Part shown: positions 1 through 64,000 of the stretch, piece by piece | How positions within the stretch are numbered: the stretch's first letter is position 1 | How the letters are laid out: the number at the start of each line of letters is the position of its first letter | Sequence record: OR995200.1 | Direction: 5' to 3' (one strand) | DNA: 64,000 nucleotides | Source: Escherichia phage JY01 | The notes under the pieces: model-generated | What the model was told of the DNA's origin: nothing | What the model saw: the letters and a program-made list of their open reading frames with translations, nothing else | Databases searched by the model: none | Translations under genes and position numbers: made by a program

Positions 1-2
1 CC

Positions 3-113
3 GCAATCCATGGCATCCTCAACATATTGAATCAATTCATAGAACTGTTCACGAGTCAATTGATTGACTTTATCTACGCAACGACGATCATCTCTTTTTC
101 GCATTGAACTCAT
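3..113 (-). CDS. Partial ORF (N-terminal 37 codons), continues past window start; product unknown
   Basis: ATG at 111-113 on minus strand, frame open to window edge; directly downstream of gene 42. Confidence 0.3.
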   Translation of the reverse strand, partial: MSSMRKRDDRRCVDKVNQLTREQFYELIQYVEDAMDC

Positions 114-364
114 ACGAATAGTAGTATCATCGTCAATCATCCAGATTCGTTGACCTGCATATATATCGGTAATTGCTTTACGAGTACCGGCAATTCCGTT
201 TACATCATCAGGAATAGTTATAATTTTAGCTCTAGACCCATAAGCGTCATGATAAGCTTTTTCTTCATGTTCACGCACTACAATATGGGGTTCATAATCA
301 GTCGGAAACATATCAAGGGCAGAAACTGCCCCGACACGCTGATAACTTGGAATTACGAATTGAA

Positions 365-1105
365 TCATTTCCACTCACCGTTATAATCTTTTTTCACAAT
401 ATGAGTTTCGCCAGTATTCCACCAATGATCAACCAAGTAAAAATGACGAGAATATACATGAAGACTTCCAACATTCCATATAATAGAACCTGCTTTATAC
501 TGACGAGTTGAATCGCCGGCATTCAAATCAGATACTAATTTATCTAATACGTATTTTTGCCATGCATAATCATTACGGAATCCGAAGACCACGTCATTTG
601 AGCGCATGCTTACTACTGCATTGACTTTCTTATCACGAATCAGATACTGTACGGTATTCGTACACATGAAATCTGACATACCATCTTTATTGTAGTCAAA
701 TTGCATGGATGGACGAGTATAAATCATGATACCACGTCGAGAATCAGGATTTTGACCAAGTTCAGCTAAACACATATCATACTGGGCATAGTTATCTTCT
801 GACCAGATAGCCCAACCATAATTCGAGTTAATTTCGCCTTTAGAAGATGCTACCTGCTGCCAAATCTTTGGTGTTTCACCTGGAATATCTTTAACAAACA
901 AGCTCTTAGATTTATACCATTCAAGTTCGCGCTGAATGTATTCATCATTAAGAGCGCCAAAAATAAACGGTTCATCTGCTACAAATGATGCGCCAATAAT
1001 TTCAATAGTTTTAACACCAGTTTTATCAACTACGAAATCTTTTTCTTTTAATGCAAGCCCCAAATGAAGACGGATTTCTTCAACTGTCATAGAGTCACTA
1101 ATCAT
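365..1105 (-). CDS. 42: dCMP hydroxymethylase
   Basis: 246 aa ORF; sequence recalled as near-identical to T4 gp42; thymidylate-synthase-like fold family. Confidence 0.85.
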   Translation of the reverse strand: MISDSMTVEEIRLHLGLALKEKDFVVDKTGVKTIEIIGASFVADEPFIFGALNDEYIQRELEWYKSKSLFVKDIPGETPKIWQQVASSKGEINSNYGWAIWSEDNYAQYDMCLAELGQNPDSRRGIMIYTRPSMQFDYNKDGMSDFMCTNTVQYLIRDKKVNAVVSMRSNDVVFGFRNDYAWQKYVLDKLVSDLNAGDSTRQYKAGSIIWNVGSLHVYSRHFYLVDHWWNTGETHIVKKDYNGEWK

Positions 1106-1258
1106 TTAAACCTCAATTGATACATTCATATTTAACTTGTAACAGTAATAAGCTCCAACCTAAAATAATAGTTGGAATCATAAGAGGAACCGTTACACTA
1201 TAGTATATACTTATTATAATCATCAAGATTAAAAGCAACACTGTTATAATTTTGCTTT

Positions 1259-1510
1259 TCATTCCTTCTCTCTGATGATAATTACCTGATTTGGTTGTGC
1301 AGACTTTTTAGTTTCACCCGCAATTGACCAAATAAATGTAATAAACCAACCAATAATTGACCAGTTAAACAGTAAAGATGTGAAAAAGATTCCTACTGTC
1401 GATTTTGACCCACGCATCAAAGCAATAAACCATGGAAGCATGTATATAATAATAGCCAACACACCTGAAACTAAAACCATAAAAATTGAACCTGCTACTA
1501 AAGTTTCCAT
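1259..1510 (-). CDS. imm: Immunity (superinfection exclusion) membrane protein
   Basis: 83 aa, two hydrophobic helices, sits between 42 and 43 as in T4. Confidence 0.6.
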   Translation of the reverse strand: METLVAGSIFMVLVSGVLAIIIYMLPWFIALMRGSKSTVGIFFTSLLFNWSIIGWFITFIWSIAGETKKSAQPNQVIIIREKE

Positions 1511-1516
1511 ATTTCC

Positions 1517-1897
1517 TCACTTAGTCAAATTTTTTACGCATGAATTATAAGAATTCACTACATACTCCATCGGAGCATTTTTACCAGTACGCCATTGGTA
1601 ATTATTAGCCCAATTAGCCCAAATTTCGGCGCAGTAGTTTTCAATTTTTTCTTCGCGTGTAATTACATCAGAATTACGATATGCTTGAGCAGATTCATCT
1701 GGACGAATAGCTTCGTCAAAATTTGCCTGCATTTGTTCTACTGTTTGCTTTGGAGCTTCTTTATAACACTTGACATTAGGATTATAAAACTTGCTTGAAC
1801 AGTTTACAATTTTTCCTACATCAGACTGATTTACTACCGGTCCTTGAGCCACACAACCAGTAAGACCTAATGCAATAACCAAAATAGCGATTTTCAT
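1517..1897 (-). CDS. Predicted lipoprotein
   Basis: N-terminal signal peptide ending in lipobox LTGC. Confidence 0.5.
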   Translation of the reverse strand: MKIAILVIALGLTGCVAQGPVVNQSDVGKIVNCSSKFYNPNVKCYKEAPKQTVEQMQANFDEAIRPDESAQAYRNSDVITREEKIENYCAEIWANWANNYQWRTGKNAPMEYVVNSYNSCVKNLTK

Positions 1898-1907
1898 AAT
1901 AATTTCC

Positions 1908-2144
1908 TCAAATGCAAGTAGTAATTACTCCAGTAGTGCTTATACAGGTATTACCCATTTGCACACCTAAAGATCCATTTGTATTCACATGAAGATTATC
2001 ATCAATTTTAACTGATATTTTACCATTAGTGTGAATAACGGTGCTAGATTTAATCACAGGTTGAGTATCATTTTCAACACTAACAAATGGAACTGCTACT
2101 AATGCAACTAAACAAACTGCTAAACATCCCATAACAATTTTCAT
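1908..2144 (-). CDS. Small secreted/membrane protein
   Basis: Start set at ATG 2142-2144 preceded by GGAG; hydrophobic N-terminus; directly downstream of early-promoter cassette. Confidence 0.5.
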   Translation of the reverse strand: MKIVMGCLAVCLVALVAVPFVSVENDTQPVIKSSTVIHTNGKISVKIDDNLHVNTNGSLGVQMGNTCISTTGVITTCI

Positions 2145-2232
2145 TTTATTCTCCAAATCTGTATCAGTAGTTGATAGTTGTATAGTACCACAGAAGAACA
2201 GTCTTGTAAACAGTTTTGTGAAAATTTTTTAG
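2145..2232 (-). promoter_or_regulatory. Early sigma70-type promoter/leader cassette copy 1
   Basis: -35 TTTACA (2205-2210), 17 nt spacer, -10 TACTAT (2182-2187), A/T-rich upstream, conserved leader with GGAG. Confidence 0.6.
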
Positions 2233-2298
2233 GGAATTCTAAAGGTCCAGAATCATCTGTTTTTCATAAGTATAGATTTATATTACTTGTATGAAAAA

Positions 2299-2316
2299 GG
2301 GACCCGGAGGTCCCTA
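2299..2316 (-). terminator. UNCG-tetraloop RNA hairpin after gene 43
   Basis: RNA-sense GGGACC-UCCG-GGUCCC. Confidence 0.45.
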
Positions 2317-2327
2317 GATTTATTCTA

Positions 2328-5024
2328 TCAGCCAAACAGGAAGTCTAACGAAGCTTTTTCTTCATAGTCCATACCAGCCGATTCACACATGCCTGCAAGC
2401 GGTTTAACAAACGATTTTTGGAACAAAGTTGAGTAGTCAATCCAAGACAGTACGTCAGAACGAATTTCTTTTGGAAGTTCTGTACCCGACGGCCAAGCAA
2501 TGCATTTGTCACCAAATGGATTTCCTTCACGCAATGGAAGAACCATTACTTTATTTCCATCCAAAATTGGAGCTACACCTAAACCGCTAACAGCTCGACG
2601 ATAAGTTAGCACACCACGAATATGGAACGGACATTTAAATCCTGGCCAACCTTTATCATCATATTTCGCTATATCGTTCGCAGTTTTTACTTCAGCAATA
2701 ACTTTATAGTCAAGTTGACGATATTCTTTCTCGAAGTTCTTGTAATATTCTTGGACAGACTCTTCACCTTCCTGAAGAATACGACGGATACTTTCTTCAA
2801 GAGCTTCTTGGACCGCTTTAGGCGTTGAACTTTGCTGAGTTTCCATACCCATGATTTTTAGATGCGGTTCAGCAAATCGCTTATCTTCCATATCATAAAC
2901 GTTCAGAGCATAACGTTTTTTCGCTTTCCAAAATCCACCAACACCCTTTGAACCAAGTGGAGGGCAAGAAATAGCTTCACGGTCCATATGCATCAGATGC
3001 TCGCGGTTATTCATATAATCACATAACTCACGATATGCAACATCAATCATAGGTTCCATCTTTTTCTTACCGAACTGATTCATGAATTCAACTAAATCGT
3101 TCTGCTCTTTGAATCGGTCAAGACCAACTTTTTCAATAACTTTATCTACACAAACATATACCGAATCAGTATCACCTGCTGCGATGAAATCTTCGCCATT
3201 AGTTCCACATACTTTATTCAGATACTCATTAATTTTACGAGCAATCCACTGAATACCGACTTGACCAAAAATTGTAATAGCAGTAGCATTTCGCAAATCA
3301 TAGTAGCGGAAATGAATATTACCAAGAGCACCGTAAAGGCTGTTAATAAGAATTTTACGGTTCAGCTGATTTGTATTAGCAAGTGTAGCCGCTTTTTCAC
3401 ATTCTTCAATCAAACTATTGAGAACAGATTCAGTATAATTCGATAGTTCATTTAAGAAATCATCACTGAACTTAACATATCGTTTAACTTCAGGTTTAGT
3501 TGAACAAGACCCTGCGCCTTTCATAATAATCTTTTTAATAGCTTCGGCATTCATTTCTTCAGCGAACATTTTCTTTTTCCAATCTTTACGCTGGAAAAAT
3601 ACTTTAGCGATTTCCTTTGGAATGATACCTTCTTGATGCTTATCATACATCCATCCATTCGGAGAACAAGAATATTCATCACTCGGTTTAGGAGCTGTTC
3701 CTGCGATATATTCATGAATTGGATGAACTTTAAACTGACCACGAATAGTCTCAGGACTAATGTTAACCTGACGAATAATGCTCGGATACAGAGACGTCAA
3801 GTCAAAACTCATAATATATCGACGAGCAATTGGTTTAGGTTCAAATACAAATGCACCCGGAAAACTTTGTTTAACGTGCGAACCTTGTTGAGGAATAACC
3901 TTATGTTCACCTTTCAATGAGTTAAAAATAATAGCATCCCAAGTTTTAATAGGACTCATTACACCAGAAAAAGGCATTTTAGCATAATAAGACATACTTA
4001 AAACTAGATCGATAAACCCGCGAATTTTATCAATTGCTTGAACTGATTCTACGTCAATGATGTTATAACTAATGTATCGTTGATGATTAGTCTCACGAAG
4101 TTTATTAATAGGACCGTCGTATGGTAATTTACCTTTTTTGGTTTCATGCTGAGCAACTGATTCCAAAGAGAATGACGGCAAATTAGTAAATGCGAATTTC
4201 TTATACAAATCTAAATAATCAAGAATAGATACGCCATCAATAGAATAAATTTCTTTGCTACCGTACATATTTTGGATAAGTTTAGATTTTACTCGACCGA
4301 TTGGAGAGAAGCGTTTCATACTGCGTTCACCAAGAACCATTTTAACACGATTCATGATATACGGAACGTCAAATCCCTCAATATTCCAACCAGTAAAAAT
4401 AGCAGGTCGTTTCTGTTCCCAAAGATTAATATATTCCATGAGCATATCACGCTCATTATCGAATGGCATATAAATTACTCGGTCAAGAATTTCTTGAGGA
4501 ACTTCATCACCACCTTCACAGTCAAGCTTAGCAGCTAACTTTGCATCCCATTTTGATACTGAACCGTACATTGAATTCAAAAGGTCGAAAACATAAAAAC
4601 GATCATCAATTGAATCGTAATGAGTGATAGCATCAATTTCATATTCAGCTTTCATTGGGTCAGGAAATTTATCACCAGTAACCTCAATGTCACAGTTAGC
4701 TACACGAACAAATTTTCGGTCATAAACAATTTCTGAACCATATGTATCACTGATATAAGCGAGTTTAAAATCGTTCATACCGAGAGCTTCGAGACCGATG
4801 TCTTCCATTCGTTTCATCCAATCTCGAGCATCTTTCATTGATGGAAATTTTTGAGGAGCACAGTTTTTACCATAGATGTCTTTGTACTTTGACTCTTCCT
4901 TACAATGTCTAAACATAGTTGGAAGATATTCTACTTCACGAGTACGTTCCTTTCCGTTTTCATCAATATAACGTTCAACAATGTTATTTCCGACTGTTTC
5001 AATAGAGATATAAAATTCTTTCAT
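2328..5024 (-). CDS. 43: DNA polymerase (family B, with 3-5 exonuclease)
   Basis: 898 aa ORF; sequence matches T4 gp43 as recalled, including the DTDS polymerase motif. Confidence 0.95.
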   Translation of the reverse strand: MKEFYISIETVGNNIVERYIDENGKERTREVEYLPTMFRHCKEESKYKDIYGKNCAPQKFPSMKDARDWMKRMEDIGLEALGMNDFKLAYISDTYGSEIVYDRKFVRVANCDIEVTGDKFPDPMKAEYEIDAITHYDSIDDRFYVFDLLNSMYGSVSKWDAKLAAKLDCEGGDEVPQEILDRVIYMPFDNERDMLMEYINLWEQKRPAIFTGWNIEGFDVPYIMNRVKMVLGERSMKRFSPIGRVKSKLIQNMYGSKEIYSIDGVSILDYLDLYKKFAFTNLPSFSLESVAQHETKKGKLPYDGPINKLRETNHQRYISYNIIDVESVQAIDKIRGFIDLVLSMSYYAKMPFSGVMSPIKTWDAIIFNSLKGEHKVIPQQGSHVKQSFPGAFVFEPKPIARRYIMSFDLTSLYPSIIRQVNISPETIRGQFKVHPIHEYIAGTAPKPSDEYSCSPNGWMYDKHQEGIIPKEIAKVFFQRKDWKKKMFAEEMNAEAIKKIIMKGAGSCSTKPEVKRYVKFSDDFLNELSNYTESVLNSLIEECEKAATLANTNQLNRKILINSLYGALGNIHFRYYDLRNATAITIFGQVGIQWIARKINEYLNKVCGTNGEDFIAAGDTDSVYVCVDKVIEKVGLDRFKEQNDLVEFMNQFGKKKMEPMIDVAYRELCDYMNNREHLMHMDREAISCPPLGSKGVGGFWKAKKRYALNVYDMEDKRFAEPHLKIMGMETQQSSTPKAVQEALEESIRRILQEGEESVQEYYKNFEKEYRQLDYKVIAEVKTANDIAKYDDKGWPGFKCPFHIRGVLTYRRAVSGLGVAPILDGNKVMVLPLREGNPFGDKCIAWPSGTELPKEIRSDVLSWIDYSTLFQKSFVKPLAGMCESAGMDYEEKASLDFLFG

Positions 5025-5062
5025 AGATATTCCTTAGTTTATAGCCCGAGTTATTAGGCTCT
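5025..5062 (-). promoter_or_regulatory. Gene 43 translational operator region (hairpin plus Shine-Dalgarno)
   Basis: RNA-sense AGCC-UAAUAACUC-GGGCU hairpin followed by AAGGA and AUG. Confidence 0.45.
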
Positions 5063-5082
5063 TGATATATTATACTCCAAAT

Positions 5083-5098
5083 AAGGGGCCGAAGCCCC
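5083..5098 (-). terminator. UUCG-tetraloop RNA hairpin
   Basis: RNA-sense AGGGGC-UUCG-GCCCCU. Confidence 0.45.
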
Positions 5099-5104
5099 TT
5101 TGCT

Positions 5105-5341
5105 TTAAATTTCTATTGTACGACGCGATATAACGGACTTGCCATCTTTATTTGTGGTTTTGATAATCGCATGAAATACGCGTTGGCGTGGGTAAACTAA
5201 TCGTTGGAATTCTTTTTGGAATTCTATTTGTTTATCTTCCGGGAGGTCAAAAACTAGTTGGGTAGAAGACAGACCATATGTTTGTTTTAGATTTTCGAAT
5301 ATTAGAAAAGCTTCGGTAAACTGAATCTCTGATTGTGTCAT
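5105..5341 (-). CDS. Hypothetical protein
   Basis: ORF between regA and 43; start set at internal ATG with AAGG upstream. Confidence 0.4.
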   Translation of the reverse strand: MTQSEIQFTEAFLIFENLKQTYGLSSTQLVFDLPEDKQIEFQKEFQRLVYPRQRVFHAIIKTTNKDGKSVISRRTIEI

Positions 5342-5351
5342 ATAATTTACC

Positions 5352-5720
5352 TTAATTACCAATCGTATATTTAGGAACGAGTTTCCATTCGTGCTTTTGT
5401 TTAAAAGAAATAACTCGGAAGTTATTAGTTAAATCTTTCATAAAAGTTCTTTGTCCAGGAACGATTTCAATTAGTCCCCAATCTTCTAACAGCCATGCAA
5501 TCGAATCACGACGAACTTCATCTTCTTCTGTCATTTCAACTTGGCGACCATCCATACGAAGCATTTCTTTAAAATGAACGATATAGTATAGTCCTTTTTT
5601 CTGAAGAATATGACAGGACTGATACAGAACTTTATCTTTATTATTAGCAATTCCCATACGAGTCAAAGTTTCTTTTACTTTCAGAAAATCTTCAGGTTTT
5701 TTAAGAGTAATTTCAATCAT
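5352..5720 (-). CDS. regA: Translational repressor RegA
   Basis: 122 aa, position and sequence consistent with T4 RegA. Confidence 0.8.
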   Translation of the reverse strand: MIEITLKKPEDFLKVKETLTRMGIANNKDKVLYQSCHILQKKGLYYIVHFKEMLRMDGRQVEMTEEDEVRRDSIAWLLEDWGLIEIVPGQRTFMKDLTNNFRVISFKQKHEWKLVPKYTIGN

Positions 5721-5721
5721 T

Positions 5722-6285
5722 TTACCATTCCAATGCTAGTTTTTTGAGTTGTTTCTGTTCTTTTACGTTCTTAGTCACTTCTTTCAAAAAATCATCCGTG
5801 ACTAAACCTTTTAGTTCTTTTAATACTAAAGGAAGTTTTCCATTTTTAGTAAGAATTGATTTATAGTTAATTGCATCATTTGTGTTAACTTGATACCGCT
5901 TAGCAAGTAACTTAATAATCAATACTTCGGTGGAATCTTCAACTAGTTTTGCCCATTTACCATATCTTTTACCACGAGGAACTGCAGCCATTAGATAATT
6001 AAAATGAGCTTCATCGCTTAAGCCTGATCCAATTAAATTCATAGCATATACAGCTGGCATGCACTCTGGAAATTGTGATAATGCATTTTCAACCATGAAT
6101 TTTGAATAATCTTTTTGAGCAATAGAGCATTTAGTTTTATTATTAATAGCTCCAATTATTTCAAAAAATTCATTTTCAGCTTTTTCTTTAAAAGAATCAG
6201 CAGCGGATTGGACAGCTGTCCAATCTTTTGAATACCAAGCAACTTGATGCTCGTTTAATTGAATATCATCTTCAAATAAGCTCAT
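5722..6285 (-). CDS. 62: Clamp loader small subunit
   Basis: 187 aa from internal ATG; position between regA and 44. Confidence 0.8.
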
Positions 6286-6286
6286 A

Positions 6287-7246
6287 TCACTTCCACTGCA
6301 TTTCACATGCTAACTGAATGAAAAGATAAACTAGATGCAATTCAGTATTAGCTGCAATACCATGATACTGATTATTTTCGCCGACAATTTCGTACATACG
6401 AATAATACTCTGTGGAGTTACACGTGAATAGATTTCTTCGGCAAGTTTACCCACGAACCACGAATAATCGGCTGCATATTTTGGTGCTAAAGCTCTGAGT
6501 TGTTTAACATCTTTATTTTTGAGAGACTCAAGAACATCATCAATAGCACCACGATCGTTAGTAACCAGTGATAAAATACCAGCATCCAAAACACCTTTAG
6601 ATGAATAACTATCGAGCTCGCCAATAGTTTTACGAAAATCAGGAAAATTCTTTTTAACCAAAGCTGCTACAACTTTCATATCAGCTATAGCAATTCCTTC
6701 ATGCTTACAGATTTCAGTCAATCGACGAATCATCTGCTTCATCATTTCAATTTTATCTTCATCGGTCGGTTGACCGAATGTGATAACTCGGCAGCGTGAC
6801 TGAAGCGGTTTAATAATACCATCAATATTGTTAGCAGTAATAATAATACTACAGTTCGAACTATAAGCTTCCATAAAGGAACGAAGATGTCGCTGAGACT
6901 CTGCTAATCCTGAACGGTCAAATTCATCAATAACGATTACTTTTTGACGACCGTCAAATGAAGCGGCGCTGGCAAAATTAGTCAAAGGACCGCGAACGAA
7001 ATCAATTTTACAATCTGATCCATTCACAAACATCATATCAGCATTTACATCATGACACAATGCTTTTGCTACAGTTGTTTTACCTGTTCCTGGAGAAGGA
7101 GAATGAAGAATAATATGTGGAATCTTACCTTTACTTGTAATAGATTTAAAGGTTTCTTTATCAAAGGCGGGAAGAATACATTCATCGATAGTAGATGGAC
7201 GATATTTCTGTTCAAGAATGTGTTCTTTTTCATTTACGGTAATCAT
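6287..7246 (-). CDS. 44: Clamp loader ATPase subunit
   Basis: Walker [11 protein letters not shown], Walker [12 protein letters not shown] motif; 319 aa from MITVNEK. Confidence 0.9.
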
Positions 7247-7280
7247 AATTTCCTCATTCAAGTTTTAGTGTAAATTATAA

Positions 7281-7294
7281 AGGGCCGAAGCCCT
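7281..7294 (-). terminator. UUCG-tetraloop RNA hairpin between genes 45 and 44
   Basis: RNA-sense AGGGC-UUCG-GCCCU immediately after gene 45 stop. Confidence 0.45.
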
Positions 7295-7297
7295 CTA

Positions 7298-7984
7298 TTA
7301 AAAATCGTGGGTAGAATCAGCTTCAAGAGCTACTACATAATTCGCGTGTTCACCTTCAAATTTAGCAGCACCTTGTTTACCTTTTGCCCAGAGCAGAAGT
7401 TTATAATTTCCTGGTTGCATTTTCATATTTGCCATATTGATAATGAAATTAAATGTATTTTCACCATCATAATCACCAAGAGTCAAAGAATATTTAACAC
7501 GGGTCAGAGCAGAATCTTCTACTTTATTAAAACCGTTAATTACGATTTTACCTTCTTTTACCGTGATAGCAATTGTATCAATCTGCAGACCACGAGATAC
7601 ACGCAACAGCTGTTGAAGGTCTTCAGCTTTAATTTCAGTAACAACAGATGCTACTGGGAATGGAATTGGTTTATTAGGAGCAACTACTGTACTCGGATCG
7701 GCTGCTGGCCAAAAAATTGTTGAACGGGCATCAGCAATTTTAATATTTCCATCTTCTGACTGGGAAATTTCTGCATCATCATTAACTAAAGACAGAATAC
7801 CGAGAAAACCATTCAAATCGTAAATTGCTACATCAAAATCAATAGTGTCAGAAATATTTGCTTCCGCATAAGTTGTACCATTAACTGCACGAGTCATAAT
7901 AAATTGACCGGATTTAAGCATAATACCAGAGTTAATAGTAGCGAAATTTTTAAGCAGAGCAGTAGTATCTTTAGACAGTTTCAT
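7298..7984 (-). CDS. 45: Sliding clamp
   Basis: 228 aa, matches T4 gp45 length and sequence as recalled. Confidence 0.9.
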   Translation of the reverse strand: MKLSKDTTALLKNFATINSGIMLKSGQFIMTRAVNGTTYAEANISDTIDFDVAIYDLNGFLGILSLVNDDAEISQSEDGNIKIADARSTIFWPAADPSTVVAPNKPIPFPVASVVTEIKAEDLQQLLRVSRGLQIDTIAITVKEGKIVINGFNKVEDSALTRVKYSLTLGDYDGENTFNFIINMANMKMQPGNYKLLLWAKGKQGAAKFEGEHANYVVALEADSTHDF

Positions 7985-8012
7985 GTAATTTCCTTCAATT
8001 CAAATGAGATTT

Positions 8013-8039
8013 AATTTTATAACTAATTTAATAAAGCAA
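8013..8039 (-). promoter_or_regulatory. Candidate MotA-dependent middle promoter for gene 45
   Basis: MotA-box-like ATTGCTTTA (RC of 8031-8039), 12 nt spacer, -10 TAAAAT (RC of 8013-8018). Confidence 0.45.
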
Positions 8040-8429
8040 TTAACGATTAAAATCAGCAGCAATTGTTTCCGCAACAATTTGAGCAGCAACAATTAGACGT
8101 TCATCTGCATTACCGCAATAATCATCTTCAAGGCGTTCACCGCATGAAGTCATAATAAATTTAGCACCAGCATTTAGAGATTCTGTCGTATGTTTGCGCA
8201 TTAGTTCAATCCATTTATTACTTACTTCACGATCGATAGCTTCATAATATGCATGACGAGCAGGTGCAGATTTAATTTTGTTCTGAATAACTTCCATTGC
8301 GTTATCAGAAAGAGACAAAACCCATGCGCGACGAATTTTATTTTGGTTTTGCGGATTTGAGTCAGAACGCACGTGTTTTGGCTGAATATCTTTTACATCA
8401 ACAGTATAATTCACAGTAATTTTAGTCAT
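8040..8429 (-). CDS. rpbA: RNA polymerase binding protein A
   Basis: 129 aa ORF immediately downstream of gene 45 as in T4. Confidence 0.6.
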
Positions 8430-8438
8430 AATACACCT

Positions 8439-8627
8439 TTAGTCATAATAATCAGTAACAGTCCAAGCTTCATTTCTATTGGACATTATTTTTGTATATT
8501 CTGCTTTAAATGCATTCCTAAGCATAGATTCAGTAACTATATGCTCTTCATTAGAAAAATTATTTCTCAGAATATATCGTTTTATTTCAGGAATAGTTAA
8601 TAGATGCTGTCCAGTTGAATATTCCAT
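8439..8627 (-). CDS. Hypothetical small protein
   Basis: 62 aa ORF between rpbA and 46. Confidence 0.4.
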   Translation of the reverse strand: MEYSTGQHLLTIPEIKRYILRNNFSNEEHIVTESMLRNAFKAEYTKIMSNRNEAWTVTDYYD

Positions 8628-8642
8628 GTTTTTCCTCCATAG

Positions 8643-8678
8643 AGATTATACTCTAATAAATTAAAGCATAATCTCTTA
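8643..8678 (-). other. 9 bp inverted repeat with 18 nt loop between 46 and upstream gene
   Basis: AGAGATTAT ... ATAATCTCT. Confidence 0.35.
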
Positions 8679-8682
8679 TAAA

Positions 8683-10365
8683 TTAAACCATTACAGTAAA
8701 TCGACCAACTTTCTTCATTTGAAGATGCTGACCGTATGCTTGCGGGTCATGGTCTCTATGCGAAATAACAAAAACATTAGTATTTTTTAAACTATCTAAA
8801 ATAGTTGAAATAGCTTTTACACCTTCAACGTCGGTCGCTGAATCAAAAACTTCATCAAGAATTAGTGTGTTTATTTTAACGCCTGAAACTTTTTCAGCAA
8901 TATCACGCCAAGTAAATAAAAGAGCAATATCAATTCGCGCTTTTTCACCTTGACTGAATGAAGCATAACTAAAATCTTCACGACCACGTGATTTAATTGT
9001 CTCATTAAATTCTTCATCTAATGTAAACACATAATCCGCTTCCATTATTTTAAGATAATGGTTAATCTGCTTATTAAATAATGGAATGTACTTTTTAATA
9101 ATAGCACCTTTAATACCAGAATCTTTGAGCATATCAGTCAAAATTCCTCGGTGGTATTTTTCCATTACTAAATTAGTTTTTGTCTTAACAATTTTATCAA
9201 GTTCTTCTTGAAGCAGTGCTATTTCATCAGCATGGTCAATAAACTCAGAAGATGCTTTTTCTATAGCCGCTTTAACCTTTTTAGCTTTATCTACTGCTGC
9301 GATCAGAGATTGCTTTTTATTGCGAATATCATTTGCCAACGACTGCTGGGTTTTAATATTATCTCGGTATTCATCAACAAGAACTTTTAAATTATCACGA
9401 TGTGTTGAAAGCTGTTCAAACGAATGCGTACATTCAGAAACTTTATCTTTAATTTTAGAAACAACTTTATCACCTGAACTTAATTGTGACAAGCAGGTTG
9501 GGCATAATCCACCTTCGTGATACATATTAATGACTTTATTATACGAGTCAATTTTTGATTTAATTAAAACTGCTTCTTGACCGATTTTATTAAATGCATC
9601 AGTCGGGTCTTCATCTAAAACAATATTAACTAATCTTTCATTAGCTTCTTCTATTTCCGATTTTAGCGTTCTAGCTTCTTTTGCCAAATCATCATACATA
9701 TTTTGAAGACGAGTAAGGTTGTCACCCGTTAATTTTTTCTGGCGTTCAACGTTATCATTATATATTTTAATTTGTTGGATAATACTATCTTTTTTAACAT
9801 CAAGCACTTGGTTTTGTGAATTTAATTCACGTATTAGTGCTTTATTAAGCTTATCCATTTCAGCTAATGTTCCTACCTCAAGCAGGTCTTCCACAAGCTT
9901 TCTTCGCGCAGGGGTCGACAAACCCATGAAAGGGGTATACCCTGCTGTACCAAGGACAACAATCTGCTTGAAACTGGCATATGACATTCCGATAAGCTGT
10001 TCAAATTCTGCTTGGAAATCTTTACTGCTGGCAGATTCATTAAGACGTGTACCGTTAACGGTGATTTCGAAAACGTTTGGTTTTTGTCCTCTTTTGATAT
10101 AGTACTTTTTCTCATCATATTCCATCCACAGTTCAACTAAAAGTTCTTTCTTATTTGTGCTGTTTATTAATTGACCTTTCTTTACATCACGAAATGGCTT
10201 GCCAAAAAGCCCAAATGTGATGGCTTCTAACATAGTAGACTTACCACCGCCATTTCGTCCAGTAATAAGAGTTTTTTGAACCTTATCTAATTGAATGCCA
10301 ATAGGATTTCCACCTACTGACATTATATTTTGATACCTAACTCGGTTTAGTTTAAAATTCTTCAC
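8683..10365 (-). CDS. 46: Recombination endonuclease subunit (SbcC/Rad50-like ATPase)
   Basis: 560 aa; N-terminal Walker A GRNGGGKST, coiled-coil with CPTC zinc hook, C-terminal Walker B LILDEVFD. Confidence 0.9.
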   Translation of the reverse strand: MKNFKLNRVRYQNIMSVGGNPIGIQLDKVQKTLITGRNGGGKSTMLEAITFGLFGKPFRDVKKGQLINSTNKKELLVELWMEYDEKKYYIKRGQKPNVFEITVNGTRLNESASSKDFQAEFEQLIGMSYASFKQIVVLGTAGYTPFMGLSTPARRKLVEDLLEVGTLAEMDKLNKALIRELNSQNQVLDVKKDSIIQQIKIYNDNVERQKKLTGDNLTRLQNMYDDLAKEARTLKSEIEEANERLVNIVLDEDPTDAFNKIGQEAVLIKSKIDSYNKVINMYHEGGLCPTCLSQLSSGDKVVSKIKDKVSECTHSFEQLSTHRDNLKVLVDEYRDNIKTQQSLANDIRNKKQSLIAAVDKAKKVKAAIEKASSEFIDHADEIALLQEELDKIVKTKTNLVMEKYHRGILTDMLKDSGIKGAIIKKYIPLFNKQINHYLKIMEADYVFTLDEEFNETIKSRGREDFSYASFSQGEKARIDIALLFTWRDIAEKVSGVKINTLILDEVFDSATDVEGVKAISTILDSLKNTNVFVISHRDHDPQAYGQHLQMKKVGRFTVMV

Positions 10366-10577
10366 AAAAGATTCCTTTTAATGTATCTTTTAGACCATTC
10401 TATCATATCATCATAATCTAAAAAGTATTCATCAAATTCAGCCATGCAAACAACACCTTGTGCTACTTTTGATGTGATATAAATTATTCCAACATATCTA
10501 GAATCTTCTTCGGTATAATCAATATTTGCTATGAATTCATCATTAATGTCAAATGTCGAAAACTTCACAGTATGCAT
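10362..10577 (-). CDS. Hypothetical protein
   Basis: ORF overlapping gene 46 start; start uncertain (internal ATG chosen). Confidence 0.35.
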   Translation of the reverse strand: MHTVKFSTFDINDEFIANIDYTEEDSRYVGIIYITSKVAQGVVCMAEFDEYFLDYDDMIEWSKRYIKRNLL

Positions 10578-10812
10578 CCTTAATACAAGATACAGCCATA
10601 TCTTGTAATGATTTAGGTGTATCATTATCTAAAATGTTGAAGTTAAAAGATACGGCCCAATCAGTGCATACCGTAACCTTTTTAATACAATTATCTTCAA
10701 CCTCTAACGGTTCAAACCAATATTCAATAATTTCTTTATGCCCAATATCATCTTTTACTTCGCATTCAAAATGCTGACTCATCATAACATTTTTAAATTC
10801 ATCAAAAGTCAT
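10549..10812 (-). CDS. Hypothetical protein
   Basis: 87 aa ORF between 46 and 47. Confidence 0.45.
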   Translation of the reverse strand: MTFDEFKNVMMSQHFECEVKDDIGHKEIIEYWFEPLEVEDNCIKKVTVCTDWAVSFNFNILDNDTPKSLQDMAVSCIKDAYCEVFDI

Positions 10813-11828
10813 TGTGTTGCCTCTACATATAACTGATTTGCATATTGAATAAGTGCTTCGCGATCAGAATCAGTGATGTCTGGAATTGCATTAATGTATT
10901 CTTCCATCAATGTCTGAAGAGATTGAACTTCAACTTCTTCACTATCATCTGACTCAACAGAGTTATCAATCTTTGACACAACTCGTAATGAATGCACAAC
11001 TTTTTCTAGTTCAGATTCGAACTTCGTTAAATTTTTGTCTACTTCAGTTACTATAACACGCACTGATAGATTTGTAAAATCTTTATAGTCAATTTTTCCT
11101 TTAAATGGATAATGAATTCTACGATGCCAGGTAGTATTGTTTGGAATAAATTCCATTCGTTCTGTTTCTGTATCAAACATCCAGAACCCACGAGGGTCAT
11201 TCTCGTCACCTGCAGTTAGTGTCCATGGTGTCCCAATATATCTAACGTTAGCAGCCTCAGAGATAGTATGGAAGTGACCAGACCACACTTCTTTATAAGT
11301 CTTAAGGAAATCAGGTTCAAGACCATGAGATTTCATTCCTTTATAAAAATAAAATCCATTCAGTTCCCAGTGACCAACACAAAAAGAAGCAGATGAAGTT
11401 TTGATGTGTTCAAGAATTTCACCAGTATTTTCTTCACACATCCAAGGAATCAAATCAATCAAACACCCGTCAAAATCTACTGTAGTAGGCTTATCATATA
11501 CTTTAACATTAGGATATTTAGCCAAAAGCTCAGTAGAAGCATTTGGATGCATTACATTTTTGTAGTGAAGATCGTGATTTCCTACAATAGTATGTAGGGT
11601 AATACCAGCATCATCAAGCATTTGAACTATTTCACGAGCAAACTCCATAGTTTTATGCGTGATCGCTTTTCGCACATCAAAAATATCACCGTATTGAATC
11701 CATACCGTAATTCCATTTTTCTTAGAATATTCTATCGCTTGCTTAATTCCATCAATTTGAATACCGCGAATCCACTCATCATCAGCTTTAACGCCTAAAT
11801 GCCAATCACCTAAATTTAAAATTTTCAT
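10809..11828 (-). CDS. 47: Recombination endonuclease subunit (SbcD/Mre11-like phosphoesterase)
   Basis: 339 aa; metallophosphatase motifs DWH, GDIFD, GNHD, GHFH. Confidence 0.9.
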   Translation of the reverse strand: MKILNLGDWHLGVKADDEWIRGIQIDGIKQAIEYSKKNGITVWIQYGDIFDVRKAITHKTMEFAREIVQMLDDAGITLHTIVGNHDLHYKNVMHPNASTELLAKYPNVKVYDKPTTVDFDGCLIDLIPWMCEENTGEILEHIKTSSASFCVGHWELNGFYFYKGMKSHGLEPDFLKTYKEVWSGHFHTISEAANVRYIGTPWTLTAGDENDPRGFWMFDTETERMEFIPNNTTWHRRIHYPFKGKIDYKDFTNLSVRVIVTEVDKNLTKFESELEKVVHSLRVVSKIDNSVESDDSEEVEVQSLQTLMEEYINAIPDITDSDREALIQYANQLYVEATQ

Positions 11829-11963
11829 ATATCAAGAACCGTCATTGAAATGCAAAATAAAATTATTGAAATAAACCCATCTGGTGTGCTAAAGAACCCA
11901 ATCCAACATGCTCTAGTGAATAGATAAAATGCGAGAAAAAGTATCACATATCCAAGAAATATC
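11823..11963 (-). CDS. Small hydrophobic protein
   Basis: 46 codon ORF found by manual translation, two hydrophobic stretches, stop overlaps gene 47 start. Confidence 0.3.
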
Positions 11964-11987
11964 ATTATATCAAACTCCGTATAAAGC

Positions 11988-12006
11988 TAAAGGGCCGAAG
12001 CCCTTT
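11988..12006 (-). terminator. UUCG-tetraloop RNA hairpin at a-gt stop
   Basis: RNA-sense AAAGGGC-UUCG-GCCCUUU overlapping stop codon. Confidence 0.45.
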
Positions 12007-13207
12007 ATTTTGTAATAATGTCAAACTGTTCTTTAAAACAGAAGCTTGAATCTTGATGCTGATACAAAAATTCATAAGCTTTTTCACGTTCGCGGTCATA
12101 AAGAGCTCGGTCAGATGACAGTTCTTTAATACGTTCAAATGTTGATTCCATATCATTTTCATCAAACCAAATGATACCGCTATCATGCGAGGTCAAAGGA
12201 GTATTATCAACACGGAATTTTAAATTTTCGCCAGTAGATTTCCAAAATACCGGAATTGTTCCACATGCACCAAGCTCGAGATGAGTATATTCTAAAGAAC
12301 GTTGTAGATATTTTTTATCCAACTTACTCAACTGATAACCAAAACCGGATTTACTCATACGTTCAAGCATTTCGCTATTTACATAACGGTCAAGAATTTG
12401 CGTTGGCAAATTAGGAGCAATTTTAATTTGGTCTACTTGATGAAGACGATAATACTCGTATGGAATTCCTTTTTCTTTAATAGGAATGAACGCTGGAGAA
12501 CGTTCCAGACCTTCCATAATAGTACTTAGTCCTGCAGGTTTAAGATGTTTTTCATGAAAATCAAACATCTGATAAAAACCTTTCCATGTAGTCGTACGAC
12601 CAATCCAACGGTTAACATTCATGTTAACTTCAGAAACATCTTTCCAGTAGGTTGACCGAACCTTCGCAATATCCATAGGAGGCTGAAAGTTATATACTGT
12701 CGGTGCTTCTTCAATATCATCAAACAGAGAAACAGTTTCTGGATACCATTCTTTCATCAGAACTTTATTAAAATCGCCATTATCAGAATGGCTAAAAATA
12801 ACATCAGCTCGACGAACAGTTTCTTCTAATCCCAAATTTCGACGCAAAGAAAGAGAAGAATGGTCATGCTGATAAACTACAACACGAACAGAAGGTTTAA
12901 TGTTATCAATAATTTTTTTATAGTTATTAATAGTGTCTTCTTCAACCGAAGTAGCAGGAACTGAATTGATAATTAGAATATCACAATCATTTACCAGCTT
13001 AAGTGTTTTATCGTATTCTTTTGCCAATAAAACCGGAATTGAAAATGATTTATAATCATGCGCACAATTACGAGTAAATGATTTATCTTTAGCATAAACC
13101 AAAGTTACTTCATGACCATTTTTAATAAACCAATCACGTTGCTCAAGAGAAAATTTAGTTACACCACAACCTTCAAGACCTCGAGCCATAAAAATACATA
13201 CTTTCAT
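12005..13207 (-). CDS. a-gt: DNA alpha-glucosyltransferase
   Basis: 400 aa, position downstream of 47 region and length match T4 a-gt. Confidence 0.8.
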   Translation of the reverse strand: MKVCIFMARGLEGCGVTKFSLEQRDWFIKNGHEVTLVYAKDKSFTRNCAHDYKSFSIPVLLAKEYDKTLKLVNDCDILIINSVPATSVEEDTINNYKKIIDNIKPSVRVVVYQHDHSSLSLRRNLGLEETVRRADVIFSHSDNGDFNKVLMKEWYPETVSLFDDIEEAPTVYNFQPPMDIAKVRSTYWKDVSEVNMNVNRWIGRTTTWKGFYQMFDFHEKHLKPAGLSTIMEGLERSPAFIPIKEKGIPYEYYRLHQVDQIKIAPNLPTQILDRYVNSEMLERMSKSGFGYQLSKLDKKYLQRSLEYTHLELGACGTIPVFWKSTGENLKFRVDNTPLTSHDSGIIWFDENDMESTFERIKELSSDRALYDREREKAYEFLYQHQDSSFCFKEQFDIITK

Positions 13208-13231
13208 TTAATATCCTCTTTGTTTTGGTTT

Positions 13232-13257
13232 ATTTTACCAAAAATTTATAAAGCAAT
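13232..13257 (-). promoter_or_regulatory. Candidate middle promoter upstream of a-gt
   Basis: ATTGCTTTAT box (RC of 13249-13257), 11 nt spacer, TAAAAT. Confidence 0.35.
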
Positions 13258-13277
13258 ATAGGAGCCGAAGCTCCTAT
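13258..13277 (-). terminator. UUCG-tetraloop RNA hairpin upstream of a-gt
   Basis: RNA-sense GGAGC-UUCG-GCUCC. Confidence 0.4.
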
Positions 13278-13450
13278 CCGCATAATACACCGTATAGAGG
13301 CTCATTAGAGCTTCTAAATTTTATACGCTTATATGTTATAGTTCCTTCTGCTTTAGCTTTATCATGAGACTCTTTAAAGCGTCTCATCATTTCCTTTTTA
13401 GAGGAACGAATTTTATTATAATCTATTTCAGAAGTCTGGATGTTCATCTT

Positions 13451-13657
13451 TCATAACTGCCACCATTTTTTGACTTGATAAGAATCAACCCACACTTTCA
13501 TATTAGGGTCTGCTCTTACAATAGGAGGATTAACTTCTTTAATTGAACTATCATGGTATTCTTTTTCAGAAATTTTCACACAAAGATGACCATTCAAAGA
13601 TTCAGTAAATCCTGCATTAATTTTAAGACGCTTGAATTTTACATGTGTAAGCATCAA
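13451..13657 (-). CDS. Hypothetical small protein
   Basis: 68 aa ORF, overlaps upstream ORF end. Confidence 0.3.
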   Translation of the reverse strand: MMLTHVKFKRLKINAGFTESLNGHLCVKISEKEYHDSSIKEVNPPIVRADPNMKVWVDSYQVKKWWQL

Positions 13658-13940
13658 TCATATCCTCAATCTGCGATCTAGTAGTCTTCCAAAGAATACT
13701 AATAAGTTCATCGTTATATGGCTGTTTTAGAATATCCCGACTTTTCTTGATAGCATATTCGTATTGAGCAAAATTATTATTTTCAGCTGCAATCTGAGCG
13801 TGCTTATAAAGACGATTCAGTTCGCGTTTGTTTTTAGACAATAACTTATTTGCTTTTCTTTCTGCTTCAAGACGGTTCTTTTCTTCAATAGAAGAAATAA
13901 GCTTTTCCACTTCATCATTAATTTCGGGTTTATCAGTCAT
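13623..13940 (-). CDS. Hypothetical protein
   Basis: 105 aa ORF. Confidence 0.45.
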   Translation of the reverse strand: MTDKPEINDEVEKLISSIEEKNRLEAERKANKLLSKNKRELNRLYKHAQIAAENNNFAQYEYAIKKSRDILKQPYNDELISILWKTTRSQIEDMIDAYTCKIQAS

Positions 13941-13941
13941 A

Positions 13942-14160
13942 TTATTTCTCTAATATAAAATAAAAATCATCATCTGTTAAATGATACCGATAGTTTAATT
14001 CTACACCATTAGATTTAAAAGCGGTATCATACGGATTTTCTGGATCAATATCAATGTCAAGAGCTAAAACTTCCCTGAGATACATTTTAAGTAAATAGGG
14101 AATAGCTTCAACTTCAGGTATTTCTTCCAAGAATCCGGAGAGGTTAATCGTTAGCCTCAT
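13942..14160 (-). CDS. Hypothetical protein
   Basis: 72 aa ORF immediately downstream of gene 55. Confidence 0.45.
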
Positions 14161-14701
14161 ATAAAAAATCCAAACTAGGAGAATCGTCTACAACACTTTT
14201 CTTTTCAGCCCCCGGTGTTCTATAGGTTGATTCTTCGTAATGCGTCATTTTATCATAGATGTCTTGAATAAAAGTTTCATCTACTAACGCAACCATATCG
14301 TCGTCACGGCTGTCATAGACATTGTGAACGAAGTAACTATATTTCTTTGCAACTTCCTTACGTTCTTTTTTAATACGCTGGACGAATGCATTAAAACAAG
14401 CTTGAGTTATATATGCATGTGGGTTTTTATATTTCGTTTCATCAAAATTATGAAGCCCCTTAATAGAAGCTTCTATACCATCTGCAATCATTTCTTGTTT
14501 CCAAGACTGGGTGTATCCTGAAAAGTTGAAACGTTTAGATAAGCCTTCTGCAATAAGCATAATGGCTAATCCGATAGTATCATTCTGACGAACTACTTTA
14601 TTTGGGTCTTTATTATTTGCTAATTCTGTTTTCCAATCAATAATAGCTTGTAAAAGCTCTTTATTGTTTACGTAATTATATTTAGGCTTAGTTTCTGACA
14701 T
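14144..14701 (-). CDS. 55: Late-transcription sigma factor
   Basis: 185 aa from [17 protein letters not shown], matches T4 gp55 as recalled. Confidence 0.85.
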
Positions 14702-14779
14702 TTTCACCTCTTAGCTCAATTCATAGATCTATTATATCATAATATTTGAAGATCTATCTTAAAGCATAGAGGATATCAG

Positions 14780-15049
14780 TTATCTAAGTAAACAGTATGC
14801 TTGGAACACTTTCTCCATCATCTTTTTAAATTCATGAATATCTATGTAATGATCATTAATATCAGCGCGATATAAAAAGTCTAAAAACTTTTTATGGGTA
14901 TTAGAATATTTACTTCCAGTTAATTCAGAAACATGGCTTTCCCAATATCCAACACCAGTTTTATTTGGGAAAAATGAAATTTTCATGTATTGGTCAACAT
15001 AGAAAATACCAAAATTTTCAATAGCAATAGAAATATTAATTAATTTCAT
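14780..15049 (-). CDS. Hypothetical protein
   Basis: 89 aa ORF. Confidence 0.45.
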   Translation of the reverse strand: MKLINISIAIENFGIFYVDQYMKISFFPNKTGVGYWESHVSELTGSKYSNTHKKFLDFLYRADINDHYIDIHEFKKMMEKVFQAYCLLR

Positions 15050-15267
15050 ACATTCATCAACTTAGCCGCTTCAAGAGCTGCATCTAGTGAATCAAATTGG
15101 TCAACATATTCAATTAATTCGCCGTAATTAGCGTATAACCACCATTGGCTAAATTCATACTCAAGGATGAATCCGTTTCCTTCAATTTGAGTTAAACCAA
15201 TGCCATTTGTATTTACTTCGTATCCGGCAAGACGCAAATCGTTAATAAGAGATTCGTTCATATTCAT
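15046..15267 (-). CDS. Hypothetical protein
   Basis: 73 aa ORF, start/stop overlap with neighbours. Confidence 0.45.
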   Translation of the reverse strand: MNMNESLINDLRLAGYEVNTNGIGLTQIEGNGFILEYEFSQWWLYANYGELIEYVDQFDSLDAALEAAKLMNV

Positions 15268-15590
15268 ACCTTAGCAATTTTCAGGTCAGCAAATTTTTTC
15301 TTGCGTTGATTTTTCATGCGACGAATAGTTTTATCGGAAATTTCATGCTTTTGATAAGCTTTAGATTCTACACCAAAAGCTTTAACATCAAATTCTGACA
15401 AGATATATTGAACCAACAATTCACGGACAGTATTGCGTCCAATTTTCTGATCATTCTGTTTCATCGTCTGATGAAGTTCTTTTTCCCATTTATCCAAAAT
15501 TTGAGGAGTTACAATATCGCCTTTTTCTAGCAAAGAAACTACTTTATCATATGCGTAAGAATTGATGGCGTTTTTAATTTGAATAGTCAT
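15264..15590 (-). CDS. Hypothetical protein
   Basis: 108 aa ORF. Confidence 0.45.
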   Translation of the reverse strand: MTIQIKNAINSYAYDKVVSLLEKGDIVTPQILDKWEKELHQTMKQNDQKIGRNTVRELLVQYILSEFDVKAFGVESKAYQKHEISDKTIRRMKNQRKKKFADLKIAKV

Positions 15591-15629
15591 ACATTATCCT
15601 CAATTGCATTAAAAATTTATTATCCAAAA

Positions 15630-15645
15630 AAGGGCCGAAGCCCTT
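15630..15645 (-). terminator. UUCG-tetraloop RNA hairpin
   Basis: RNA-sense AAGGGC-UUCG-GCCCUU. Confidence 0.4.
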
Positions 15646-15844
15646 AGCTAAACTTTTTGGCACCCTTCCAGCCTTCATACATCATTGCGGCTGATATTAA
15701 TATTGCTCCTGAGCAACTTGAATATTTGTGATTCCAAAACCAGTTTAGAAAAACTTCGTCATCAATACCTTGTGCTATCATATTTTCAAAGAACTGACGA
15801 CGAGCTTCTGCAATTCGCTGCGATAATTTAGATTCAGGATTCAT
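15644..15844 (-). CDS. Hypothetical protein
   Basis: 66 aa ORF, stop inside a UUCG hairpin. Confidence 0.4.
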   Translation of the reverse strand: MNPESKLSQRIAEARRQFFENMIAQGIDDEVFLNWFWNHKYSSCSGAILISAAMMYEGWKGAKKFS

Positions 15845-15976
15845 TTAAATTTTCCAATTACCGTTTTCATCAATGAATTTAATCCAGTCATTTACTGACC
15901 ACTTAGTTGTATCGCCTTTTGGAGTAACATTTAAAGTATATAGCCCTTGCTTAAAAAGCATTCGTTTGATATTCAT
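15845..15976 (-). CDS. Hypothetical small protein
   Basis: ORF trimmed to internal ATG to avoid 77 nt overlap. Confidence 0.3.
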   Translation of the reverse strand: MNIKRMLFKQGLYTLNVTPKGDTTKWSVNDWIKFIDENGNWKI

Positions 15977-15983
15977 ATTTTCC

Positions 15984-16276
15984 TCAGCTGTAACGATAAC
16001 ACTCGTTTGATTTACGTTTAGCAACTCGTTGAGAAGTATTATAATCAAAATCATCGTCAATGTAAACTGATTTTTTCAACTTTCTTACTTCACCGCGTAA
16101 TTGACGATTTAACTCATCTTTAACTTCTGAATCAATGCCTTTCATTCTACGCCATTTATCTGAGCGAAAAATGTTTTCAACCATATCTTTATGACTTACA
16201 CCGTCTGGAGCTTTACGCTTTCCAAAATAGTCATAATCACGCACTTTTAAGTCTTTACGACGATACGTTTTACCCA
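15984..16276 (-). CDS. Basic small protein
   Basis: Start set at ATG 16274-16276 (MGKTYRRKD), Lys/Arg rich. Confidence 0.4.
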
Positions 16277-16446
16277 TGGAGTTTAATTTCCTTAGCAACT
16301 GAACTAAATACAGCACGATCACAAATCATACGTTTGTTCCATTTAATCACAGTATAATGAACATCTAAATCATCGACTGCTGTAACAATAACGATATGTC
16401 CGTTAACACGATAGTACTGGTCAATTTTAATCTCTTTATCAACCAT
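16270..16446 (-). CDS. Small hypothetical protein
   Basis: 58 codon ORF found by manual translation just downstream of early promoter cassette. Confidence 0.3.
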   Translation of the reverse strand: MVDKEIKIDQYYRVNGHIVIVTAVDDLDVHYTVIKWNKRMICDRAVFSSVAKEIKLHG

Positions 16447-16530
16447 ATCAATTCCTCAAAGGTAATTCATATGTTAATAATACCACGGTTTGAACTTCTT
16501 GTAAACAACTTTGTGAAAATTATTTTAGGG
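16447..16530 (-). promoter_or_regulatory. Early promoter cassette copy 2
   Basis: -35 TTTACA (16500-16505), 17 nt spacer, -10 TATTAT (16477-16482); upstream block matches other copies. Confidence 0.55.
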
Positions 16531-16604
16531 AATGATAAGAAGGGAACGATAGCTTAGAATGGTAATATACAGAATGTAAGAAAGAAAGGCCCAGAGGGCC
16601 CGTC

Positions 16605-16900
16605 TTAGTCTTCTATGATATCTCTATCATATCCAAGTGAAATGAGAGTTTCTTTGAAGTGTTTAATGTTCTTTTGTCTAGAATCATTAATGAAAATGAC
16701 TGGATAACGAATGTTAAGAGATGTGAATCCAGCGCGTTTAGCAAGAGATACAATCAGCGGACGATCATACTCAATCTTACCATTATTTGTAAGAACTTTA
16801 TAGAAAGTAAAAGGAGCATTGAGCTCCTTTAGAAGTTTTGTAACTGATTGACATCCAGGACAACGACCAACTTCATCTGGAATTCCGTAGACTTCAATCT
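16605..16900 (-). CDS. Glutaredoxin/NrdH-like redoxin, start codon unresolved
   Basis: KIEVYGIPDEVGRCPGCQS with CPGC redox motif; no in-frame ATG at the domain start. Confidence 0.5.
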
Positions 16901-17211
16901 TATTCTTTAAGTTCGAGTTTTGTTCCACGAGAAATAATTCCTTGGTAAGCCCAATAAGGAGGATTAACAGAATCCTCACCAGAGTTTTCTTCAGGAAAAT
17001 AAACCTGGATAACGAAGCCGGATTCATCAAAGGTGAAATAAGTAGTAGGCAGTTCACCTAACAAATCGGCACGAGCGTTGATTTCTTCGAGGTCTTGTTC
17101 ACGTCCAGCCCAGAAGCTTGGGTTCAGACTACATTCATAGAAATAATAGTCATTACCGAACATATCAAAACCATTCCAACTCTCTACTACATACCGCTCA
17201 AAACTAATCAT
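16900..17211 (-). CDS. Hypothetical protein
   Basis: 103 aa ORF. Confidence 0.45.
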   Translation of the reverse strand: MISFERYVVESWNGFDMFGNDYYFYECSLNPSFWAGREQDLEEINARADLLGELPTTYFTFDESGFVIQVYFPEENSGEDSVNPPYWAYQGIISRGTKLELKE

Positions 17212-17213
17212 AA

Positions 17214-17429
17214 TTAAGCCTTTTTATCAAGAACAGCATTCAGCTTGTTAGTAATTTTATCCAGACGCTCATTGAACTCACTAGAAGATAAGCCTTTTTC
17301 TGGAGAAATTAAGCTAATCACGAAAAATACAACAATAAAAGGAATAAGGAAAATAGCTCCAACTGCCATAAACAGAAAGAATGTTACAGTTGTAAGAAAA
17401 TCAGCTAAACCTTTACGAAATTTATACAT
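17214..17429 (-). CDS. Small membrane protein
   Basis: 71 aa with one long hydrophobic segment. Confidence 0.45.
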   Translation of the reverse strand: MYKFRKGLADFLTTVTFFLFMAVGAIFLIPFIVVFFVISLISPEKGLSSSEFNERLDKITNKLNAVLDKKA

Positions 17430-17549
17430 ATTTTACCCTTAATTGATTAACCAAGCATTGATAAGCACTAAACTATATTGGGAATAAAATTCTGGACCAA
17501 AATGAAAAATCATATCATTTATAGTATCCATAATATAATATAATTCAAT

Positions 17550-18020
17550 TTAATCATGTTTCCACACCCCATCGGTATTTGACCAAAGTCGCTGATTGTC
17601 TGATCCTCGCCACAGCTTTTTGGTCGGAAGATTTTTCTCATACTTCCCATCAATAATAACATCAACATATTTAAGCATTTCTAGTTGTTTAATATCTTCA
17701 AACTTATATCCTGTCCACAACCAAATGCTTTTATTGGGATAAAGATTTTTTACTGTTTGAACGATGCAATGAATAACATCTCGGTTATCAGGATAGAGAG
17801 GGTCACCTCCGGTTATAGTCAATCCTTCTATATAATCATTATTCAAACATTCAATCAATTGTTCTAGTGTTTCACCAGTGAATGGAATACCATTTCTAGC
17901 ATTCCATGTTGATTTATTATAACACCCTTCGCATTTATGCAAACAACCTGTGACGAAAAGAACGACCCTGCATCCAGGGCCATTCACAAAATCACAGGGA
18001 TAAAATCTATCATAATTCAT
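17550..18020 (-). CDS. nrdG: Anaerobic ribonucleotide reductase activating protein (radical SAM)
   Basis: 156 aa; cysteine cluster CLHKCEGC near N-terminus. Confidence 0.85.
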   Translation of the reverse strand: MNYDRFYPCDFVNGPGCRVVLFVTGCLHKCEGCYNKSTWNARNGIPFTGETLEQLIECLNNDYIEGLTITGGDPLYPDNRDVIHCIVQTVKNLYPNKSIWLWTGYKFEDIKQLEMLKYVDVIIDGKYEKNLPTKKLWRGSDNQRLWSNTDGVWKHD

Positions 18021-19834
18021 TGGTGTTTAACCCTATGCATGATTTCTTTATTTTTACCGAGATTAAATCCGCGTTCGTTCGGATTTCCCAAATAACCACA
18101 TGTTCTTCTTATGGTATTCATCTTTTTAGGATCAGTTTCTCCGCAAATAGAACAAACAAATCCGTTTTCAGTAGGAGTCATTTCATGGGTACTTCCACAT
18201 GTAAAACATTTATCTACTGGCATATTAACACCAAAATAATCTAAATGTTGTGCGGCATAATCCCATACAGCCTCAAGACCTTTTAAGTTATTTTTCATAT
18301 CAGGAAGTTCAACATAAGAAATGTGACCACCTGTCGCAATGAAATGATATGGCGCTTCACGAGAAATCTTTTCAAACGGAGTAACATTTTCTTCTACTGA
18401 AACGTGGAAACTGTTAGTGTACCAGCCTTTATCAGTAACATCCTTTACACTTCCATATTTTTCTGTATCAAGTTTACAGAAGCGATAGCAAAGGTTTTCA
18501 GCAGGAGTAGAATACAAGCTAAAAGCAAATCCAGTTCTTTCAGTCCACTGTTTAAGATGAGCATTCATTTTAGTTAAAATTTCTTGCCCAATATCACGAC
18601 CGACAAGAATATTCAATTCGTGAATACCAATGTATCCTAAAGACACTGAACTTCTACCGTTTTTAAATAACTCAATTATGTCGTCATCAGGTTTAAGACG
18701 AACCCCGAATGCACCTTCTTGGTAAAGAATAGGAGCAACAGTCGCTTTAACTCCTTTTAAGGAACTAATTCTACACATCAAAGCTTCAAAACATAAATCC
18801 ATTCGCTCATTGAACAATTCAGTAAATTTCTGTTCATTGAACTGTGTTCCAATATAAGAATCTAACGCAATACGAGGAAGATTCAGTGTTACAACACCAA
18901 GATTATTACGTCCATCAAGAATTTCATTGCCAGTCGAATCTTTCCATACGCTCAAGAAACTACGGCATCCCATCGGGGAAACAGGAACAGATGAACCAGT
19001 GATAGCTTTATTGTTCTTAGCTGAAATAATATCAGGATACATCCTTTTGCTTGCACACTCTAAAGCAAGCTGCTTAATATCATAGTTCGGATCGTCTTTA
19101 TAAAGATTAACACCTTCTTCAACAAACATAACAAGCTTAGGGAAAATAGGAGTTATCCCATCACGACCAAGACCTTTAATACGATTTTTCAAAATTGCTT
19201 TCTGAATCATTCGTTCAGTCCAGTCAGTTCCTGTACCAAATGTAATTGTTACAAAAGGAGTCTGTCCGTTTGAACTAAAGAGAGTATTTACTTCATATTC
19301 ATAAGCTTGGAATGCATCGTATACGTCTTTTTCTGTTTTAGATTGGGCATAATTCAGTGCATCGGCGATTTGCCATTTTTCTGCGTCTTCGATATGTTTT
19401 GCATAGGTGCGTTTAACATAAGGAGAAAGTACTTTATCTACATTAGCAAAAGTCGTTCCGCCATATTGATGGGAAGCAACTTGCGCAGTAATTTGTGCCA
19501 TAATTGCAGTAGCAACACCGATTGATTTAGGAGTTTCAATCTGCGCATTACCAAGCTTAAATCCGTTCTCAAGCATTCCTTTTAAATCTACTAAACAACA
19601 ATTAGTAAATGGAAGAGCAGGGGAATAATCAATATCATGAAAATGAATAATTCCGCTTTCATGCGCTTTCATAATAAAAGACGGGACCATATTTTTGGCA
19701 ATGTGTTTAGACACAATACCAGCCATAAGGTCCCGTTGAGTTGGAAAAACACGAGAATCTTTATTAGCATTCTCGTTTAAAAGGTCTTTATTAGTTTTAT
19801 GAATCAATCCTTCAATTTCTTTTTCAATTGTCAT
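18017..19834 (-). CDS. nrdD: Anaerobic ribonucleoside-triphosphate reductase, uninterrupted
   Basis: 605 aa; C-terminal glycyl-radical region RTCGYLG and Zn cysteines CFTCGS..CSICG. Confidence 0.9.
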   Translation of the reverse strand: MTIEKEIEGLIHKTNKDLLNENANKDSRVFPTQRDLMAGIVSKHIAKNMVPSFIMKAHESGIIHFHDIDYSPALPFTNCCLVDLKGMLENGFKLGNAQIETPKSIGVATAIMAQITAQVASHQYGGTTFANVDKVLSPYVKRTYAKHIEDAEKWQIADALNYAQSKTEKDVYDAFQAYEYEVNTLFSSNGQTPFVTITFGTGTDWTERMIQKAILKNRIKGLGRDGITPIFPKLVMFVEEGVNLYKDDPNYDIKQLALECASKRMYPDIISAKNNKAITGSSVPVSPMGCRSFLSVWKDSTGNEILDGRNNLGVVTLNLPRIALDSYIGTQFNEQKFTELFNERMDLCFEALMCRISSLKGVKATVAPILYQEGAFGVRLKPDDDIIELFKNGRSSVSLGYIGIHELNILVGRDIGQEILTKMNAHLKQWTERTGFAFSLYSTPAENLCYRFCKLDTEKYGSVKDVTDKGWYTNSFHVSVEENVTPFEKISREAPYHFIATGGHISYVELPDMKNNLKGLEAVWDYAAQHLDYFGVNMPVDKCFTCGSTHEMTPTENGFVCSICGETDPKKMNTIRRTCGYLGNPNERGFNLGKNKEIMHRVKHQ

Positions 19835-20304
19835 TTTAAACTCTTTCTAAGCTGCTTCTTAAATGAAGCTATTAATTGTGTTTTAGTGTCAGATTCATTA
19901 TATTCAAATCCTCTTTGAAGCATCTCGGCCATCATTTCCTCTTTTCCTAAACGAGAAAATTCCTTTGATTTATCTCCAACAAAGTTAGGGTGAATATTAT
20001 TTTGGGTGTAATCGGATTTTAAATAAGTAAGTAAATTTTCTAACCATTCAAGATAATCAACACCTTGTCCCTTTAAGCCAGAACGATTAAATTTATGCTT
20101 CATTTGACCTTCTGCGGCATTGCATAGATTACAAAGCAATCCACGTACCTTTCCTGCTTTTGGTCCATTTAATTCATGGTCATGATCAAGATGATTAGCT
20201 TGAACATCAGGATTTAGTTCTCGTTGGCAAATTAAGCATTTACCGTTTTGTGCATTATAAAATTTTTGTTTTTCTTCTTTGTATAATTTGCCAGTCAATA
20301 ACAT
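19831..20304 (-). CDS. 49: Endonuclease VII (Holliday junction resolvase)
   Basis: 157 aa; CLICQ..HLDHDH..CNLCN zinc/HNH-type motif. Confidence 0.9.
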   Translation of the reverse strand: MLLTGKLYKEEKQKFYNAQNGKCLICQRELNPDVQANHLDHDHELNGPKAGKVRGLLCNLCNAAEGQMKHKFNRSGLKGQGVDYLEWLENLLTYLKSDYTQNNIHPNFVGDKSKEFSRLGKEEMMAEMLQRGFEYNESDTKTQLIASFKKQLRKSLK

Positions 20305-20344
20305 AATAAAACCCTTACCTTAAATAGATAAGGGTATTTATTAT

Positions 20345-20520
20345 TTTTAAGTATTGTAAAACATTCGATGCAATCGTTTATACTGTCGAATCATCTTTTT
20401 AGTAGGACGAGAATAGGTTCCTACGCAAGTGGTCATATGAGGGTCCGTAGAATGTCCTTTAATAAAAAGTTTCCAAACCTTACCGCCATTTAACTTTTCA
20501 GTATAAACCAATTCGGTTTT
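20345..20520 (-). CDS. Small ORF sharing its C-terminal 14 residues with the adjacent pin-like gene
   Basis: Manual translation MKTELVYTEK...IRQYKRLHRMFYNT; 3-prime end is a diverged copy of 20558-20606. Confidence 0.3.
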
Positions 20521-20606
20521 CATTAAAATGTCCTGTCAGAAAAAGAATTTTGAGTTTTTTCAAGTATTGTAAAACATTTGATGCAATCGCTTATATTGCC
20601 GAATCT
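20347..20606 (-). repeat. Pair of about 45 bp direct repeats (about 89 percent identical) flanking a small ORF
   Basis: 20347-20395 and 20558-20606 differ at about 5 positions. Confidence 0.6.
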
Positions 20607-21045
20607 TTTGGTCAGAAAAAGAAATTTGAGTTTCAAGCCATTCAATGTACTCTGCGGCAGCTTGCATCAGGTTACCTTCATAGCCATCGTTATTTTCTTG
20701 CGCAGCTAATTTAGCTAATGCGTATGAAATACGTTCACCTTGAAAAGCGGCTTTAGGATTCTGAACATCTTGGCTAGTTCTCTCTACAACTTCTTCAATT
20801 TCGCCATTTTCAACGGATTCAGTATTCCACAAACACCAGTATGTAATTGGCTTATCATAGATGTTAATAATCTTTCCGTCGGAAAGTTCAATTTCAATAA
20901 TTCCAGTATCAGGTTCTATATCATCTTCGCATTCTTTTGCAAGTTCACGAACTTTAAAGACAGTACCTGCACTAAGTTCCGGCCAGTAATTACATAGCCC
21001 TGTATCAACACGATTAATTCTAAACCACTTATCTACTGTAATCAT
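20560..21045 (-). CDS. pin: Pin-like protein (protease inhibitor position)
   Basis: 161 aa from MITVDKW; downstream of gene 49 as in T4. Confidence 0.5.
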   Translation of the reverse strand: MITVDKWFRINRVDTGLCNYWPELSAGTVFKVRELAKECEDDIEPDTGIIEIELSDGKIINIYDKPITYWCLWNTESVENGEIEEVVERTSQDVQNPKAAFQGERISYALAKLAAQENNDGYEGNLMQAAAEYIEWLETQISFSDQKIRQYKRLHQMFYNT

Positions 21046-21167
21046 GTCCCATCTCCATATCAATTAAGTCATTTATCGTTGGTTCATTATATACTGTTTC
21101 TTCATCAGTGTAAACCGGTTCTTCCGGCTCTGGCTCTACAGTTTCCCATCTAGCCGCCCACCAAGGT

Positions 21168-21338
21168 TTAACCCCGAAGCTTATTAAGTTCTTCATAATC
21201 AATCCAGGATTCTAATCCTGATGGCAGGTCACATTCAATTTCCCAAAGAAGTTCTTCAATTTTATGAAGACGATCTAATTCTTCAACAGGAATAGTAACC
21301 ATTGATGGAGCTCTTGCTGCACTAATATCGTATATCAT
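21168..21338 (-). CDS. Hypothetical small protein
   Basis: ORF trimmed to internal ATG. Confidence 0.3.
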   Translation of the reverse strand: MIYDISAARAPSMVTIPVEELDRLHKIEELLWEIECDLPSGLESWIDYEELNKLRG

Positions 21339-21340
21339 AT

Positions 21341-21556
21341 TTACCCCAGTTTGACCATGCAATCGCCGTATTTCCACTTAGAAATAGACTTTTCACCATT
21401 AGAATAATAAACTTCGAGTTTAGCACGATTATTTTTAATTTGAATAACCTTGGCTGTCATCAAAGTTCCATACCCATAATAAACTGCAACTTCATCACCT
21501 ACATATACCGCGCTTCCGCGGTAATCATGAATATAGTCAGTTCCTTCGAGCATCAT
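21341..21556 (-). CDS. Hypothetical protein
   Basis: 71 aa ORF. Confidence 0.45.
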   Translation of the reverse strand: MMLEGTDYIHDYRGSAVYVGDEVAVYYGYGTLMTAKVIQIKNNRAKLEVYYSNGEKSISKWKYGDCMVKLG

Positions 21557-21816
21557 TTAAAATATTCTCGCAGTTGGTCAAATCCACCAATATGACTTCC
21601 ATCAGGAGCAAATACCTGAGGCATTGTCAAGCCGATTTGAGTATCACGACCTAGTTTAGTCAGAAGCTCAGCGATTTTCTCATCATCAAAAACACCTTTT
21701 TCCGGCATAATGTTGATAAATTCAAACGGCTGTTTCTTCACAGTCAAAAGACGTTTTGCATTATCGCAATACACGCATTTATGAATGTTGCTATCATAAC
21801 CATATACTTTAAACAT
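21553..21816 (-). CDS. nrdC: Thioredoxin/glutaredoxin
   Basis: 87 aa; CVYC redox motif. Confidence 0.8.
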   Translation of the reverse strand: MFKVYGYDSNIHKCVYCDNAKRLLTVKKQPFEFINIMPEKGVFDDEKIAELLTKLGRDTQIGLTMPQVFAPDGSHIGGFDQLREYFK

Positions 21817-21817
21817 A

Positions 21818-22060
21818 TTATTCCTTAATTCCTAGTACTTGTTTAAAAGTCTCGTCGTAATCAAGACTTTGGCCCGTTTGTTCTTTATGTTTGTATATAA
21901 TATCACTTACTTCTGATAGCATATTTTTATATGAACGAGTTAAAGCAGATTTAAGCACGCTGTATCTATCAGGAAATTTACCGTGTTCATTATAATAAGC
22001 TATTGCTAATTCACGGACTGCCTTTTCAGCAGCCTCCATATATTCTTTACGCTTGGTCAT
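21818..22060 (-). CDS. Hypothetical protein
   Basis: 80 aa ORF. Confidence 0.45.
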
Positions 22061-22062
22061 TT

Positions 22063-22452
22063 TTAATCCAAAATATTATTAGGCATTGGTTGAACACTCA
22101 CAAGTTCTTTAAAGAACTCAGTAGAGTCAGGCAATTTAACCATTTCCGGAGCATGCTTACTGAATTTATGTTTACATTGACGGCATTTATATTCAAGCTC
22201 TGGTTTACGCCAGTTAATCAACTGAACTTGTTCAGTACCGCATTCAGGGCAATTAGGAACGTTTTTAGAAGCTCTTTCACGTCGTTCAACCATAGCCATA
22301 ATAGCATCCCATGCTGGAGGTTTAAAATCTAAATCGTCGCAGCCGTGAATCTTTCCACGCATTTCCATATCATCTTCCTCACCAGCCATAATAATTTTAA
22401 TTAAACTGGAATTACTTGAAGCTGCAATGTCTTCTAATAAACGCTTTTTCAT
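22063..22452 (-). CDS. Zinc-ribbon protein
   Basis: CPECG..(17)..CRQCKHKF four-cysteine motif. Confidence 0.45.
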
Positions 22453-23378
22453 TTCAATACCTCAATAGCATTACGTAAACCATTTGCTTTTGCATTAAGA
22501 GCTTTTAACAATTTGGTGTGTTCTGCAATTTGGGCTTCAACTTCAATCAAACGGGCATTGAGATATTCACGTTCTTCACTCAGATTATCAACCTTTTCTA
22601 CTTTAGGCTCTTTTACAACTGTCTTATATGTATTAGGGTTCTTCAGTTTAATTAGAATGCGTGAACTGTATAACATTGAACCATTATCTTCGGTTTCGTC
22701 ATACATTTCCACTACGTCCATAATTTTTAACATCATGCGGAGTTTATAAGACAACGAACGAATAGTTTTGTTGTGCTTATTAATTTCTTTAGCTGTCATG
22801 GTGCCAAGATTACGTGAGTAATAATAAGGAACCTGGATATTAATTAATACTGATGAACCACCTGGCTTGTGTGTTACTTCATCAGCAATAACCCAGTCCT
22901 TAACATGAACTGTATTTGTACGGTCATCGCCCGCGGTAAATAGTTTGCGAGCATGCTTAAAAAGCATATTCACTTGGTCATTGAATTGACAAGCAAATTT
23001 ATCAGCAAATTTAGTTTCAGGAATGGTAGAAAACCAATCAGCCAAATGAGTCTTTTTAACATCATTAACAATAGTAAATTCAACCAAATCGGTTATAGAT
23101 GTCTCAGATTTAATGAAGCTTGGCTTCATAAAGTTTTTAATGTTCTCATGAGCTACAGTAGAAGATAACATACGAGAACGTTTAAACCATTCAAGCAAAT
23201 TTCCTAACGAATGAGAATAAGCATTCTGAGTATCTTTACAGATATGATTTTCCTGCCCAACATATTGAAGAAAATCACGAAGAATATTATTAACTACTGC
23301 TCTGTGCCCTATCTGATAATTACGATGTTTAGTAATAAGACTGTCAAAATAATCAATATAATGTTTACGAGTTTTCAT
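22449..23378 (-). CDS. Paralog family member A with C-terminal coiled coil
   Basis: 309 aa; N-terminus MKTRKHYIDYF, C-terminal heptad-rich 40 aa. Confidence 0.5.
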   Translation of the reverse strand: MKTRKHYIDYFDSLITKHRNYQIGHRAVVNNILRDFLQYVGQENHICKDTQNAYSHSLGNLLEWFKRSRMLSSTVAHENIKNFMKPSFIKSETSITDLVEFTIVNDVKKTHLADWFSTIPETKFADKFACQFNDQVNMLFKHARKLFTAGDDRTNTVHVKDWVIADEVTHKPGGSSVLINIQVPYYYSRNLGTMTAKEINKHNKTIRSLSYKLRMMLKIMDVVEMYDETEDNGSMLYSSRILIKLKNPNTYKTVVKEPKVEKVDNLSEEREYLNARLIEVEAQIAEHTKLLKALNAKANGLRNAIEVLK

Positions 23379-23430
23379 ATTCTTCTCACTTGGTTAATGA
23401 TTTATGCTCCAAGCCATCCTTGGCTTTAAA

Positions 23431-24432
23431 TTACTTAATTAACTGTAAAGCTTGTTCAAGACGATCTAGGCGATTAACAGATTCTTCCCAAATCCTTTTA
23501 GCCTGTTCATATTCTTTTTGCGCTTTATTAGAAATTTCTAGAACTTCTTTATAAGCTTTTTCCAGTGCAATAACTTCTGGACGAATTTCTACCGGTTCAG
23601 GTGAATCGTCAAGATTATCCATTAGTTCCTCAAGGGTAGTTTCTTCTTTAGGAGTATTCACAATTTCCTCACATTTTTGTTGGTAAATTTCTTTATCAGT
23701 CGGTGAGTACGCACACTTTACTTCACGAAGGCTAATTATAATTTTATATCCTTCCCAACCGCATATATTCTTAAAAGGATAAGTATGAATATTTTCTACT
23801 GTTTCCATACAAAGTAATGCGGTCTCTAATTGACGAGTTATAGTGCTAGCAATTGAGAAAAATTTATTAATGTTCTTTTGGTTAGTTTCTGGTGTAAAAA
23901 ATCCATAATTCACAAAAATAGCTACTTTATTTTTATCAAGCTCATATTCTTTTACGATAATCATATCAGAAGCTAAAGGATGAATTTGACGATAATCACC
24001 ATAACATAATTTAGAAGCTGATTTTAAAATTTGTCCTTTAAAAAGTCTGAAATTACTAATCCAACGACGAGTAAAAATATTCTCAGGGTCTTCTTTATTA
24101 TTAAGATGATAAGAATTAACATCACCGAACCAATTATATCCTACTACATCTTTGGTTCGTTTAATTTCTTTCCCAAAATTACCAAGAATATCCCGATTAA
24201 CCAAATATGAAAGAAGACGAGACTCTTTAAAGGTTTTCTTGATAACATCTTTATCTACACGGCTAGAAATTTTACGAATTTCATGAATAAATTTAGTAGA
24301 AGAAACAATACTTGCATCAACACTATTGAGCCATTGATTGATAATAGAAAGAACGATATTTTGACCAAACATCGGTATAGCTTTATCATCAATAACGCTA
24401 TTGAATGATTTGATATATTCGTTACGAGTCAT
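23431..24432 (-). CDS. Paralog family member B with C-terminal coiled coil
   Basis: Start set at MTRNEYIKSF; C-terminal coiled coil. Confidence 0.5.
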   Translation of the reverse strand: MTRNEYIKSFNSVIDDKAIPMFGQNIVLSIINQWLNSVDASIVSSTKFIHEIRKISSRVDKDVIKKTFKESRLLSYLVNRDILGNFGKEIKRTKDVVGYNWFGDVNSYHLNNKEDPENIFTRRWISNFRLFKGQILKSASKLCYGDYRQIHPLASDMIIVKEYELDKNKVAIFVNYGFFTPETNQKNINKFFSIASTITRQLETALLCMETVENIHTYPFKNICGWEGYKIIISLREVKCAYSPTDKEIYQQKCEEIVNTPKEETTLEELMDNLDDSPEPVEIRPEVIALEKAYKEVLEISNKAQKEYEQAKRIWEESVNRLDRLEQALQLIK

Positions 24433-24489
24433 AATAATCTCCTCAGTAGAAAGTAAGAACATTATACCACATCCTTGTGGCGAAGTAAA

Positions 24490-25494
24490 CTAGTTCAGTG
24501 CATTTAGTGCGTTGTTCAGTTTAGAACGTTGCTTTGTCAGATTTTGAACTCTTGACTGCGCTTGTTCTAGCACCTTTTCAGCTTCTAGCATTTCATTGGT
24601 TGCTTTAACGAGTTCATCATCTACTGCTTTAAGAGACTTCTCAATCGCATCGGCGTGCCATTTTTCTACAGGTTTAAAATTTGAATTTTCAGTAGGAAGA
24701 AAACTCACTTTATTAAGTTTCCATGCATCTGTACTACTTGAACTGTACATCCAACATTTAGGATCGTTGGATGAGCAATTAGTTTGAGGTTCAGGTTTTT
24801 TCTCTTGCGTAACTTCGTCCTTTCTCAAAAAATCGTATTTAAATGAAACGATCATATCAAGTTCATATGTTGTCGTATCTAACTTAAATCGTTCAAAACG
24901 AGGTAAAATCTTAGATTGAACAGCAGAAACAACATCCATATACTTAAATGCTTCTGTCAACTGTGATTTAAGGCATTCACAAATTGAAAGAGAATTTTTT
25001 GTATTAGGTTTAAAGCTAATTCGTGCAGTTCTGTTATTTTCTTTTAATGGTCTTACTTCCATCTGAAGAGTATAACCATCAAATTTCAGATTCTTTAAGT
25101 TAATGTCAGAGCCTTTTAATCGACTAGCTGTGGACAAAATTTGCTTTAATTGTCTACGGAACAGAGCAATAAATCTCCATTCAATACGATAATGATTTGG
25201 ATTGAAAAATCCAGATGATAAATCGACCTTACTTTGACCAACGCCTTGAACAAATAGAGGATTTTTATAATCAATAGTTTTACAGAAATCGGTGAGCTGT
25301 TCACGAGCAGTCATTTGTGTAATATACCCCGCTTTACTAAAATGACGTAACCATTCACTGCTATTCATATATTTAAAGTGAATATCACGATTAACTTTAT
25401 CAGGGTCTAAATTATTTTGGCACAAAAATGTCATAACATCACGAGTATAGCTGGCATTACGAACCATATCTTCAATTTGAGAACGAGTTTTCAT
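24490..25494 (-). CDS. Paralog family member C with C-terminal coiled coil
   Basis: 334 aa; N-terminus MKTRSQIEDM; C-terminal coiled coil. Confidence 0.5.
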   Translation of the reverse strand: MKTRSQIEDMVRNASYTRDVMTFLCQNNLDPDKVNRDIHFKYMNSSEWLRHFSKAGYITQMTAREQLTDFCKTIDYKNPLFVQGVGQSKVDLSSGFFNPNHYRIEWRFIALFRRQLKQILSTASRLKGSDINLKNLKFDGYTLQMEVRPLKENNRTARISFKPNTKNSLSICECLKSQLTEAFKYMDVVSAVQSKILPRFERFKLDTTTYELDMIVSFKYDFLRKDEVTQEKKPEPQTNCSSNDPKCWMYSSSSTDAWKLNKVSFLPTENSNFKPVEKWHADAIEKSLKAVDDELVKATNEMLEAEKVLEQAQSRVQNLTKQRSKLNNALNALN

Positions 25495-25502
25495 GGTGTT
25501 CC

Positions 25503-26390
25503 TTAAGATTTAAGTAAATCAACAATTTTAATTAATTTTTCACGCTCAGATTTAGCTTTACTACTCAATCCAGATAGTCTAAAAATTTCATCATCATATT
25601 GTTGAATAGAAATATTCAGCTCTTCAATCTGCTTATTAAAATAATCAATTTGTTCAGAATGTTTTTCGTTACTACGAACTGGTACAGGTTTTGTAGGCAA
25701 TTTAGTTGAACTGGATTCATCCGGGCGATAAATTAAAATACAACTTGAACCAATTGGACATTTTGCACCAGATGAATATTCTAATGTTCCAGATTCTTTT
25801 AAAACTTCAAAAGCTAAACAGAGATGATGACCCATATTGACATAATCAGTAGAGCGAGCTCTGATGTAATAATCATCTCCACGAGTACTAAATTTAAAGC
25901 ATTTAAGGTCTTCTGTATTATTGGTCTTAAAAATCATTTGTTTATCTAGACCTTTAGCTAATCGAGCGCCTAATGCTAATAATCGTCGTTGATTTTCCCA
26001 CAAATCTGCAATCATTTGGTCAAATGATAATTTTGGCATTAGTCGACCATAAAGGTCATATCCTTTATTATAATTACGAAGAATTTCACTCGCATTAATA
26101 CGAGACAATGCTCCAATTTTATTAAGGGCTTTCATGATGCGATTAGATAAACTCATTCCAGATCCGTTTGTTCGCTGTAAATGTTTTTCTAATCCAAATC
26201 CAATATCAACTTTAAATTTATCTAAAATTTCAGCATGAACATCTCTGTCAATAACATTCAAATCCAAAGTTGGGTTAAATCTATGAAAAAATTTATCTGG
26301 CTCTCCACGACGAAGTACAGTCCATTCATTCAATTTTTTATTAACTAAAGATTTAATTACTGTATTGACATTATTAATTACTACTGACAT
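25503..26390 (-). CDS. Paralog family member D with C-terminal coiled coil
   Basis: Start set at internal ATG; C-terminal coiled coil. Confidence 0.45.
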   Translation of the reverse strand: MSVVINNVNTVIKSLVNKKLNEWTVLRRGEPDKFFHRFNPTLDLNVIDRDVHAEILDKFKVDIGFGLEKHLQRTNGSGMSLSNRIMKALNKIGALSRINASEILRNYNKGYDLYGRLMPKLSFDQMIADLWENQRRLLALGARLAKGLDKQMIFKTNNTEDLKCFKFSTRGDDYYIRARSTDYVNMGHHLCLAFEVLKESGTLEYSSGAKCPIGSSCILIYRPDESSSTKLPTKPVPVRSNEKHSEQIDYFNKQIEELNISIQQYDDEIFRLSGLSSKAKSEREKLIKIVDLLKS

Positions 26391-26397
26391 ATTTTCC

Positions 26398-26805
26398 TCA
26401 CTCAATTTCAATTTTACTAAATACACAGAATATGATGGAAAAGACTATATAAGCACCGCATACAGATTGAACTAATACCATTCCAAAGAACCAAACGATA
26501 TTATCAAACAATGTCTGTTTTACGTCGAAAGGACGTAAACTTACAGTAATATTATCACCTTTTTCTATTGAAGAATACATCTCTGGGGAAATATATTCAC
26601 TAAATCTATAACCGTCTTTGAGTTCATATACGGCAATAAACGATAAACTAGACCCCTTTCCTTGAGTTCCTGTAATGGTATTAACTACAGTAACATCATA
26701 ATCTTTATAATGCATATAATCATTAATAGCATAATAACCATATGCAATTACTATACATAAACAACATATCAATAAATTCAATCTTTTAATTATCAACTGT
26801 TTCAT
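26398..26805 (-). CDS. Membrane protein
   Basis: 135 aa, N- and C-terminal hydrophobic helices. Confidence 0.45.
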   Translation of the reverse strand: MKQLIIKRLNLLICCLCIVIAYGYYAINDYMHYKDYDVTVVNTITGTQGKGSSLSFIAVYELKDGYRFSEYISPEMYSSIEKGDNITVSLRPFDVKQTLFDNIVWFFGMVLVQSVCGAYIVFSIIFCVFSKIEIE

Positions 26806-26860
26806 AATAATCTCAATTAAAAGGGCTTAGAACCATTATACCATCCTTGGTATAAAGCGG

Positions 26861-27388
26861 TTATGCGAGTACCGTCTTTAACCGTTCTTCAAATTTCCGA
26901 AGAGTGTTCTGGCGTTCAGCTCTTTGCTTTTTGTAAGTTTCAATACGCTCTGAAATGAGAGTGTATCGTTCATTTACTGATTCTTTCATAAAATCAGGAA
27001 TTTCACGAGAAGCTTTAATCTCATCAAATTTATCAATAACAGCTTGCTCTTCAGCAATTAAGTTATCATACATTAAAATATCTTTCTTGATGAACTCAAT
27101 ATCTTCTTGAGTTACACGAGATAATTTAGATGCTTTATCCTTTTTGTACTGTTCGTTAGTATCACGAGACCAGTGTAATGTACGATTTTTATTCGTATTT
27201 TTGTAAATTTCTACAATACCAATTTCATCAATAATAACGATCCAATTCCAACGGGATTTGTAAATTTGTCCTCCATCAACAGTGATTTCACCTCCGATTG
27301 AGATGTCGTTAAAGAACTTGCTTTGTGCTTCAGATTTAAATTTACCATCGTTGTAATTTACCAAGTTGAAAATATCTTTAGCGTTCAT
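26861..27388 (-). CDS. Hypothetical protein
   Basis: Start ATG 27386-27388 with GGAGG 8 nt upstream, downstream of promoter cassette. Confidence 0.5.
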   Translation of the reverse strand: MNAKDIFNLVNYNDGKFKSEAQSKFFNDISIGGEITVDGGQIYKSRWNWIVIIDEIGIVEIYKNTNKNRTLHWSRDTNEQYKKDKASKLSRVTQEDIEFIKKDILMYDNLIAEEQAVIDKFDEIKASREIPDFMKESVNERYTLISERIETYKKQRAERQNTLRKFEERLKTVLA

Positions 27389-27468
27389 TTTCTGTTCCTC
27401 CGTAGTTGATAGTTGTATAGTACCACAGAGGAACAGTCTTGTAAACAACTAAAAGAAACTTCTTTCAC
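27389..27468 (-). promoter_or_regulatory. Early promoter cassette copy 3
   Basis: -35 TTTACA (27440-27445), -10 TACTAT (27417-27422), GGAGG leader. Confidence 0.6.
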
Positions 27469-27763
27469 AATTTTTTCCACTGAACCAAGCGCTCACTGCT
27501 TTCTTAGTCTCAGGAGCAGTGTTATCCATAAACCATTCAAAGGCAGCCTTTTTATGATTCTGGAGGGCTTCTCGGGCTTTAATCTGCTCACGGTCTATTA
27601 ACACTAACATATGAGCCTTTCTTGTCACCAAGGGCTTCTTATGATTCTTGGAGTATTCCCAGTCATTTGTCCAACGCATTGTCGTTGCGAACTGAAATAC
27701 TGCTTCTTTAATTTTAGTTTCGTAAATTTCACGAGCCTTTGAGTATAACATCATTACCTCCAT
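27449..27763 (-). CDS. Hypothetical protein
   Basis: 104 aa ORF. Confidence 0.45.
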   Translation of the reverse strand: MEVMMLYSKAREIYETKIKEAVFQFATTMRWTNDWEYSKNHKKPLVTRKAHMLVLIDREQIKAREALQNHKKAAFEWFMDNTAPETKKAVSAWFSGKNCERSFF

Positions 27764-27852
27764 TTACCAGTTTAATTCTAGTCATCTTTTTGATGGCAGT
27801 CCATATAATCTATTTCTGAACTGCCTTTTTGTCATAGAAGGCCTCTTATGAA

Positions 27853-28821
27853 TTATTTCAGAAGAGTAACCTCAGCAATTTCTTCCCAACCGTTTTTGTC
27901 GGTCATAATAAAGTCAGCAAGATAAAGAGCAGTACGCAGTGAAACATTGCGTAAACGATTAACATTGACTTTCATCCATGATAATGCTTTATAAGTTTCT
28001 TCATCAGAAAGACCGCGCTTTTGCATCATGTCAGTTGAAAGAATAACATCTTCAACCCTGACCATAATTTCTTCATTAGTGTGAACACCCAAATCCAAAT
28101 AAACTGAGCGGGACACTAATGCTTGTAAATGTGGAGCAAGTTTAGTACCACGGTCTAATTCGCGGTCAATGTCAACGTTTGTGATAAAAACAATCGTTCC
28201 TTTAAATTCAAACTCACGCTCAATGCCTTTTTCTTCTAAGTAAGAAGATGCAGTGCTCCAGCAGACTTTACGGGTCTCTCCAGTGTCCAGAGCGGCTTTT
28301 AGAAGATTAAGAATATCCATATCAGAGAAAACATCCACATCATCAATCAAAAGGACAGAATTCTCTTCACGATTATTCCAAAGCTGCTCATAAAGACCGA
28401 TACCGGAGATTTTACCGTTAATGCTTTTATATTCAATGTATCCAATATCATTTGCTTTATTTAAAGCTTTATCTAAAGAATACGTTTTACCAATACCTGC
28501 TGCACCAGAGATAATTAATGAACGAATGTTTCCGTTAATAATACCATTCGTCATCATTCCCATAACATTAAATCTTTTATTAATGCGGGTTTTCATATCT
28601 TCATACGATTCTTTAACTTCTTCAACTTTTACACCATCATATGAAATGTCTGATTTGTAAACCCAAACACCGCGACGTTTACCGTCAATTTCAACAAAAA
28701 CTTTACCATCTCCTTGTGCATCTACCGGAGCATTATCTGGGAACCATTCGCCTAAGAGCTCAAAAGTTCCAGAGATTTCTTTACCGAAGTAGATACCCTT
28801 ATTGATAGTTACAGTTTTCAT
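27853..28821 (-). CDS. P-loop ATPase (AAA-like)
   Basis: Walker A SGAAGIGKT, Walker B VLLIDDVD; start ATG 28819-28821 with GGAG. Confidence 0.6.
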   Translation of the reverse strand: MKTVTINKGIYFGKEISGTFELLGEWFPDNAPVDAQGDGKVFVEIDGKRRGVWVYKSDISYDGVKVEEVKESYEDMKTRINKRFNVMGMMTNGIINGNIRSLIISGAAGIGKTYSLDKALNKANDIGYIEYKSINGKISGIGLYEQLWNNREENSVLLIDDVDVFSDMDILNLLKAALDTGETRKVCWSTASSYLEEKGIEREFEFKGTIVFITNVDIDRELDRGTKLAPHLQALVSRSVYLDLGVHTNEEIMVRVEDVILSTDMMQKRGLSDEETYKALSWMKVNVNRLRNVSLRTALYLADFIMTDKNGWEEIAEVTLLK

Positions 28822-28910
28822 TTTATTCTCCAAATCTGTATCAGTAGTTGATAGTTGTATAGTACCATAAAGCTTTATGATTGTAAACCGTTTTGTGAAA
28901 AATTTTTGAA
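28822..28910 (-). promoter_or_regulatory. Early promoter cassette copy 4
   Basis: -35 TTTACA (28882-28887), -10 TACTAT (28859-28864); leader identical to copy 1. Confidence 0.6.
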
Positions 28911-28926
28911 ATAAAAAAGGGAGCCC
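28903..28926 (-). terminator. Terminator-like UUCG hairpin after nucleotidyltransferase gene
   Basis: RNA-sense GGGAGCC-UUCG-GGCUCCC followed by U-run. Confidence 0.55.
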
Positions 28927-28938
28927 GAAGGCTCCCTA

Positions 28939-29952
28939 TCATTTATAATAACTTCGGTGGTTTTCAAGATAGACCTTCTCAAGGAAGTCATCCCAGAAAC
29001 TCATGTCTACTGTTTTAGGCATACCGTTCTTAGAAGCTTCAGTAGATGCTGCTTCTACTTGATCGACCACATCTTCTAAAAACTCTTGAACCGTTTTAAA
29101 TGGATGCTTACCCAACTTCACGTCGAGAATAAATGGAGCGTCTTGAAGTGGATAAATCAAGTCGCCAGTTTTGTAAATTTCCAATAGTTGAAGTCCACCA
29201 CGACAGGCATGACTCAGAGCTTTCCAGTCAATGCCTTCATTGGCTTCGGCCTTACGAGCACGTTCACCATATTCAGCATCTAATTTGTTCAGTGACTGCT
29301 TAAGCTCAATAAGAGAAAGCGTTGTCTGATATTTACGACCCAATACAGTGTAGAACGTTTGTGGACCTGTTTTCTCATGATTATGGAATACCCATTCACA
29401 GAACTCGTTTTCTGGAAGACGATGCTTAATATCTTCAATTTTAGTGCGACGTTGTCCTTGTGTTCCATCTTCTCGGTAGACATTCCGTTGATCAGGAATT
29501 TGATTAACTACTTTCAATACATCACGTAATGCAGCCAAACGAGAACCCTTGACACCGTATTTAGAAGCTTGCTTGCGGACATATCCTAAATAGGATTTCA
29601 TGTTAGTCGTATAAAAACGAGAACGGTTGTCTTGAATAAACTTCCACACATCAGGCAAATCGGATTTAACCACTAGTTCAGGTGGAGTGTGAAGCATATC
29701 CAATGCTACAGTTTCACCATCTGCTGCTAATTTAAAGAAATATTTAAGACTGTATAGTTCATGGTCAATATCATCTTTAGTGTTTTTAGATGATGTGTTG
29801 TTAGTGTTTTTACTCATATGCTCTTTAACATTTCCGATAAGAATATCGCGAGCACGAGGAACAAAGATTTCTTTAAAATCTACATCAGATTCTGGAGTAG
29901 AAGTTCCATAAAGATGACTACCAAAATAGCTTTTCATTACTGTTTTCATCAT
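28939..29952 (-). CDS. Pol-beta-superfamily nucleotidyltransferase
   Basis: N-terminal GSHLYGTSTPESDVD (GS-x10-DxD) motif. Confidence 0.55.
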   Translation of the reverse strand: MMKTVMKSYFGSHLYGTSTPESDVDFKEIFVPRARDILIGNVKEHMSKNTNNTSSKNTKDDIDHELYSLKYFFKLAADGETVALDMLHTPPELVVKSDLPDVWKFIQDNRSRFYTTNMKSYLGYVRKQASKYGVKGSRLAALRDVLKVVNQIPDQRNVYREDGTQGQRRTKIEDIKHRLPENEFCEWVFHNHEKTGPQTFYTVLGRKYQTTLSLIELKQSLNKLDAEYGERARKAEANEGIDWKALSHACRGGLQLLEIYKTGDLIYPLQDAPFILDVKLGKHPFKTVQEFLEDVVDQVEAASTEASKNGMPKTVDMSFWDDFLEKVYLENHRSYYK

Positions 29953-30410
29953 TCAGCCTTATATTCAATAACAGGACATACTTTAGCTTTACGGGCTTTT
30001 AAAAATTCGACGATAATAGATTTCTTGGGTTGAATAGGAGGTAAACCTTTATACGCCCTATCAATATTTTCTACATGTAAAGCATAATCCTTTTTCCATT
30101 TATAATCTTTATATTTTTCATGCAGTTGTGCAGGAATAACAAATGAACCAATAATAAGTAAAACAAGCAAAATGGCAAGTATAAATGCTGATGGAATAAG
30201 AGTCCATAAACTACCAAAAATAAGCCATTTCTGCATGATTTCTGCACAGATAATAGTTAGACCTGCGAGTATAGTACATCCGAAAAAAGAAACGAAAAAT
30301 GTAGGAATAACAACAGACCAAAAATACGCGCATAGTGTCTTAGGTCGTTGCCATTCATCGTTAAACAATTTGAATAATTTATAGTGCCAAGAGTTTTCAT
30401 TAATAATCAT
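29949..30410 (-). CDS. Multi-pass membrane protein
   Basis: 153 aa, three or more hydrophobic helices; stop overlaps downstream start (ATGATGA). Confidence 0.45.
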   Translation of the reverse strand: MIINENSWHYKLFKLFNDEWQRPKTLCAYFWSVVIPTFFVSFFGCTILAGLTIICAEIMQKWLIFGSLWTLIPSAFILAILLVLLIIGSFVIPAQLHEKYKDYKWKKDYALHVENIDRAYKGLPPIQPKKSIIVEFLKARKAKVCPVIEYKAE

Positions 30411-30412
30411 AA

Positions 30413-30934
30413 TTATCCTTTCATTGAAGGCGTAACGGTTGTTAAATACTTAATCATAGCTTCAGCTTCTGATTTTGATAATGAAATTTCTTCATTGTTT
30501 TGACGAATAGAAATAAAATCCGGATGACGGTCACCACCAGCTTTTAAAACACACATATAAGTATCGACTTCGCCTTCAATATTTGAAATGATTGAAGCAG
30601 TTCCGCATGAATGTGGTTTTTGATAAATCAATACAGCTTTTCTTCCACCGTTTGACTGTTCATAGGCTTTTAATACATCAAGCAAATCAGTTCTTTTATC
30701 AATAGCTAAAATGTTATTTTCATCTTCAATGTTAAATCCTTCGGATACTTCATAAAGTGTTACCCATAAATCACCGATGTCAATAACAGCATTTACTTTT
30801 CCACGACTTTCAAGAGTATGACAAATTTTCTTGATTTCGTCATAACTCATTTTAATAATATCATCTCCTTGACTAAGGAAGATGTCATTTTTAAATTCAA
30901 CACGAATTAAACCGCTTCCACTTGAAATAAACAT
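30413..30934 (-). CDS. Paralog pair member 1
   Basis: 173 aa; C-terminus SEAEAMIKYLTTVTPSMKG resembles neighbour. Confidence 0.45.
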   Translation of the reverse strand: MFISSGSGLIRVEFKNDIFLSQGDDIIKMSYDEIKKICHTLESRGKVNAVIDIGDLWVTLYEVSEGFNIEDENNILAIDKRTDLLDVLKAYEQSNGGRKAVLIYQKPHSCGTASIISNIEGEVDTYMCVLKAGGDRHPDFISIRQNNEEISLSKSEAEAMIKYLTTVTPSMKG

Positions 30935-30940
30935 ATTTCC

Positions 30941-31495
30941 TCACTTTGAAATCATAGTTGGAATGACAGAATCAAGATAAGTCTTTAGTGCAATAGCTTC
31001 GTCTTTGGTAAATGTGACAATATGTGATCGAAAATCGTCAATTTGACGAATAGATACTATATCTCCCTCTTCATAGCATTTTGAAACATTTAAAATAGTT
31101 TCATCATTCTGATTACAGGAGTTAGTAATAATAGCATTACATTTTTTAAACCATTTTAAATTATGTTTTCTTTTAGTAGAATCATAAAAATATTTAATGT
31201 TAGTTATAAAATTATCCCAATTATTAATTGATAAGCACATTGACTCGCTTTTAATATTAAATCCTGGGCATGAAGAATAAAAATGAATTTTATGCTCATC
31301 ATTAATGCTTACAATTTTATCAGTGTAAGCATATTCAATTTGGGTTAAATGAACAATTTCACTAGACGTAAAATATAACATATCATCTTCTTGCGTCAAA
31401 CGATACATGTTATTTACTTTTTCTATAGCCAATTCACCAAAAAGCACACTATCTTCTAATACTAATCGTTTCATATTAATCCTTTTTATTGGCAT
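30941..31495 (-). CDS. Paralog pair member 2
   Basis: 184 aa; C-terminus KDEAIALKTYLDSVIPTMISK. Confidence 0.45.
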   Translation of the reverse strand: MPIKRINMKRLVLEDSVLFGELAIEKVNNMYRLTQEDDMLYFTSSEIVHLTQIEYAYTDKIVSINDEHKIHFYSSCPGFNIKSESMCLSINNWDNFITNIKYFYDSTKRKHNLKWFKKCNAIITNSCNQNDETILNVSKCYEEGDIVSIRQIDDFRSHIVTFTKDEAIALKTYLDSVIPTMISK

Positions 31496-31754
31496 GAATT
31501 TGTTCTAAAATTTTAGAGTATTCCTTTGTATCAGATTTACGTACAATCGATACACTATACGGCATACTATCGGTGTCTTTTATAAAGCGTTCCAAATGAC
31601 ATTCTAATAAAATTTCTGGATTATAAATCGTGTACATCAAATTACCTGTTGCTCCACGATATTGACAGATTTCTACTGATTGAACACCATTCCATAATTT
31701 TGTTAAGACCAAATCACCTACTTCTAATTTAGGAAAGCCCATGTTATTCACCAA
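31476..31754 (-). CDS. Hypothetical protein
   Basis: 92 aa ORF. Confidence 0.4.
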   Translation of the reverse strand: MVNNMGFPKLEVGDLVLTKLWNGVQSVEICQYRGATGNLMYTIYNPEILLECHLERFIKDTDSMPYSVSIVRKSDTKEYSKILEQIHANKKD

Positions 31755-31929
31755 TTAAAGTTTCAATATAAGAATCAAGATTTACTTTAGCTTCTTCCAT
31801 AAGAGTTTTGTATTTAATCTTGTTGGCATGTCCGGAGAAAGCTGATTCATCAATAATTGTTGATGTATGAACAGCTTTACTATACGTCTCAATTAATTCT
31901 CTTAATTTAAAAGCCTGCTCACTTGTCAT
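31744..31929 (-). CDS. Hypothetical small protein
   Basis: 61 aa ORF. Confidence 0.35.
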   Translation of the reverse strand: MTSEQAFKLRELIETYSKAVHTSTIIDESAFSGHANKIKYKTLMEEAKVNLDSYIETLIGE

Positions 31930-32256
31930 TACATACTCCTTTGAATAATATCAATAATGTTGTTCACCAAATTATAAGTAAACATTGGGTAATTATATTG
32001 AATCATCACATACACAACAAACAAAACTTTCATTCTCTTCTCCTTGACAGTTGGCAAGATTACTATACCATAATCTTGCCAACTTGTAAACCATTAAATG
32101 ACGTTTTCGATAAAATTCTGAAGCTTTGTATGAGCATCAACCATGATTTTCAATTCTTCTTTAGCGAAAGCTGTGCCTCTTTCACGAGAAGAGCATTCAT
32201 AGTCAGAAACTGCATTAGCATATTCTTCAATTAGTTTCATTAAAAACATCTGCTTT

Positions 32257-32451
32257 TCAGTTTTCATTATTCCACCTAATCATTTCAAGATATTGAACTA
32301 ACTTAGCTTTAGATTTATCCAAATCCTTTTTAGCTGTTTCTATACCGTCGTATGAATATCCTTCACAATGCTCAACTGCTAATTGATATGAATCTATTTC
32401 AATATCACGTGCTAATTTAATGATTTTTTCAAACTGTTCATGTGTTAGCAT
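32257..32451 (-). CDS. Hypothetical small protein
   Basis: 64 aa ORF. Confidence 0.4.
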   Translation of the reverse strand: MLTHEQFEKIIKLARDIEIDSYQLAVEHCEGYSYDGIETAKKDLDKSKAKLVQYLEMIRWNNEN

Positions 32452-32453
32452 AC

Positions 32454-32693
32454 TTAAACTCTCGTATTATGATCGATAATTTCATCAAGAAACATATCTA
32501 ACGCTTCTAAAGCATTATCAACTTTAGTTTCAAAGTCTTTAATGCCTTTATTCGAAATACCCGATGAATACCAAGCAAAGTCAATCAGCTCTTCATCTGC
32601 TTTACGAATTGAAGTCACTAATTCCTTGATTTTATCTGCTTGCTCTATACTAATCATTATTCCACCACATATGACAGAGAGAATATTGCACAC
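32454..32693 (-). CDS. Hypothetical small protein
   Basis: 79 aa ORF; start may be internal. Confidence 0.35.
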
Positions 32694-32845
32694 GCCATGT
32701 GAGTTGCAACTTCATCACACATATTATAACGTTTCTTAAGAAGTTCTACAAGTTCTTCACTAGTAACTTCATCCATGTCGACGAAAAAATCACCATTAAT
32801 GATGACGTAGATATTTCCTTCTTGATTAAGTGCTTCAATTTTCAT
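32657..32845 (-). CDS. Hypothetical small protein
   Basis: Start ATG 32843-32845 downstream of promoter cassette. Confidence 0.4.
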
Positions 32846-32925
32846 GATGTTCTCCTCTTTATCCGATAGTTGTATAGTATCACAGCTCAAACGGAAAGTA
32901 AACCGGTAAAATGAAAAAAGTCTCC
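32846..32925 (-). promoter_or_regulatory. Early promoter cassette copy 5 (diverged)
   Basis: -35 TTTACT (32897-32902), -10 TACTAT (32874-32879). Confidence 0.45.
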
Positions 32926-32935
32926 CGAAGGAGAC
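32915..32935 (-). terminator. Terminator-like UUCG hairpin
   Basis: RNA-sense GUCUCC-UUCG-GGAGAC followed by U-run. Confidence 0.55.
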
Positions 32936-32940
32936 TAATG

Positions 32941-33327
32941 TTATTCGAGGGAAAGAAGATACTTACTCTGGTAAAACATTCCAGTAATATCATCTATCGT
33001 GCTTTGAATGGCTGGAGGCATTTCTTTATAAATGCTGTTAGATTGGTCTAGTATGCGATCAATCATTTTAATTGTGTCGGTAGGAAGTTTACTGGCATCT
33101 GGAATTGAAGGCGTGTATTTTCTACCAGAATACCCCAAATATTGCTCACCAAATTTATCAATCAAATCTGGCAATTCGGAGAAAATAAAATCGTATGCTT
33201 TGTGTCTAGCATAACTTTTAGTTTCAAAATGCGCAGAATGAAAATAAGCTTGTGCAGCCATTAATAAACCTAAGTATTCATCTGCCTTTGAAGGTTTTCC
33301 ACTTTGTGAAAAGTCGCTGAATTTCAT
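32941..33327 (-). CDS. Hypothetical protein
   Basis: 128 aa ORF upstream of rI. Confidence 0.45.
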
Positions 33328-33617
33328 TCAGTCTCCAATTTAATGTTCATAATTCTAGCGTATGATTGTGCCATCTCCGCGCCTCGTTCTATACATTCAA
33401 AATCAGAAGAGCACGGGTCATTTTTATAGGTCGTTCTCATAAAACTATAGAACTGTTCAGATGATTCTACGCTTTTATTTTCAAAAAGCATATAAACATG
33501 TCTAATACCAGATTCCATAAATTTATCAAAATGAGGATCGACATTCGCTTCAATCGATGGTGATAAAGCAAATGACAATCCTAGCATGGCAAATAGTGCC
33601 GTTGCTTTTAAGGCCAT
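33324..33617 (-). CDS. rI: Lysis inhibition regulator (antiholin)
   Basis: 97 aa with N-terminal signal-anchor; sequence recalled as T4 RI-like; adjacent to tk. Confidence 0.75.
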   Translation of the reverse strand: MALKATALFAMLGLSFALSPSIEANVDPHFDKFMESGIRHVYMLFENKSVESSEQFYSFMRTTYKNDPCSSDFECIERGAEMAQSYARIMNIKLETE

Positions 33618-33629
33618 AAAGGCCTCCTA

Positions 33630-33842
33630 TCATTTTTGTCCTGTATTTACTTTATGCCGATGCACGGCCTTAACTTTATCAAGGTATTTTTCAAAATTTC
33701 GCAATCTAGTATAGTCTGCCGGAGATTGGTTGAGTGATACTTCTCGACGCAAAGCTGAAATGATATTTCCAACTTCCCTACGAATTTCATCTAATTGAAG
33801 CACAGTAAGATTGCGAAGTTGCTTTTCAGTTAATTGTAGCAT
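33630..33842 (-). CDS. Hypothetical protein
   Basis: 70 aa ORF between tk and rI. Confidence 0.45.
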
Positions 33843-33884
33843 ATATACCCCTTTAGTTAGATAAACCTATTTATAACTTTTGCA

Positions 33885-34466
33885 CTAACCGAGCTTTTTA
33901 GTTAATTCGTTCCAGTGTTTTCTACACAAAGAAACATAAATTTCATCACCAATACAGATTTGATTACCTTCTTTAACTGGTGTTCCATCTTCCATTAATC
34001 GAGCTGTCATAATCGCTTTTTTGCCGCAATGACAAACTGCCTTTAGTTCAATAAGTTTATCTGCAATCGCCAAAAGTTCTTTAGAACCTTCAAACAATTT
34101 TCCAGCGAAATCAGTCCTTAATCCATAAGCCATAACAGGAACATTATATGTATCAACAATTCGGCTTAATTGGTGCACCTGTTCAGTTTTTAAAAACTGA
34201 GCTTCATCTACAAATACGCAATGAATATCTTTTTGTGCTTCAGCCCATTTATAGAACTCGAAAATATCCATATCATCTGTAATAATATTCGCTTCCTGCT
34301 TAATTCCAATGCGAGAAACAACTTCACAGACAGAATCGCGAGTATCAATAGCAGGCTTAAGAACTAATACACCCATTCCACGTTCTTTATAATTATGTGC
34401 AGCAGTCAAAAGAGAAGCAGATTTTCCAGCATTCATTGCTGCATAAGTAAAAATTAAACTCGCCAT
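33885..34466 (-). CDS. tk: Thymidine kinase
   Basis: 193 aa; P-loop MNAGKSASLL and C-terminal zinc cysteines. Confidence 0.9.
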   Translation of the reverse strand: MASLIFTYAAMNAGKSASLLTAAHNYKERGMGVLVLKPAIDTRDSVCEVVSRIGIKQEANIITDDMDIFEFYKWAEAQKDIHCVFVDEAQFLKTEQVHQLSRIVDTYNVPVMAYGLRTDFAGKLFEGSKELLAIADKLIELKAVCHCGKKAIMTARLMEDGTPVKEGNQICIGDEIYVSLCRKHWNELTKKLG

Positions 34467-34475
34467 ATCACCTTC

Positions 34476-34661
34476 TTAAAGCGTATTCACATAAGCTATT
34501 AATTCATTTTCTTTCTTATCAAACCGATCAGCAAATTCTTCCTGCTGTTCGGGAGATAGCGGGCCGTATTCATCATAAAAGGTGTTTGCTTCTGTATGCT
34601 CATCTAGAAGTTCATGGATAAGCTCAAACAATTTATCTTTTTGTTCTTTGCTTAGGCTCAC
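34476..34661 (-). CDS. Hypothetical acidic small protein
   Basis: 61 aa ORF. Confidence 0.4.
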   Translation of the reverse strand: MSLSKEQKDKLFELIHELLDEHTEANTFYDEYGPLSPEQQEEFADRFDKKENELIAYVNTL

Positions 34662-34830
34662 AGTATGTCAATCCCCAAAAGTTTTAAAATGACTCGTTTC
34701 TGATTCATAACCGCTACGATTGAATGACCGTTGGGGTCTTTTTGACCTGATCCAATTATAAATCCTTTTTGCGCAGAAAGTTTAATCAAAACATCAAGTT
34801 CACGTAATAATTGATATTTTAAATCATCAT

Positions 34831-35058
34831 TCATTTTGGTTTACCTTCTTTAACGAAATCTGGATAAGGATAAAATCCCGAATAAAATCCTTCACCTTTA
34901 TGATTGATACATCCTTTATTAGAACAATAGCACCAATAATCGAAATCACAAGCCATTTCATCGTTGCATAAAGCAAAAACAACCGGCCACTTACACTTTT
35001 CACAGTGGGCATTTTTAAGAATACTAGTTTGGCTCATAACCATGTAACCTTTAAGCAA
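34831..35058 (-). CDS. Cysteine-rich small protein
   Basis: 75 aa with 8 Cys and one His in CxxC-like spacing. Confidence 0.4.
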   Translation of the reverse strand: MLKGYMVMSQTSILKNAHCEKCKWPVVFALCNDEMACDFDYWCYCSNKGCINHKGEGFYSGFYPYPDFVKEGKPK

Positions 35059-35246
35059 TATTCTTCTACATGTTGTTTACGACCTTTCTTATCAATAAAG
35101 GTATATTCAACGAATGCCCCAATGTAGTCTTTATCTACATCATGTGGACTATTAATTGGACATTTAGTACGGCAAATGCGTTCCCATTGACGAATAATTA
35201 CTGCTTTGTTTTTAGGATCAAACGGATGTGGGTAATGCACTTTCAT
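35034..35246 (-). CDS. Hypothetical protein
   Basis: 70 aa ORF. Confidence 0.4.
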   Translation of the reverse strand: MKVHYPHPFDPKNKAVIIRQWERICRTKCPINSPHDVDKDYIGAFVEYTFIDKKGRKQHVEEYCLKVTWL

Positions 35247-35697
35247 AATCCACCACTATTAAATCAATATCAGGAGTAAACATGTCGATTAATTTAGAAA
35301 CCTTATCCCAATCGCCGCCAGCAATACCACAACCTATGCGTGGAATGTAAATTACCGGTTTAAACAAAAGGGTTTCTGCCTGTAGATTTAATTCTATCAT
35401 GCAGTTTACTAAAGCACCATAATCAAGATTAGGACCTGGTTCGTATTGCGTATACAGGTTATAGCATATACCAAATCCCGTAGGACTATGTTTAAAAACA
35501 ATAGACATATCGCCTAATTTATCGCGAGAACCGTACTCAGTAGTGGTTTTATCTATTTCTAAAATTTTGGGATAGGCTCTGGCTAATTGACCCGCTACAC
35601 CTGAACCCATAGTATGAAAACAATTGCACCCGTGCGCAATAATATTACCTTCAAGAAAGAGGGCGACAATATCGCCCTTGATATATTTTACAATCAT
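35218..35697 (-). CDS. Macro-domain-like protein
   Basis: GDIVALF..IAHGCNCF..MGSGVAGQLARAYP resembles macro domain nucleotide-binding loops. Confidence 0.5.
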   Translation of the reverse strand: MIVKYIKGDIVALFLEGNIIAHGCNCFHTMGSGVAGQLARAYPKILEIDKTTTEYGSRDKLGDMSIVFKHSPTGFGICYNLYTQYEPGPNLDYGALVNCMIELNLQAETLLFKPVIYIPRIGCGIAGGDWDKVSKLIDMFTPDIDLIVVDYESALPTSV

Positions 35698-36035
35698 CTA
35701 GTACTCAATCCTCGATTATAAGAATCTACCAAACGGTCAACCATTGAATGACAAGCGGCTTTATCTTTCTCCTCCGCAACTGAACATTCTAAGGTATTCC
35801 ACTTTTTAGCATATCGTTTTAACAATGTATCATTTTTGTATCTGCTTGATTTATCTCTTTCTCCGTCTTTATATGCATATATTAATTTCTGCGCAAATTC
35901 AGCTTGGCATGCTTTATTTTTCCCGCAATAATCCGCTGCAGTACGGTTTACATACTCTCTAATTTCAGTATATGATGTATCTGCTAACGCAGAAAATGAA
36001 ATTAATCCTATACATAAAACCAAAATTTTAGTCAT
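35694..36035 (-). CDS. Secreted cysteine-containing protein
   Basis: Signal peptide MTKILVLCIGLISFSALA. Confidence 0.45.
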   Translation of the reverse strand: MTKILVLCIGLISFSALADTSYTEIREYVNRTAADYCGKNKACQAEFAQKLIYAYKDGERDKSSRYKNDTLLKRYAKKWNTLECSVAEEKDKAACHSMVDRLVDSYNRGLSTR

Positions 36036-36573
36036 TTACTATTTCCAAAAGTTTATTATTTTTAAGGTAATTAGCCTTTTCTAGGACTTCAGAAGCATAT
36101 TTAGAACCTGCTTTAACATTCCATCCCGAATTATAAGAGGATATTGCTTTTCTTATATCGCCCTTATGTATATTTAACCAATAAGAAAGTTCAATGTACG
36201 CCCAGGAAGCTGAATTGGACCGTTTATTCAACATTCTTTTTATTTCAGCATCGGTCATATTATAACCAAGTTCCTTAACTCTTGCTCGCATAGTAGGCAA
36301 ATAATTTTGGAACATTCCGTAGGCGTGATGCTTTGGTTTAGATTTTAAATTAACTCCGCCAGAGCTTTCTTGCCATAAAATGGCTGCCATTATATGACCT
36401 AATCCGCTCTTGTGGATATTTTTGTGTGTTTTATATTTTCCATCCTTAGAAAATTGTTCCCCGAATTGATACGCGTAACGCATGTTATCGAGTTGGACAT
36501 TACTGAAAGTATGCTCGGAGCTATGTGCCATCATTGAAATGGCCAATAGACCAGCGAGTAGTGCTTTTCTCAT
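36028..36573 (-). CDS. Lytic transglycosylase-like protein with signal peptide
   Basis: QESSGG..AYGMFQ catalytic-region motif; N-terminal signal peptide. Confidence 0.5.
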   Translation of the reverse strand: MRKALLAGLLAISMMAHSSEHTFSNVQLDNMRYAYQFGEQFSKDGKYKTHKNIHKSGLGHIMAAILWQESSGGVNLKSKPKHHAYGMFQNYLPTMRARVKELGYNMTDAEIKRMLNKRSNSASWAYIELSYWLNIHKGDIRKAISSYNSGWNVKAGSKYASEVLEKANYLKNNKLLEIVND

Positions 36574-36580
36574 GCTTACC

Positions 36581-37042
36581 TCATTGAGTTTTAATTACTG
36601 CTTTAGAAGCCTTTCCTGGTAAACGACGACTGTTGATAATTGCCATCCTGCATTGGAGTGACGGGTCTTTGAACTTCTCATTAGGTTTACAAACTGTAAA
36701 TCCAAGCCAAAGATTTCCATCTGTGATTTCTAAACGTCCAGGACGATATTCAACCCCATCAATAAAATCCTCGTCAATGTCAGGACGCGGAGGCATACTC
36801 AGGAATTCATTAACTTCTAAAACATGGTCTTTTATTTTGTGGAATAATTCAAAAACATATGTCTCATCAATCTCCCGTTGAATTGCACGATCAAGAAGAT
36901 GTTGAGAATATTTTAGATGAAACGATGAGACTCCTGCTGCTTTTGATGCCTCACGAATCTCATTGTTAATTTGACGAAACTCCGACTCAAAATGACGACG
37001 AAGCTTATTTCGACGGATAAAAACTTCTGTATTGATAGTCAT
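36581..37042 (-). CDS. regB: Endoribonuclease RegB
   Basis: 153 aa; sequence and position recalled as T4 RegB. Confidence 0.75.
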   Translation of the reverse strand: MTINTEVFIRRNKLRRHFESEFRQINNEIREASKAAGVSSFHLKYSQHLLDRAIQREIDETYVFELFHKIKDHVLEVNEFLSMPPRPDIDEDFIDGVEYRPGRLEITDGNLWLGFTVCKPNEKFKDPSLQCRMAIINSRRLPGKASKAVIKTQ

Positions 37043-37101
37043 GTTGTTCTCCTCTTAACTGATAGAAAAATTATACCACAGTCAAGAGGAAAAGTAAACA
37101 G

Positions 37102-37422
37102 TTATTCTTTAAATCTAATCAATTTATTCATAGACTTTGAAACTTCTGCACGAACCTCATGTAAGTTTTTAAGCTGTTCAAGACGCTGCTCATAGTAAGC
37201 AATTTCATCTTCTTCGAGACAGTCCTGTGAATCTTCTTTAAGATAACGTGCATAGTCCTGAAAAGCTTTACGGACTACTTCCTGGAAGTCATCAAGACTT
37301 TGAATTTTCTTAGGAGCGACAGATACACGACGAGGTGCAGTATAATACTCATAACCAAACCCTGCACTTAATTGAGCCATTAGTATTTTTCCTCTGGTTT
37401 GAACACTGCACGACAAGCCCAC
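37102..37422 (-). CDS. Hypothetical protein
   Basis: 106 aa ORF. Confidence 0.45.
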
Positions 37423-37646
37423 ATACTGGCTTCTTTGAGTTTCGTTTTAGCAATAGTTAACTGATCGAGGCTTTCAGCATAATTCTTCGCGAGTTCATAG
37501 TCTTCACAGCTATCAAATGCTTCCCAAAATTCATCGTATAAAGCATCAAAGATAAGTCCTAAACGAACTTCAGCGTCTTTGATAGCATTCACTTTACCGA
37601 TTTTCTCTTCAGTATGCGGCTTATAACCTTTAATGTCTTCAATCAT
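37380..37646 (-). CDS. Hypothetical protein
   Basis: Start set at internal ATG; overlaps neighbour. Confidence 0.4.
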
Positions 37647-37860
37647 ATTTGACTTCCTCACCAGTACATAAATCATATTCAACTAAACGAATAGGTTCAT
37701 GAATGCCATATCCCTGAACAGAAATTTCTGTAGTAGGATAAATTCCATCAATATCACCCATATTCCACGCTTCGTTAAATTGCTGTTCGCCTGAATTACT
37801 AAACCACTCGGCGAAAGCATTTAGCACATCTTTAGAACCTTCAATAATTATCTTTGCCAT
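37639..37860 (-). CDS. Hypothetical protein
   Basis: 73 aa ORF. Confidence 0.4.
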   Translation of the reverse strand: MAKIIIEGSKDVLNAFAEWFSNSGEQQFNEAWNMGDIDGIYPTTEISVQGYGIHEPIRLVEYDLCTGEEVKYD

Positions 37861-38222
37861 TACAAACTCTCGGTGAAGGTACGAGCGATAACGTCGCGCT
37901 GCTGTTCCGGAGTCAGAGAGTTAAAGCGAACTGCATAACCGGATACACGGATGGTCAGCTGCGGATATTTTTCCGGATGCTTAACTGCATCTTCCAGAGT
38001 TTCACGACGCAGAACGTTAACGTTCAGGTGTTGACCACCTTCAATTTTAACTGTAGGCTGTGGCTCAATTTCAATTTCACGGGCATGCAAACCGTAGAAA
38101 ATTTCTGGGTCTACAAAAGAGTCCTCTTTAAAGGTTTTAGAGACAATAATTCGTGCTTGAATACCATCTTCAAAATAAATAGTGCCTTTATGTGTGCCTT
38201 CAAGAATTTGATATGCTTTCAT
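37860..38222 (-). CDS. Autonomous glycyl-radical cofactor (GrcA/YfiD-like)
   Basis: C-terminal [29 protein letters not shown] glycyl-radical motif, recalled as near-identical to E. coli GrcA. Confidence 0.8.
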
Positions 38223-38229
38223 ATAAACC

Positions 38230-38559
38230 TCAATTAGAAAATAAATTTATCCAAGATTGTTCTTTAATTAAAAATGGCTCAGCATCATATGCCATTAAAC
38301 TTTGGGTAATTAATCCTTTAAAAGGTCCATCAATAAATTCCATGGTAAAATATGGAATTTTATTCATTAGCCGTGCATTAGGAGCAGTACACAAAACTCT
38401 GCATCCTTTGAATACACCTTTTTGTAATTTGTATTGCTTGGGATAAAATTCGCTCAAAATGTTATTATTTGCCAAAATTTCAAAATGATTCACCAATTTA
38501 TTTTTAATAGTTTTTGGCGAAAAATAAAGATATTCGAAAAGCTGTGTGTCTGTCATCAT
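38230..38559 (-). CDS. Hypothetical protein
   Basis: 109 aa ORF. Confidence 0.45.
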
Positions 38560-39098
38560 TGCATTCCAATCACAAAAAATTGAGGACGAACTGTTTCACC
38601 TGTTTCAGCATTATAGCTTCGACAACAGTGTTGTACCGTTTTAATATGGATATTGTAAATCTTATCCATATCAGGAGCTTTAATAGGTTCGTCAATTATG
38701 TACAAGATACGAGAAAGCGATAACCCACGGAATTTATGACCTTCATTACCGATAAAACTACGGACAGAATCAGTAAATAAACGAAAACGTATATCATCAT
38801 TAGAATAACGCGAAAATTCCTTTTTAATGTTATTTGCAGAAATTTTAGCGTAAGCTGAAGTATTAGAAAGAACAATAACTGTTCCGCCATCATACAGCCA
38901 ATTAGCAGCAAAGTTAGTCACAGCAATTGATTTACCGGATTGACGTCCACCATCTATACGAAGTGTGCAGTACTGTTTGAGCACATCTTCCATTGGTGGA
39001 AGATAATCATTCTTACAAATTTCTTCTACTCTAGCATCAGAATGGTGTGTAAAAGCATTCATCAGGGATAGATAAGGACCAGTTAAAAATGTTCTCAT
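38556..39098 (-). CDS. P-loop NTPase
   Basis: Walker A GGRQSGKS, Walker B-like LYIIDEP; start uncertain. Confidence 0.45.
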   Translation of the reverse strand: MRTFLTGPYLSLMNAFTHHSDARVEEICKNDYLPPMEDVLKQYCTLRIDGGRQSGKSIAVTNFAANWLYDGGTVIVLSNTSAYAKISANNIKKEFSRYSNDDIRFRLFTDSVRSFIGNEGHKFRGLSLSRILYIIDEPIKAPDMDKIYNIHIKTVQHCCRSYNAETGETVRPQFFVIGMQ

Positions 39099-39239
39099 TT
39101 TATTCTCTCTAAGTTTGGGCCATTCCGTGGCGCATGAATTGTCCATTTCTGTATTTACCCATTACCGCACTTGGGCTCGACCTTATCACAGGTTGGCGGG
39201 AATCCCTCACAGAATCATGAGGTCCAGGTTGTTCCCATA

Positions 39240-39713
39240 TTATTTGAACGATTTAACGTACTGAATAGAACCCTTACTATTCACAAAGGCAATTTTACCA
39301 TTTTTATTATACATGGTAGCAGTACGCTGATAACCATAGGTTTGTTTACCAGATTGATAACCAACTAATGCAAAATTATCTTCACCCATTTTATTCTGTT
39401 TAGCGCGAATGCGTTCATGACCATGTGCCATAAGAACCTTAGCATCACCAGTTGCAATGGATCGACGAGTTTTTTCATCTTCAACTGCATTAACAAAGTC
39501 GTCAAATGAATCAAATTTAGCATGAGATTTATTATACAATTTTCCATCTACTGCATAATTATATCCCTGTACATCCATCTCAACTTCTGTACCATCATCC
39601 AATACAGCAGTAATTTTTTGACCTTTTTTAAATTTCAAAAGATCAGTAAAAGATTCAGCAATAATTTGAGAATTAATAGCTGCTTCAGTGATAAATTCTT
39701 GATATGTTTTCAT
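39240..39713 (-). CDS. Internal-protein-like protein with capsid targeting sequence
   Basis: N-terminus MKTYQEFITE followed by A (LxE-type prohead protease site). Confidence 0.55.
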   Translation of the reverse strand: MKTYQEFITEAAINSQIIAESFTDLLKFKKGQKITAVLDDGTEVEMDVQGYNYAVDGKLYNKSHAKFDSFDDFVNAVEDEKTRRSIATGDAKVLMAHGHERIRAKQNKMGEDNFALVGYQSGKQTYGYQRTATMYNKNGKIAFVNSKGSIQYVKSFK

Positions 39714-39722
39714 GTGTTTCCT

Positions 39723-40139
39723 TTAAATGTAAATATTTTTACCGTAGTATTTATACCAGTGTGGCTTCATTAAAATTTTTTCATCGAGTCGTTGTTGACT
39801 CAATTTAATAGCTGATTTGCATGGATTATAATCATTTTTCCATTCTGCTGGAATATCGCTGATGTCAGGAACTTCAGTATCTTTTATATTGAACCCACGT
39901 TTTAAGCATTCCGTTATAATGTCTGATTGACGCTTTCGCAAAAATTCTAACTTATCGTAAAAGAACGTAACATGACCAGAGCCTAAAATAAACTCGGAAG
40001 ATATTTTAAAATCTTTAACCCGCTTACCATTTGCCACATGTTTACGAACTATACCAAAAACGCGTGGCAATTCACGGTATTCTGCGATTAAATGTTGATC
40101 AGCAAGTTCAGATACTAAAGTCAAATTAATACGAGTCAT
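39723..40139 (-). CDS. denV: Endonuclease V (pyrimidine dimer glycosylase)
   Basis: 138 aa, [17 protein letters not shown] matches T4 DenV as recalled. Confidence 0.9.
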
Positions 40140-40198
40140 TTTATCCCTCCAAGTAACTGTGAATATACTATCACAATTCTAGAAGAAAGTAAACAACT

Positions 40199-41167
<969 letters not shown>

Positions 41168-41186
<19 letters not shown>

Positions 41187-41656
41187 TCAGTGATAAAATT
41201 ATTTAAATTTTGAGTATATTTCTTTTCATCAAAAATCTTTTGCTGCCTACGTAACCGCCATGGCATTTCAATGAACACGCACCATATTCCTGATAGTACT
41301 GCTGCTGTAAAAATATTAACAAGTATAATTAAAAGAATCCAATCTTCCGTTCTGCCTACTGGACTTTCTCCAAAGAAGCAAAATACAAATGATGTCACAG
41401 GAAAACTAATAATATACCACAGAATAACCTTCTTATCTGTGAACCAATCAGCGTTCGTTAACTTAGCGCGACCATTATGAATACACACGAATTTATCATC
41501 TGTTATAATAGATGGCTTAGCTGCTTGATATCCCATTCTAAACTCCCTAATCAACAAATTTTTCATATCTTCAGAACAACCATTCCAGTCAACTCTATCA
41601 ACTGAAATGCCATCATCCCCATCATCTAAATCATACCAGCGAGTTTTTAAAATCAT
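41168..41656 (-). CDS. Membrane protein, C-terminal FITECRK motif
   Basis: Two hydrophobic helices; C-terminal FITECRKLK. Confidence 0.45.
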
Positions 41657-42027
41657 TTAATTTTCCTACAATCACTCACAAACTCTTCCATTGATTCTTT
41701 TTCAATATAAGACATGTAGCTATTATATTCCTTTAATTGTATTTTGTAATCTTTTTTTCTTTGCCAATTTATTTTAAAATTATCATAATGAAAATATAAC
41801 ATGGTACCAAAGAATGAAAATAATGAAATCGCTATAGTATAATGAAGTTCACTCCAAACTTCTATTATATCTATTATACCGCTGACGTTACTACGGATGT
41901 TTAAAATAAGACAGTCAATTAACAATCCAAAAAGACTACCCGCAAGAGCTGCAGCCAACGCTACAGCAAAAATTAAAAATGACTCAGGAAGAGAATATTT
42001 GACTTTATTTAGTTTTGGCTTTTGCAT
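41653..42027 (-). CDS. Membrane protein, C-terminal FVSDCRK motif
   Basis: Hydrophobic helices; C-terminal FVSDCRKIK. Confidence 0.45.
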   Translation of the reverse strand: MQKPKLNKVKYSLPESFLIFAVALAAALAGSLFGLLIDCLILNIRSNVSGIIDIIEVWSELHYTIAISLFSFFGTMLYFHYDNFKINWQRKKDYKIQLKEYNSYMSYIEKESMEEFVSDCRKIK

Positions 42028-42422
42028 CGTGATTCCTTAACAAATTTCATAATTTCATCAAATTCATGCGCAGCAAGTTTAAGCTGATGTTCCTTTTTAA
42101 TCTTTTTACACTGAGCTTTCCAATCACGTACACGTTTACGATAGTGTCTTCCTTGATACCAATATCCTATCCAATTTATAGGTACTAATAAAAGCGGAAC
42201 TACCAACGGAAGAATTAGTGTTGCTCCAAATATTGCACCAGATTCAATATCAGTCATAACGTCTATAACCATTCCAGCAATCACCAGAATCACAAATGAT
42301 ACAACTACCACAGGACCTATTAACACATCAGTAGAAATTATCTGACGCTTTAATTCATACTTCAACGGTTTACTTGGAAGGTATAGTGATGGTTTTGACA
42401 TATTCTCTACATTCCTTAACAA
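42009..42422 (-). CDS. Membrane protein, C-terminal FVKESRCK motif
   Basis: Hydrophobic helices; C-terminal FVKESRCKSQN. Confidence 0.45.
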   Translation of the reverse strand: MLRNVENMSKPSLYLPSKPLKYELKRQIISTDVLIGPVVVVSFVILVIAGMVIDVMTDIESGAIFGATLILPLVVPLLLVPINWIGYWYQGRHYRKRVRDWKAQCKKIKKEHQLKLAAHEFDEIMKFVKESRCKSQN

Positions 42423-42978
42423 ATTTTTCTAATAATAAATCGCTTTCAAAATTGGGATTTTCTACGAATTTATCAAAAAGATCATCGACAATAGTTAAGA
42501 TATTCTTTTTACTAAGAATACGTTTATTTTCATATTTTGTTTCAGAGTCAACTATAAGAGTAAAGAAATATTTCTTGCCCTGAAATTTTACAGTAGTATC
42601 AATATAGAATAAATTTGACTTTTGTAAATTACGTTTAAACCATGCATCACTTAAACTATAAACGCCAAGATAATCATAATCGTCGTTTAAATAACAGACC
42701 GTCCATTCAGGAGAAACAAAATCAGTAAATTCAACGTCAAAATCGCATGTTAATAAATGAATTGATTCAATACTGTTAATAAGTATTCCAGGACGTATTA
42801 AAGACTTTTTACCTCTAGAAAATCTTCCAGAAAGATTTTCAACAGTTTCATATGAAGAACCCCAATAATAATTACGTCCTTCTGCCATACGTTTAAGAGC
42901 ATTTAATAATTGGTCTGGAACATCAACCTGTCTTTGGAACTCTTCAAACATTGAATTGAAATCACTTTGCATTTTCAT
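42370..42978 (-). CDS. Hypothetical protein with FVKECREY motif
   Basis: 202 aa; C-terminal FVKECREYVK. Confidence 0.45.
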   Translation of the reverse strand: MKMQSDFNSMFEEFQRQVDVPDQLLNALKRMAEGRNYYWGSSYETVENLSGRFSRGKKSLIRPGILINSIESIHLLTCDFDVEFTDFVSPEWTVCYLNDDYDYLGVYSLSDAWFKRNLQKSNLFYIDTTVKFQGKKYFFTLIVDSETKYENKRILSKKNILTIVDDLFDKFVENPNFESDLLLEKFVKECREYVKTITIPSK

Positions 42979-42996
42979 TCCTACTTACTCCAAGTA

Positions 42997-43016
42997 ATAG
43001 GGGCCGAAGCCCCTTA
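42997..43016 (-). terminator. UUCG-tetraloop RNA hairpin
   Basis: RNA-sense AGGGGC-UUCG-GCCCCU after stop of 43020-43613 gene. Confidence 0.45.
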
Positions 43017-43019
43017 TCA

Positions 43020-43613
43020 TTATTTCAGAGAATTAATATATTCCTGAACATCGGCAGAGGTAGTTTCAACCCCAGAAATATTACCATTAAAGGTTTCAAC
43101 TCGAGCAAGAGTATCTTCAATATCAACCTTAGTCAGTGCTGCAATTTCAACTACATCATCAGCAGTACTAATTCCAAGGGCATTCGCGGCGCGAGTTTCA
43201 CGGATATATTCCAATTTAACTGCAAGTTCTTGGCGAGCATCATCTAACTCAACTACTTTCTTGGCGATTTCAATTCGCATTTCAGCATAACCATCAGCTT
43301 TAGTAGTCAACTGCTCAGCTGTTCGACGATATAGTAAACCAAGTTTAGCATGCATTGTTACATCTTGACCTTCCGAAAGGAGCTTGCGAATTTCACGCTC
43401 TTTTGATTCGGCCTGCTTATTCTTTTCGACAATAAGTTCACGAATACGCTTTTCTTCATTAATAGATTTAACAGAAGCAGTTTTTAGATCTTTAATTTTA
43501 TCAAGCAATTTTGCTGCTGCGGCAGTATACTGCTCTTCAACAGATAGATTTTTAGCCATAGCAGAACCAAGTTTAGTGCGAATAAACTCAACAATTTTCT
43601 TCAGTGTGTTCAT
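43020..43613 (-). CDS. Coiled-coil protein, possibly PspA/IM30-like
   Basis: All-helical heptad-rich 197 aa; [15 protein letters not shown] resembles a PspA segment as recalled. Confidence 0.4.
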
Positions 43614-43656
43614 AGTATTTCCTTAGGTTGATTAGAAATTAAAATCTGCAGAAGAA

Positions 43657-44172
43657 TTATATCATGCTACTTAAGAGATGTAAACTATTTTTAATTTTAC
43701 AAATTCGTTCAGCTTCTTCAACAGCGGCAGTGATAATGCTTTTAGCTATAGGAGTACTAATACTAGTAGCTTTTACACTTAACACGATTTCTTTATCTTT
43801 ACCAGGCCAACCCCACGATTTTTCACCATGGGTGCCTTTAATTACAGCAGACACCTCAAGTGAGCATCCATTATCGCATGTTTTTACATTAACAACCCAA
43901 GTGTCACTTTTCTCAACCGGTTTATCCCAGTAAATATTAAGAATACGTGGAACATCAAATTTAGCAGGGCAAATCTTAACCGTAAGACCTTCGCTTTCTA
44001 GCCAATTAATAAGAGGGCGTTCATACATGCGGCGATGTGGGCTTTGAACTCGACAAGCTTTGTACCCATTGCTTGCGGCTTCACTAAGCTCTTCTAATAC
44101 CTGCTTTTGCATTATTGATAAGATACCATCAAAAGATTTTTCGGAAGTTTCATTCAGTTCGGTATAAAGAGA
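43657..44172 (-). CDS. Hypothetical protein
   Basis: Start set at MSLYTELNET. Confidence 0.45.
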   Translation of the reverse strand, partial: SLYTELNETSEKSFDGILSIMQKQVLEELSEAASNGYKACRVQSPHRRMYERPLINWLESEGLTVKICPAKFDVPRILNIYWDKPVEKSDTWVVNVKTCDNGCSLEVSAVIKGTHGEKSWGWPGKDKEIVLSVKATSISTPIAKSIITAAVEEAERICKIKNSLHLLSSMI

Positions 44173-44231
44173 CATAACAGTTTTCCTCAAATTATAGGCT
44201 CATAATATCTCAATCATGAGCCTATGTAAAC

Positions 44232-44495
44232 TTATTTCATATTATTGAAATATTCTTCTGCGATTTCGTCGTTATCATGGTAAACTTTAGAAGACAGTTT
44301 AACATAACCTTCAGCAGTGAACATGTTAATCACAACCTTTACAGTATACCACTGACCATCTTCATTACCCATTACTGCATAGGTTTCAAACATCGGATGA
44401 TCAGGACCGATAACTTTAATATCATTCACCGTACGACCGAAATCTTCTGAAACACATTTCATAAAGAAGTTGAACAGTTCACCGTAATTATCCAT
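44232..44495 (-). CDS. Hypothetical protein
   Basis: Start ATG 44493-44495 with GGAG, downstream of promoter cassette. Confidence 0.45.
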   Translation of the reverse strand: MDNYGELFNFFMKCVSEDFGRTVNDIKVIGPDHPMFETYAVMGNEDGQWYTVKVVINMFTAEGYVKLSSKVYHDNDEIAEEYFNNMK

Positions 44496-44610
44496 TTCAT
44501 TCTCCAAGTTGTTTTCTGTATCAGTAGTTGATAGTTGTATAGTACCATAGAAGAACAGGGATGTAAACAGTTTTGTGAAAAATTTTTAAAAAGTTTTGGG
44601 GAATTCTAGG
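44496..44610 (-). promoter_or_regulatory. Early promoter cassette copy 6
   Basis: -35 TTTACA (44562-44567), -10 TACTAT (44539-44544); GGAATTC upstream block as in copy 1. Confidence 0.6.
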
Positions 44611-44700
44611 GCAGGGAGGGGAAATCAAAGGATAGGATAATATATTATAAAGGGTAGAAACTAAATGATGTCTAGAGAGGCCTGGAAAGGCCTAGATACC

Positions 44701-44728
44701 AAAAAGCCCCAACCTTTCGGCTAGGGCT
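44701..44728 (-). terminator. Rho-independent terminator (GAAA loop) after internal-protein-like gene
   Basis: RNA-sense AGCCCUAGCC-GAAA-GGUUGGGGCU followed by UUUUU. Confidence 0.6.
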
Positions 44729-44735
44729 AAGAATG

Positions 44736-45209
44736 TTATTTGATTTGTTTAGCAGACCAAATGCGGTCTTTAATAATTTTTTGGATATCTTCAACATACT
44801 CAAGAGAGTGAGCATGTGGGTTATCTTTGAAACTATAAGCACGAGCTAGTTTTTGGCCTTCAGTTTTGATTACTAAAAGCTCTTTAAGGATAGCTTCATA
44901 TTTGGAGATAATTCCTTTAACAATATTTTTCTCTTGTGCGACTTTAGGATCTGCTTTAGGAGCAGGTTTACCCGAAGCCTTTGCAAAAGCAGCGCCAGTA
45001 GCAACTAAACTTTTCCAGGCCATACTAACTGCATTTCCCGTAAATCCTTCCGCTTTCATGTCGCGTGCGAACTGGAATCGTGATTCATCAGAAGCATCTT
45101 TGTAAGAATATTTACCCGCTGCAATGGCTGCTTTTGCGACAGCTTGAATTTCGGTGCTAGATGCTTCATTTAACACCGCTTCATTTAAAAATTGAGTATA
45201 TGATTTCAT
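44736..45209 (-). CDS. Internal-protein-like protein with capsid targeting sequence
   Basis: N-terminus MKSYTQFLNE followed by A; Ala/Lys-rich; late promoter TATAAATA upstream. Confidence 0.5.
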   Translation of the reverse strand: MKSYTQFLNEAVLNEASSTEIQAVAKAAIAAGKYSYKDASDESRFQFARDMKAEGFTGNAVSMAWKSLVATGAAFAKASGKPAPKADPKVAQEKNIVKGIISKYEAILKELLVIKTEGQKLARAYSFKDNPHAHSLEYVEDIQKIIKDRIWSAKQIK

Positions 45210-45249
45210 CTTATTTCCTGTTTTAATTCGTGGATTTAATATACTACTA

Positions 45250-45257
45250 TATTTATA
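45250..45257 (-). promoter_or_regulatory. Late promoter (TATAAATA) upstream of internal-protein-like gene
   Basis: RC of tatttata gives TATAAATA about 40 nt upstream of ATG at 45209. Confidence 0.5.
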
Positions 45258-45259
45258 CC

Positions 45260-45285
45260 AAAAAGCCCCAACCTTTCGGTCGGGG
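45260..45285 (-). terminator. Rho-independent terminator (GAAA loop) after RNA gene cluster
   Basis: RNA-sense CCCCGACC-GAAA-GGUUGGGG followed by CUUUUU. Confidence 0.6.
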
Positions 45286-45290
45286 CTAAG

Positions 45291-45596
45291 CCTTGCGGCA
45301 ACCTTGTCGGGGTTCCACCTGCTAAGGCAAGTGTTTGTACGAAACGCCGGGATTCGAACCCGGTTATTAAGCAGTTGACGCTACTCAATATTTTTAAAAG
45401 GCCATATCTCGACCATATCCGAACGTTCCGTCAAAAACGCTACTCGGCTTACGGCAAAGATATTTCCTCGAATCGATAATTCGGTGCGCCGTTTCTGCTG
45501 TGATGTAAGAGGGCATCAATAAACGCAAAGATTATTAACGCAATTCCTTACTCAGGGAACATCAGTCCGACGACTTACCGGTAGCGACCCGGTTTC
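45291..45596 (-). ncRNA. Candidate small stable RNA region with tRNA-like T-arm
   Basis: No ORF; perfect T-arm-like hairpin CCGGG-TTCGAAT-CCCGG (RNA sense) at 45349-45365; bounded by terminator-like hairpin at 45260-45285. Confidence 0.3.
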
Positions 45597-45947
45597 TTAA
45601 TATTCTTTTAAAGCATCAATCTGTTTACGGCGTTCACGCCATAAATCAATTGCTTCATACGCGGATTCAACATTTCGAATTGGACGGCATTTATATAAAG
45701 ATTTGTGATTTTGATATTGCGTAGATAACGGAATTTTATCTAAAAGGTCTTTACGTTCAAAGTATTCGTAACCATCTAAGCCAAATGAACGATTTTTGAG
45801 AAATTGCCAATGACCAAATTCGTTTTGAATATAAATATAATCCGCATGTTGATAAAGTAAATTAATTTCACGAAATGAGATATGTTTTTCATATTCATTG
45901 AAGTAAAATGTTAAATCATGAACTACTAAATAAACATTACCTTTCAT
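45597..45947 (-). CDS. Hypothetical protein embedded in RNA gene cluster
   Basis: 116 aa ORF between candidate stable RNA region and tRNA-Arg; no nuclease motif seen. Confidence 0.45.
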   Translation of the reverse strand: MKGNVYLVVHDLTFYFNEYEKHISFREINLLYQHADYIYIQNEFGHWQFLKNRSFGLDGYEYFERKDLLDKIPLSTQYQNHKSLYKCRPIRNVESAYEAIDLWRERRKQIDALKEY

Positions 45948-45965
45948 ATTTTCCTCACTTATAAT

Positions 45966-46041
45966 TGGTCGAGGCAGTAGGGATCGAACCTACGACCTAG
46001 GACTTAGAAGGTCCTTGCTCTTCCTTCTGAGCTATGCCCCG
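45966..46041 (-). tRNA. tRNA-Arg (anticodon UCU)
   Basis: Manual cloverleaf: acceptor 7 bp, D-stem GCTC/GAGC, anticodon loop CUUCUAA, T-loop, CCA encoded. Confidence 0.8.
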
Positions 46042-46045
46042 TAAT

Positions 46046-46121
46046 TGGGGTGACCGATGGGAGTCGAACCCATGACTACGAGAATCACAATCTCGAGTTC
46101 TACCAACTGAACTACGGCCAC
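46046..46121 (-). tRNA. tRNA-His (anticodon GUG)
   Basis: Manual cloverleaf; anticodon loop UUGUGAU, discriminator C73, CCA encoded. Confidence 0.7.
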
Positions 46122-46235
46122 ATTAATACCTACTCCAACAATCAAGATGTCTTCACACGAAATTAAGAGAAGAGTGATCAGTTCAACCCCTATAATCGCG
46201 TCAAGTAGATATTAATGTGACAGTTGTCACAAATT

Positions 46236-46310
46236 TGGCGGACGTGATAGGATTCGAACCTATAACCAATCGCTTAACAGGCGATCGCTCTGCCATTGAG
46301 CTACACATCC
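46236..46310 (-). tRNA. tRNA-Asn (anticodon GUU)
   Basis: Manual cloverleaf; anticodon loop CUGUUAA, discriminator G73, CCA encoded. Confidence 0.7.
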
Positions 46311-46314
46311 AAAT

Positions 46315-46401
46315 TGGTGGGGAGTGATGGAGTCGAACCACCCGAGTCGCAATGACAATGAATTTACAGTCCACACCGCTACCTCTACGGGATAACTCCC
46401 C
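46315..46401 (-). tRNA. tRNA-Tyr (anticodon GUA), long variable arm
   Basis: 87 nt; anticodon loop CUGUAAA; acceptor GGGGAGU/ACUCCCC. Confidence 0.65.
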
Positions 46402-46414
46402 TTAATTCATAATT

Positions 46415-46489
46415 TGGTGGCCCTGGGTGGAATTGAACCACCATCTGGCGATTATGAGTCGCTTGCTTGAACCTTCCAGCTACAGGGCC
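46415..46489 (-). tRNA. tRNA with CAU anticodon (Ile-lysidine or Met)
   Basis: Manual cloverleaf; anticodon loop CUCAUAA; CCA encoded. Confidence 0.7.
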
Positions 46490-46490
46490 T

Positions 46491-46566
46491 TGGTGCTGAT
46501 TGACGGAATCGAACCGCCGACCTTCTCATTACAAGTGAGTTGCTCTACCTACTGAGCTAAATCAGC
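46491..46566 (-). tRNA. tRNA-Thr (anticodon UGU)
   Basis: Manual cloverleaf; anticodon loop CUUGUAA. Confidence 0.75.
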
Positions 46567-46571
46567 AAAAC

Positions 46572-46661
46572 TGGCGGAGGTGATAGGATTCGAACCTATG
46601 AATCGCCGGAGCGACTGCCGGTTTTCAAGACCGGTGCATTCAACCACTCTGCCACACCTCC
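46572..46661 (-). tRNA. tRNA-Ser (anticodon UGA), long variable arm
   Basis: 90 nt; anticodon stem CCGGU/ACCGG, loop CUUGAAA. Confidence 0.75.
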
Positions 46662-46663
46662 AG

Positions 46664-46737
46664 TCTCCATACAAGGATTTGAACCTTGGACCTCCTGATC
46701 CCAAATCAGGCGCTCTACCAAACTGAGCTACACGGAG
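46664..46737 (-). tRNA. tRNA-Pro (anticodon UGG), CCA not encoded
   Basis: Anticodon stem CCUGA/UCAGG, loop UUUGGGA; T-loop UUCAAAU. Confidence 0.75.
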
Positions 46738-46747
46738 TAAATTAAAT

Positions 46748-46821
<74 letters not shown>

Positions 46822-46826
46822 AAATT

Positions 46827-46913
46827 TGGTGCGAGAAGTGGGACTCGAACCCACAAGGAAATCATTCCGCAGCATTTTAAGTGCTGTGCCTTTACCAATT
46901 TGACCATTCTCGC
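46827..46913 (-). tRNA. tRNA-Leu (anticodon UAA), long variable arm
   Basis: 87 nt; anticodon stem CAGCA/UGCUG, loop CUUAAAA. Confidence 0.8.
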
Positions 46914-46914
46914 G

Positions 46915-46987
46915 CTGGGAATAAAGGACTCGAACCTTTGCATCCTGGAATCAAAATCCAGTGCCTTACCAACTTGGCTAATTCCCA
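46915..46987 (-). tRNA. tRNA-Gln (anticodon UUG), CCA not encoded
   Basis: Anticodon stem CUGGA/UCCAG, loop UUUUGAU; acceptor complement exact. Confidence 0.75.
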
Positions 46988-47073
46988 ATTATTAACAAAG
47001 GCTCTCAAGCAAGAACCCTTGATGATAGAGGGTATTAATCAGTGCGGTATGAGTTAATAATAACAAATAATTC

Positions 47074-47598
47074 TTAAAGCAAATTAAACATTTTAACGGT
47101 CGGCAAAACAATTTCTTCTTCTATATAAGAGTATTTAACACTCTCAACTACACGCAAGAAATCATAGTCATAATATTCAGAAGCATGACCAAGAATATCA
47201 ATAAGGCCTTCAAATATCTTATTACCATTCACAAAGAATAAGTCAAATACACGTTCTTCATCTTCTTCGGATTTATTACCAAGGTCAACTTCTATATCAA
47301 AGACCTTTTTAATGAATTCTGGATAAAGTTGTTCTGAGAACAGTCCTTCAACCAAGTATTCATAAATAAAAAGCGATTGCTCGCTGAACAAGCCATTACC
47401 ACAATAACGTTCAGCTTTAGTACTAGAATGTCTGCTTTTAAACTTCTTTAAAAGATATTGGAACTGTAAGATTTCATGCTCTTCTACGCCAAACAGTGTT
47501 TTAGTTTTATAGTTGTCACCATCATTTTCCCAGGTAGTGACATCAATTACGTAACCCTGCGGAATTGTAGTACCTAAACAAATATTCATTTTCACCAC
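47074..47598 (-). CDS. Hypothetical protein
   Basis: 174 aa ORF. Confidence 0.45.
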   Translation of the reverse strand: MVKMNICLGTTIPQGYVIDVTTWENDGDNYKTKTLFGVEEHEILQFQYLLKKFKSRHSSTKAERYCGNGLFSEQSLFIYEYLVEGLFSEQLYPEFIKKVFDIEVDLGNKSEEDEERVFDLFFVNGNKIFEGLIDILGHASEYYDYDFLRVVESVKYSYIEEEIVLPTVKMFNLL

Positions 47599-47882
47599 GC
47601 TGCATTAATATAAGTATATTTAATACATTCAAGACTTAAAGGATTCTTGAAAATATCATATTCAAGAGGACCTTTTTCTGTTTCAATAAAGAAATCAAAA
47701 TTTACTGTATTAAATTTACGGTCTTCCTTCACTAATTTAACCTGAGAAGATGAACGGTCAATGTAAACCTTTTCAACTTCAAAACATGTTAAAATGCCAT
47801 AATCATCAATCAAGGCTTTAGCTGCTTCTTGATCATATTTATATCCATTTTCAATGGACGATACTTTAGCATAAAGAATCAT
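47592..47882 (-). CDS. Hypothetical protein
   Basis: 96 aa ORF. Confidence 0.45.
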   Translation of the reverse strand: MILYAKVSSIENGYKYDQEAAKALIDDYGILTCFEVEKVYIDRSSSQVKLVKEDRKFNTVNFDFFIETEKGPLEYDIFKNPLSLECIKYTYINAAW

Positions 47883-47884
47883 TA

Positions 47885-48304
47885 TTACCCTTCATCAACA
47901 ATAGTATGAGTGTGGGCATTTACAATTTGCCACCAATCAAAGCGATTAGAACCATACATTGGTTTGTTCTCATTTTCTTTGATAATGTCACGGAGTTCAT
48001 CTTCGGTAGCGGCTTTCGCGATTAAATCAGCATATCCACCGCGAGGATAATAATTATCACCTGCAAAAAGTAAAAAGTTTGGTTTAATGTTATTGAACTC
48101 TTCAAGAGTAATAACTGTTCCACCAGGTTGAACAATATCTACATAACTATATCCTAATTTTTGAGCAGCATCTACTGCTTCAAGCAAGGTATCATGAGCC
48201 CATCCAATTTGGCAATCTGGCTTTTCAGATGGATTAGCCTGATAATCTGCATATACTTTATACATTTTACTCACCTTTAGAAATTTTATCCATAACGATA
48301 GCAA
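47885..48304 (-). CDS. Hypothetical protein
   Basis: 139 aa ORF; start may be an internal ATG. Confidence 0.45.
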   Translation of the reverse strand: MLSLWIKFLKVSKMYKVYADYQANPSEKPDCQIGWAHDTLLEAVDAAQKLGYSYVDIVQPGGTVITLEEFNNIKPNFLLFAGDNYYPRGGYADLIAKAATEDELRDIIKENENKPMYGSNRFDWWQIVNAHTHTIVDEG

Positions 48305-48452
48305 TTAAACCAATTAAAAATGCTACTACAAGTGAAAATACATTTTCTGCTGTAGTTAATAATCCGCATATAAATCCAACAAACATTGAAAAACTAAAAG
48401 CGGAAGCAGAAATTGCAATAGCAACATTTCGAATTAATTCACAGCGTTTCAT
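48267..48452 (-). CDS. Small two-helix membrane protein
   Basis: Start ATG 48450-48452 with GGAG; two hydrophobic segments. Confidence 0.45.
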   Translation of the reverse strand: MKRCELIRNVAIAISASAFSFSMFVGFICGLLTTAENVFSLVVAFLIGLIAIVMDKISKGE

Positions 48453-48530
48453 TTTATTCTCCTCAGTAGTTGATAGGGTAATAGTATCACTACTAAAACC
48501 CCGTGTAAACAACTTTGTGAAATTATTTTA
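48453..48530 (-). promoter_or_regulatory. Early promoter cassette copy 7 (variant with inverted repeat around -10)
   Basis: -35 TTTACA (48504-48509), -10 TACTAT (48481-48486); imperfect inverted repeat 48465-48493. Confidence 0.55.
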
Positions 48531-48780
48531 AATCTTCTAATCGTTTCTTCATCTTAGAACCATTTTTAGCGATTTCTCCTGCGTCAGAGCATAATGCTAA
48601 AAGTGCTTTAACTTTAGTTTGGTCTCCTTTAAAAGACGAAGGATCGACTGCAGCAGCAAGTTCTTTAATACGAGAGAAAAGACGCTCAGCTTCAGCTAAA
48701 GCCATTCCAAGCTTTACTTCCATACCATGAGAAGATTCAGTGATAATAGTTTCTGTAGCAAACTCTTTATAAGTTTTCAT
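48523..48780 (-). CDS. Internal-protein-like protein with capsid targeting sequence
   Basis: N-terminus MKTYKEFATETIITE followed by S; adjacent to 57B (ipI position in T4 as recalled). Confidence 0.5.
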   Translation of the reverse strand: MKTYKEFATETIITESSHGMEVKLGMALAEAERLFSRIKELAAAVDPSSFKGDQTKVKALLALCSDAGEIAKNGSKMKKRLEDLK

Positions 48781-49550
<770 letters not shown>

Positions 49551-49551
<1 letters not shown>

Positions 49552-50276
49552 TATAGTACCTTTAGTGTATTTTTAATTTTAGAAAAAAGTTCTTCAAGAG
49601 AACCATCGTTTGTAATTACTAAATCACCATCACGAATTGGCAATCCAGCTTCTGTAATATGTGTATCATTGGATTTTTGACCAGGACGAACTACATGAAT
49701 TACTGTAGCACCCATCGCCCTAGCCGCATCCATTTCATGATCTTGACGAGTATCAGGAACGATATAATAATCATAACCTGAGTTAAATTTATCAAGATAA
49801 TCTAAAGCAAATAATTTTACCCAGTACATGCGGTCGAAGTTATTAACAATCAAATCCGTACCTAGGGCTTGCATCAGACGACGGACTGACCATTGATCTT
49901 CAATATTATTTATAACGTCAATAATCTTGTTAAATGCTACGGAATTAACTGATTCTTTTCCTTCGTCATCAAAAACAAACACACCTTTAATTGGGCTTTT
50001 ACCATTAAGATAGCAAAATGCTTGTTCCATAATTGTGATTACTTCTAATTTAGTCAGATTTAAATTAGTCTCACGATCATAGTCAATTCCTTCAAACTCT
50101 TTACGAGTTAAGCAAGGATAGTCAGTGTTTGCTGCAAATACTCCCCATGCATAAGCCAATGCATCCTTAATAGGACCAGCAAGTTGGTATTTAACTGCAG
50201 AATAATTGCTCATGATAAAATCAGCAGTAGTATCTTTTCCACTACGCTTTACACCGCTTAAAAAGATTAGTTTCAT
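49551..50276 (-). CDS. 1: Deoxynucleoside monophosphate kinase
   Basis: P-loop GVKRSGKDT; 241 aa from MKLIFLSG. Confidence 0.85.
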
Positions 50277-50325
50277 GTGTTTCTCCTCAAATTTAATTAA
50301 GATTATAACACACAAAACTGAAGCA

Positions 50326-50856
50326 TTAAACTTCTGCTATAATTTTTCCATCTTTTTCTACTTGAAAATAGGTGTAAGGAATCGTTGCAGTACATACTAA
50401 AGCCGGGTCTGAATCTTCTGTGTAGCTAAATTCTACTTCAGATAGGTCAGAAACCCACGGCTTATAAAAATTTATTGACATCACGATTTCAGTTTTGCTA
50501 TTATCTAAGATGTAAAGCGTAATGTACTCAGGACCTGTTTTTTGGGCAGTATTTTCACCTGTAAGATAGTTGCTAGTTCCTAGCATCCATTCATACATTC
50601 CTATCCACGACTTAAGTTCTTCATCAACTATAAATCTCACAATGAGTGGATCATACTCAAATGTAACACCTGGACGTTGTGCTCGGCCCAGTCCAAACGG
50701 CCCAGTCACGGTATCAGTAACAGGTATTCTAATTCCTGGAATAGGAACTGACTGAGCATTTAAAGTAAAAGCAGATGTAGTATTACTATGTGGTATTGAT
50801 ACTACAAAGTTAGTTGTATTTGCTTGGTTAAAAATTTGTTGCAGAGCTTGCGACAT
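50326..50856 (-). CDS. 3: Tail sheath stabilizer/tail completion protein
   Basis: 176 aa from internal ATG; gene order 1-3-2-4. Confidence 0.7.
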   Translation of the reverse strand: MSQALQQIFNQANTTNFVVSIPHSNTTSAFTLNAQSVPIPGIRIPVTDTVTGPFGLGRAQRPGVTFEYDPLIVRFIVDEELKSWIGMYEWMLGTSNYLTGENTAQKTGPEYITLYILDNSKTEIVMSINFYKPWVSDLSEVEFSYTEDSDPALVCTATIPYTYFQVEKDGKIIAEV

Positions 50857-50962
50857 ATATTCCTCATAATGCTTTATAACTGTTGGTGGTATAATGGGTC
50901 TAAGTCCCTTCCATTCAATTCCATTTAGAACAAACAACAGAAAAGAATGGAAGATAATAGAA

Positions 50963-51787
50963 TTAGATATTTGACCAGACTTTGTTTGCAGAGAAACGTT
51001 TTCCTTTTGAAACGAACTGCTGAAGTGGCATTAACACAACGTTCGCCCAGTCTTTCGGGGCGATTTCAACGAGGCTACCCATAATATTACCAGGTATATA
51101 TGCCTTAATCATTTGGTCTGCACCCCTAAATCCTTTCACTTGACTCCAATCAATTTTTAATTTCGTTTTATTAGTAATAGTAGGTGTATTTGAATATTGC
51201 TTTAAAAGCTCTTCTAGAAATTGCTGACGAGCTTTAGGTGGAATATAGTGCAAGTTCAATCCGTACATTAAATTATGTTTACCTAAACCAAGGTAAATTA
51301 TCAAAGGAAATTTATCCCAATAAGGAAGAGTTTCCTTGTGTTTAGCATCATAAGCAAAAGCATATATTCGTCCCGGCTGCGGGCGAACAACTTTATGTCC
51401 TTTTACTTGCTTAATAGTTTCGGCAAACCATTTTCTGGTTTTATTATTAATTGCTGCACCTTCATTACGAATTTTATCGCGCAATGTTTGTCTGAATGAA
51501 TTTATCATAAGCAGTTGTCTTTCTTGCTTATTGAGCTTATTCATTGGTTTTGATTCAAGCTTTTGAATCTTTTCAGCCGTTTTAATTCCTGAAGCATATT
51601 TTGACATTGCCGAAGTAAACGTAGAGTATTTGATTCCTCTTTCTTCAGCAAATTGCTTTCCTGTCATTCCTTTTGCTTTGGCCTTTTTATATTCAAGACC
51701 TATTTGAATCCATTTCTTTTCGTTTAATGATTGCTTAACCTTTGGAACTTGGGGAGTGCTTTCATTAATTATTTGAAAAATAGCCAT
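50963..51787 (-). CDS. 2: DNA end protector protein
   Basis: 274 aa, matches T4 gp2 length and position. Confidence 0.8.
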
Positions 51788-52239
51788 TATGCCCCCTTAA
51801 AGCCAAGAGCTCGTAATCCATCTTCTGTTAGAATTCTAAATTTTATTCCACGCTTTTCAGCTAAAGCTTGCGCTGCTTTCCATTTGTCGGTATTAACAGA
51901 ATATGTATAAATTTCATTCATAAATCTTTTCTTCGCTGCGGTTGTTAGATGTGCTGGTTTAACTGGTGGTTGTGTTTCTTTTTTAGGTTTTATTTCAATA
52001 AAAAATTCTTGTCCAGAAGAATCTTTCATCCAAATATCCATGAAGTATCTACGTTTTTTCCCTTCGGCATTACAAAAATAAGGAATTACTGCTGTTTCAC
52101 TACCCCATGCAATAATTTCTGGATTTTTATCTAACCATTCAAAAAAGAATTTTTCCCAATTTGATCTATACGTAATTTTTTTAGGGTCACCTCTATACTT
52201 TGATATATTTTTAGGAACCCATTTTCCAGAATATGCCAT
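51787..52239 (-). CDS. 4: Head completion protein
   Basis: 150 aa, position adjacent to gene 53. Confidence 0.8.
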
Positions 52240-52250
52240 TGGATTCTCCT

Positions 52251-52258
52251 TATAAATA
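52251..52258 (+). promoter_or_regulatory. Late promoter (TATAAATA) for gene 53
   Basis: TATAAATA about 29 nt upstream of gene 53 ATG; divergent from the gene 4 promoter. Confidence 0.55.
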
Positions 52259-52266
52259 GATAATAT

Positions 52267-52274
52267 ATTTATAA
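52267..52274 (-). promoter_or_regulatory. Late promoter (TATAAATA) for gene 4
   Basis: RC TATAAATA about 28 nt upstream of gene 4 ATG. Confidence 0.5.
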
Positions 52275-52286
52275 ACAGGAGGGCCC

Positions 52287-52877
52287 ATGCTCTTTACATT
52301 TTTTGATCCGATTGAATATGCGGCCAAAACGGTGAATAAAAACGCGCCGACTATTCCTATGACAGATATTTTTAGAAACTATAAAGACTATTTTAAACGC
52401 GCTCTTGCGGGATACCGCTTACGTACTTATTATATCAAAGGTTCACCACGTCCGGAAGAATTAGCAAATACTATATATGGAAATCCACAGCTGTATTGGG
52501 TTTTATTGATGTGTAATGATAATTATGATCCATATTATGGATGGATTACTTCACAAGAAGCTGCTTATCAAGCATCTATACAAAAATACAAAAATGTGGG
52601 TGGAGACCAAATAGTATATCATGTGAATGAGAACGGTGAAAAATTTTATAATTTAATATCATACGATGATAATCCATATGTTTGGTATGATAAAGGCGAT
52701 AAAGCTAGAAAATATCCTCAATATGAAGGAGCACTTGCTGCGGTCGATACGTATGAAGCGGTTGTTCTTGAAAATGAAAAACTTCGTCAAATAAAAATAA
52801 TAGCAAAATCAGACATTAATTCATTTATGAACGACCTTATACGTATAATGGAGAAATCTTATGGAAATGATAAGTAA
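52287..52877 (+). CDS. 53: Baseplate wedge protein
   Basis: 196 aa, first plus-strand late gene, precedes gene 5. Confidence 0.85.
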   Translation: MLFTFFDPIEYAAKTVNKNAPTIPMTDIFRNYKDYFKRALAGYRLRTYYIKGSPRPEELANTIYGNPQLYWVLLMCNDNYDPYYGWITSQEAAYQASIQKYKNVGGDQIVYHVNENGEKFYNLISYDDNPYVWYDKGDKARKYPQYEGALAAVDTYEAVVLENEKLRQIKIIAKSDINSFMNDLIRIMEKSYGNDK

Positions 52878-54588
52878 TAACCTTAATTGGTTTGTTGGTG
52901 TTGTTGAAGATAGAATGGACCCATTAAAATTAGGTCGTGTTCGTGTTCGTGTTGTTGGTCTGCATCCACCTCAAAGAGCACAAGGTGATGTAATGGGTAT
53001 TCCAACTGAAAAATTACCATGGATGTCAGTTATTCAACCTATAACTTCTGCAGCAATGTCTGGAATTGGAGGCTCCGTTACTGGACCGGTAGAAGGAACT
53101 AGAGTTTATGGTCATTTTTTAGACAAATGGAAAACTAACGGAATTGTCCTTGGTACATATGGCGGAATAGTTCGCGAAAAACCTAATAGACTTGAAGGAT
53201 TTTCTGACCCAACTGGACAGTATCCTAGACGTCTAGGAAATGATACTAACGTATTAAACCAAGGCGGAGAAGTAGGATATGATTCGTCTTCTAATATTAT
53301 CCAAGATAGCAATCTAGACACTGCGATAAATCCTGATGATAGACCATTATCAGAAATTCCAACTGATGATAATCCAAATATGTCAATGGCTGAAATGCTT
53401 CGCCGCGATGAAGGATTAAGACTAAAAGTTTATTGGGATACCGAAGGATATCCGACAATTGGTATTGGTCATCTTATCATGAAGCAGCCAGTTCGTGATA
53501 TGGCCCAAATTAATAAAGTTTTATCAAAACAGGTTGGTCGTGAAATTACCGGAAATCCAGGTTCTATTACAATGGAAGAAGCGGTAACTTTATTTGAACG
53601 TGATTTAGCTGATATGCAACGTGACATTAAATCACATTCTAAAGTTGGCCCAGTTTGGCAAGCAGTTAATCGTTCTCGTCAAATGGCATTAGAAAATATG
53701 GCATTTCAGATGGGTGTTGGCGGTGTAGCTAAATTTAACACAATGTTAACTGCTATGTTAGCAGGAGATTGGGAAAAAGCATATAAAGCCGGTCGTGATT
53801 CATTGTGGTATCAACAAACAAAAGGCCGTGCATCCCGTGTTACCATGATTATTCTTACGGGGAATTTGGAATCATATGGTGTTGAAGTGAAAACTCCAGC
53901 TAGGTCTTTATCGGCAATGGCTGCTACTGTAGCAAAGTCTTCTGACCCGGCTGACCCTCCTATTCCAAATGACTCGAGAATTTTATTCAAAGAACCAGTT
54001 TCTTCATATAAAGGTGAATATCCTTATGTACATACAATGGAAACTGAAAGCGGTCATATTCAGGAATTTGATGATACCCCTGGGCAAGAACGATATAGAT
54101 TAGTTCATCCAACTGGAACTTATGAAGAAGTATCACCGTCAGGAAGAAGAACAAGAAAAACTGTCGATAATTTGTATGATATAACCAACGCTGATGGTAA
54201 TTTTTTGGTAGCCGGCGATAAAAAGACTAACGTCGGTGGATCAGAAATTTATTACAACATGGATAATCGTCTTCACCAAATAGATGGAAGCAATACAATA
54301 TTTGTACGTGGCGATGAAACTAAGACGGTTGAAGGTAATGGAACTATCCTAGTTAAAGGTAATGTTACTATTGTAGTTGAAGGTAATGCTGACATTACAG
54401 TTAAAGGAGATGCTACCACTTTAGTTGAAGGAAATCAGACTAATACAGTAAATGGAAATCTTTCTTGGAAAGTTGCTGGGACAGTTGATTGGGACGTTGG
54501 TGGTGATTGGACAGAAAAAATGGCATCTATGAGTTCTATTTCATCTGGTCAATACACAATTGATGGATCGAGGATTGACATTGGCTAA
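52861..54588 (+). CDS. 5: Baseplate central spike with lysozyme domain
   Basis: 575 aa; internal lysozyme domain MAEMLRRDEGLRLKVYWDTEGYPTIGIGHLI paralogous to gene e; C-terminal VEGN-type beta-helix repeats. Confidence 0.95.
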   Translation: MEMISNNLNWFVGVVEDRMDPLKLGRVRVRVVGLHPPQRAQGDVMGIPTEKLPWMSVIQPITSAAMSGIGGSVTGPVEGTRVYGHFLDKWKTNGIVLGTYGGIVREKPNRLEGFSDPTGQYPRRLGNDTNVLNQGGEVGYDSSSNIIQDSNLDTAINPDDRPLSEIPTDDNPNMSMAEMLRRDEGLRLKVYWDTEGYPTIGIGHLIMKQPVRDMAQINKVLSKQVGREITGNPGSITMEEAVTLFERDLADMQRDIKSHSKVGPVWQAVNRSRQMALENMAFQMGVGGVAKFNTMLTAMLAGDWEKAYKAGRDSLWYQQTKGRASRVTMIILTGNLESYGVEVKTPARSLSAMAATVAKSSDPADPPIPNDSRILFKEPVSSYKGEYPYVHTMETESGHIQEFDDTPGQERYRLVHPTGTYEEVSPSGRRTRKTVDNLYDITNADGNFLVAGDKKTNVGGSEIYYNMDNRLHQIDGSNTIFVRGDETKTVEGNGTILVKGNVTIVVEGNADITVKGDATTLVEGNQTNTVNGNLSWKVAGTVDWDVGGDWTEKMASMSSISSGQYTIDGSRIDIG

Positions 54589-54622
54589 TATACTTCCAAT
54601 GAGCGCTGATTTAGGAGAATCC

Positions 54623-55117
54623 ATGGAAGGTTCTTCTATCGACGTCACCTTTACCGCTCAATTAGAAACAGGTGAAACGTTAGTATCTATAAATATAACT
54701 AGTTACGAAGAAACTCCTGGGGTTTTAGTAGAAGAAAATCGTTTATATGGAACGTATGAATCTGTATTTGGATTTGGAAATGATGCGTTGAAATATCGTT
54801 TAGATAATGAATTTAAAACCGCTGCTTCATGGGAAGACCTTCCAACTGATTCTAATACTCAGTTATATTTATGGAAAGCTCCTCAAAACCTCCAGAAGAC
54901 ATTCACTTACGAAGTAACATTAATATATGACTATCAAGAACAAAGTGAATCTGGAGGTTCTGGCAGTAATTCTAGGTCATCTTCTGATACTACTGAACCG
55001 ACAGATCCTCCTGCTCCAGTAAGAAAAACTCTCGTTAAAAATTATACTAAAACTATAGTTGGAAATTGGAGTCGTTGGGCTAATAAGCTGAGAAGCTATG
55101 TGTATGAGAGGCCATAA
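54623..55117 (+). CDS. Hypothetical late protein (5.1 position)
   Basis: Start set at ATG with AGGAG upstream; Ser/Gly-rich segment. Confidence 0.5.
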
Positions 55118-55411
55118 ATGTCAGGATTAAGTTATGATAAGTGTGTTACTGCTGGCCATGAAGCGTGGCCTCCAACAGTTGTGAATGCTACACAAAGTAA
55201 AGTATTCACTGGAGGAATTGCTGTTCTAGTAGCAGGCGATCCAATTACAGAACATACAGAAATTAAAAAGCCATATGAAACACATGGCGGAGTGACACAA
55301 CCTAGAACTTCTAAGGTATATGTCACTGGAAAGAAAGCTGTTCAAATGGCTGATCCAATATCATGCGGTGATACTGTGGCTCAGGCATCATCTAAAGTAT
55401 TCATTAAATAG
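55118..55411 (+). CDS. 5.4: PAAR-repeat spike tip protein
   Basis: 97 aa, matches T4 gp5.4 length and position. Confidence 0.8.
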
Positions 55412-55419
55412 GATTTAAA

Positions 55420-57402
55420 ATGGCAAATACCCCTGTAAATTATCAATTAACAAGAACAGCAAATGCTATTCCCGAGATATTCGTCGGGGGTACATTTGCT
55501 GAAATAAAACAAAACCTCATTGAATGGCTTAATGGCCAAAATGAATTTTTGGATTATGATTTTGAAGGCTCAAGATTAAACGTTCTATGTGACCTTTTGG
55601 CTTATAATACATTATACATTCAGCAGTTTGGTAATGCTGCCGTGTATGAAAGCTTTATGCGTACTGCTAACTTACGTAGTTCAGTAGTTCAAGCTGCACA
55701 AGATAATGGATATTTACCTACTTCAAAATCAGCTGCTCAAACTGAAATTATGCTAACTTGTACAGACGCATTGAATAGGAATTACATCACAATTCCTCGC
55801 GGTACTCGCTTTTTAGCATATGCAAAGGATACTTCTGTTAATCCTTATAACTTTGTATCTACCGAAGATGTTATTGCTATTCGTGATAAAAATAACCAGT
55901 ATTTTCCACGTTTAAAATTAGCCCAAGGACGTATAGTAAGAACTGAAATCATTTATGATAAATTAACACCTATTATCATTTATGACAAAAACATAGATAG
56001 AAACCAAGTTAAACTATACGTTGATGGAGCAGAATGGATTAACTGGACAAGAAAGTCAATGGTTCATGCTGGTTCTACATCAACAATTTACTACATGCGT
56101 GAAACTATTGATGGAAATACTGAATTTTATTTTGGTGAAGGTGAGATTTCCGTTAATGCGGCAGAAGGAGCATTGACTGCTAATTATATTGGAGGTCTTA
56201 AACCTACCCAGAATTCTACGATTGTTATTGAGTACATCAGTACTAACGGTGCAGATGCGAATGGTGCAGTCGGATTTTCATACGCAGATACATTAACAAA
56301 TATAACTGTCATCAATATTAACGAAAATCCAAATGATGACCCAGATTTTGTCGGAGCAGATGGCGGCGGTGATCCAGAAGATATTGAGCGTATTCGCGAA
56401 TTAGGTACTATTAAACGCGAAACCCAGCAACGCTGCGTAACCGCAACTGATTATGATACATTTGTCTCAGAAAGATTTGGTTCTATTATTCAAGCTGTTC
56501 AGACTTTCACTGATTCTACTAAACCTGGGTATGCATTTATTGCTGCTAAACCTAAATCAGGATTGTATTTAACTACTGTACAGCGTGAAGATATTAAAAA
56601 TTATCTCAAAGATTATAATTTAGCGCCTATTACACCGTCAATTATTTCTCCTAATTATCTTTTTATTAAGACTAATTTAAAAGTCACATATGCTTTAAAT
56701 AAACTACAAGAATCCGAACAGTGGCTTGAAGGTCAAATAATTGATAAAATTGATCGTTATTATACAGAAGATGTAGAAATTTTTAACTCATCTTTTGCCA
56801 AGTCTAAGATGTTAACTTACGTAGATGATGCAGATCATTCTATCATTGGTTCATCAGCAACTATTCAAATTGTTCGTGAAGTACAAAACTTCTATAAAAC
56901 GCCTGAAGCAGGTATTAAATACAATAATCAAATAAAAGATCGTTCTATGGAATCTAATACGTTTTCATTTAATTCTGGACGAAAGGTTGTAAATCCTGAT
57001 ACTGGTTTAGAAGAAGATGTATTATATGACGTTCGTATAGTATCAACAGACCGAGATTCTAAAGGAATTGGTAAAGTTATTATTGGTCCATTTGCTTCTG
57101 GCGATGTTACAGAAAATGAAAACATTCAGCCGTATACAGGCAACGATTTTAACAAATTAATAAACTCCACCGGACGTGACAAATACTATGTTATCGGTGA
57201 AATAAATTATCCAGCCGATACAATTTATTGGAATATCGCTAAAATTAATTTAACATCTGAAAAATTTGAAGTTCAGACTATTGAATTATATTCTGACCCA
57301 ACCGATGATGTTATCTTTACTCGCGATGGTTCACTGATTGTATTTGAAAATGACTTACGTCCACAATACTTAACTATCGATTTGGAGCCTATATCACAAT
57401 GA
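55420..57402 (+). CDS. 6: Baseplate wedge protein
   Basis: 660 aa, matches T4 gp6 length and order. Confidence 0.9.
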   Translation: MANTPVNYQLTRTANAIPEIFVGGTFAEIKQNLIEWLNGQNEFLDYDFEGSRLNVLCDLLAYNTLYIQQFGNAAVYESFMRTANLRSSVVQAAQDNGYLPTSKSAAQTEIMLTCTDALNRNYITIPRGTRFLAYAKDTSVNPYNFVSTEDVIAIRDKNNQYFPRLKLAQGRIVRTEIIYDKLTPIIIYDKNIDRNQVKLYVDGAEWINWTRKSMVHAGSTSTIYYMRETIDGNTEFYFGEGEISVNAAEGALTANYIGGLKPTQNSTIVIEYISTNGADANGAVGFSYADTLTNITVININENPNDDPDFVGADGGGDPEDIERIRELGTIKRETQQRCVTATDYDTFVSERFGSIIQAVQTFTDSTKPGYAFIAAKPKSGLYLTTVQREDIKNYLKDYNLAPITPSIISPNYLFIKTNLKVTYALNKLQESEQWLEGQIIDKIDRYYTEDVEIFNSSFAKSKMLTYVDDADHSIIGSSATIQIVREVQNFYKTPEAGIKYNNQIKDRSMESNTFSFNSGRKVVNPDTGLEEDVLYDVRIVSTDRDSKGIGKVIIGPFASGDVTENENIQPYTGNDFNKLINSTGRDKYYVIGEINYPADTIYWNIAKINLTSEKFEVQTIELYSDPTDDVIFTRDGSLIVFENDLRPQYLTIDLEPISQ

Positions 57403-60400
57403 CAGTAAAAGCGCCTTCAGTCACTAGTCTCAGAATTTCCAAGTTATCCGCTAATCAGGTGCAAGTACGCTGGGATGACGTTGGTGCTAATTTCTACTAC
57501 TTTGTAGAAATCGCTGAGACAAAATCAAACTCGGGAGAAAATCTCCCGAGTAATCAATATCGTTGGATTAATTTAGGATATACAGCAAATAATAGTTTCT
57601 TTTTTGATGATGCTGATCCACTGACATCATATGTTATTAGAGTAGCTACAGCTGCGCAAGATTTTGAGCAGTCTGATTGGATTTATACAGAAGAGTTTGA
57701 AACTTTTGCTACGAATGCTTACACATTTCAAAATATGATTGAAATGCAATTAGCTAATAAATTCATTCAGGAAAAGTTCACTCTTAATAATTCTAATTAT
57801 GTCAATTTCAATAATGACACAATAATGGCTGCGTTGATGAATGAATCATTTCAGTTCAGCCCATCGTATGCTGATGTCTCATCAATCAGTAATTTTATTA
57901 TTGGTGAAAACGAGTATCATGAAATACAAGGTTCTATTCAGCAAGTATGTAAGGATATTAACCGAGCTTATTTGATGGAATCAGAAGGGATTCTATATCT
58001 TTTTGAGCGTTATCAACCCGTAGTTAAAGTATCCAATGATAAAGGACAAACCTGGAAAGCTGTAAAGCTCTTCAATGACCGTGTAGGATATCCTTTATCT
58101 AAGACTGTATATTACCAATCTGCAAACACAACATACGTTCTAGGATACGATAAGATTTTCTATGGCCGTAAATCGACTGACGTTAGATGGTCAGCAGATG
58201 ATGTCAGATTCAGTTCACAGGATATAACATTTGCTAAATTAGGAGACCAACTTCATTTAGGATTCGATGTTGAAATCTTCGCTACTTATGCGACTTTACC
58301 AGCGAATGTATACCGTATAGCTGAAGCCATTACTTGTACGGATGATTATATCTATGTTGTTGCCAGAGATAAAGTTAGATATATAAAAACGAGTAATGCA
58401 CCTATAGATTCTGACCCGTTATCACCAACATACTCGGAAAGACTTTTTGAACCTGATACAATGACTATAACTGGAAATCCTAAAGCTGTATGCTATAAAA
58501 TGGATTCTATTGGTGATAAAGTTTTTGCTCTTATTATTGGTGAAGTTGAAACATTAAATGCTAATCCTAGAACATCAAAAATAATTGATTCCGCTGATAA
58601 AGGAATATATGTTTTAAATCATGATGAAAAAACATGGAAAAGAGTTTTTGGTAATACCGAAGAAGAAAGAAGACGTATTCAACCCGGATATGCGAATATG
58701 TCAACTGATGGTAAATTAGTTTCTCTGTCTTCGAGTAATTTTAAATTTTTAAGTGATAACGTTGTTAATGACCCTGAAACTGCTGTAAAATACCAGTTAA
58801 TCGGTGCTGTTAAATATGAATTTCCTCGCGAATGGTTAGCTGATAAACATTATCATATGATGGCGTTTATAGCGGATGAAAAATCTGATTGGGAGACTTT
58901 TACTCCTCAACCGATGAAATACTACGCAGAACCGTTCTTTAATTGGTCTAAAAAATCTAACACTCGATGTTGGATAAACAACTCTGATAAAGCTGTTGTA
59001 GTTTATGCAGATTTGAAATACACCAAAGTTATTGAAAATATTCCAGAAACGTCACCAGATAGATTAGTGCATGAATACTGGGATGATGGCGATTGCACTA
59101 TAGTAATGCCAAATGTTAAATTCACCGGATTTAAAAAATACGCATCAGGAATGCTTTTCTACAAATCTTCTGGCGAAATAATTTCTTATTATGATTTTAA
59201 CTATCGTGTGAGAGATACAGTAGAAATTATTTGGAAGCCAACTGAAGTATTTTTAAAAGCATTTTTACAAAACCAAGAGCGCGAAACTCCTTGGTCACCA
59301 GAAGAAGAACGTGGATTAGCTGACCCTGATTTAAGACCATTGATTGGCACAATGATGCCTGATTCTTATTTGTTACAAGATTCTAATTTTGAGGCATTTT
59401 GTGAAGCATATATTCAATATCTTTCTGACGGATATGGAACTCAGTATAACAATTTACGAAATTTAATTCGTAACCAATATCCACGAGAAGAGCATGCGTG
59501 GGAATATTTATGGTCAGAAATATATAAAAGAAACATTTATTTAAATGCTGACAAACGCGATGCTGTTGCAAGATTTTTTGAATCACGTAGCTATGATTTT
59601 TATTCTACTAAAGGAATTGAAGCATCATATAAATTTCTTTTTAAAGTTCTTTATAATGAAGAAGTTGAAATTGAAATTGAATCGGGAGCAGGTACTGAAT
59701 ATGATGTAATCATTCAATCTGATTCTCTTACAGAAGATTTAGTAGGACAAACTATCTATACTGCAACCGGAAGATGTAATGTTACTTATATAGAAAGAAG
59801 TTATTCTAATGGTAAATTGCAATGGACCGTGACTATACATAATCTTTTGGGGCGGTTAATAGCAGGACAAGAAGTTAAAGCAGAAAGACTTCCGGGCTTT
59901 GAAGGCGAAATTATTCGTGGGGTTAAAGGAAAAGATTTGCTTCAAAATAATATAGACTATATTAATAGAAGTAGATCATATTATGTAATGAAAATTAAAT
60001 CCAATTTACCTTCTTCTCGTTGGAAATCTGACGTTATTCGTTTTGTTCATCCAGTAGGATTTGGATTTATAGCAATTACCCTTTTAACGATGTTTATTAA
60101 TGTTGGTTTAACTCTTAAACACACAGAGACTATAATTAATAAATACAAAAACTATAAATGGGATTCTGGATTGCCTACTGAATATGCTGATAGAGTAGCT
60201 AAATTGACTCCAACTGGTGAAATTGAGCATGATTCGGTAACAGGCGAAGCAATTTATGAGCCTGGCCCAATGGCTGGTGTAGAATATCCTCTTCCTGATG
60301 ACTATAATGCTGAAAATAACAATTCAATATTTCAAGGTCAATTGCCGTCTGAACGACGTAAATTAATGAGTCCTTTATTTGATGCATCTGGAACAACATT

Positions 60401-60497
60401 TGCGCAATTTAGAGATTTAGTTAATAAACGTCTAAAAGATAATATAGGAAATCCAAGAGACCCTGAAAATCCAACACAGGTTAAAATAGATGAATGA
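57399..60497 (+). CDS. 7: Baseplate wedge protein
   Basis: 1032 aa, matches T4 gp7 length and order. Confidence 0.9.
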   Translation: MTVKAPSVTSLRISKLSANQVQVRWDDVGANFYYFVEIAETKSNSGENLPSNQYRWINLGYTANNSFFFDDADPLTSYVIRVATAAQDFEQSDWIYTEEFETFATNAYTFQNMIEMQLANKFIQEKFTLNNSNYVNFNNDTIMAALMNESFQFSPSYADVSSISNFIIGENEYHEIQGSIQQVCKDINRAYLMESEGILYLFERYQPVVKVSNDKGQTWKAVKLFNDRVGYPLSKTVYYQSANTTYVLGYDKIFYGRKSTDVRWSADDVRFSSQDITFAKLGDQLHLGFDVEIFATYATLPANVYRIAEAITCTDDYIYVVARDKVRYIKTSNAPIDSDPLSPTYSERLFEPDTMTITGNPKAVCYKMDSIGDKVFALIIGEVETLNANPRTSKIIDSADKGIYVLNHDEKTWKRVFGNTEEERRRIQPGYANMSTDGKLVSLSSSNFKFLSDNVVNDPETAVKYQLIGAVKYEFPREWLADKHYHMMAFIADEKSDWETFTPQPMKYYAEPFFNWSKKSNTRCWINNSDKAVVVYADLKYTKVIENIPETSPDRLVHEYWDDGDCTIVMPNVKFTGFKKYASGMLFYKSSGEIISYYDFNYRVRDTVEIIWKPTEVFLKAFLQNQERETPWSPEEERGLADPDLRPLIGTMMPDSYLLQDSNFEAFCEAYIQYLSDGYGTQYNNLRNLIRNQYPREEHAWEYLWSEIYKRNIYLNADKRDAVARFFESRSYDFYSTKGIEASYKFLFKVLYNEEVEIEIESGAGTEYDVIIQSDSLTEDLVGQTIYTATGRCNVTYIERSYSNGKLQWTVTIHNLLGRLIAGQEVKAERLPGFEGEIIRGVKGKDLLQNNIDYINRSRSYYVMKIKSNLPSSRWKSDVIRFVHPVGFGFIAITLLTMFINVGLTLKHTETIINKYKNYKWDSGLPTEYADRVAKLTPTGEIEHDSVTGEAIYEPGPMAGVEYPLPDDYNAENNNSIFQGQLPSERRKLMSPLFDASGTTFAQFRDLVNKRLKDNIGNPRDPENPTQVKIDE

Positions 60498-61494
60498 TTC
60501 AAGTGTTATCTATCGTGCGATAGTTACTTCAAAATTTAGAACAGAAAAAATGTTGAATTTTTATAATTCAATTGGAAGTGGTCCGGATAAAAACACTATC
60601 TTTATCACATTTGGAAGATCAGAACCGTGGTCATCAAATGAAAATGAGGTGGGCTTTGCCCCACCTTATCCTACCGATTCTGTATTAGGTGTAACTGACA
60701 TGTGGACGCATATGATGGGAACAGTAAAAGTTCTTCCATCAATGCTTGATGCAGTTATTCCTCGTCGAGATTGGGGAGATACTAGATATCCGGATCCATA
60801 CACATTTAGAATTAATGATATTGTAGTGTGTAACTCAGCTCCTTACAATGCTACTGAATCAGGCGCAGGCTGGTTAGTATATCGTTGTTTAGATGTTCCT
60901 GATACTGGAATGTGTTCAATCGCATCTTTAACTGATAAGGATGAATGCCTCAAATTAGGTGGAAAATGGACTCCTTCTGCTAGGTCAATGACTCCTCCTG
61001 AAGGCCGAGGAGATGCTGAAGGAACAATTGAACCTGGCGATGGATATGTATGGGAATATCTTTTTGAGATTCCGCCTGATGTATCTATAAATAGATGCAC
61101 GAATGAGTATATTGTAGTTCCTTGGCCTGAGGAATTAAAAGAAGACCCGGCTAGATGGGGGTATGAAGATAATCTCACTTGGCAGCAAGATGATTTTGGG
61201 TTAATTTATCGTGTTAAAGCTAATACAATTCGTTTTAAAGCATATTTAGATTCAGTTTATTTTCCTGAAGCTGCATTGCCGGGAAATAAAGGATTTAGAC
61301 AAATATCGATAATTACAAATCCTCTTGAAGCTAAAGTTCATCCAAATGATCCAAACGTTAAAGCTGAAAAGGATTATTATGATCCTGAAGATTTAATGAG
61401 GCATTCGGGTGAAATGATTTATATGGAAAATAGGCCACCTATTATTATGGCAATGGATCAGACAGAAGAAATCAATATTCTGTTTACATTTTAA
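60490..61494 (+). CDS. 8: Baseplate wedge protein
   Basis: 334 aa, matches T4 gp8. Confidence 0.9.
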   Translation: MNDSSVIYRAIVTSKFRTEKMLNFYNSIGSGPDKNTIFITFGRSEPWSSNENEVGFAPPYPTDSVLGVTDMWTHMMGTVKVLPSMLDAVIPRRDWGDTRYPDPYTFRINDIVVCNSAPYNATESGAGWLVYRCLDVPDTGMCSIASLTDKDECLKLGGKWTPSARSMTPPEGRGDAEGTIEPGDGYVWEYLFEIPPDVSINRCTNEYIVVPWPEELKEDPARWGYEDNLTWQQDDFGLIYRVKANTIRFKAYLDSVYFPEAALPGNKGFRQISIITNPLEAKVHPNDPNVKAEKDYYDPEDLMRHSGEMIYMENRPPIIMAMDQTEEINILFTF

Positions 61495-61499
61495 ATTAA

Positions 61500-61522
61500 G
61501 GGAGCCCATGGGCTCCCTTTTT
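61500..61522 (+). terminator. Rho-independent terminator after gene 8
   Basis: GGGAGCC-CATG-GGCTCCC hairpin followed by TTTTT. Confidence 0.65.
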
Positions 61523-61525
61523 CTT

Positions 61526-61533
61526 TATAAATA
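61526..61533 (+). promoter_or_regulatory. Late promoter (TATAAATA) for gene 9
   Basis: TATAAATA about 25 nt upstream of gene 9 ATG, just after terminator hairpin. Confidence 0.6.
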
Positions 61534-61557
61534 CTATAAACTCATAAGGAAACCGCT

Positions 61558-62424
61558 ATGTTCATTCAAGAACCAAAGAAATTGATTGATACCGGCGAAA
61601 TTGGTAACGCTTCTACTGGTGATATCTTATTCGACGGTGGTAATAAAATTAATAGTGATTTTAACGCAATTTATAATGCGTTTGGCGATCAACGTAAAAT
61701 GGCAGTAGCAAATGGCACCGGAGCAGATGGTCAAATTATCCATGCTACTGGGTATTATCAAAAACACTCTATTGCAGAGTATGCAACTCCAGTAAAAGTT
61801 GGCACTAGACATGATATTGATACTTCTACCGTAGGTGTTAAAGTTATCATTGAAAGAGGCGAACTTGGCGACTGCGTTGAATTTATTAACTCGAATGGAT
61901 CAATATCAGTTACTAATCCTTTAACGATTCAAGCTATTGATTCAATTAAAGGCGTTTCAGGTAATTTAGTAGTAACTAGTCCATATAGTAAAGTTACTTT
62001 ACGTTGTATTTCATCTGATAATTCTACGTCGGTTTGGAATTATTCTATTGAAAGTATGTTTGGGCAAAAGGAATCACCAGCTGAAGGTACATGGAATATT
62101 TCTACATCTGGATCAGTTGACATTCCACTATTTCATCGCACTGAATACAATATGGCTAAATTGCTAGTTACGTGCCAATCAGTAGATGGAAGAAAAATTA
62201 AAACAGCAGAAATAAATATTCTTGTGGATACTGTTAATTCAGAGGTCATTTCTTCTGAATATGCTGTCATGCGAGTTGGGAATGAAACCGAAGAAGACGA
62301 AATCGCTAATATTGCATTTAGTATTAAAGAAAATTACGTAACGGCGACTATAAGTTCTTCAACTGTCGGTATGAGAGCAGCAGTTAAAGTTATCGCTACG
62401 CAGAAAATCGGGGTGGCTCAATAA
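61558..62424 (+). CDS. 9: Baseplate wedge/tail fiber socket protein
   Basis: 288 aa, matches T4 gp9; late promoter upstream. Confidence 0.9.
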   Translation: MFIQEPKKLIDTGEIGNASTGDILFDGGNKINSDFNAIYNAFGDQRKMAVANGTGADGQIIHATGYYQKHSIAEYATPVKVGTRHDIDTSTVGVKVIIERGELGDCVEFINSNGSISVTNPLTIQAIDSIKGVSGNLVVTSPYSKVTLRCISSDNSTSVWNYSIESMFGQKESPAEGTWNISTSGSVDIPLFHRTEYNMAKLLVTCQSVDGRKIKTAEINILVDTVNSEVISSEYAVMRVGNETEEDEIANIAFSIKENYVTATISSSTVGMRAAVKVIATQKIGVAQ

Positions 62425-64000
62425 TGAAACAAAATATTAATATCGGTAATGTTGTAGATGATGGTACCGGTGACTACCTGCGTAAAGGTGGTATAAAAAT
62501 AAATGAAAACTTTGATGAGCTTTATTATGAACTCGGTGATGGTAATGTTCCATATTCAGCCGGTGCTTGGAAAACTTATAATGCTTCATCTGGGCAAACA
62601 TTAAAAGCTGAATGGGGAAAATCATACGCTATTAATACTTCGTCTGGAAGAGTAACACTGCAACTTCCTAAAGGAACTGTTAATGATTATAATAAAGTAA
62701 TTAGAGCTAGGGATGTATTTGCAACATGGAATGTTAATCCAGTTACTTTAGTAGCCGCTTCTGGTGATACTATCAAAGGATCATCGTCATCGGTTGAAAT
62801 TAACGTTCAATTTAGTGATTTAGAGCTAGTTTATTGCGCTCCGGGCCGTTGGGAATATGTCAAAAATAAACAAATTGACAAAATTATTAGTTCAGACATT
62901 AGCAATGTAGCTCGTAAAGAATTTTTAGTCGAAGTTCAAGGACAAACAGACTTTTTAGATATTTTCCGTGGAACTAGTTATAATGTTAATAACATCAGAG
63001 TAAAACACCGCGGTAATGAATTGTATTACGGCGATGTTTTTAGCGAAAATAGCGACTTTGGTTCTCCTGGAGAAAATGAAGGCGAATTAGTTCCTCTTGA
63101 TGGATTTAATATTCGATTAAGACAGCCTTGTAATATTGGTGACACTGTTCAAATTGAAACATTTATGGATGGTGTATCACAATGGAGAAGTTCATATACA
63201 AGACGCCAAATAAAAGTATTAGATTCAAAATTAACGTCAAAAACTTCTTTAGAAGGAAGTATTTACGTTACTGATTTATCAACAATGAAATCAATTCCAT
63301 TCTCTGCATTTGGATTAATTCCTGGAGAACCTATTAATCCTAATTCTCTTGAAGTTCGTTTTAATGGAATTTTACAACAACAAGCTGGAACAGCTGGATA
63401 TCCTCTGTTTTTGTGTGAAGGCGCTAGTTCAGATACGCAAGAAGGATGTATATCTCTTGGTGGTGAATGGAAAGAATCAAACACAGATTATTCTATAGAA
63501 TATGAAGATGGAAAACCTACCAGTCTTTTATTTGATAGAAAATTTGAATCAGGCGATATAATCGTTATAACGTGGTTCAATAATGATTTAGGAACTCTTT
63601 TAGAAAAAGATGACATCATTGAATTGACTGATGACCGTTATGTTAGCAAAGGATCATCTACCGAAGTTACTGGTGATGTAGCCTTAACTGATTTTGATAA
63701 AATCGGTTGGCCAAATGTTGAAAAAGTTGATTCTTATACTAGAACATATAATTCAATATCATCTATTTTCGATAGCATTTATCCCATTGGTTCAATTTAT
63801 GAAAATGCTATAAACCCAAATAATCCGGTGACTTATATGGGGTTTGGTTCATGGAAATTATTTGGTAAAGGACAAGTTTTAGTAGGATGGAATGATGATG
63901 TTACGGATCCAAACTTTGCATTAAATAACAATGATTTAGATTCTAGCGGAAATCCTTCGCATACTGCCGGTGGAACAGTTGGAACAACATCAGTGACACT
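62424..64000 (+). CDS. 10: Baseplate wedge/short tail fiber attachment protein, 3-prime truncated by window end
   Basis: ATG 62424-62426 overlapping gene 9 stop; frame open to window end. Confidence 0.8.
   Translation, partial: MKQNINIGNVVDDGTGDYLRKGGIKINENFDELYYELGDGNVPYSAGAWKTYNASSGQTLKAEWGKSYAINTSSGRVTLQLPKGTVNDYNKVIRARDVFATWNVNPVTLVAASGDTIKGSSSSVEINVQFSDLELVYCAPGRWEYVKNKQIDKIISSDISNVARKEFLVEVQGQTDFLDIFRGTSYNVNNIRVKHRGNELYYGDVFSENSDFGSPGENEGELVPLDGFNIRLRQPCNIGDTVQIETFMDGVSQWRSSYTRRQIKVLDSKLTSKTSLEGSIYVTDLSTMKSIPFSAFGLIPGEPINPNSLEVRFNGILQQQAGTAGYPLFLCEGASSDTQEGCISLGGEWKESNTDYSIEYEDGKPTSLLFDRKFESGDIIVITWFNNDLGTLLEKDDIIELTDDRYVSKGSSTEVTGDVALTDFDKIGWPNVEKVDSYTRTYNSISSIFDSIYPIGSIYENAINPNNPVTYMGFGSWKLFGKGQVLVGWNDDVTDPNFALNNNDLDSSGNPSHTAGGTVGTTSVT

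Follow-up and report, generated by a model that had tools for sequence, protein, structure and literature searches.

A T4 tk.4 (adfM) orthologue in a T4-like phage encodes an ALC1-like macrodomain with glutamine at the catalytic lysine position

The open reading frame that lies between vs and tk.3 in the window (the whole stretch of 64,000 nucleotides of Escherichia phage JY01 analysed here, record OR995200.1) encodes a genuine macro domain of the ALC1-like class (TARG1/DarG/SCO6735/Poa1p), and is the orthologue of T4 tk.4 (adfM). We consider it likely that its product is an early ADP-ribosyl glycohydrolase, which would remove the ADP-ribose placed by DarT2 on thymidines of single-stranded phage DNA by means of an SCO6735-like Gln site. 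This analysis determined the fold, the class and the orthology of the protein as well as its active-site residues; the anti-DarTG2 phenotype was established by others, for the T4 allele only. The feature is thus already known, in that an A1pp/macro annotation is public and the anti-DarTG2 role has been genetically assigned in T4. Two points go beyond the literature found, namely an invariant Gln in place of the Lys, unlike PhiKZ AdfM, and a diverged allele of the gene in a T4-identical background.

The macrodomain gene and its T4 counterpart

The gene has an ATG start and 159 codons, the stop being included in the interval given in Table 1, and its product is 159 aa long. The protein matches PHROG 335 with an E-value of 1e-71, a protein search returned 801 homologues at E ≤ 1e-3, and of the 50,697 phage records searched with tblastn, 2790 contained a homologue; the frame is therefore a real gene, far beyond a chance reading frame. 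The initial annotation had reported the frame as part of a tk-regB accessory block, and there it is: the gene is flanked by tk and regB, both confirmed by Pfam, and its direct neighbours are vs and tk.3 (DUF7202). The TGA stop of vs and the ATG of the macro gene share the sequence ATGA, which suggests that the two genes may be translationally coupled, and GAGGA was read directly from the sequence 12-16 nt 5' of this ATG. At the 3' end, 29 nt of the gene are shared with the start of tk.3. Overlaps at both ends are the tight arrangement usual for phage genes that are translated together as a run. In nucleotide searches the 480 nt of the gene matched Shigella phage Sf24 and Escherichia phage Kelasse with 99.6% identity and Yersinia phage phiD1 with 99.4%, and T4-like phages only were among the matches; the window is closely related to phage T4.

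Table 1 Features of the macrodomain gene and its surroundings, with amino acid (aa) or nucleotide (nt) identity to T4 where given
Feature	Coordinates	Strand	Evidence or remark
rI.-1			100% aa identity
rI			99% aa identity
tk	33885..34466		99% aa identity
Replaced stretch, tk to tk.3	34460-35058	-	DNA identity 6-56%, flanks 95-100%
58-aa ORF in place of tk.2	34658-34834	-	no Pfam match
68-aa Cys-rich ORF in place of tk.2	34831-35037	-	'Phage zinc binding domain' PF23895
tk.3			94% aa identity
Macro-domain CDS, tk.4 (adfM) orthologue	35218..35697	-	ORF, Pfam Macro, PHROG 335, T4 position; 57% aa identity
Diverged body, about residues 38-153	35239..35585	-	36-71% nt identity, surroundings 95-100%
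Second diphosphate-binding loop, residues 119-128 (PRIGCGIAGG)	35314..35343	-	alignment to BT1257, SCO6735, TARG1
Central strand end, residues 80-84 (NLYTQ)	35446..35460	-	MAFFT and HMM alignments
T4-like 5' part, about residues 1-37	35586..35697	-	88-93% nt identity
First ADP-ribose/diphosphate-binding loop, residues 22-35 (HGCNCFHTMGSGVA)	35593..35634	-	invariant alignment columns
Perfect 8-bp hairpin in macro CDS	35660-35678		both strands flagged by terminator scan
ATGA, vs stop/macro-gene start overlap	35694..35697	-	direct sequence reading
vs			97% aa identity
vs.1	36028-36573	-	100% aa identity
regB	36581..37042		100% aa identity
Sigma-70-like promoter upstream of regB, TTTACT-17-TATAAT with TG	37070..37098	-	weak consensus match
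vs.3			98% aa identity
vs.4	37380-37646	-	94% aa identity
Eleven tRNA genes	45966-46987	-	

The sigma-70-like sequence upstream of regB might serve as an early promoter of regB, vs.1, vs and tk.4, which run in the same direction, and in a scan of the region promoter-like sites did not exceed the shuffled expectation. The co-directional, overlapping run together with this one promoter match suggests that the macro gene is expressed early. Within the coding sequence, just past the start and in the T4-conserved 5' part, codons 7-13 (KGDIVAL) contain a perfect G+C-rich hairpin, AGGGCGAT-ATT-GTCGCCCT, which may be due to chance or may have an effect on translation.

The gene order of the T4 reference is tk, tk.1, tk.2, tk.3, tk.4, vs, vs.1, regB, and the macro gene holds in the window the position of tk.4, between vs and tk.3. 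T4 Tk.4 (NP_049723), a protein of 155 aa, shares 57-59% identity with the 159-aa window protein (59% over 155 aligned residues), and its first 37 residues are nearly identical. Its record in T4 reads "phosphatase; Tk.4; contains A1pp phosphatase motif", the same gene is annotated "Macro domain protein" in phage slur04, and both RefSeq and PHROG 335 label the protein 'phosphatase'. A1pp is an older name of the macro domain. Since the T4 and slur04 annotations concern the same gene, its macro-domain nature was already on record. The initial annotation was right in its by-eye macro assignment and missed the correspondence to T4 tk.4, long annotated with the A1pp motif.

T4 lacking adfA and adfN is still resistant to DarTG2 (PMC11825919), and a further factor was therefore to be expected. 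In a recent preprint, transposon sequencing of T4 on a DarTG2-expressing host identified tk.4 as the sole significant DarTG2-specific gene, and a clean knockout rendered T4 sensitive to DarTG2; the gene was renamed adfM (anti-DarT factor Macrodomain) and AdfM was proposed, without an enzyme assay, to strip ADP-ribose from DNA (bioRxiv 10.1101/2025.11.20.689424). These genetics agree with the proposal of the initial annotation that the protein reverses an ADP-ribosylation defence, for which DarTG had been named. The literature searched contained no biochemistry of T4 Tk.4 or of the window allele, nor did we find that any member of the T4 Tk.4 family had been assayed as an enzyme; for T4 the evidence comes from genetics reported in a preprint, and the other work found on Tk.4 consisted of genome comparisons only. 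The DarT/NADAR literature that was checked held nothing on the T4 macrodomain.

Macrodomain fold and active site

The protein matched the Pfam Macro profile (PF01661) with 32 bits against a gathering cut-off of 22 (E=1.3e-7), over positions 2-117 of the 118 of the profile. Searched as a single sequence against the PDB, it matched BT1257 (3e-10), Poa1p (2e-9) and SCO6735 (1e-7), and more weakly M. tuberculosis DarG (3e-5) and TARG1 (0.01). A family profile was built from an alignment of 100 homologues from which the T4 sequence was left out, and it reached BT1257 at 2e-18, TARG1 at 4e-16, SCO6735 at 1e-14, Poa1p at 3e-14, M. tuberculosis DarG at 4e-11 and T. aquaticus DarG at 2e-9, with coronavirus nsp3 macrodomains far weaker (1e-3). 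The profile searches, on which the initial annotation had staked its macro-domain claim, thus returned the domain above threshold.

The same alignment was used as input for AlphaFold2, and the resulting model (pLDDT 94.6, pTM 0.89) has the three-layer alpha/beta/alpha macro fold. Structure prediction had also been proposed as a check, and its outcome agrees with the profiles: a Foldseek search of the PDB with the model placed TARG1, Poa1p, BT1257 and DarG on top, with a probability of 1.00 and TM values of approximately 0.7-0.8. At E ≤ 1e-3 the search gave 167 matches in the PDB; those listed were all macrodomains or proteins engineered from one. Because the profile E-values and the Foldseek ranking agree, the protein is assigned to the ALC1-like class and not to the MacroD-type or the viral nsP3-type macrodomains. 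Residues N25, M30-G31-S32-G33 and G122-C-G-I-A-G-G128 align with the corresponding loops in macrodomains of solved structure, and each is either invariant or conserved in at least 90% of the sequences; the peptide on which the by-eye assignment had been based, GDIVALFLEGNIIAHGCNCFHTMGSGVAGQLARAYP, corresponds to residues 8-43.

Active-site residues were assigned from a MAFFT alignment with family members and, independently, from an HMM built from the Tk.4 family. The reference sequences, obtained from the PDB searches and from the PhiKZ paper, were BT1257, SCO6735, two DarG macrodomains, ALC1 and PhiKZ gp104. Invariant in the 100-sequence alignment, which extends down to 37% identity, are H22, G23, N25, C26, G33 and A35, all in the first loop, and D49, N80, Y82, Q84, P119 and W130. 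T4 Tk.4 also has H22, N25, N80, Y82, Q84, P119 and W130, and all invariant residues are common to the two alleles. H22 aligns with H23 of Poa1p and H32 of TARG1. N25 aligns with the conserved macro Asn, which is N23 of PhiKZ gp104, and an N23A mutant of gp104 had reduced activity (PMC13309987).

Q84 (codon CAA, 35446-35448) lies at the end of the central strand. It stands in the column that is occupied in DarG by the catalytic Lys (K80, the first K of PTKK), in PhiKZ gp104 by the Lys of PTK and in TARG1 by K84, and both MAFFT and the HMM align it with the Gln of BT1257, ALC1 and SCO6735. The TARG1 sequence that we take to place K84 in this column matches the fragment in the PDB alignment. In SCO6735 the aligned Gln is residue 105 of a chain with a 20-residue tag, and is thus native Gln85. 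A different register, found with phmmer, put Q84 opposite an Asp of BT1257 six residues past the Gln; it was rejected, as MAFFT and the HMM place the gap after the Gln and match the N-x-x-x-Q pattern. A PDB search with a shortened query around Q84 aligned the C-terminal loop alone.

In the second loop, P119 is invariant, and conservation reaches at least 90% at G122, G124, A126, G127 and G128. This loop aligns residue by residue with PRIGCGLAGG of BT1257 and SCO6735 and with PRIGCGLDRL of TARG1, so that A126 stands where TARG1 has Asp125. The window protein has GCGIAGG in this loop, and T4 Tk.4 has GAGIGKG.

The closest likeness of the active site is to SCO6735 of S. coelicolor (PDB 5E3B) and BT1257 of Bacteroides (2AFC/2FG1), cellular proteins that share approximately 26% identity with the viral one described here. 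They also have Gln at the Lys position, with the strand end NMIGQ against NLYTQ in the window protein, and have in common with it an H-x-C-N motif and the PRIGCG(I/L)AGG-W loop. However, the loop that follows the Gln has 5-6 residues fewer in the window protein, so that the extended mobile loop is absent, and the pI values of the two cellular proteins are 9.7 (SCO6735) and 8.7 (BT1257) against 4.9. Gln85 of SCO6735 was described as the equivalent of DarG Lys80 and TARG1 Lys84, and the Q85A mutation abolished its activity; the enzyme strips DarT-made ADP-ribose from thymidine and not from guanine, rescues cells from DarT, and was proposed to act by positioning the distal ribose with the Gln for attack by water (PMC9411070). 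Its high activity on DNA was linked by the authors to the longer mobile loop and an electropositive surface (PMC9411070). For SCO6735, 'interaction-inhibition' has been reported as well.

The DarG macrodomains (M. tuberculosis 5M3I, T. aquaticus 5M31/5M3E) have the same fold and class (Foldseek E 1e-8, TM 0.73-0.78), and their substrate, DarT2-modified thymidine, is presumed to be common to the window protein. In the latter, Gln replaces the catalytic Lys80, and His replaces the Asn that precedes the conserved Asn. Furthermore, DarG has a C-terminal DarT-binding domain, whereas the window protein consists of the 159-aa macro domain only and has no darT adjacent to its gene. The best NCBIfam and PADLOC match was DarG, through its macro part only, with 27.6 bits against a cut-off of 250 for NF048014 and positions 2-138 of 338 covered. 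A captured DarG antitoxin was rejected on these grounds, with the catalytic Lys, the C-terminal domain and a darT neighbour all missing and the score far below the NCBIfam cut-off.

Human TARG1/OARD1 (4J5R/4J5S) and yeast Poa1p (6LFQ-6LFU) are the best fold matches, and both agree with the window protein in having a His ahead of the conserved Asn and in the MG(A/S)G loop. The Lys84/Asp125 dyad of TARG1 corresponds to Q84/A126, and Poa1p, a small-molecule phosphatase, carries extra insertions (approximately 170 aligned columns, rmsd >4 Å).

PhiKZ gp104, independently named AdfM (Cell Rep 2026, PMC13309987), is likewise a stand-alone acidic macrodomain of approximately 160 aa that counters DarTG2, as is proposed for the window protein. 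In vitro it takes DarT2-made ADP-ribose off an oligonucleotide, and it rescues cells from DarT2 (PMC13309987). Unlike the window protein, it has the PTK Lys and its PDB sequence matches are to DarG structures only (9e-25). The Tk.4-family profile scored gp104 at 31 bits, against 69 for BT1257 and 62 for TARG1. By these alignments, the T4-type AdfM family has an SCO6735-type active site and PhiKZ AdfM is a DarG-type enzyme; the two 'AdfM' proteins belong to different sub-lineages of the class, which were apparently recruited independently. PhiKZ gp104 is also imported into the phage nucleus, a structure that T4-like phages do not have.

Proposed function and alternatives

Removal of DarT2-made ADP-ribose is the likeliest function, since deletion of tk.4 sensitises T4 to DarTG2. 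The macro protein would probably be made early, along with RegB, Vs.1 and Vs. In a DarTG2 host the toxin DarT2 would put ADP-ribose on thymidines of single-stranded phage DNA and the macro protein would take it off, so that replication and transcription could go on. ADP-ribose would be held by N25, H22 and the two Gly-rich loops, Q84 would position the distal ribose in place of a catalytic Lys, and water would carry out the hydrolysis. The chemistry thus probably follows SCO6735 rather than DarG; it is feasible on thymidine because the Gln85 enzyme SCO6735 performs it, and Q84 was aligned to that Gln by two methods. We infer, as the most likely case, that the window allele acts like that of T4, with thymidine-ADP-ribose on DNA as the substrate and a Gln-based mechanism.

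Several points stand against this function. The protein lacks the catalytic Lys and the DarT-binding domain of DarG, and it also lacks the longer mobile loop and, judged by its pI, the electropositive surface of SCO6735. Its net negative charge was considered as an objection to activity on DNA and was dropped, because PhiKZ gp104, with a pI of 5.05, is about as acidic as the window protein (pI 4.90) and works on DNA. The Tk.4 family is also not tied to DarT in general: a Gln-type, Tk.4-like homologue with 40% identity in Pelagimonas phthalicica (6001-6459 of its locus) is a solitary chromosomal gene, flanked on one side by a tryptophan halogenase gene and on the opposite side by a peptidase M23 gene with a 175-aa ORF that lacks annotation, and no recognisable darT was found at that locus.

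Three alternatives were weighed against removal of ADP-ribose from DNA. The protein might be a small-molecule enzyme, either a Poa1p-like ADP-ribose-1''-phosphate phosphatase or an O-acetyl-ADP-ribose deacetylase, that clears NAD-derived metabolites during infection. The 'phosphatase' label of RefSeq and PHROG 335 and the 'A1pp phosphatase motif' of T4 would fit, as would the place of Poa1p among the best sequence and fold matches and the alignment of H22 and T29 with H23 and S30 of Poa1p, both of which are mutation targets in the deposited Poa1p structures. The label, however, stems from the old domain name and from no assay, and H22 is common to TARG1, BT1257 and SCO6735 as well, whose substrates are macromolecules that carry ADP-ribose. 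In many macrodomains a weak Appr-1''-p phosphatase activity is seen in vitro that is not their role. As the sole known phenotype of the orthologue concerns DarTG2 specifically, and this system modifies DNA, we regard a small-molecule enzyme as quite improbable.

The protein might instead act on another ADP-ribosylated target, such as protein (through Asp/Glu linkages, as with TARG1 and SCO6735), RNA that is modified by further ADP-ribosyltransferases of defence systems, or the modifications made by the transferases of the phage itself, with the diverged allele differing in specificity from T4 Tk.4. Proteins are among the substrates of TARG1 and SCO6735, which are close relatives in structure (PMC9411070), and an RNA-ADP-ribosylating defence system has been mentioned (PMC11825919). 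The exchange of the body of the domain relative to T4, between flanks that are 94-100% identical, is what diversifying selection on specificity might give. Nevertheless, the invariant active-site residues are the same in both alleles, and tk.4 was depleted specifically with DarTG2 in the T4 screen. As to phage transferases, Alt, ModA and ModB of T4 modify arginine, and we know of no macrodomain that cleaves arginine-linked ADP-ribose. We therefore hold that such a target is improbable as well.

That the protein destroys or sequesters NAD-derived immune signals, for instance the cyclic ADP-ribose isomers of Thoeris, was the other suggestion of the initial annotation and is highly improbable: the general binding of ADP-ribose derivatives by macro domains and a signal-sponge gene (vs.4/Acb2) that belongs to the same gene run at a distance of 1.7 kb would be in its favour, but the literature retrieved held nothing that points to it and the closest characterised relatives hydrolyse ADP-ribose conjugates, not cyclic ADP-ribose signals.

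A diverged allele and its surroundings

Sliding identity along the DNA alignment of the window with T4 revealed that the macro gene is composed of two parts, a T4-like 5' part and a diverged body (Table 1), which indicates one allele junction inside the gene; identity to T4 returns to 95% inside tk.3. The window allele is present in approximately 320-330 phage records (330 with at least 80% gene coverage at the DNA level, 318 with at least 90% protein identity), and by tblastn an allele of approximately 58% identity occurs in T4 and many other phages. Because approximately 41-43% of the residues differ, mostly in the body of the domain, the specificity of the window allele could differ from that of T4. 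It is conceivable, though in our view unlikely, that the T4-type AdfM is a separately recruited, Gln-type DNA de-ADP-ribosylase and that the two alleles are specificity variants of an arms race. If so, they might differ in the DarT2 variants or the ADP-ribosylated nucleic acids that they neutralise, or in toxin binding and inhibition.

Other differences from T4 and other genes were observed in the same region. The stretch from tk to tk.3 is replaced relative to T4: tk.1, between tk and tk.3, has 28% identity to its T4 counterpart, and T4 tk.2 has given way to two unrelated small ORFs. The product of the vs.1 orthologue carries a transglycosylase SLT domain (Pfam, 25 bits against 21.3) and, in its N-terminal part, a hydrophobic stretch that resembles a signal sequence, while the T4 record says hypothetical protein. 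The vs.4 orthologue matches Pfam Acb2_Tad1_hairpin with 70.5 bits and is by this match the Acb2 cyclic-nucleotide sponge (anti-CBASS); the run to which the macro gene belongs thus contains another anti-defence gene. Further along the window, a cluster of tRNA genes comprises Arg, His, Asn, Tyr, Met(CAT), Thr, Ser, Pro, Gly, Leu and Gln. T4 has 8 tRNAs; the His, Asn and Tyr tRNAs would presumably be extra relative to T4, and we assume that the CAT tRNA may be a lysidine-modified Ile tRNA.

With the function proposed here, the macro gene joins a recently assigned class of anti-defence genes, the phage macrodomains that undo DNA ADP-ribosylation by DarT2; T4-like phages also carry AdfN (a NADAR enzyme, anti-DarT1) and AdfA (a DarT inhibitor). 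The practical value is modest. A DarG-style dead mutant, K80A, has no equivalent in this protein, and Q84A, N25A and H22A are the fitting mutations instead. The presence of at least two very different alleles at one locus of T4-like phages is a natural experiment on anti-DarT specificity.

Follow-up and report, generated by a model that had tools for sequence, protein, structure and literature searches.

Vs.1, a 181-aa protein encoded on the minus strand at positions 36028–36573 of the window (the whole 64,000-nucleotide stretch of Escherichia phage JY01 analysed here, sequence record OR995200.1), is probably a small, soluble glycosidase of the GH23/SLT type that is exported through Sec to the periplasm, where it would serve as an accessory remodeller of the sacculus and not as a lysis enzyme. 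In the ORF list, its coding sequence runs from an ATG start to a TAA stop; a preliminary description of this DNA had located the 181-aa ORF correctly and had left its strand unstated. The protein is 100% identical to T4 ORF 61.4, that is, Vs.1 or UniProt P13311 (tblastn, X04567.1), and the ORF is the known T4 gene vs.1, in Tequatrovirus. The 1.9-kb region containing vs.1 is 99.4% identical to that of Shigella phage Sf24, in which the counterpart is annotated as "similar to phage T4 Vs.1", and it is about 99% identical across many Tequatrovirus genomes. Homologues of Vs.1 were found by tblastn in 2045 phage records.

The gene order regB-vs.1-vs-tk.4 is the same as in T4. The preceding gene, regB (36581–37042), encodes the RegB endoribonuclease (Pfam REGB_T4, E=8e-69). 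The gene vs follows vs.1 directly, the macro-domain gene tk.4 (35218–35697) comes after vs, tk (33885–34466) lies further on, and rI (33324–33617) belongs to the same block, which also includes the anti-host and anti-defence genes tk.4/AdfM and vs.4. The preliminary description had rightly assigned the ORF to the tk-regB block, since vs.1 stands between regB and vs, upstream of tk. It had also described the gene as far from lysozyme e, which overstates the distance: e lies at 40202–40693 on the minus strand, only 3.6 kb from vs.1. The lysozyme domain of gp5 is encoded at 53380–53877 on the plus strand. Vs.1 has no detectable similarity to either enzyme, and the proposal that it is a third wall-enzyme candidate apart from e and gp5 therefore stands. 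In T4, the neighbouring tk.x and internal-protein genes differ from those of the present phage, whereas the Vs.1 protein itself does not.

The SLT prediction for Vs.1 is already known and is about 20 years old (2003, 2006). The older source, which is reference 15 of Nolan et al., is presumably the 2003 review of the T4 genome. Nolan et al. 2006 reported the similarity of vs.1 to SLT, which held in six of six T4-like genomes and corroborated the PSI-BLAST matches between T4 vs.1 and lysozyme domains from earlier work, their reference 15 (PMC1524935). The RefSeq label for vs.1 is nevertheless still "hypothetical protein", PHROGs places Vs.1 in family 600 with "unknown function", and no NCBIfam model matches it; in UniProt, many orthologues are named "Transglycosylase SLT domain-containing protein". 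The searched literature yielded no enzymatic, localisation or processing data on Vs.1, which appears there only in comparative genomics and omics supplements. T4 is the best-studied virulent phage, yet it carries a conserved, expressed and predicted exported wall enzyme without an assigned role. What the present analysis contributes beyond annotation is a family-wide case for predicted export and catalysis, together with vs as a probable periplasmic neighbour.

Pfam delimits an SLT/GH23 lysozyme-like domain at residues 61–154 of Vs.1 (36112–36393, minus strand). The SLT model (PF01464) matched Vs.1 with 25.1 bits against a curated gathering threshold of 21.3 (E=1.4e-5), and 28 of 31 diverse Vs.1 homologues matched it independently (E<=0.01). 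An AF2 model built from the 31-sequence alignment reached a pLDDT of 88.9 and a pTM of 0.83, and the predicted structure has the all-alpha lysozyme-like fold, preceded by a family-specific N-terminal helix and hairpin at residues 25–58. The SLT domain that the preliminary description had expected is thus backed by a significant Pfam match and by a confident predicted GH23 fold. In direct comparisons with solved structures, a phmmer search of the PDB with the single Vs.1 sequence gave no match, the family profile retrieved from the PDB goose-type lysozymes only, at sub-threshold E values of 0.3–3, and hhalign of Vs.1 against the single E. coli Slt70 and MltE sequences aligned the motifs with probabilities below 1%. 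Since the resemblance of Vs.1 to solved transglycosylases is weak in sequence, the assignment is founded on Pfam, the motifs and the predicted structure.

The two motifs that had first drawn attention to the ORF, QESSGG and AYGMFQ, are present at residues 68–73 and 84–89. QESSGG (motif I; 36355–36372, minus strand) contains the predicted catalytic Glu69, whose codon is 36367–36369, followed by Ser70. In alignments, E69 falls opposite the catalytic Glu of both E. coli enzymes, Slt70 and MltE, and also opposite Glu73 of goose-type lysozyme; E69-S70 corresponds to the Glu-Ser of motif I in family 1 lytic transglycosylases. AYGMFQ (motif II; 36307–36324, minus strand) is the counterpart of G-L-M-Q in Slt70 and MltE and is a variant of it, G86-M-F-Q89, placed 17 residues past E69 where G-L-M-Q usually follows at about 15. 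SYNSG at residues 146–150 (motif III; 36124–36138, minus strand) is the counterpart of A-Y-N-A-G: S146-Y-N-S-G150 agrees with the family 1 pattern A-Y-N-x-G, and it was aligned to AYNTG of g-type lysozyme. A motif IV-like segment, YASEV, lies in the C-terminal helix at residues 159–163 (36085–36099, minus strand) and was aligned to Y-S/A-N-D-V of g-type lysozymes.

Among the 31 homologues of the close family, E69, G86, F88, Q89, Y147, N148 and G150 do not vary. For the wider family, 1.84 billion cluster representatives were searched exhaustively with a profile; 418 related clusters emerged, mostly of stand-alone proteins of 160–200 aa, and conservation was counted in 138 representatives of 50%-identity clusters that cover both motifs. 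E69 is invariant there as well (138/138), position 70 is always Ser or Thr (138/138), and Y147 and G150 are each kept in all 138. G86 was found in 134 of the 138, Y159 in 128, V or I at position 163 in 122 and N148 in 119. Q89 is retained in only 69 representatives, with His in its place in 52. The preservation of the Glu-Ser pair and of Y-N-x-G down to very low identity is the pattern of an active enzyme and not of a binding scaffold. It speaks directly against the idea that Vs.1 is a catalytically silent peptidoglycan binder or decoy, for example one that blocks or titrates host autolysins or regulators. That idea could draw on the lack of any reported Vs.1 activity in the literature, on the position of vs.1 among anti-host and anti-defence genes and on the variability of the motif II Gln in the wider family; with the Glu-Ser pair and the YN.G motif conserved in the representatives, we regard it as extremely unlikely.

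The chemistry of an active Vs.1 requires separate consideration, because GH23 includes both transglycosylases and lysozymes and fold scores have no power to separate them. Vs.1 could be exported and yet hydrolytic, as a goose-lysozyme-like muramidase or a chitinase-like GH23 enzyme that uses water, not the C6-OH of MurNAc, as acceptor. Goose-type lysozymes are the sole PDB sequence-profile matches of Vs.1, its C-terminal motif (YN.G...G..Y...V...A.Y.K.N) is nearest to theirs, and one of its neighbours in BFVD bears the name "lysozyme like chitinolytic enzyme". The acidic residues may point the other way. Goose-type lysozymes combine Glu73 with two aspartates, Asp86 and Asp97, credited with positioning the hydrolytic water; when ostrich lysozyme g was used as the comparison sequence, Vs.1 retained the Glu, whereas the positions aligned with Asp86 and Asp97 were non-acidic, a variable Lys-rich position and the invariant Tyr91, in an alignment that is weak (E=1.6) and anchored by motifs only. 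In addition, there is no other conserved acidic residue between E69 and G86 in the 31 homologues. The Asp residues are not strictly needed in all g-type lysozymes, so their absence from Vs.1 is not decisive. The single-carboxylate arrangement suggested by this weak alignment would favour a lytic transglycosylase, and we consider a hydrolytic Vs.1 unlikely.

Export was assessed by applying the classical n-, h- and c-region rules for signal peptides to the 31 homologues. Residues 1–18 of Vs.1 (MRKALLAGLLAISMMAHS; 36520–36573, minus strand) form a predicted Sec signal peptide with a predicted signal peptidase I cut at AHS|SEH, leaving a predicted mature chain of residues 19–181 (36031–36519, minus strand) with 163 aa, a mass of 18.8 kDa and a pI of 9.65. 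The N-terminus reads MRK / ALLAGLLAISMMA / AHS|S. It carries two positive charges, its hydrophobic core of 13 residues falls within the expected 7–15, and the residues at −3 and −1 are small and uncharged, and so it has the features that these rules predict for Sec and signal peptidase I. Among the homologues, the n-region bears one to three positive charges in all except P0075, which has none; a hydrophobic core is found in 31 of 31 (best 10-residue Kyte-Doolittle mean 1.9–3.75), and a small-x-small cleavage motif at residues 17–24 likewise in 31 of 31. The residues of the N-terminus drift while its architecture is kept, which suggests that the feature and not the sequence is under selection. 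The signal peptide proposed in the preliminary description is therefore canonical and of the cleavable type by these rules, and it is a family-wide feature. A lipoprotein was ruled out, as Vs.1 contains no Cys and none of the 31 homologues has a lipobox. If the cut falls after Ser18, the semi-tryptic peptide SEHTFSNVQLDNMR would be the predicted N-terminus.

The same organisation extends beyond the close family. A hydrophobic N-terminus was present in 116 of 135 representatives, and many of the exceptions resemble truncated gene calls. Homologues from Ackermannviridae (Det7 gp70) and Felixounavirus (finno_46) share both this build of the N-terminus and the catalytic motifs. The Felixounavirus gene finno_46 is annotated as "putative lysin" and is located directly after rIIA-rIIB.

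The N-terminal segment might instead stay uncleaved, as a membrane anchor or a SAR domain that would hold the enzyme inactive at the inner membrane until depolarisation. SAR domains are known from T4 RI and from the endolysins of phages P1 and 21. T4 thus already has such a domain in RI, with rI in the same block as vs.1; the core ALLAGLLAISMMA is rich in Ala, Gly and Ser, and tethering would explain how a wall enzyme made early is tolerated. On the other hand, a core of about 13 residues is too short for a membrane span, the small-x-small motif at residues 17–24 follows the core in every homologue, and in the AF2 model a disordered linker at residues 15–24 separates the domain from residues 3–14, a detached helix of low confidence. 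Mainly for the shortness of the core, we hold an anchor or SAR domain to be very unlikely and retain a cleaved signal peptide as the preferred reading.

The expression signals around vs.1 are consistent with transcription from upstream of regB. A T4 early-promoter-like site at 37070–37098 on the minus strand (GTTTACT, a 17-nt spacer and TG-TATAAT), identified by consensus match only, lies upstream of regB and is the probable source of a regB-vs.1-vs transcript. A consensus scan found no MotA box or MotA-type middle promoter directly upstream of vs.1, and internal promoter-like matches in the region were not in excess, with 26 observed and 28.2 expected in shuffled sequence. The Shine-Dalgarno sequence of vs.1, GAGG (36579–36582, minus strand), is 5 nt before the ATG and overlaps the regB stop codon (36581–36583); this ribosome-binding site lacks GGAG and is thus not a RegB site. 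In a dual RNA-seq and proteome time course of T4 infection, vs.1 was classified as early RNA and middle protein, regB was assigned to the RNA class "early", and P13311 was detected by mass spectrometry in infected cells with intensities rising over time (PMC9697503 supplement). This early/middle expression fits a role during infection and not at lysis.

In a CRISPRi-ART screen published in 2025, vs.1 was scored as "Semi-Fit" (score 0.81, KS p 0.099) and regB and vs as "Not Fit" (PMC11879866 supplement), and vs.1 was one of five T4 genes given there as semi-fit and "with purely unknown function" (PMC11879866). The vs.1 phenotype is weak (p ~0.1), and the guides target the regB/vs.1 junction, with a possible polar effect on vs. 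The main text of a T4 transposon study does not mention vs.1. T4 lysis depends on e and t. Endolysin was considered as a function for Vs.1 and excluded on the early-to-middle timing, with early RNA and middle protein, combined with a predicted signal peptide of its own; knock-down was only "Semi-Fit". An enzyme carried in the virion was rejected as well, on expression timing and the signal peptide.

The gene directly downstream, vs (35694–36035, minus strand), has its ATG inside the end of vs.1, so that the two genes share 8 nt (AAATGACTAA), and its product is a 113-aa protein with four invariant Cys and a signal peptide. Vs begins with a textbook predicted signal peptide, MTKILVLCIGLISFSALA|DTS, and contains four cysteines. 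When 80 related loci from IMG/VR were scanned for the vs.1-vs pairing, vs was found next to vs.1 in 40 of them (L011–L050, all T4-like) with a gap of −7 to +8 nt, while the identity of Vs.1 in these loci ranged from 100% down to 39%. The downstream Vs-type products are 99–119 aa long, apart from one of 85 aa in L021, where the gene is apparently truncated. Of the T4-like loci sampled, only the Aeromonas phage 31/25 type lacked the pair. RB43-like, Ackermannviridae and Felixounavirus genomes were likewise without it, which indicates that Vs.1 can work without Vs.

A word-index search for Vs homologues returned six proteins. In an alignment of 20 Vs homologues, with identities to the Vs of the window down to about 20%, only the four Cys and two Gly were invariant, and a signal peptide of the A-x-A type was present in 20 of 20. 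Invariant cysteines combined with signal peptides typify periplasmic proteins that are exported and carry disulfide bonds. These export features are oddly at variance with the name "valyl-tRNA synthetase modifier", which Vs has borne for decades and which denotes a cytoplasmic function. For Vs, AF2 gave only a poor four-helix model (pLDDT 61), and a search of the PDB with the Vs family profile found no relative. In a recent preprint, no T4 gene showed a stronger requirement than vs on M9-glucose as compared with LB (10.1101/2025.11.20.689424).

As a new lead, the conserved pairing of vs.1 with the gene for an apparently periplasmic protein raises the tentative suggestion, to which we give low probability, that vs.1 and vs form a periplasmic module in which Vs, exported at about 11 kDa and containing two disulfides, would partner, restrain or target Vs.1. 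If this were true, envelope remodelling would underlie both the reported requirement for vs on minimal medium and the semi-fit score of vs.1. Alternatively, the pairing may be simple synteny without a functional link, or Vs may be dually localised.

In the mechanism that we propose for Vs.1, the gene would be transcribed with regB from the early promoter, and the protein would accumulate in the middle period, as shown for the identical T4 protein. The 18-residue signal peptide would direct the protein to Sec and be cut at AHS|SEH, delivering a basic 18.8-kDa enzyme to the periplasm. Judging by the motifs and the predicted fold, Glu69 would be the single acid/base catalyst for cleavage of the MurNAc-beta-1,4-GlcNAc bond: it would protonate the glycosidic oxygen and then activate the C6-OH of MurNAc, so that the product would end in 1,6-anhydroMurNAc, as it does with Slt70, MltE and EtgA. 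Like MltE and EtgA, Vs.1 consists of a catalytic domain alone, and for this reason it is probably endo-acting within glycan strands. Vs.1 would thereby act as an accessory factor in infection, remodelling or loosening the sacculus of the host and adding modestly to fitness. One would expect a freely diffusing endo-acting enzyme made early to be dangerous if it were neither weak nor controlled, a point for which our best explanation does not account.

The wide spread of Vs.1 across the 2045 records, and the retention of its export and catalytic features in the homologues examined from Straboviridae, Ackermannviridae and Felixounavirus, suggest a general benefit of remodelling the sacculus before lysis. 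Large virulent phages of Gram-negative hosts may have a general need to modify the sacculus from the periplasmic side at this stage. Candidate benefits are room for cell enlargement in lysis inhibition, faster lysis, release of muropeptides and conditioning of the envelope. A link of Vs.1 to lysis inhibition, which the preliminary description had also raised, is pure speculation.

Compared with known enzymes, Vs.1 differs from both of the E. coli transglycosylases used as references. MltE (EmtA) is a lipoprotein, whereas Vs.1 is predicted to be soluble; Slt70 has large superhelical U and L domains, whereas Vs.1 is a bare domain. Identity to Vs.1 is 17–18%, and Vs.1 has G-M-F-Q-N-Y where they have G-L-M-Q. 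Goose-type lysozyme is of eukaryotic origin and has disulfide bonds, in contrast to the Cys-free Vs.1, and by the weak alignment its Asp86 and Asp97 are without equivalents in Vs.1. The specialised transglycosylases of the EtgA/VirB1 type agree with Vs.1 in size, signal peptide and fold. This group of small secreted enzymes, which serve secretion and conjugation systems, includes EtgA, IagB, IpgF, VirB1 and P19 of plasmid R1. Enzymes of the EtgA/VirB1 type are encoded within the operons of envelope-spanning machines and are activated by a machine component, whereas the neighbours of vs.1 (regB, vs, tk.4 and tk) include no secretion, pilus or flagellar apparatus genes; Asp60 of EtgA, a second acidic residue, is also without a counterpart in Vs.1. 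Among phage proteins, T7 gp16, phiKZ gp144 and phi6 P5 have in common with Vs.1 the SLT-type fold, and these three, T4 lysozyme e and the gp5 lysozyme domain are all phage-encoded enzymes that cut the wall. Unlike Vs.1, however, gp5, gp16, gp144 and P5 belong to the virion and act at entry, and T4 lysozyme e is a cytoplasmic, late and holin-dependent enzyme, whereas Vs.1 carries its own signal peptide and is made in the early-to-middle period.

The gene directly downstream of vs.1, vs (35694-36035, minus strand), is annotated as 'valyl-tRNA synthetase modifier'. The two genes overlap by 8 nt, with the vs ATG inside the 3' end of vs.1. The N-terminus of Vs carries a canonical predicted signal peptide (…SFSALA/DTS). 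When 20 Vs homologues, with identity to the Vs of the window down to ~20%, were aligned, the only invariant residues were four cysteines (C37, C43, C84, and C95) and two glycines. These features make Vs look like a protein that is exported and held by disulfide bonds, and such a protein is difficult to reconcile with an action on ValRS in the cytoplasm. The vs.1-vs pair was kept in 40 of the 80 related loci, and the downstream ORFs of the T4-like loci L011-L050 were of the same kind as Vs. A strong 8-bp GC-rich hairpin (AGGGCGA…TCGCCCT, 35659-35679) was found immediately 3' of the vs stop, within the 5' end of tk.4, and was scored as terminator-like on both strands. At the RNA level, this hairpin could form a structure that separates vs from tk.4.

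A different neighbour accompanies the vs.1 homologue in Ackermannviridae. There, the Vs.1 homologue is ~205 aa long, its signal region is extended and it has an additional tail at the C-terminus. In L006, L056-L081, and L090, it is always directly followed by a conserved gene of ~212 aa (199-212), corresponding to Det7 gene 71 (positions 3570-4208 of locus L006). The two genes abut with 0 nt between them, except in L090, where they overlap by 4 nt. The product of this gene is without a signal peptide. The fixed neighbour of the vs.1 homologue in Ackermannviridae differs from the vs of T4-like loci. In addition, a profile search with the Vs.1 family profile returned P0092, a protein of 2679 aa in which 18 separate stretches matched the profile, all of them at positions 127-166 of the profile, around the YN.G helix; P0092 may be built of repeats, or the matches may be an artefact of low complexity.

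Lysis-timing genes were recurrently, if loosely, close to Vs.1 homologues. In Escherichia phage finno (Felixounavirus), the homologue, annotated as 'putative lysin' (positions 3001-3549 of locus L007), lies immediately after rIIA-rIIB, with an i-spanin/o-spanin pair 1.2 kb downstream, and in Acinetobacter phage Mokit rI lies 1 kb downstream of the homologue.

In the window, vs.4 (37380-37646, minus strand) is an orthologue of T4 Vs.4, also known as Acb2, which acts against CBASS as a sponge for cyclic nucleotides. On the other side, tk.4 (35218-35697, minus strand) encodes a macro-domain protein (Pfam Macro, E=1.3e-7). Since the T4 orthologue of tk.4 has been named AdfM, an anti-DarTG2 factor (2025 preprint), the vs.1 block adjoins an anti-defence gene.

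The phage of the window is distinct from T4 itself. Between vs.8 and denV, JY01 has a single Ip4-like internal-protein gene (39240-39713, minus strand; noted in Sf24 as 'similar to phage T2 Ip4'), and ipII and ipIII, which lie between denV and e in T4, are missing, so that lysozyme e (40202-40693, minus strand) is just 3.6 kb from vs.1. The small ORFs in the tk.2-tk.4 interval of JY01 are also unlike those of T4.

Follow-up and report, generated by a model that had tools for sequence, protein, structure and literature searches.

The vs.6 gene of Escherichia phage JY01 (sequence record OR995200.1) very probably encodes a phage member of the GrcA/YfiD family, a spare-part protein repairing pyruvate formate-lyase (PflB). 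As read from nucleotide comparison, it would be an old phage homologue whose 3' half has been overwritten by host grcA, from E. coli in Tequatrovirus and Mosigvirus and, independently, from K. pneumoniae in Jiaodavirus. Within the stretch analysed here (64,000 nucleotides, referred to below as the window), identity and composition indicate that host DNA is confined to nt 179-347 of this gene, whose 5' half and last codons are still phage-type.

The gene is an open reading frame of 120 codons with an ATG start at 37860-38222 on the minus strand. Gene 184 of Escherichia phage teqskov, a Tequatrovirus, has exactly the same DNA, at 100% identity; vs.6 of phage T4T follows at 98.3%, with 6 nt differences, all of them synonymous, and the same amino acid sequence in the product. 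Half of these differences (3 of 6) fall within the last 16 nt, where phage-type codons are more numerous in the window than in T4. Full-length matches to vs.6 were found in 865 phage records. The gene order is that of T4 (regB ... vs.8, vs.7, vs.6, vs.5 ... vs, tk, rI): vs.7, the gene before vs.6, occupies 38230-38559 and ends 7 nt upstream of it, and vs.5, the gene after, occupies 37639-37860, with its ATG overlapping the vs.6 stop codon (TAATG). A GAGG element at 38228-38231 (minus strand), 5 nt upstream of the vs.6 ATG and overlapping the vs.7 stop, may serve as a Shine-Dalgarno-like site. The scan for promoters and terminators around vs.6 returned 14 promoter-like sites against 14.0 expected. 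By its DNA, then, the JY01 window is Tequatrovirus and the open reading frame at 37860-38222 is the T4-type vs.6 (Y06I). The PHROGs label for the family is 'unknown function', and several phage records annotate the gene as hypothetical or as 'pyruvate formate-lyase'.

The assignment of the product to the autonomous glycyl-radical cofactors is supported by several searches. In a phmmer comparison with PDB sequences, E. coli GrcA (6owr) was matched with E 8.6e-42, and the C-terminus of PflB (residues 697-759; 1CM5, 2PFL) aligned with Vs.6 58-120 with E 5e-26. The Pfam Gly_radical domain was detected with 2.8e-18, at residues 61-101 only, and the best NCBIfam model was TIGR04365 (autonomous glycyl radical cofactor GrcA; E 3.7e-45), whose alignment covers residues 20-120. 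The score for this model, 153.3 bits, lies below the curated equivalog cut-off of 170 because the N-terminal half is divergent. Members of the GrcA/YfiD family (TIGR04365, IPR011140) are small stand-alone proteins of about 14 kDa, and Vs.6 agrees with this description, being a stand-alone protein of that size with a C-terminal glycyl radical domain and without a catalytic barrel. The RVSGYAV fingerprint occupies residues 92-98 in the residue-by-residue alignment to 6owr and 1cm5, which places the predicted radical site at Gly95 (codon 37938-37940, minus strand), equivalent to G102 of GrcA and G734 of PFL. The earlier note, written from the letters of this DNA, had recognised a protein of this type, and the Pfam, TIGR04365 and 6owr matches bear it out.

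The two halves of the protein behave differently. Residues 61-120 are 100% identical to residues 68-127 of E. coli GrcA/YfiD, so that the C-terminal half has an exact counterpart in a solved NMR structure; the near-identity stated in the earlier note is confirmed on actual alignment, over 60 residues, twice the length of the stretch quoted there. The N-terminal half was correctly described as divergent: aligned alone with its GrcA counterpart, it shows 14 identities in 40 residues (35%), with E 5e-6. This value indicates that the two N-terminal halves are homologous. The N-terminal half of Vs.6 is accordingly the counterpart, by alignment, of the GrcA half that is needed for binding and activation of cleaved PFL (cPFL), a statement of shared homology and not of shared function.

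The biochemical background for this family comes largely from YfiD and the T4 protein. According to Andorfer et al. 2021 (PMC8683613), who cite Wagner et al. 2001 (pmid 11444864; Knappe and co-workers), E. coli YfiD and T4 Y06I both receive a glycyl radical from the PFL activating enzyme and reactivate O2-cleaved PFL in vitro; these two are the only validated 'spare part' proteins. The same article reports that residues 1-60 of YfiD are disordered, yet required for binding to cleaved PFL and for efficient installation of the radical, and that residues 61-127 form a structured domain with the same fold as PFL 693-759. In T4, time-resolved omics data (PMC9697503, supplement) place vs.6 among the expressed genes, with early RNA and middle protein. 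Taking into account that the T4 protein is identical to that of JY01, the function of Vs.6 in PFL repair can be regarded as already known since 2001 from this in vitro work.

Transposed to the infected cell, the YfiD and T4 literature suggests the following sequence of events. Oxygen would cut the host pyruvate formate-lyase at its radical glycine; Vs.6 would dock on the truncated PflB and provide a substitute glycyl-radical domain; the host activase PflA would then radicalise Gly95, and the output of acetyl-CoA and formate would restart. With host protein synthesis off after infection, no new GrcA or PflB would be made, and the phage would presumably still need fermentative ATP and acetyl-CoA at fluctuating or low oxygen. 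A phage-borne copy is plausibly useful because the infected cell could not replace either protein. A demonstration of an in vivo gain to the phage from vs.6 was not found in the literature consulted.

Another partner for Vs.6 has to be considered, because the phage encodes a glycyl radical enzyme of its own. As the earlier note had observed, both the anaerobic ribonucleotide reductase NrdD (18017-19834, minus strand; Pfam NRDD 4.2e-171, Gly_radical 1.4e-25) and its radical-SAM activase NrdG (17550-18020, minus strand; Pfam Fer4_12 2.3e-48, Radical_SAM) are present elsewhere in the window. Vs.6 might accordingly serve NrdD, as a spare part or partner when the reductase is cleaved by O2, or be a substrate of NrdG, rather than act on host PFL. 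The presence of both genes in the same genome and the fact that NrdD is likewise a glycyl radical enzyme would fit this idea, and a role in nucleotide metabolism was suggested by Nolan et al. 2006 (PMC1524935), who noted the Pfam match of vs.6. The proteins themselves do not encourage it: the best BLASTP alignment between Vs.6 and the NrdD of the window has E 6.2, not above chance, and lies off the radical site, so that Vs.6 does not resemble a mimic of the NrdD glycyl-radical domain, whereas its radical domain is close to the C-terminus of PflB (E 5e-26) and equal to that of GrcA. A link to NrdD by sequence was rejected, as no similarity to the NrdD C-terminus was present. Furthermore, nrdD and nrdG lie about 18 kb from vs.6 with many genes between, and the published biochemistry, as summarised in PMC8683613, points to PFL and the PFL activating enzyme. 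Service to NrdD or NrdG is therefore quite unlikely, and repair of host PFL is retained as the function of Vs.6. The idea of a small anaerobic toolkit formed with NrdD and NrdG holds insofar as the genes share a genome; beyond that, the link is one of co-occurrence. The nrdD DNA has no similarity to E. coli.

At the nucleotide level, vs.6 is divided into three segments, all on the minus strand. The first, 5' segment (gene nt 1-178, aa 1-59/60; 38045-38222) is phage-type. It encodes a diverged homologue of the N-terminal half of GrcA, the half that is disordered and binds cPFL, and retains about 45% nucleotide identity to E. coli grcA in a gapped alignment. The core block (gene nt 179-347; 37876-38044), which encodes the structured glycyl-radical domain, is identical to E. 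coli grcA at 169 of 169 nt; the identity is 100% to grcA of strain SK1144 and is likewise 100% to E. coli chromosomes. The 3' tail (gene nt 348-363; 37860-37875) comprises the last 5 codons and the stop and returns to phage-type synonymous codons, with five synonymous differences (TTC ACC GAG AGT TTG TAA vs TTT ACT GAA AGC CTG TAA in E. coli). The edges of the block are abrupt, the identity dropping from 100% to about 45% at nt 178/179. Composition follows the same boundaries. A comparison of GC with the flanking genes, which the earlier note had proposed, gave a divided answer: the 5' half (GC 0.356, GC3 0.237) is indistinguishable in GC3 from its neighbours vs.7 (0.236) and vs.5 (0.23), while the core block (GC 0.50, GC3 0.429) is host-like. 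A segment of host identity and host composition is thus flanked on both sides by phage-type sequence inside one gene, the pattern described for psbA.

Searches of both genome collections gave a consistent picture. Every one of the 5,426 complete E. coli genomes has a grcA to which nt 179-363 of vs.6 are 97.3% identical (E 2e-81), and in a megablast of the window against these genomes the core block was the sole E. coli chromosome-like DNA of the 64 kb. Other host-like DNA in the window consisted of a tRNA-Tyr-like match to some E. coli plasmids. In the opposite direction, 752 phage records contain a match to the final 185 nt of E. coli grcA, 638 of these reaching 95% or more, and the 5' 199 nt of grcA have no match in 50,697 phage records. 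A paper describing this nucleotide mosaic of vs.6 and grcA was not found in a literature search of incomplete coverage, whose silence is not proof, and Petrov et al. 2010 do not mention vs.6.

These data bear directly on the proposal, made in the earlier note, of a recent capture from a host. The host origin of nt 179-347 is upheld; for the gene as a whole it is not, given the phage-like GC3 of the 5' half and the lack of any phage match for the first 199 nt of grcA. The capture of a complete grcA, followed by rapid divergence of its N-terminal half, would account for the 60 C-terminal residues shared with E. coli GrcA and for a homology that extends over nearly the full length of the two proteins. 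It would have to produce a step in nucleotide identity from 100% to about 45% at a single position, a 5' half whose GC3 already matches that of the flanking phage genes, and a host 5' half that left no trace in the phage records. Moreover, the phage-type 5' half is also carried by Mosigvirus, Jiaodavirus, Karamvirus and Slopekvirus, with divergence in step with phage taxonomy. Whole-gene capture is consequently very unlikely, and replacement of the 3' part of a resident phage gene is preferred.

Contamination, too, classically shows itself as a stretch of host-identical sequence within a phage assembly, and host reads mis-assembled into the phage contig could in principle have created the block. 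This is virtually inconceivable here, since the block lies in frame inside a conserved phage open reading frame, recurs at 95% identity or more across 638 independent phage records, including the T4 reference (AF158101), RB69 and RB51, and runs into a tail with phage-specific codons that overlaps the start of vs.5.

The source of the replaced segment was sought among 81 bacterial grcA loci, consisting of 80 GTDB species representatives and E. coli SK1144, to which E. coli K-12 and K. pneumoniae were later added. The comparison was made over a 157-nt core of the block, with the window, T4T and a Mosigvirus contig on the phage side. The phage block differs from grcA of E. coli SK1144 at 0 of 157 sites, from that of K-12 at 1, and from that of a sister Escherichia species at 2; the distance rises to 12 sites for Citrobacter amalonaticus, 19 for K. 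pneumoniae and 28 for Salmonella.

The same comparison addresses whether the identity might have arisen by selection or convergence on a constrained sequence, without any recombination with the host. The radical domain is extremely conserved, and the identical 60 residues are common to many hosts, so that agreement of the proteins alone would be expected under such a constraint. At the nucleotide level, however, every synonymous site is identical over 169 nt, although bacteria with the same or nearly the same 60 residues differ at 12-28 sites and other phage lineages with a similar domain differ at 24-49. The phages of Klebsiella, for their part, share the synonymous sites of K. pneumoniae instead. 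Convergence is extremely unlikely on these grounds, and acquisition of host DNA by recombination is the favoured origin of the identity.

Sequence identity alone does not give a direction, and the 3' half of grcA in E. coli (and in K. pneumoniae) could conversely have been taken from phages. In E. coli grcA, the identities of the 5' and 3' halves to other enteric bacteria are similar: 0.846 and 0.842 to Salmonella, 0.851 and 0.863 to Enterobacter, and 0.841 and 0.885 to K. pneumoniae. Since the divergence is comparable in both halves, the host gene appears to be vertically inherited. The composition of the block is that of the host (GC 0.50, against 0.35 in the phage-type part), the block sits at the grcA locus of every one of the 5,426 E. 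coli genomes, the neighbouring genes being ung and eamB wherever these were inspected, and the phage blocks are each nested inside a single host species. Reverse transfer is thus extremely unlikely. The even divergence of the two grcA halves and the host-like composition of the block point to host-to-phage movement of the DNA and to E. coli sensu stricto as its source.

A comparable replacement, with another donor, is found in Jiaodavirus, the Klebsiella-infecting sister genus. Its vs.6 5' half is related to that of the window (51 differences in 177 nt), and its block is 95.4% identical to grcA of K. pneumoniae, the values for K. aerogenes and E. coli being 91.4% and 86.7%. In the two phages KP1 and L117, the block lies respectively 4 and 1 of 157 sites from K. 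pneumoniae, 17 and 16 from another Klebsiella species, and 19-20 from E. coli. Jiaodavirus and the E. coli phages have their left junction at one and the same codon (ATT/GAAGG, the slash marking the junction). This position is the start of alignable homology between phage-type and host sequence, and lies 7 residues inside the structured domain of YfiD (61-127). The best reading of these comparisons is that the radical-domain half of vs.6 has been overwritten by host grcA at least twice, once by an E. coli-type and once by a K. pneumoniae-type sequence.

Homologues with the architecture of Vs.6 occur in several Straboviridae genera, in T5-like phages and in jumbo phages, and the more distant of these appear unconverted. 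In Slopekvirus (Miro, KMI9), Karamvirus (CC31), the Aeromonas phage Riv-10 and T5-like phages, the block region differs from every host grcA tested at 24-49 of 157 sites and has a lower GC. Long exact runs shared with any of the 81 host grcA genes were absent from the Slopekvirus, Karamvirus (CC31), Aeromonas, T5-like and Asteriusvirus homologues; in the jumbo Asteriusvirus TH47, the best host match covers 128 of 183 tail nt, without a host-identical block. A Salmonella-type block was present in no phage record, the best hit of a search with the Salmonella grcA 3' block being 83.8%, from cross-matching E. coli-type blocks. Given this absence and the unconverted state of Karamvirus and Slopekvirus, conversion is not universal.

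The age of the block can be judged from the comparison of the window with Mosigvirus (RB69-type). The 5' 177 nt of vs.6 show 17-19 differences between the two; within the 170 nt of the block there are 0-2 (Fisher p = 1e-5 and 6e-4). The genes flanking vs.6 are only 50-85% identical. The same asymmetry is evident among silent changes, with synonymous differences in 10 of 59 codons of the 5' half vs 0-1 of 56 codons of the block (p = 0.001-0.009). From the contrast between 0-2 and 17-19 differences, the block is younger than the split between Tequatrovirus and Mosigvirus. Over a wider range of phages, the 5' half departs from that of the window at 17 of 177 positions in RB69, 51 in KP1 and 72 in Miro, following phage taxonomy. 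The block, in contrast, follows the host species, with 0-2 differences from E. coli in the E. coli phages and 1-4 from K. pneumoniae in Jiaodavirus, an incongruence of the kind described for psbA. The shared block could reflect either a separate conversion in each genus or the spread of one converted allele between co-infecting T-even genera.

Variation among the E. coli phages themselves suggests that the exchange may not have been a single event. Among 13 T-even phages of E. coli, between 0 and 9 sites of the block depart from the E. coli sequence; the window and EcNP1 stand at the two extremes, with 0 and 9 differences respectively (relative-rate p 0.004). The last 16 nt of the gene exist in at least eight combinations of E. 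coli-type and phage-type codons among related phages, the window having the most phage-type version and OES_C-2 lying one site from E. coli. At nt 240 of grcA, SK1144 has T and K-12 has C; C is found in RB69 and phage L092, G in phage L096, and T in most other phages. A polymorphism of E. coli shared with its phages in this way is suggestive, although it may be homoplasy, as the third state (G) occurs in one phage. It is therefore plausible, if still somewhat short of probable, that the radical-domain half of vs.6 is repeatedly re-templated from the chromosomal grcA of the species currently infected, and does not descend from one old capture.

Inside the cell, T4 recombines readily with homologous DNA that contains cytosine, and marker rescue from plasmids is based on this property. 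The exchange at vs.6 would probably be homologous recombination of this type, between replicating phage DNA and host chromosomal DNA. On the left, conversion would stop where homology ends, near the boundary between the disordered and the structured domain; on the right, it would stop at the final codons, where vs.6 overlaps the region in which translation of vs.5 starts. The process could be self-reinforcing, in that a host-identical block would recombine more easily with host DNA and would so be kept identical by gene conversion. The near-zero divergence of the block between phage genera would then be a consequence of this easier exchange.

The gene and its function are established, and the identification of a spare-part protein in JY01 in itself adds nothing new. 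What may be of interest is the mosaic, which indicates that virulent T-even phages have exchanged a segment of 170 bp with the host chromosome at least two times, in each case with the species they infect. If the exchange is ongoing, vs.6 would offer a natural marker, simple to assay, of how often host DNA recombines into phages, and possibly a molecular record of the recent host species of T4-like phages; the phage would be keeping its own PFL-docking N-terminal half while borrowing the exact radical domain of its host. If re-templating is true, it would be a clear example of a virulent phage that follows its host species through recombination, in what is the sole such segment of the 64-kb window. 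More generally, vs.6 lends support to the idea that gut coliphages are under a real selective constraint from fermentative energy metabolism when oxygen fluctuates.

Among known systems, the closest in sequence is T4 Vs.6/Y06I (UniProt P13316), which has the same amino acid sequence and the same position between vs.7 and vs.5, the window differing by 6 synonymous nt. E. coli GrcA (YfiD, 6OWR) shares the RVSGYAV loop, the stand-alone two-part layout and 169 identical nt. In contrast to GrcA, Vs.6 has an N-terminal half that is 7 residues shorter and about 35% identical, scores below the equivalog cut-off, and is encoded in a phage context with early/middle phage expression, whereas grcA resides at the host ung-grcA locus. 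The radical domain of PflB (1CM5, 2PFL) is matched through the correspondence of Vs.6 58-120 with PflB 697-759, the piece that is lost or displaced after cleavage by O2; unlike PflB, Vs.6 has no catalytic barrel at all and is unable to act as an enzyme by itself. The same architecture and radical motif are found in T5.056 of T5, vs.6 of Karamvirus CC31, gp274 of Slopekvirus Miro and the homologue of Aeromonas phage Riv-10, whose 3' halves, at 24-49 of 157 sites from every host grcA tested and lower in GC, would represent the unconverted state. The nearest described parallel is provided by the cyanophage psbA and psbD genes (Sullivan et al. 2006, PMC1484495), in which a phage copy of a host metabolic gene replaces a damage-prone host protein during infection and likewise contains patches of host-type sequence and composition, reported there as intragenic recombination between host and phage. 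In comparison with psbA and psbD, the patch in vs.6 matches a single host species at 100%, coincides exactly with the structured domain, and is found in virulent coliphages.

The protein encoded by vs.6 (window 37860-38222) is assigned in PHROGs to phrog_1209, a family that still carries the label 'unknown function' despite published biochemistry, and the names given to this gene vary among phage records from hypothetical to 'pyruvate formate-lyase', 'ribonucleotide reductase subunit' and GrcA. In Escherichia phage OES_C-2 (comparison locus L175, 129-485), the vs.6 allele encodes 118 aa and lacks 6 nt of the linker immediately upstream of the block identical to host grcA, with the reading frame preserved. 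The tail of this allele is nearly all of the E. coli type, the sole exception being GAG in place of GAA. The two neighbours of vs.6, vs.5 (window 37639-37860) and vs.7 (window 38230-38559), are far less conserved than vs.6 itself, with 50-85% nucleotide identity between T4-type and RB69-type phages. A Pfam search with vs.5 and vs.7 gave no match; both match PHROG families of unknown function.

Regarding the bacterial grcA records, two are listed in PLSDB as plasmids, CP125156 from K. pneumoniae and LR134122 from K. aerogenes NCTC10006. The K. pneumoniae replicon, entered as 'plasmid unnamed2', measures 5.37 Mb and is in truth a chromosome, which explains the presence of grcA in this entry. In K. 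aerogenes NCTC10006 the annotated grcA CDS is truncated to 324 nt owing to an apparent frameshift. An Enterobacteriaceae-type grcA, with 91% protein identity to that of E. coli, is also found under a Gram-positive label, 'Vagococcus sp. WN89Y' (NZ_JBQPOM010000029); this record is probably mislabelled or contaminated.

In the record of the Tequatrovirus teqskov (MN895437, locus L002), about 11 genes in a row (28950-36130) bear the public label 'thioredoxin', and nrdG (39783-40253) is named 'pyruvate formate-lyase 1-activating enzyme'. The nrdG copy of the window displays the NrdG-type Fer4_12/Radical_SAM pattern in Pfam, and both teqskov labels look like propagated annotation errors.

On the minus strand, window 45966-46987 contains 11 clustered tRNA genes (Arg, His, Asn, Tyr, Met, Thr, Ser, Pro, Gly, Leu and Gln). 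Just 6 tRNAs are annotated in the corresponding stretch of teqskov, and the two phages may therefore differ in this region. The tRNA-Tyr region (46312-46405) shows 89.5% identity to the tRNA-Tyr of some E. coli plasmids of ~100 kb. T4 carries 8 tRNA genes.

Follow-up and report, generated by a model that had tools for sequence, protein, structure and literature searches.

Among described systems, the one closest to the vs.8 gene of T4-like phages is the large terminase (TerL) of T4, gp17, whose subdomain I (PDB 2O0H, 3CPE, 3EZK; PF03237) has in common with the vs.8 product an ASCE core, an Arg-Gln-x-Gly-Lys-Ser/Thr P-loop, an Arg-Gly before Walker B and a Walker B element of the form hhhhDE. 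The two differ in extent, with 610 residues in gp17 against 180 in vs.8, the latter missing the N-terminal 140 residues, the Q143 adenine motif, the lid subdomain II and the RNase H-like nuclease/portal-binding domain. They differ also in deployment: TerL is expressed late and is linked to the TerS and portal genes, whereas vs.8 is early and lies next to neither. A minimal ASCE fold like that of vs.8 is also seen in gp16 of phi29 and gp11 of phi28 (fold matches 5hd9 at E = 0.011 and 7jq6 at E = 0.009). Sequence searches also match vs.8 weakly to two members of the HerA-FtsK clade, HerA itself and an FtsK-like coupling protein, but vs.8 does not conserve the arginine finger of the HerA/FtsK type, which sits between alpha3 and beta4, and has its Arg at the P74-26/T4 position. 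A parallel might also be struck with Ksap1 and Ksap2, the non-terminase activators of Avs2, which are likewise small and lineage-restricted, have a terminase-ATPase-like core of sheet and helices and trigger a terminase sensor, the likeness to vs.8 being one of description only (bioRxiv 10.64898/2026.04.30.721860). Because that preprint, of May 2026, already gives both the TerL likeness of T4 vs.8 and its toxicity in combination with EcAvs2, a terminase sensor, the finding on vs.8 developed below is real but not new; what is new in this analysis is an apparently undescribed RNA-like element directly upstream of the gene.

The window analysed is a stretch of 64,000 nucleotides from Escherichia phage JY01 (OR995200.1), in which the initial annotation, made from the letters and their open reading frames, had placed at 38556..39098 a small stand-alone P-loop NTPase of about 180 residues. 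The reading frame is real: it lies on the minus strand and codes for 180 residues plus a stop, the product beginning MRTFLTGPY. Its DNA is 98% identical to that of RB51/wV7-type Tequatrovirus, in which the gene carries the name vs.8, PHROG 1488 matches the protein at E = 1e-79, and judged by its sequence the protein is the ortholog of the T4 vs.8 product. The gene had been placed between regB and an internal-protein-like gene, and these are indeed found at 36581..37042 (regB) and 39240..39713 (Ip4); more closely, vs.8 sits between Ip4/denV on one side and vs.7 on the other, far from genes 16, 17 and 20. The start codon originally chosen also holds, in that longer frames run into a conserved, structured non-coding element. 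Thus, an ORF from 39146 (196 aa) was rejected for overlapping this element and for an extension whose frame varies among phages, and the 219-aa form in the T4 record was rejected for an extension that likewise runs into it; in the JY01 window, the 5' extension is disrupted by a TAG and, compared with T4, by an 8-nt indel. The name "endoribonuclease" (RegB-type) attached to the gene in several records is an annotation error: BLASTP of vs.8 against the RegB of the window gives E = 0.25, and the vs.8 protein has no match to the Pfam family REGB_T4 (PF10715).

How far the NTPase assignment stands depends on the depth of the profile that is used. A single vs.8 sequence stays below threshold throughout Pfam, NCBIfam and PADLOC (AAA_14 at E = 0.015, HerA at 0.031, Terminase_6N at 0.077), with PF03237 (Terminase_6N) scoring 13.1 bits on the vs.8 protein of the window against a gathering cut-off of 22, and phmmer against PDB likewise returns only sub-threshold matches. 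Single-sequence scans of this kind do not bear out the proposed motifs, whereas family-level profiles confirm them. Terminase_6N matches 19 of 40 members of the vs.8 family (best E 6.8e-5), PHROG 2 (TerL) matches vs.8 at 5.7e-5, and the vs.8 family profile, run against 177,635 PDB sequences, ranks T4 gp17 first (E = 1.2e-4), with the P74-26 TerL at 0.018. An hhalign comparison of the family with T4-type TerL yields a probability of 97.3% and E = 2e-11 over 118 columns, in which residues 37-159 of vs.8 are paired with 147-274 of gp17, and the P-loop with gp17 S161-RQLGKT-167. These values bear directly on the suggestion that vs.8 has no relation to terminase, being a P-loop NTPase or kinase of a generic kind that resembles TerL only in universal Walker motifs, or else is a functionless relic in decay. 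Such a view is consistent with the weak and mixed character of the curated matches (AAA_14, AAA_30, HerA), with a fold search that points to generic ASCE proteins and with the state of the gene in T2, where it is a pseudogene. However, the alignment with TerL extends well beyond the motifs alone, gp17 is the foremost of all the PDB sequences searched, and the intact frame is conserved over many genera and its product detected in infected cells, all of which render a generic or relic protein very improbable. The original picture of a small stand-alone P-loop NTPase is supported; the protein is of the ASCE type and has no fused partner domain, and the profiles refine the picture to a derivative of the large-terminase ATPase core.

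Both of the motifs first noted, GGRQSGKS and a Walker B-like LYIIDEP, are conserved across the family. The former occupies residues 50-57 (38928..38951, minus strand), satisfying the Walker A pattern GxxxxGK[ST] as G50-GRQS-G55-K56-S57, and the homolog alignment extends the P-loop to D49 (38928..38954), with a TerL-typical Arg52-Gln53 within it. The latter, at residues 132-138 (38685..38705, minus strand), constitutes a Walker B strand together with the catalytic carboxylate, follows the form hhhh[D/E]E, and aligns with MIYIDE of gp17 (D255-E256). In all 17 homologs compared, down to about 40% identity, D49-G-G-R-Q-S-G-K56, R124-G125, E137 and P138 are unchanged and position 136 is either Asp or Glu, and even among 40 family members, down to 18% identity, G51, R52, Q53, G55 and K56 are kept at no less than 90%. 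The invariant R52 aligns with R162 of gp17, the P-loop cis-arginine, a residue that is typical of the packaging ATPases of T4, Sf6, P74-26, lambda and phi29 and whose role has been described (PMC5727402). Arg124-Gly125 (38724..38729, minus strand) aligns with the Arg-Gly that closely precedes Walker B in gp17. Lying between alpha2 and the strand of Walker B, it is placed like the trans-acting arginine finger of the P74-26 type, of which Arg124 may be the functional equivalent. The adenine (Q) motif, represented in gp17 by Y142-Q143 with Q143 invariant throughout the TerL alignment, is absent from vs.8: the hhalign match begins at gp17 147, and residues 27-40 of vs.8 are variable. At the other end of the protein, the strand FFVIGMQ (residues 174-180; 38559..38579, minus strand) has G178 and Q180 invariant and F174, F175, V176, I177 and M179 nearly so in the 17 homologs; by its position it would correspond to the strand of the TerL C (coupling) motif, gp17 IIITTT, with hhalign leaving it unaligned to gp17 T285-T287. 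In a distant subfamily of the 40-member alignment, GH[ST] replaces GK[ST] and the Asp-Glu pair is missing, so that some vs.8 relatives, at least, do not hydrolyse ATP.

The AF2 model of vs.8 (pLDDT 79, pTM 0.80) is an alpha/beta structure with strands at 45-47, 73-78, 107-111, 131-135 and 174-177, the last of these in the FFVIGMQ segment, and helices between them, i.e., a predicted RecA-like alpha/beta sandwich with a central parallel sheet. The top 50 Foldseek matches of vs.8 in PDB are nearly all P-loop NTPase domains, mostly ASCE/RecA-like, at TMq values of only 0.43-0.53, and include the packaging ATPases of phi29, phi28 and P74-26. The fold search gives TerL no priority: its best PDB matches are RecA domains of helicases, and T4 gp17 falls outside the top 50. 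In BFVD, proteins of 145-170 aa from phiP4-3, JSF10, phiAS5, Aes012, phiRSL1, 201phi2-1, PhiPA3 and Ac133 share both the size and the predicted fold of vs.8 (TMq 0.5-0.66, E = 1e-4 to 4e-7); these mini-proteins of T4-like and jumbo phages are 12-24% identical to vs.8, and most lie beyond the reach of HMM search. The models thus suggest that stand-alone mini-ASCE proteins form a wider class among large phages. The vs.8 family proper is narrower: a search of 1.84 billion proteins gives 48 representatives, almost all of them 155-185 aa long, and the family is present in about 1009 phage records, practically all of them from T4-like enterobacterial phages (Tevenvirinae and their relatives, e.g., Marfavirus).

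In T4, vs.8 is early at both the RNA and the protein level, its product having been detected in infected cells (PMC9697503 supplement). It is followed by vs.7 (109 aa; 38230..38559, minus strand), whose start overlaps the end of vs.8 in an ATGA, an arrangement of translational coupling. A homolog of vs.7 is the next gene downstream of vs.8 in T4, JS98, fGh-Ecl04, CHI14, Marfa, CIP9, VR7 and Roth78 (phmmer E = 1e-7 to 1e-29). Synteny in relatives, which had been proposed as a check, thus shows a fixed and coupled neighbour, a further refinement of the original picture. In T2, vs.8 carries two frameshifts, from which the gene can be considered dispensable. The reading favored here, with a probability of roughly 0.55 that takes in all its parts, is that vs.8, made early and standing alone, descends from the RecA-like core (N-subdomain I) of a T4-type TerL and, with vs.7, functions as a dispensable early accessory factor. 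The nucleotide site of TerL is retained whole: the P-loop has its Arg-Gln, an Arg-Gly precedes the strand of Walker B, and both the Asp of Walker B and the catalytic Glu are in place. By position, the C-terminus of the protein would fall at the strand that bears the coupling motif in TerL. By its motifs, vs.8 is predicted to bind and hydrolyse ATP, and by analogy with terminase rings it is most likely oligomeric, Arg124 completing the active site of a neighboring subunit. Its chemistry may differ from that of TerL because the lid that transmits the movement of the P-loop Arg is absent. DNA packaging would be beyond such a protein by itself, and vs.8 and vs.7 might act in early infection, either in host take-over or in host-phage conflict. 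One of the many conserved T4 genes without a function would then encode an early and seemingly catalytically intact copy of a packaging-ATPase core.

Retention of the ATP site and of the arginine used at the TerL subunit interface makes mixed oligomers of vs.8 and gp17 conceivable, and hence a role in which vs.8 enters the gp17 pentamer or caps it, or else titrates gp16, via the inter-subunit interface, tuning packaging or the terminase nuclease. Against this, vs.8 is made early and gp17 late, vs.8 is without the N-terminal gp16-binding region, T2 dispenses with the gene, and the locus is distant from the packaging genes; a modulator of packaging is therefore quite unlikely.

The genomic context of vs.8 may point to host-phage conflict. 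It is the first gene of a block that runs from vs.8 to regB and that encodes two nucleotide sponges: vs.4 is Acb2 (PMC10449767) and vs.3 is TadIV-1, the genes Vs.3-Vs.8 having been handled as one block (PMC13243611). In a screen against type IV Thoeris, vs.3 was the only one of the vs.3-vs.8 genes to inhibit that system (PMC13243611), and the link of vs.8 to anti-defence is drawn from its neighbourhood only. Avs2-type sensors recognise the ATP-bound terminase fold, and terminase-sensing immune receptors might mistake vs.8 for TerL because the ATP-bound terminase surface appears to be preserved in it; an early vs.8 would then be either a liability tolerated for some benefit or a tool against the sensors. 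The second of these options may be framed as a decoy: vs.8, produced ahead of TerL, would occupy sensors (Avs1-3, Upx or others) as a non-activating look-alike of ATP-bound TerL and leave the cell blind to the late TerL. The profile alignment, in which the TerL ATP-site surface is common to vs.8, the early expression and the two proven anti-defence sponges of the operon accord with this proposal, as does an AF3 pose with vs.8 in the terminase pocket of EcAvs2 at an ipTM of 0.84, and the authors of that prediction have themselves raised an anti-defence role as a possibility (bioRxiv 10.64898/2026.04.30.721860). However, the only reported experiment has the opposite sign, vs.8 being toxic together with EcAvs2, which implies that it activates rather than blocks this sensor; moreover, a passive role would not require the catalytic Glu and the arginine finger to be so strictly conserved, and T2 manages without the gene. 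A decoy thus appears unlikely, if clearly less so than a generic NTPase or a packaging modulator.

Directly upstream of vs.8 lies a conserved, pseudoknotted RNA-like element of 128 nt (39112..39239, minus strand), which begins right after the stop codon of Ip4 and ends about 13 nt ahead of the vs.8 ATG. It is 95% identical to its T4 counterpart (T4 64,815..64,942) though the gene upstream differs. A covariance model scores it at 115.8 bits (E = 2.6e-31) as the sole copy in the window, and finds none in the tRNA region at 45969..46987. The structure has 26 pairs, 90.7% of which are paired against 23-46% in slid controls, and 13 of them show compensatory changes, values reached by 0 of 500 shuffles; across 45 distinct sequences, 95.5% are paired, with compensatory changes in 12 of 21 pairs. 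Folding of the single upstream spacer is not unusually stable (z = +0.8), so that the structure emerges only from comparative analysis. Its layout comprises P1, a pseudoknot-forming junction, P2, P3 and an invariant core, ACCUGUAAUAAGGUCGAGCCC..GCGGUAA; one candidate pseudoknot pair, 18:110, was unsupported and was dropped. None of the 4227 covariance models of Rfam matches 38000..40200 at E <= 1, and across the window and four divergent loci only tRNAs reach the gathering score. The core sequence was not found in the literature searched, and a consensus scan of the minus strand at 39099..39240 detected no promoter or terminator. In bacterial genomes, three pattern matches in Clostridia were discarded as chance, scoring 10 bits or less with the covariance model.

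In Tevenvirinae-type phages, the element always stands directly upstream of vs.8 or is separated from it by an inserted IP gene, while in other phages the same RNA is free-standing, with no adjoining vs.8, in or near tRNA clusters. Either setting has a counterpart in T4: the pseudoknot of gene 32, through which that gene autoregulates, sits in the leader of an early or middle gene, and the RNAs C and D of the tRNA cluster are small stable non-tRNA RNAs. The element resembles the former in leader position and the latter in co-location with tRNAs, and matches neither in sequence or by model. A tentative proposal, given somewhat less than even odds, is that it represents an undescribed class of pseudoknotted phage RNA, which is a free-standing small RNA in other large phages and in T4-like enterobacterial phages (Tevenvirinae and relatives) would be a leader through which the early counter-defence operon from vs.8 to regB is gated or processed, vs.8 and vs.7 being the first products under its control or perhaps even proteins that partner with it. 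If confirmed, it would add a new class of structured RNA to phage biology and provide a handle on the control of the operon in which the sponges Acb2 and TadIV-1 are encoded. It might also explain the under-performance of T2 against type IV Thoeris despite a functional TadIV-1, as in T2 vs.8 is broken and the leader mutated by a G-to-T change.

Going further, vs.8, as an ATPase of the nucleic-acid-motor type, and vs.7 might themselves constitute a module directed at RNA, e.g., at their own leader pseudoknot, setting the translation or stability of the early operon. The constancy of the structured element upstream of vs.8, the unfailing coupling of vs.7 to vs.8 and the gene 32 precedent are in keeping with such a module, as is the prevalence of KOW domains in the fold-search list for vs.7. 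However, the vs.7 model is of low confidence (pLDDT 67) and none of its Foldseek matches is significant (best E 0.038), such that a KOW-like fold for vs.7 is only a lead; furthermore, the same RNA occurs in other phages apart from vs.8, and no RNA-binding motif was found in vs.8. An RNA-directed module is therefore improbable, and the favored reading of the pair remains that of an early accessory factor built on a TerL-derived core. No similarity of vs.7 was found in PDB or Pfam, and the idea that it is a split-off fragment of TerL, from either the lid or the nuclease, is unsupported (hhalign against gp17, E = 0.86). The vs.7 homolog of CIP9 is unannotated in its record.

The initial annotation had pointed, at 38556..39098 (- strand), to a small P-loop NTPase of about 180 residues without an obvious partner domain; the observation is confirmed, and its interpretation is both supported and made more precise. 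The ORF there, intact over 180 codons and beginning MRTFLTGPY, encodes the ortholog of T4 vs.8, with the Walker A motif (GGRQSGKS) present as residues 50–57 and the Walker B-like element (LYIIDEP) as residues 132–138. Scans with the single vs.8 sequence were weak: Pfam (AAA_14, E = 0.015; Terminase_6N, E = 0.077) and PADLOC (HerA, E = 0.031) stayed below threshold, and NCBIfam and the PDB gave no useful match. The motifs are nevertheless real, as conservation among homologs indicates: D49-GGRQSGK-56, R113, R124-G125, E137-P138 and the C-terminal G178 and Q180 are invariant in 17 homologs reaching down to ~40% identity, position 136 is Asp or Glu in all 17, and the P-loop residues are at least 90% conserved in 40 members, down to 18% identity. 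PHROGs places vs.8 in family 1488, "unknown function" (E = 1e-79), with a secondary match to the large terminase (TerL) family (5.7e-5). The family is small—when 1.84 billion representative proteins were searched exhaustively by HMM, just 48 relatives emerged, nearly all of 155–185 aa and stand-alone, with no fused partner—and tblastn finds vs.8 in about 1009 records of phages, of which essentially all are T4-like and infect enterobacteria, the sampled records covering Tevenvirinae genera and relatives such as Marfavirus. In a distant subfamily (P0055, P0062, P0065 and P0066) the P-loop reads GH[ST] instead of GK[ST], the Asp-Glu of Walker B is missing and the C-terminus is Glu rather than Gly-Met-Gln; these proteins are probably catalytically inactive. 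Separately, BFVD holds many uncharacterised proteins of 145–170 aa with the predicted vs.8 fold from T4-like and jumbo phages (e.g., phiRSL1, 201phi2-1, PhiPA3, JSF10, phiAS5 and Ac133), and these predictions hint that stand-alone mini-ASCE proteins may form a broad class among large phages.

With the family profile, T4 gp17, the large terminase, ranked first among 177,635 distinct PDB sequences (E = 1.2e-4), the P74-26 TerL ATPase scoring 0.018, and Terminase_6N is matched by 19 of 40 vs.8 members (best E-value 6.8e-5), the window's own protein scoring 13.1 bits, under the cut-off of 22. Although the single-sequence scans were sub-threshold, the motifs stand in a profile comparison: against an alignment of 20 T4-type TerL N-termini, hhalign gave 97.3% probability (E = 2e-11, 118 columns), pairing vs.8 37–159 with gp17 147–274. 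Here R52-Q53-x-G55-K56-S57 falls on gp17 R162-Q163-x-G165-K166-T167, R124-G125 on the Arg-Gly directly preceding Walker B, and D136-E137 on D255-E256. An arginine in the P-loop is a hallmark of the T4, Sf6, P74-26, lambda and phi29 packaging ATPases, and R124 occupies the same position as the P74-26-type arginine, between alpha2 and the Walker B strand (PMC5727402). The AF2 model of vs.8 is an alpha/beta fold (pLDDT 79, pTM 0.80) whose Foldseek matches were nearly all P-loop NTPase domains, chiefly of the ASCE/RecA-like kind (helicase domain 1, RecD, UvsW, KaiC), with the packaging ATPases of phi29, phi28 and P74-26 among them; TM-scores were just 0.43–0.53 and TerL was not singled out, and the fold evidence is therefore generic, the specific link between vs.8 and TerL resting on sequence profiles.

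This likeness has definite limits. The alignment begins after Q143, the invariant adenine motif of gp17; judged by topological position, vs.8 stops, at residue 180, at what would be the TerL coupling-motif strand, a stretch outside the hhalign match; it has neither the TerL lid subdomain nor a nuclease or portal-binding domain, and in membership tests several defining TerL-family features were absent. Judged by its sequence, vs.8 cannot be a packaging motor and would instead work like the catalytic core of one; that it modulates packaging is very improbable, and the name "terminase large subunit" carried by some orthologs overstates a partial homology. The best-supported reading is of a mini-ATPase that would bind and hydrolyse ATP and probably oligomerises, Arg124 acting on the neighbouring site.

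Part of this was already in print. A May 2026 bioRxiv preprint screened T4 proteins against the terminase-sensing immune receptor EcAvs2 by AlphaFold 3 and picked out vs.8, which it called an ATPase-like protein, so far uncharacterised, that carries Walker A and B motifs and is homologous to the ATPase of the T4 terminase (10.64898/2026.04.30.721860). Neither the gene nor its TerL-like ATPase character is therefore new, both the initial finding and its refinement toward TerL being in the literature; the likeness is confirmed independently here, and a motif-by-motif membership test, a corrected start codon, the coupling to vs.7, a T2 pseudogene and the probably inactive GH[ST] subfamily without Asp-Glu are added. 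That terminase sensors can recognise vs.8 is likewise the best-supported view, because the ATP-bound TerL surface would be preserved. Conservation of the catalytic Glu and of the Arg speaks for turnover by an enzyme and against passive mimicry, and a decoy function toward such sensors is unlikely.

In the best-supported reading, the predicted mini-ATPase would act alongside vs.7 as an accessory factor that is made early and can be dispensed with. T4 vs.8 is classed as early for both RNA and protein, and the protein has been detected (supplement of PMC9697503). A vs.7 homolog follows vs.8 in eight genera, its start overlapping the vs.8 stop (ATGA). In phage CIP9 (NC_048849) an unannotated vs.7 homolog (locus L007, 2007-2327) occupies what looks like a 310-nt gap behind vs.8 and overlaps the vs.8 stop codon. 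In the window, vs.7 (38230..38559, -) has two GPFKG-like motifs, and its low-confidence model drew non-significant matches only, mostly KOW domains (Spt5, NusG, L24); it may be a small beta-barrel binder of nucleic acid or protein. An RNA-directed role for vs.8 and vs.7 together is improbable, if less so than packaging modulation. T2 carries a vs.8 pseudogene (L069 601-1136; PV648363.1 52576..53111), broken across three frames by two separate 2-nt deletions, so vs.8 is dispensable for T2 growth.

The DNA at 37800..40200 is 98% identical to RB51/wV7-type Tequatrovirus phages, and in RB51 the same gene is annotated as vs.8, flanked by Ip4 and vs.7, beyond which come vs.6 (GrcA-like), vs.5, vs.4, vs.3, regB, vs.1, vs and tk. 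Downstream of vs.8, vs.4 is Acb2, a cGAMP sponge (PMC10449767), and vs.3 is TadIV-1, an N7-cADPR sponge; when Vs.3-Vs.8 were expressed from "the promoter of vs.8", type IV Thoeris was blocked by vs.3 only (PMC13243611). The vs.6 product (37860..38222, -; 120 aa) carries a glycyl-radical domain at its C-terminus (Pfam Gly_radical, E = 2.8e-18; motif RVSGYAV), is the phage's GrcA/YfiD-like spare part for pyruvate formate-lyase, and accompanies vs.8 and vs.7 in several genera, not all. The neighbourhood is kept in phage MW358927, where a relative at 23% identity lies in the order lysozyme-like gene, vs.8-like gene, GrcA, denV, regB, vs, tk; another, still more remote relative is placed between topoisomerase II and rIIA. 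The ortholog names "endoribonuclease" and "Endoribonuclease RegB" are database errors, similarity to RegB being absent.

In the T4 reference (L002 3254-3913; NC_000866 64253..64912) vs.8 is annotated as 219 aa. T4 and the window share 95% identity over the ~130 nt 5' of the MRTF start, yet the window has an in-frame TAG there, together with an 8-nt indel relative to T4, and other phages read this region in still different frames. The 219-aa version was rejected: its first ~39 codons overlap a structured non-coding element and their frame is not conserved. By this comparison the extension is non-coding and the true start in all likelihood the ATG of MRTF, ~180 aa ahead of the stop; the coordinates first proposed are therefore correct.

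The protein is of moderate interest, raised by this adjacent and apparently new RNA element, a pseudoknotted, covariation-supported 128 nt at 39112..39239 (-), directly 5' of vs.8. The spacer there is unusually long in every genus (78–217 nt), with blocks almost unchanged where the vs.8 proteins are just 35–45% identical. A pattern scan of viral contigs and metagenomes gave 99 loci, and a covariance model from 24 distinct sequences finds exactly one copy in the window, 39112..39239 (-) (115.8 bits, E = 2.6e-31), and about 70 strong copies outside it. Scored on a sequence-only MAFFT alignment of the very sequences from which the structure was derived, the 26-pair structure is 90.7% paired, against 23–46% with slid partners; 13 of the 26 pairs show compensatory changes (0/500 shuffles reach the observed values), including all five pairs of the outer stem P1 (AU, GC, CG), pseudoknot pair 16:112 takes all four Watson-Crick types with zero mismatches, and in a model-based alignment of 45 distinct sequences pairing holds in 95.5% of cells, with covariation at 12 of 21 pairs. 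Such patterns identify, with high confidence, a genuine structured RNA. No Rfam family matches it, its core sequence was not found in the literature searched, and 185,579 representative bacterial and archaeal genomes yielded no copy; it is probably an undescribed phage RNA class, and its candidate roles are those of a small RNA released by processing, of a leader that binds a protein or a ligand, and of a regulator of the vs.8-to-regB operon. In the T2 copy a G-to-T substitution alters the P4 stem, which is invariant elsewhere. This phage is reported to be susceptible to type IV Thoeris although its TadIV-1 (vs.3) is functional, "possibly from insufficient expression" (PMC13243611), and a link with the mutated P4 and broken vs.8 is possible.

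About 20 divergent copies (28–51 bits) retain a ~32-nt core, with P1, P3 and pseudoknot sequences entirely different, yet complementary. These share a strand with phage tRNA clusters and lie within or next to them: 3 nt past tRNA-Ser and followed by an intrinsic terminator (L053 6666-6776), 15 nt past the last tRNA (L118 3479-3572), within the cluster (L090 1318-1408), or 180–550 nt upstream of tRNA-Arg(UCU) (L073, L077, L086, L094, L101, L107, L115). The copies in L053 and L058 end in intrinsic terminators, suggesting a discrete small RNA. The window's own ten-tRNA cluster (45969..46987, -), which precedes the vs.8 leader element by 6.7 kb in the direction of transcription, holds no copy by the covariance model. 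Some Karamvirus-like phages have two divergent tandem copies 5' of vs.8 (L039 5046-5306, L044 8965-9226, L043, L111 307-567). In Marfa-like Klebsiella phages (L006, L026, L032, L036, L041) an internal-head-protein gene (MKTYKEFITEAKA...) is inserted between element and vs.8, and the window's internal-protein gene, Ip4, is on the upstream side of the element, which appears to mark a boundary where internal-protein genes are shuffled.
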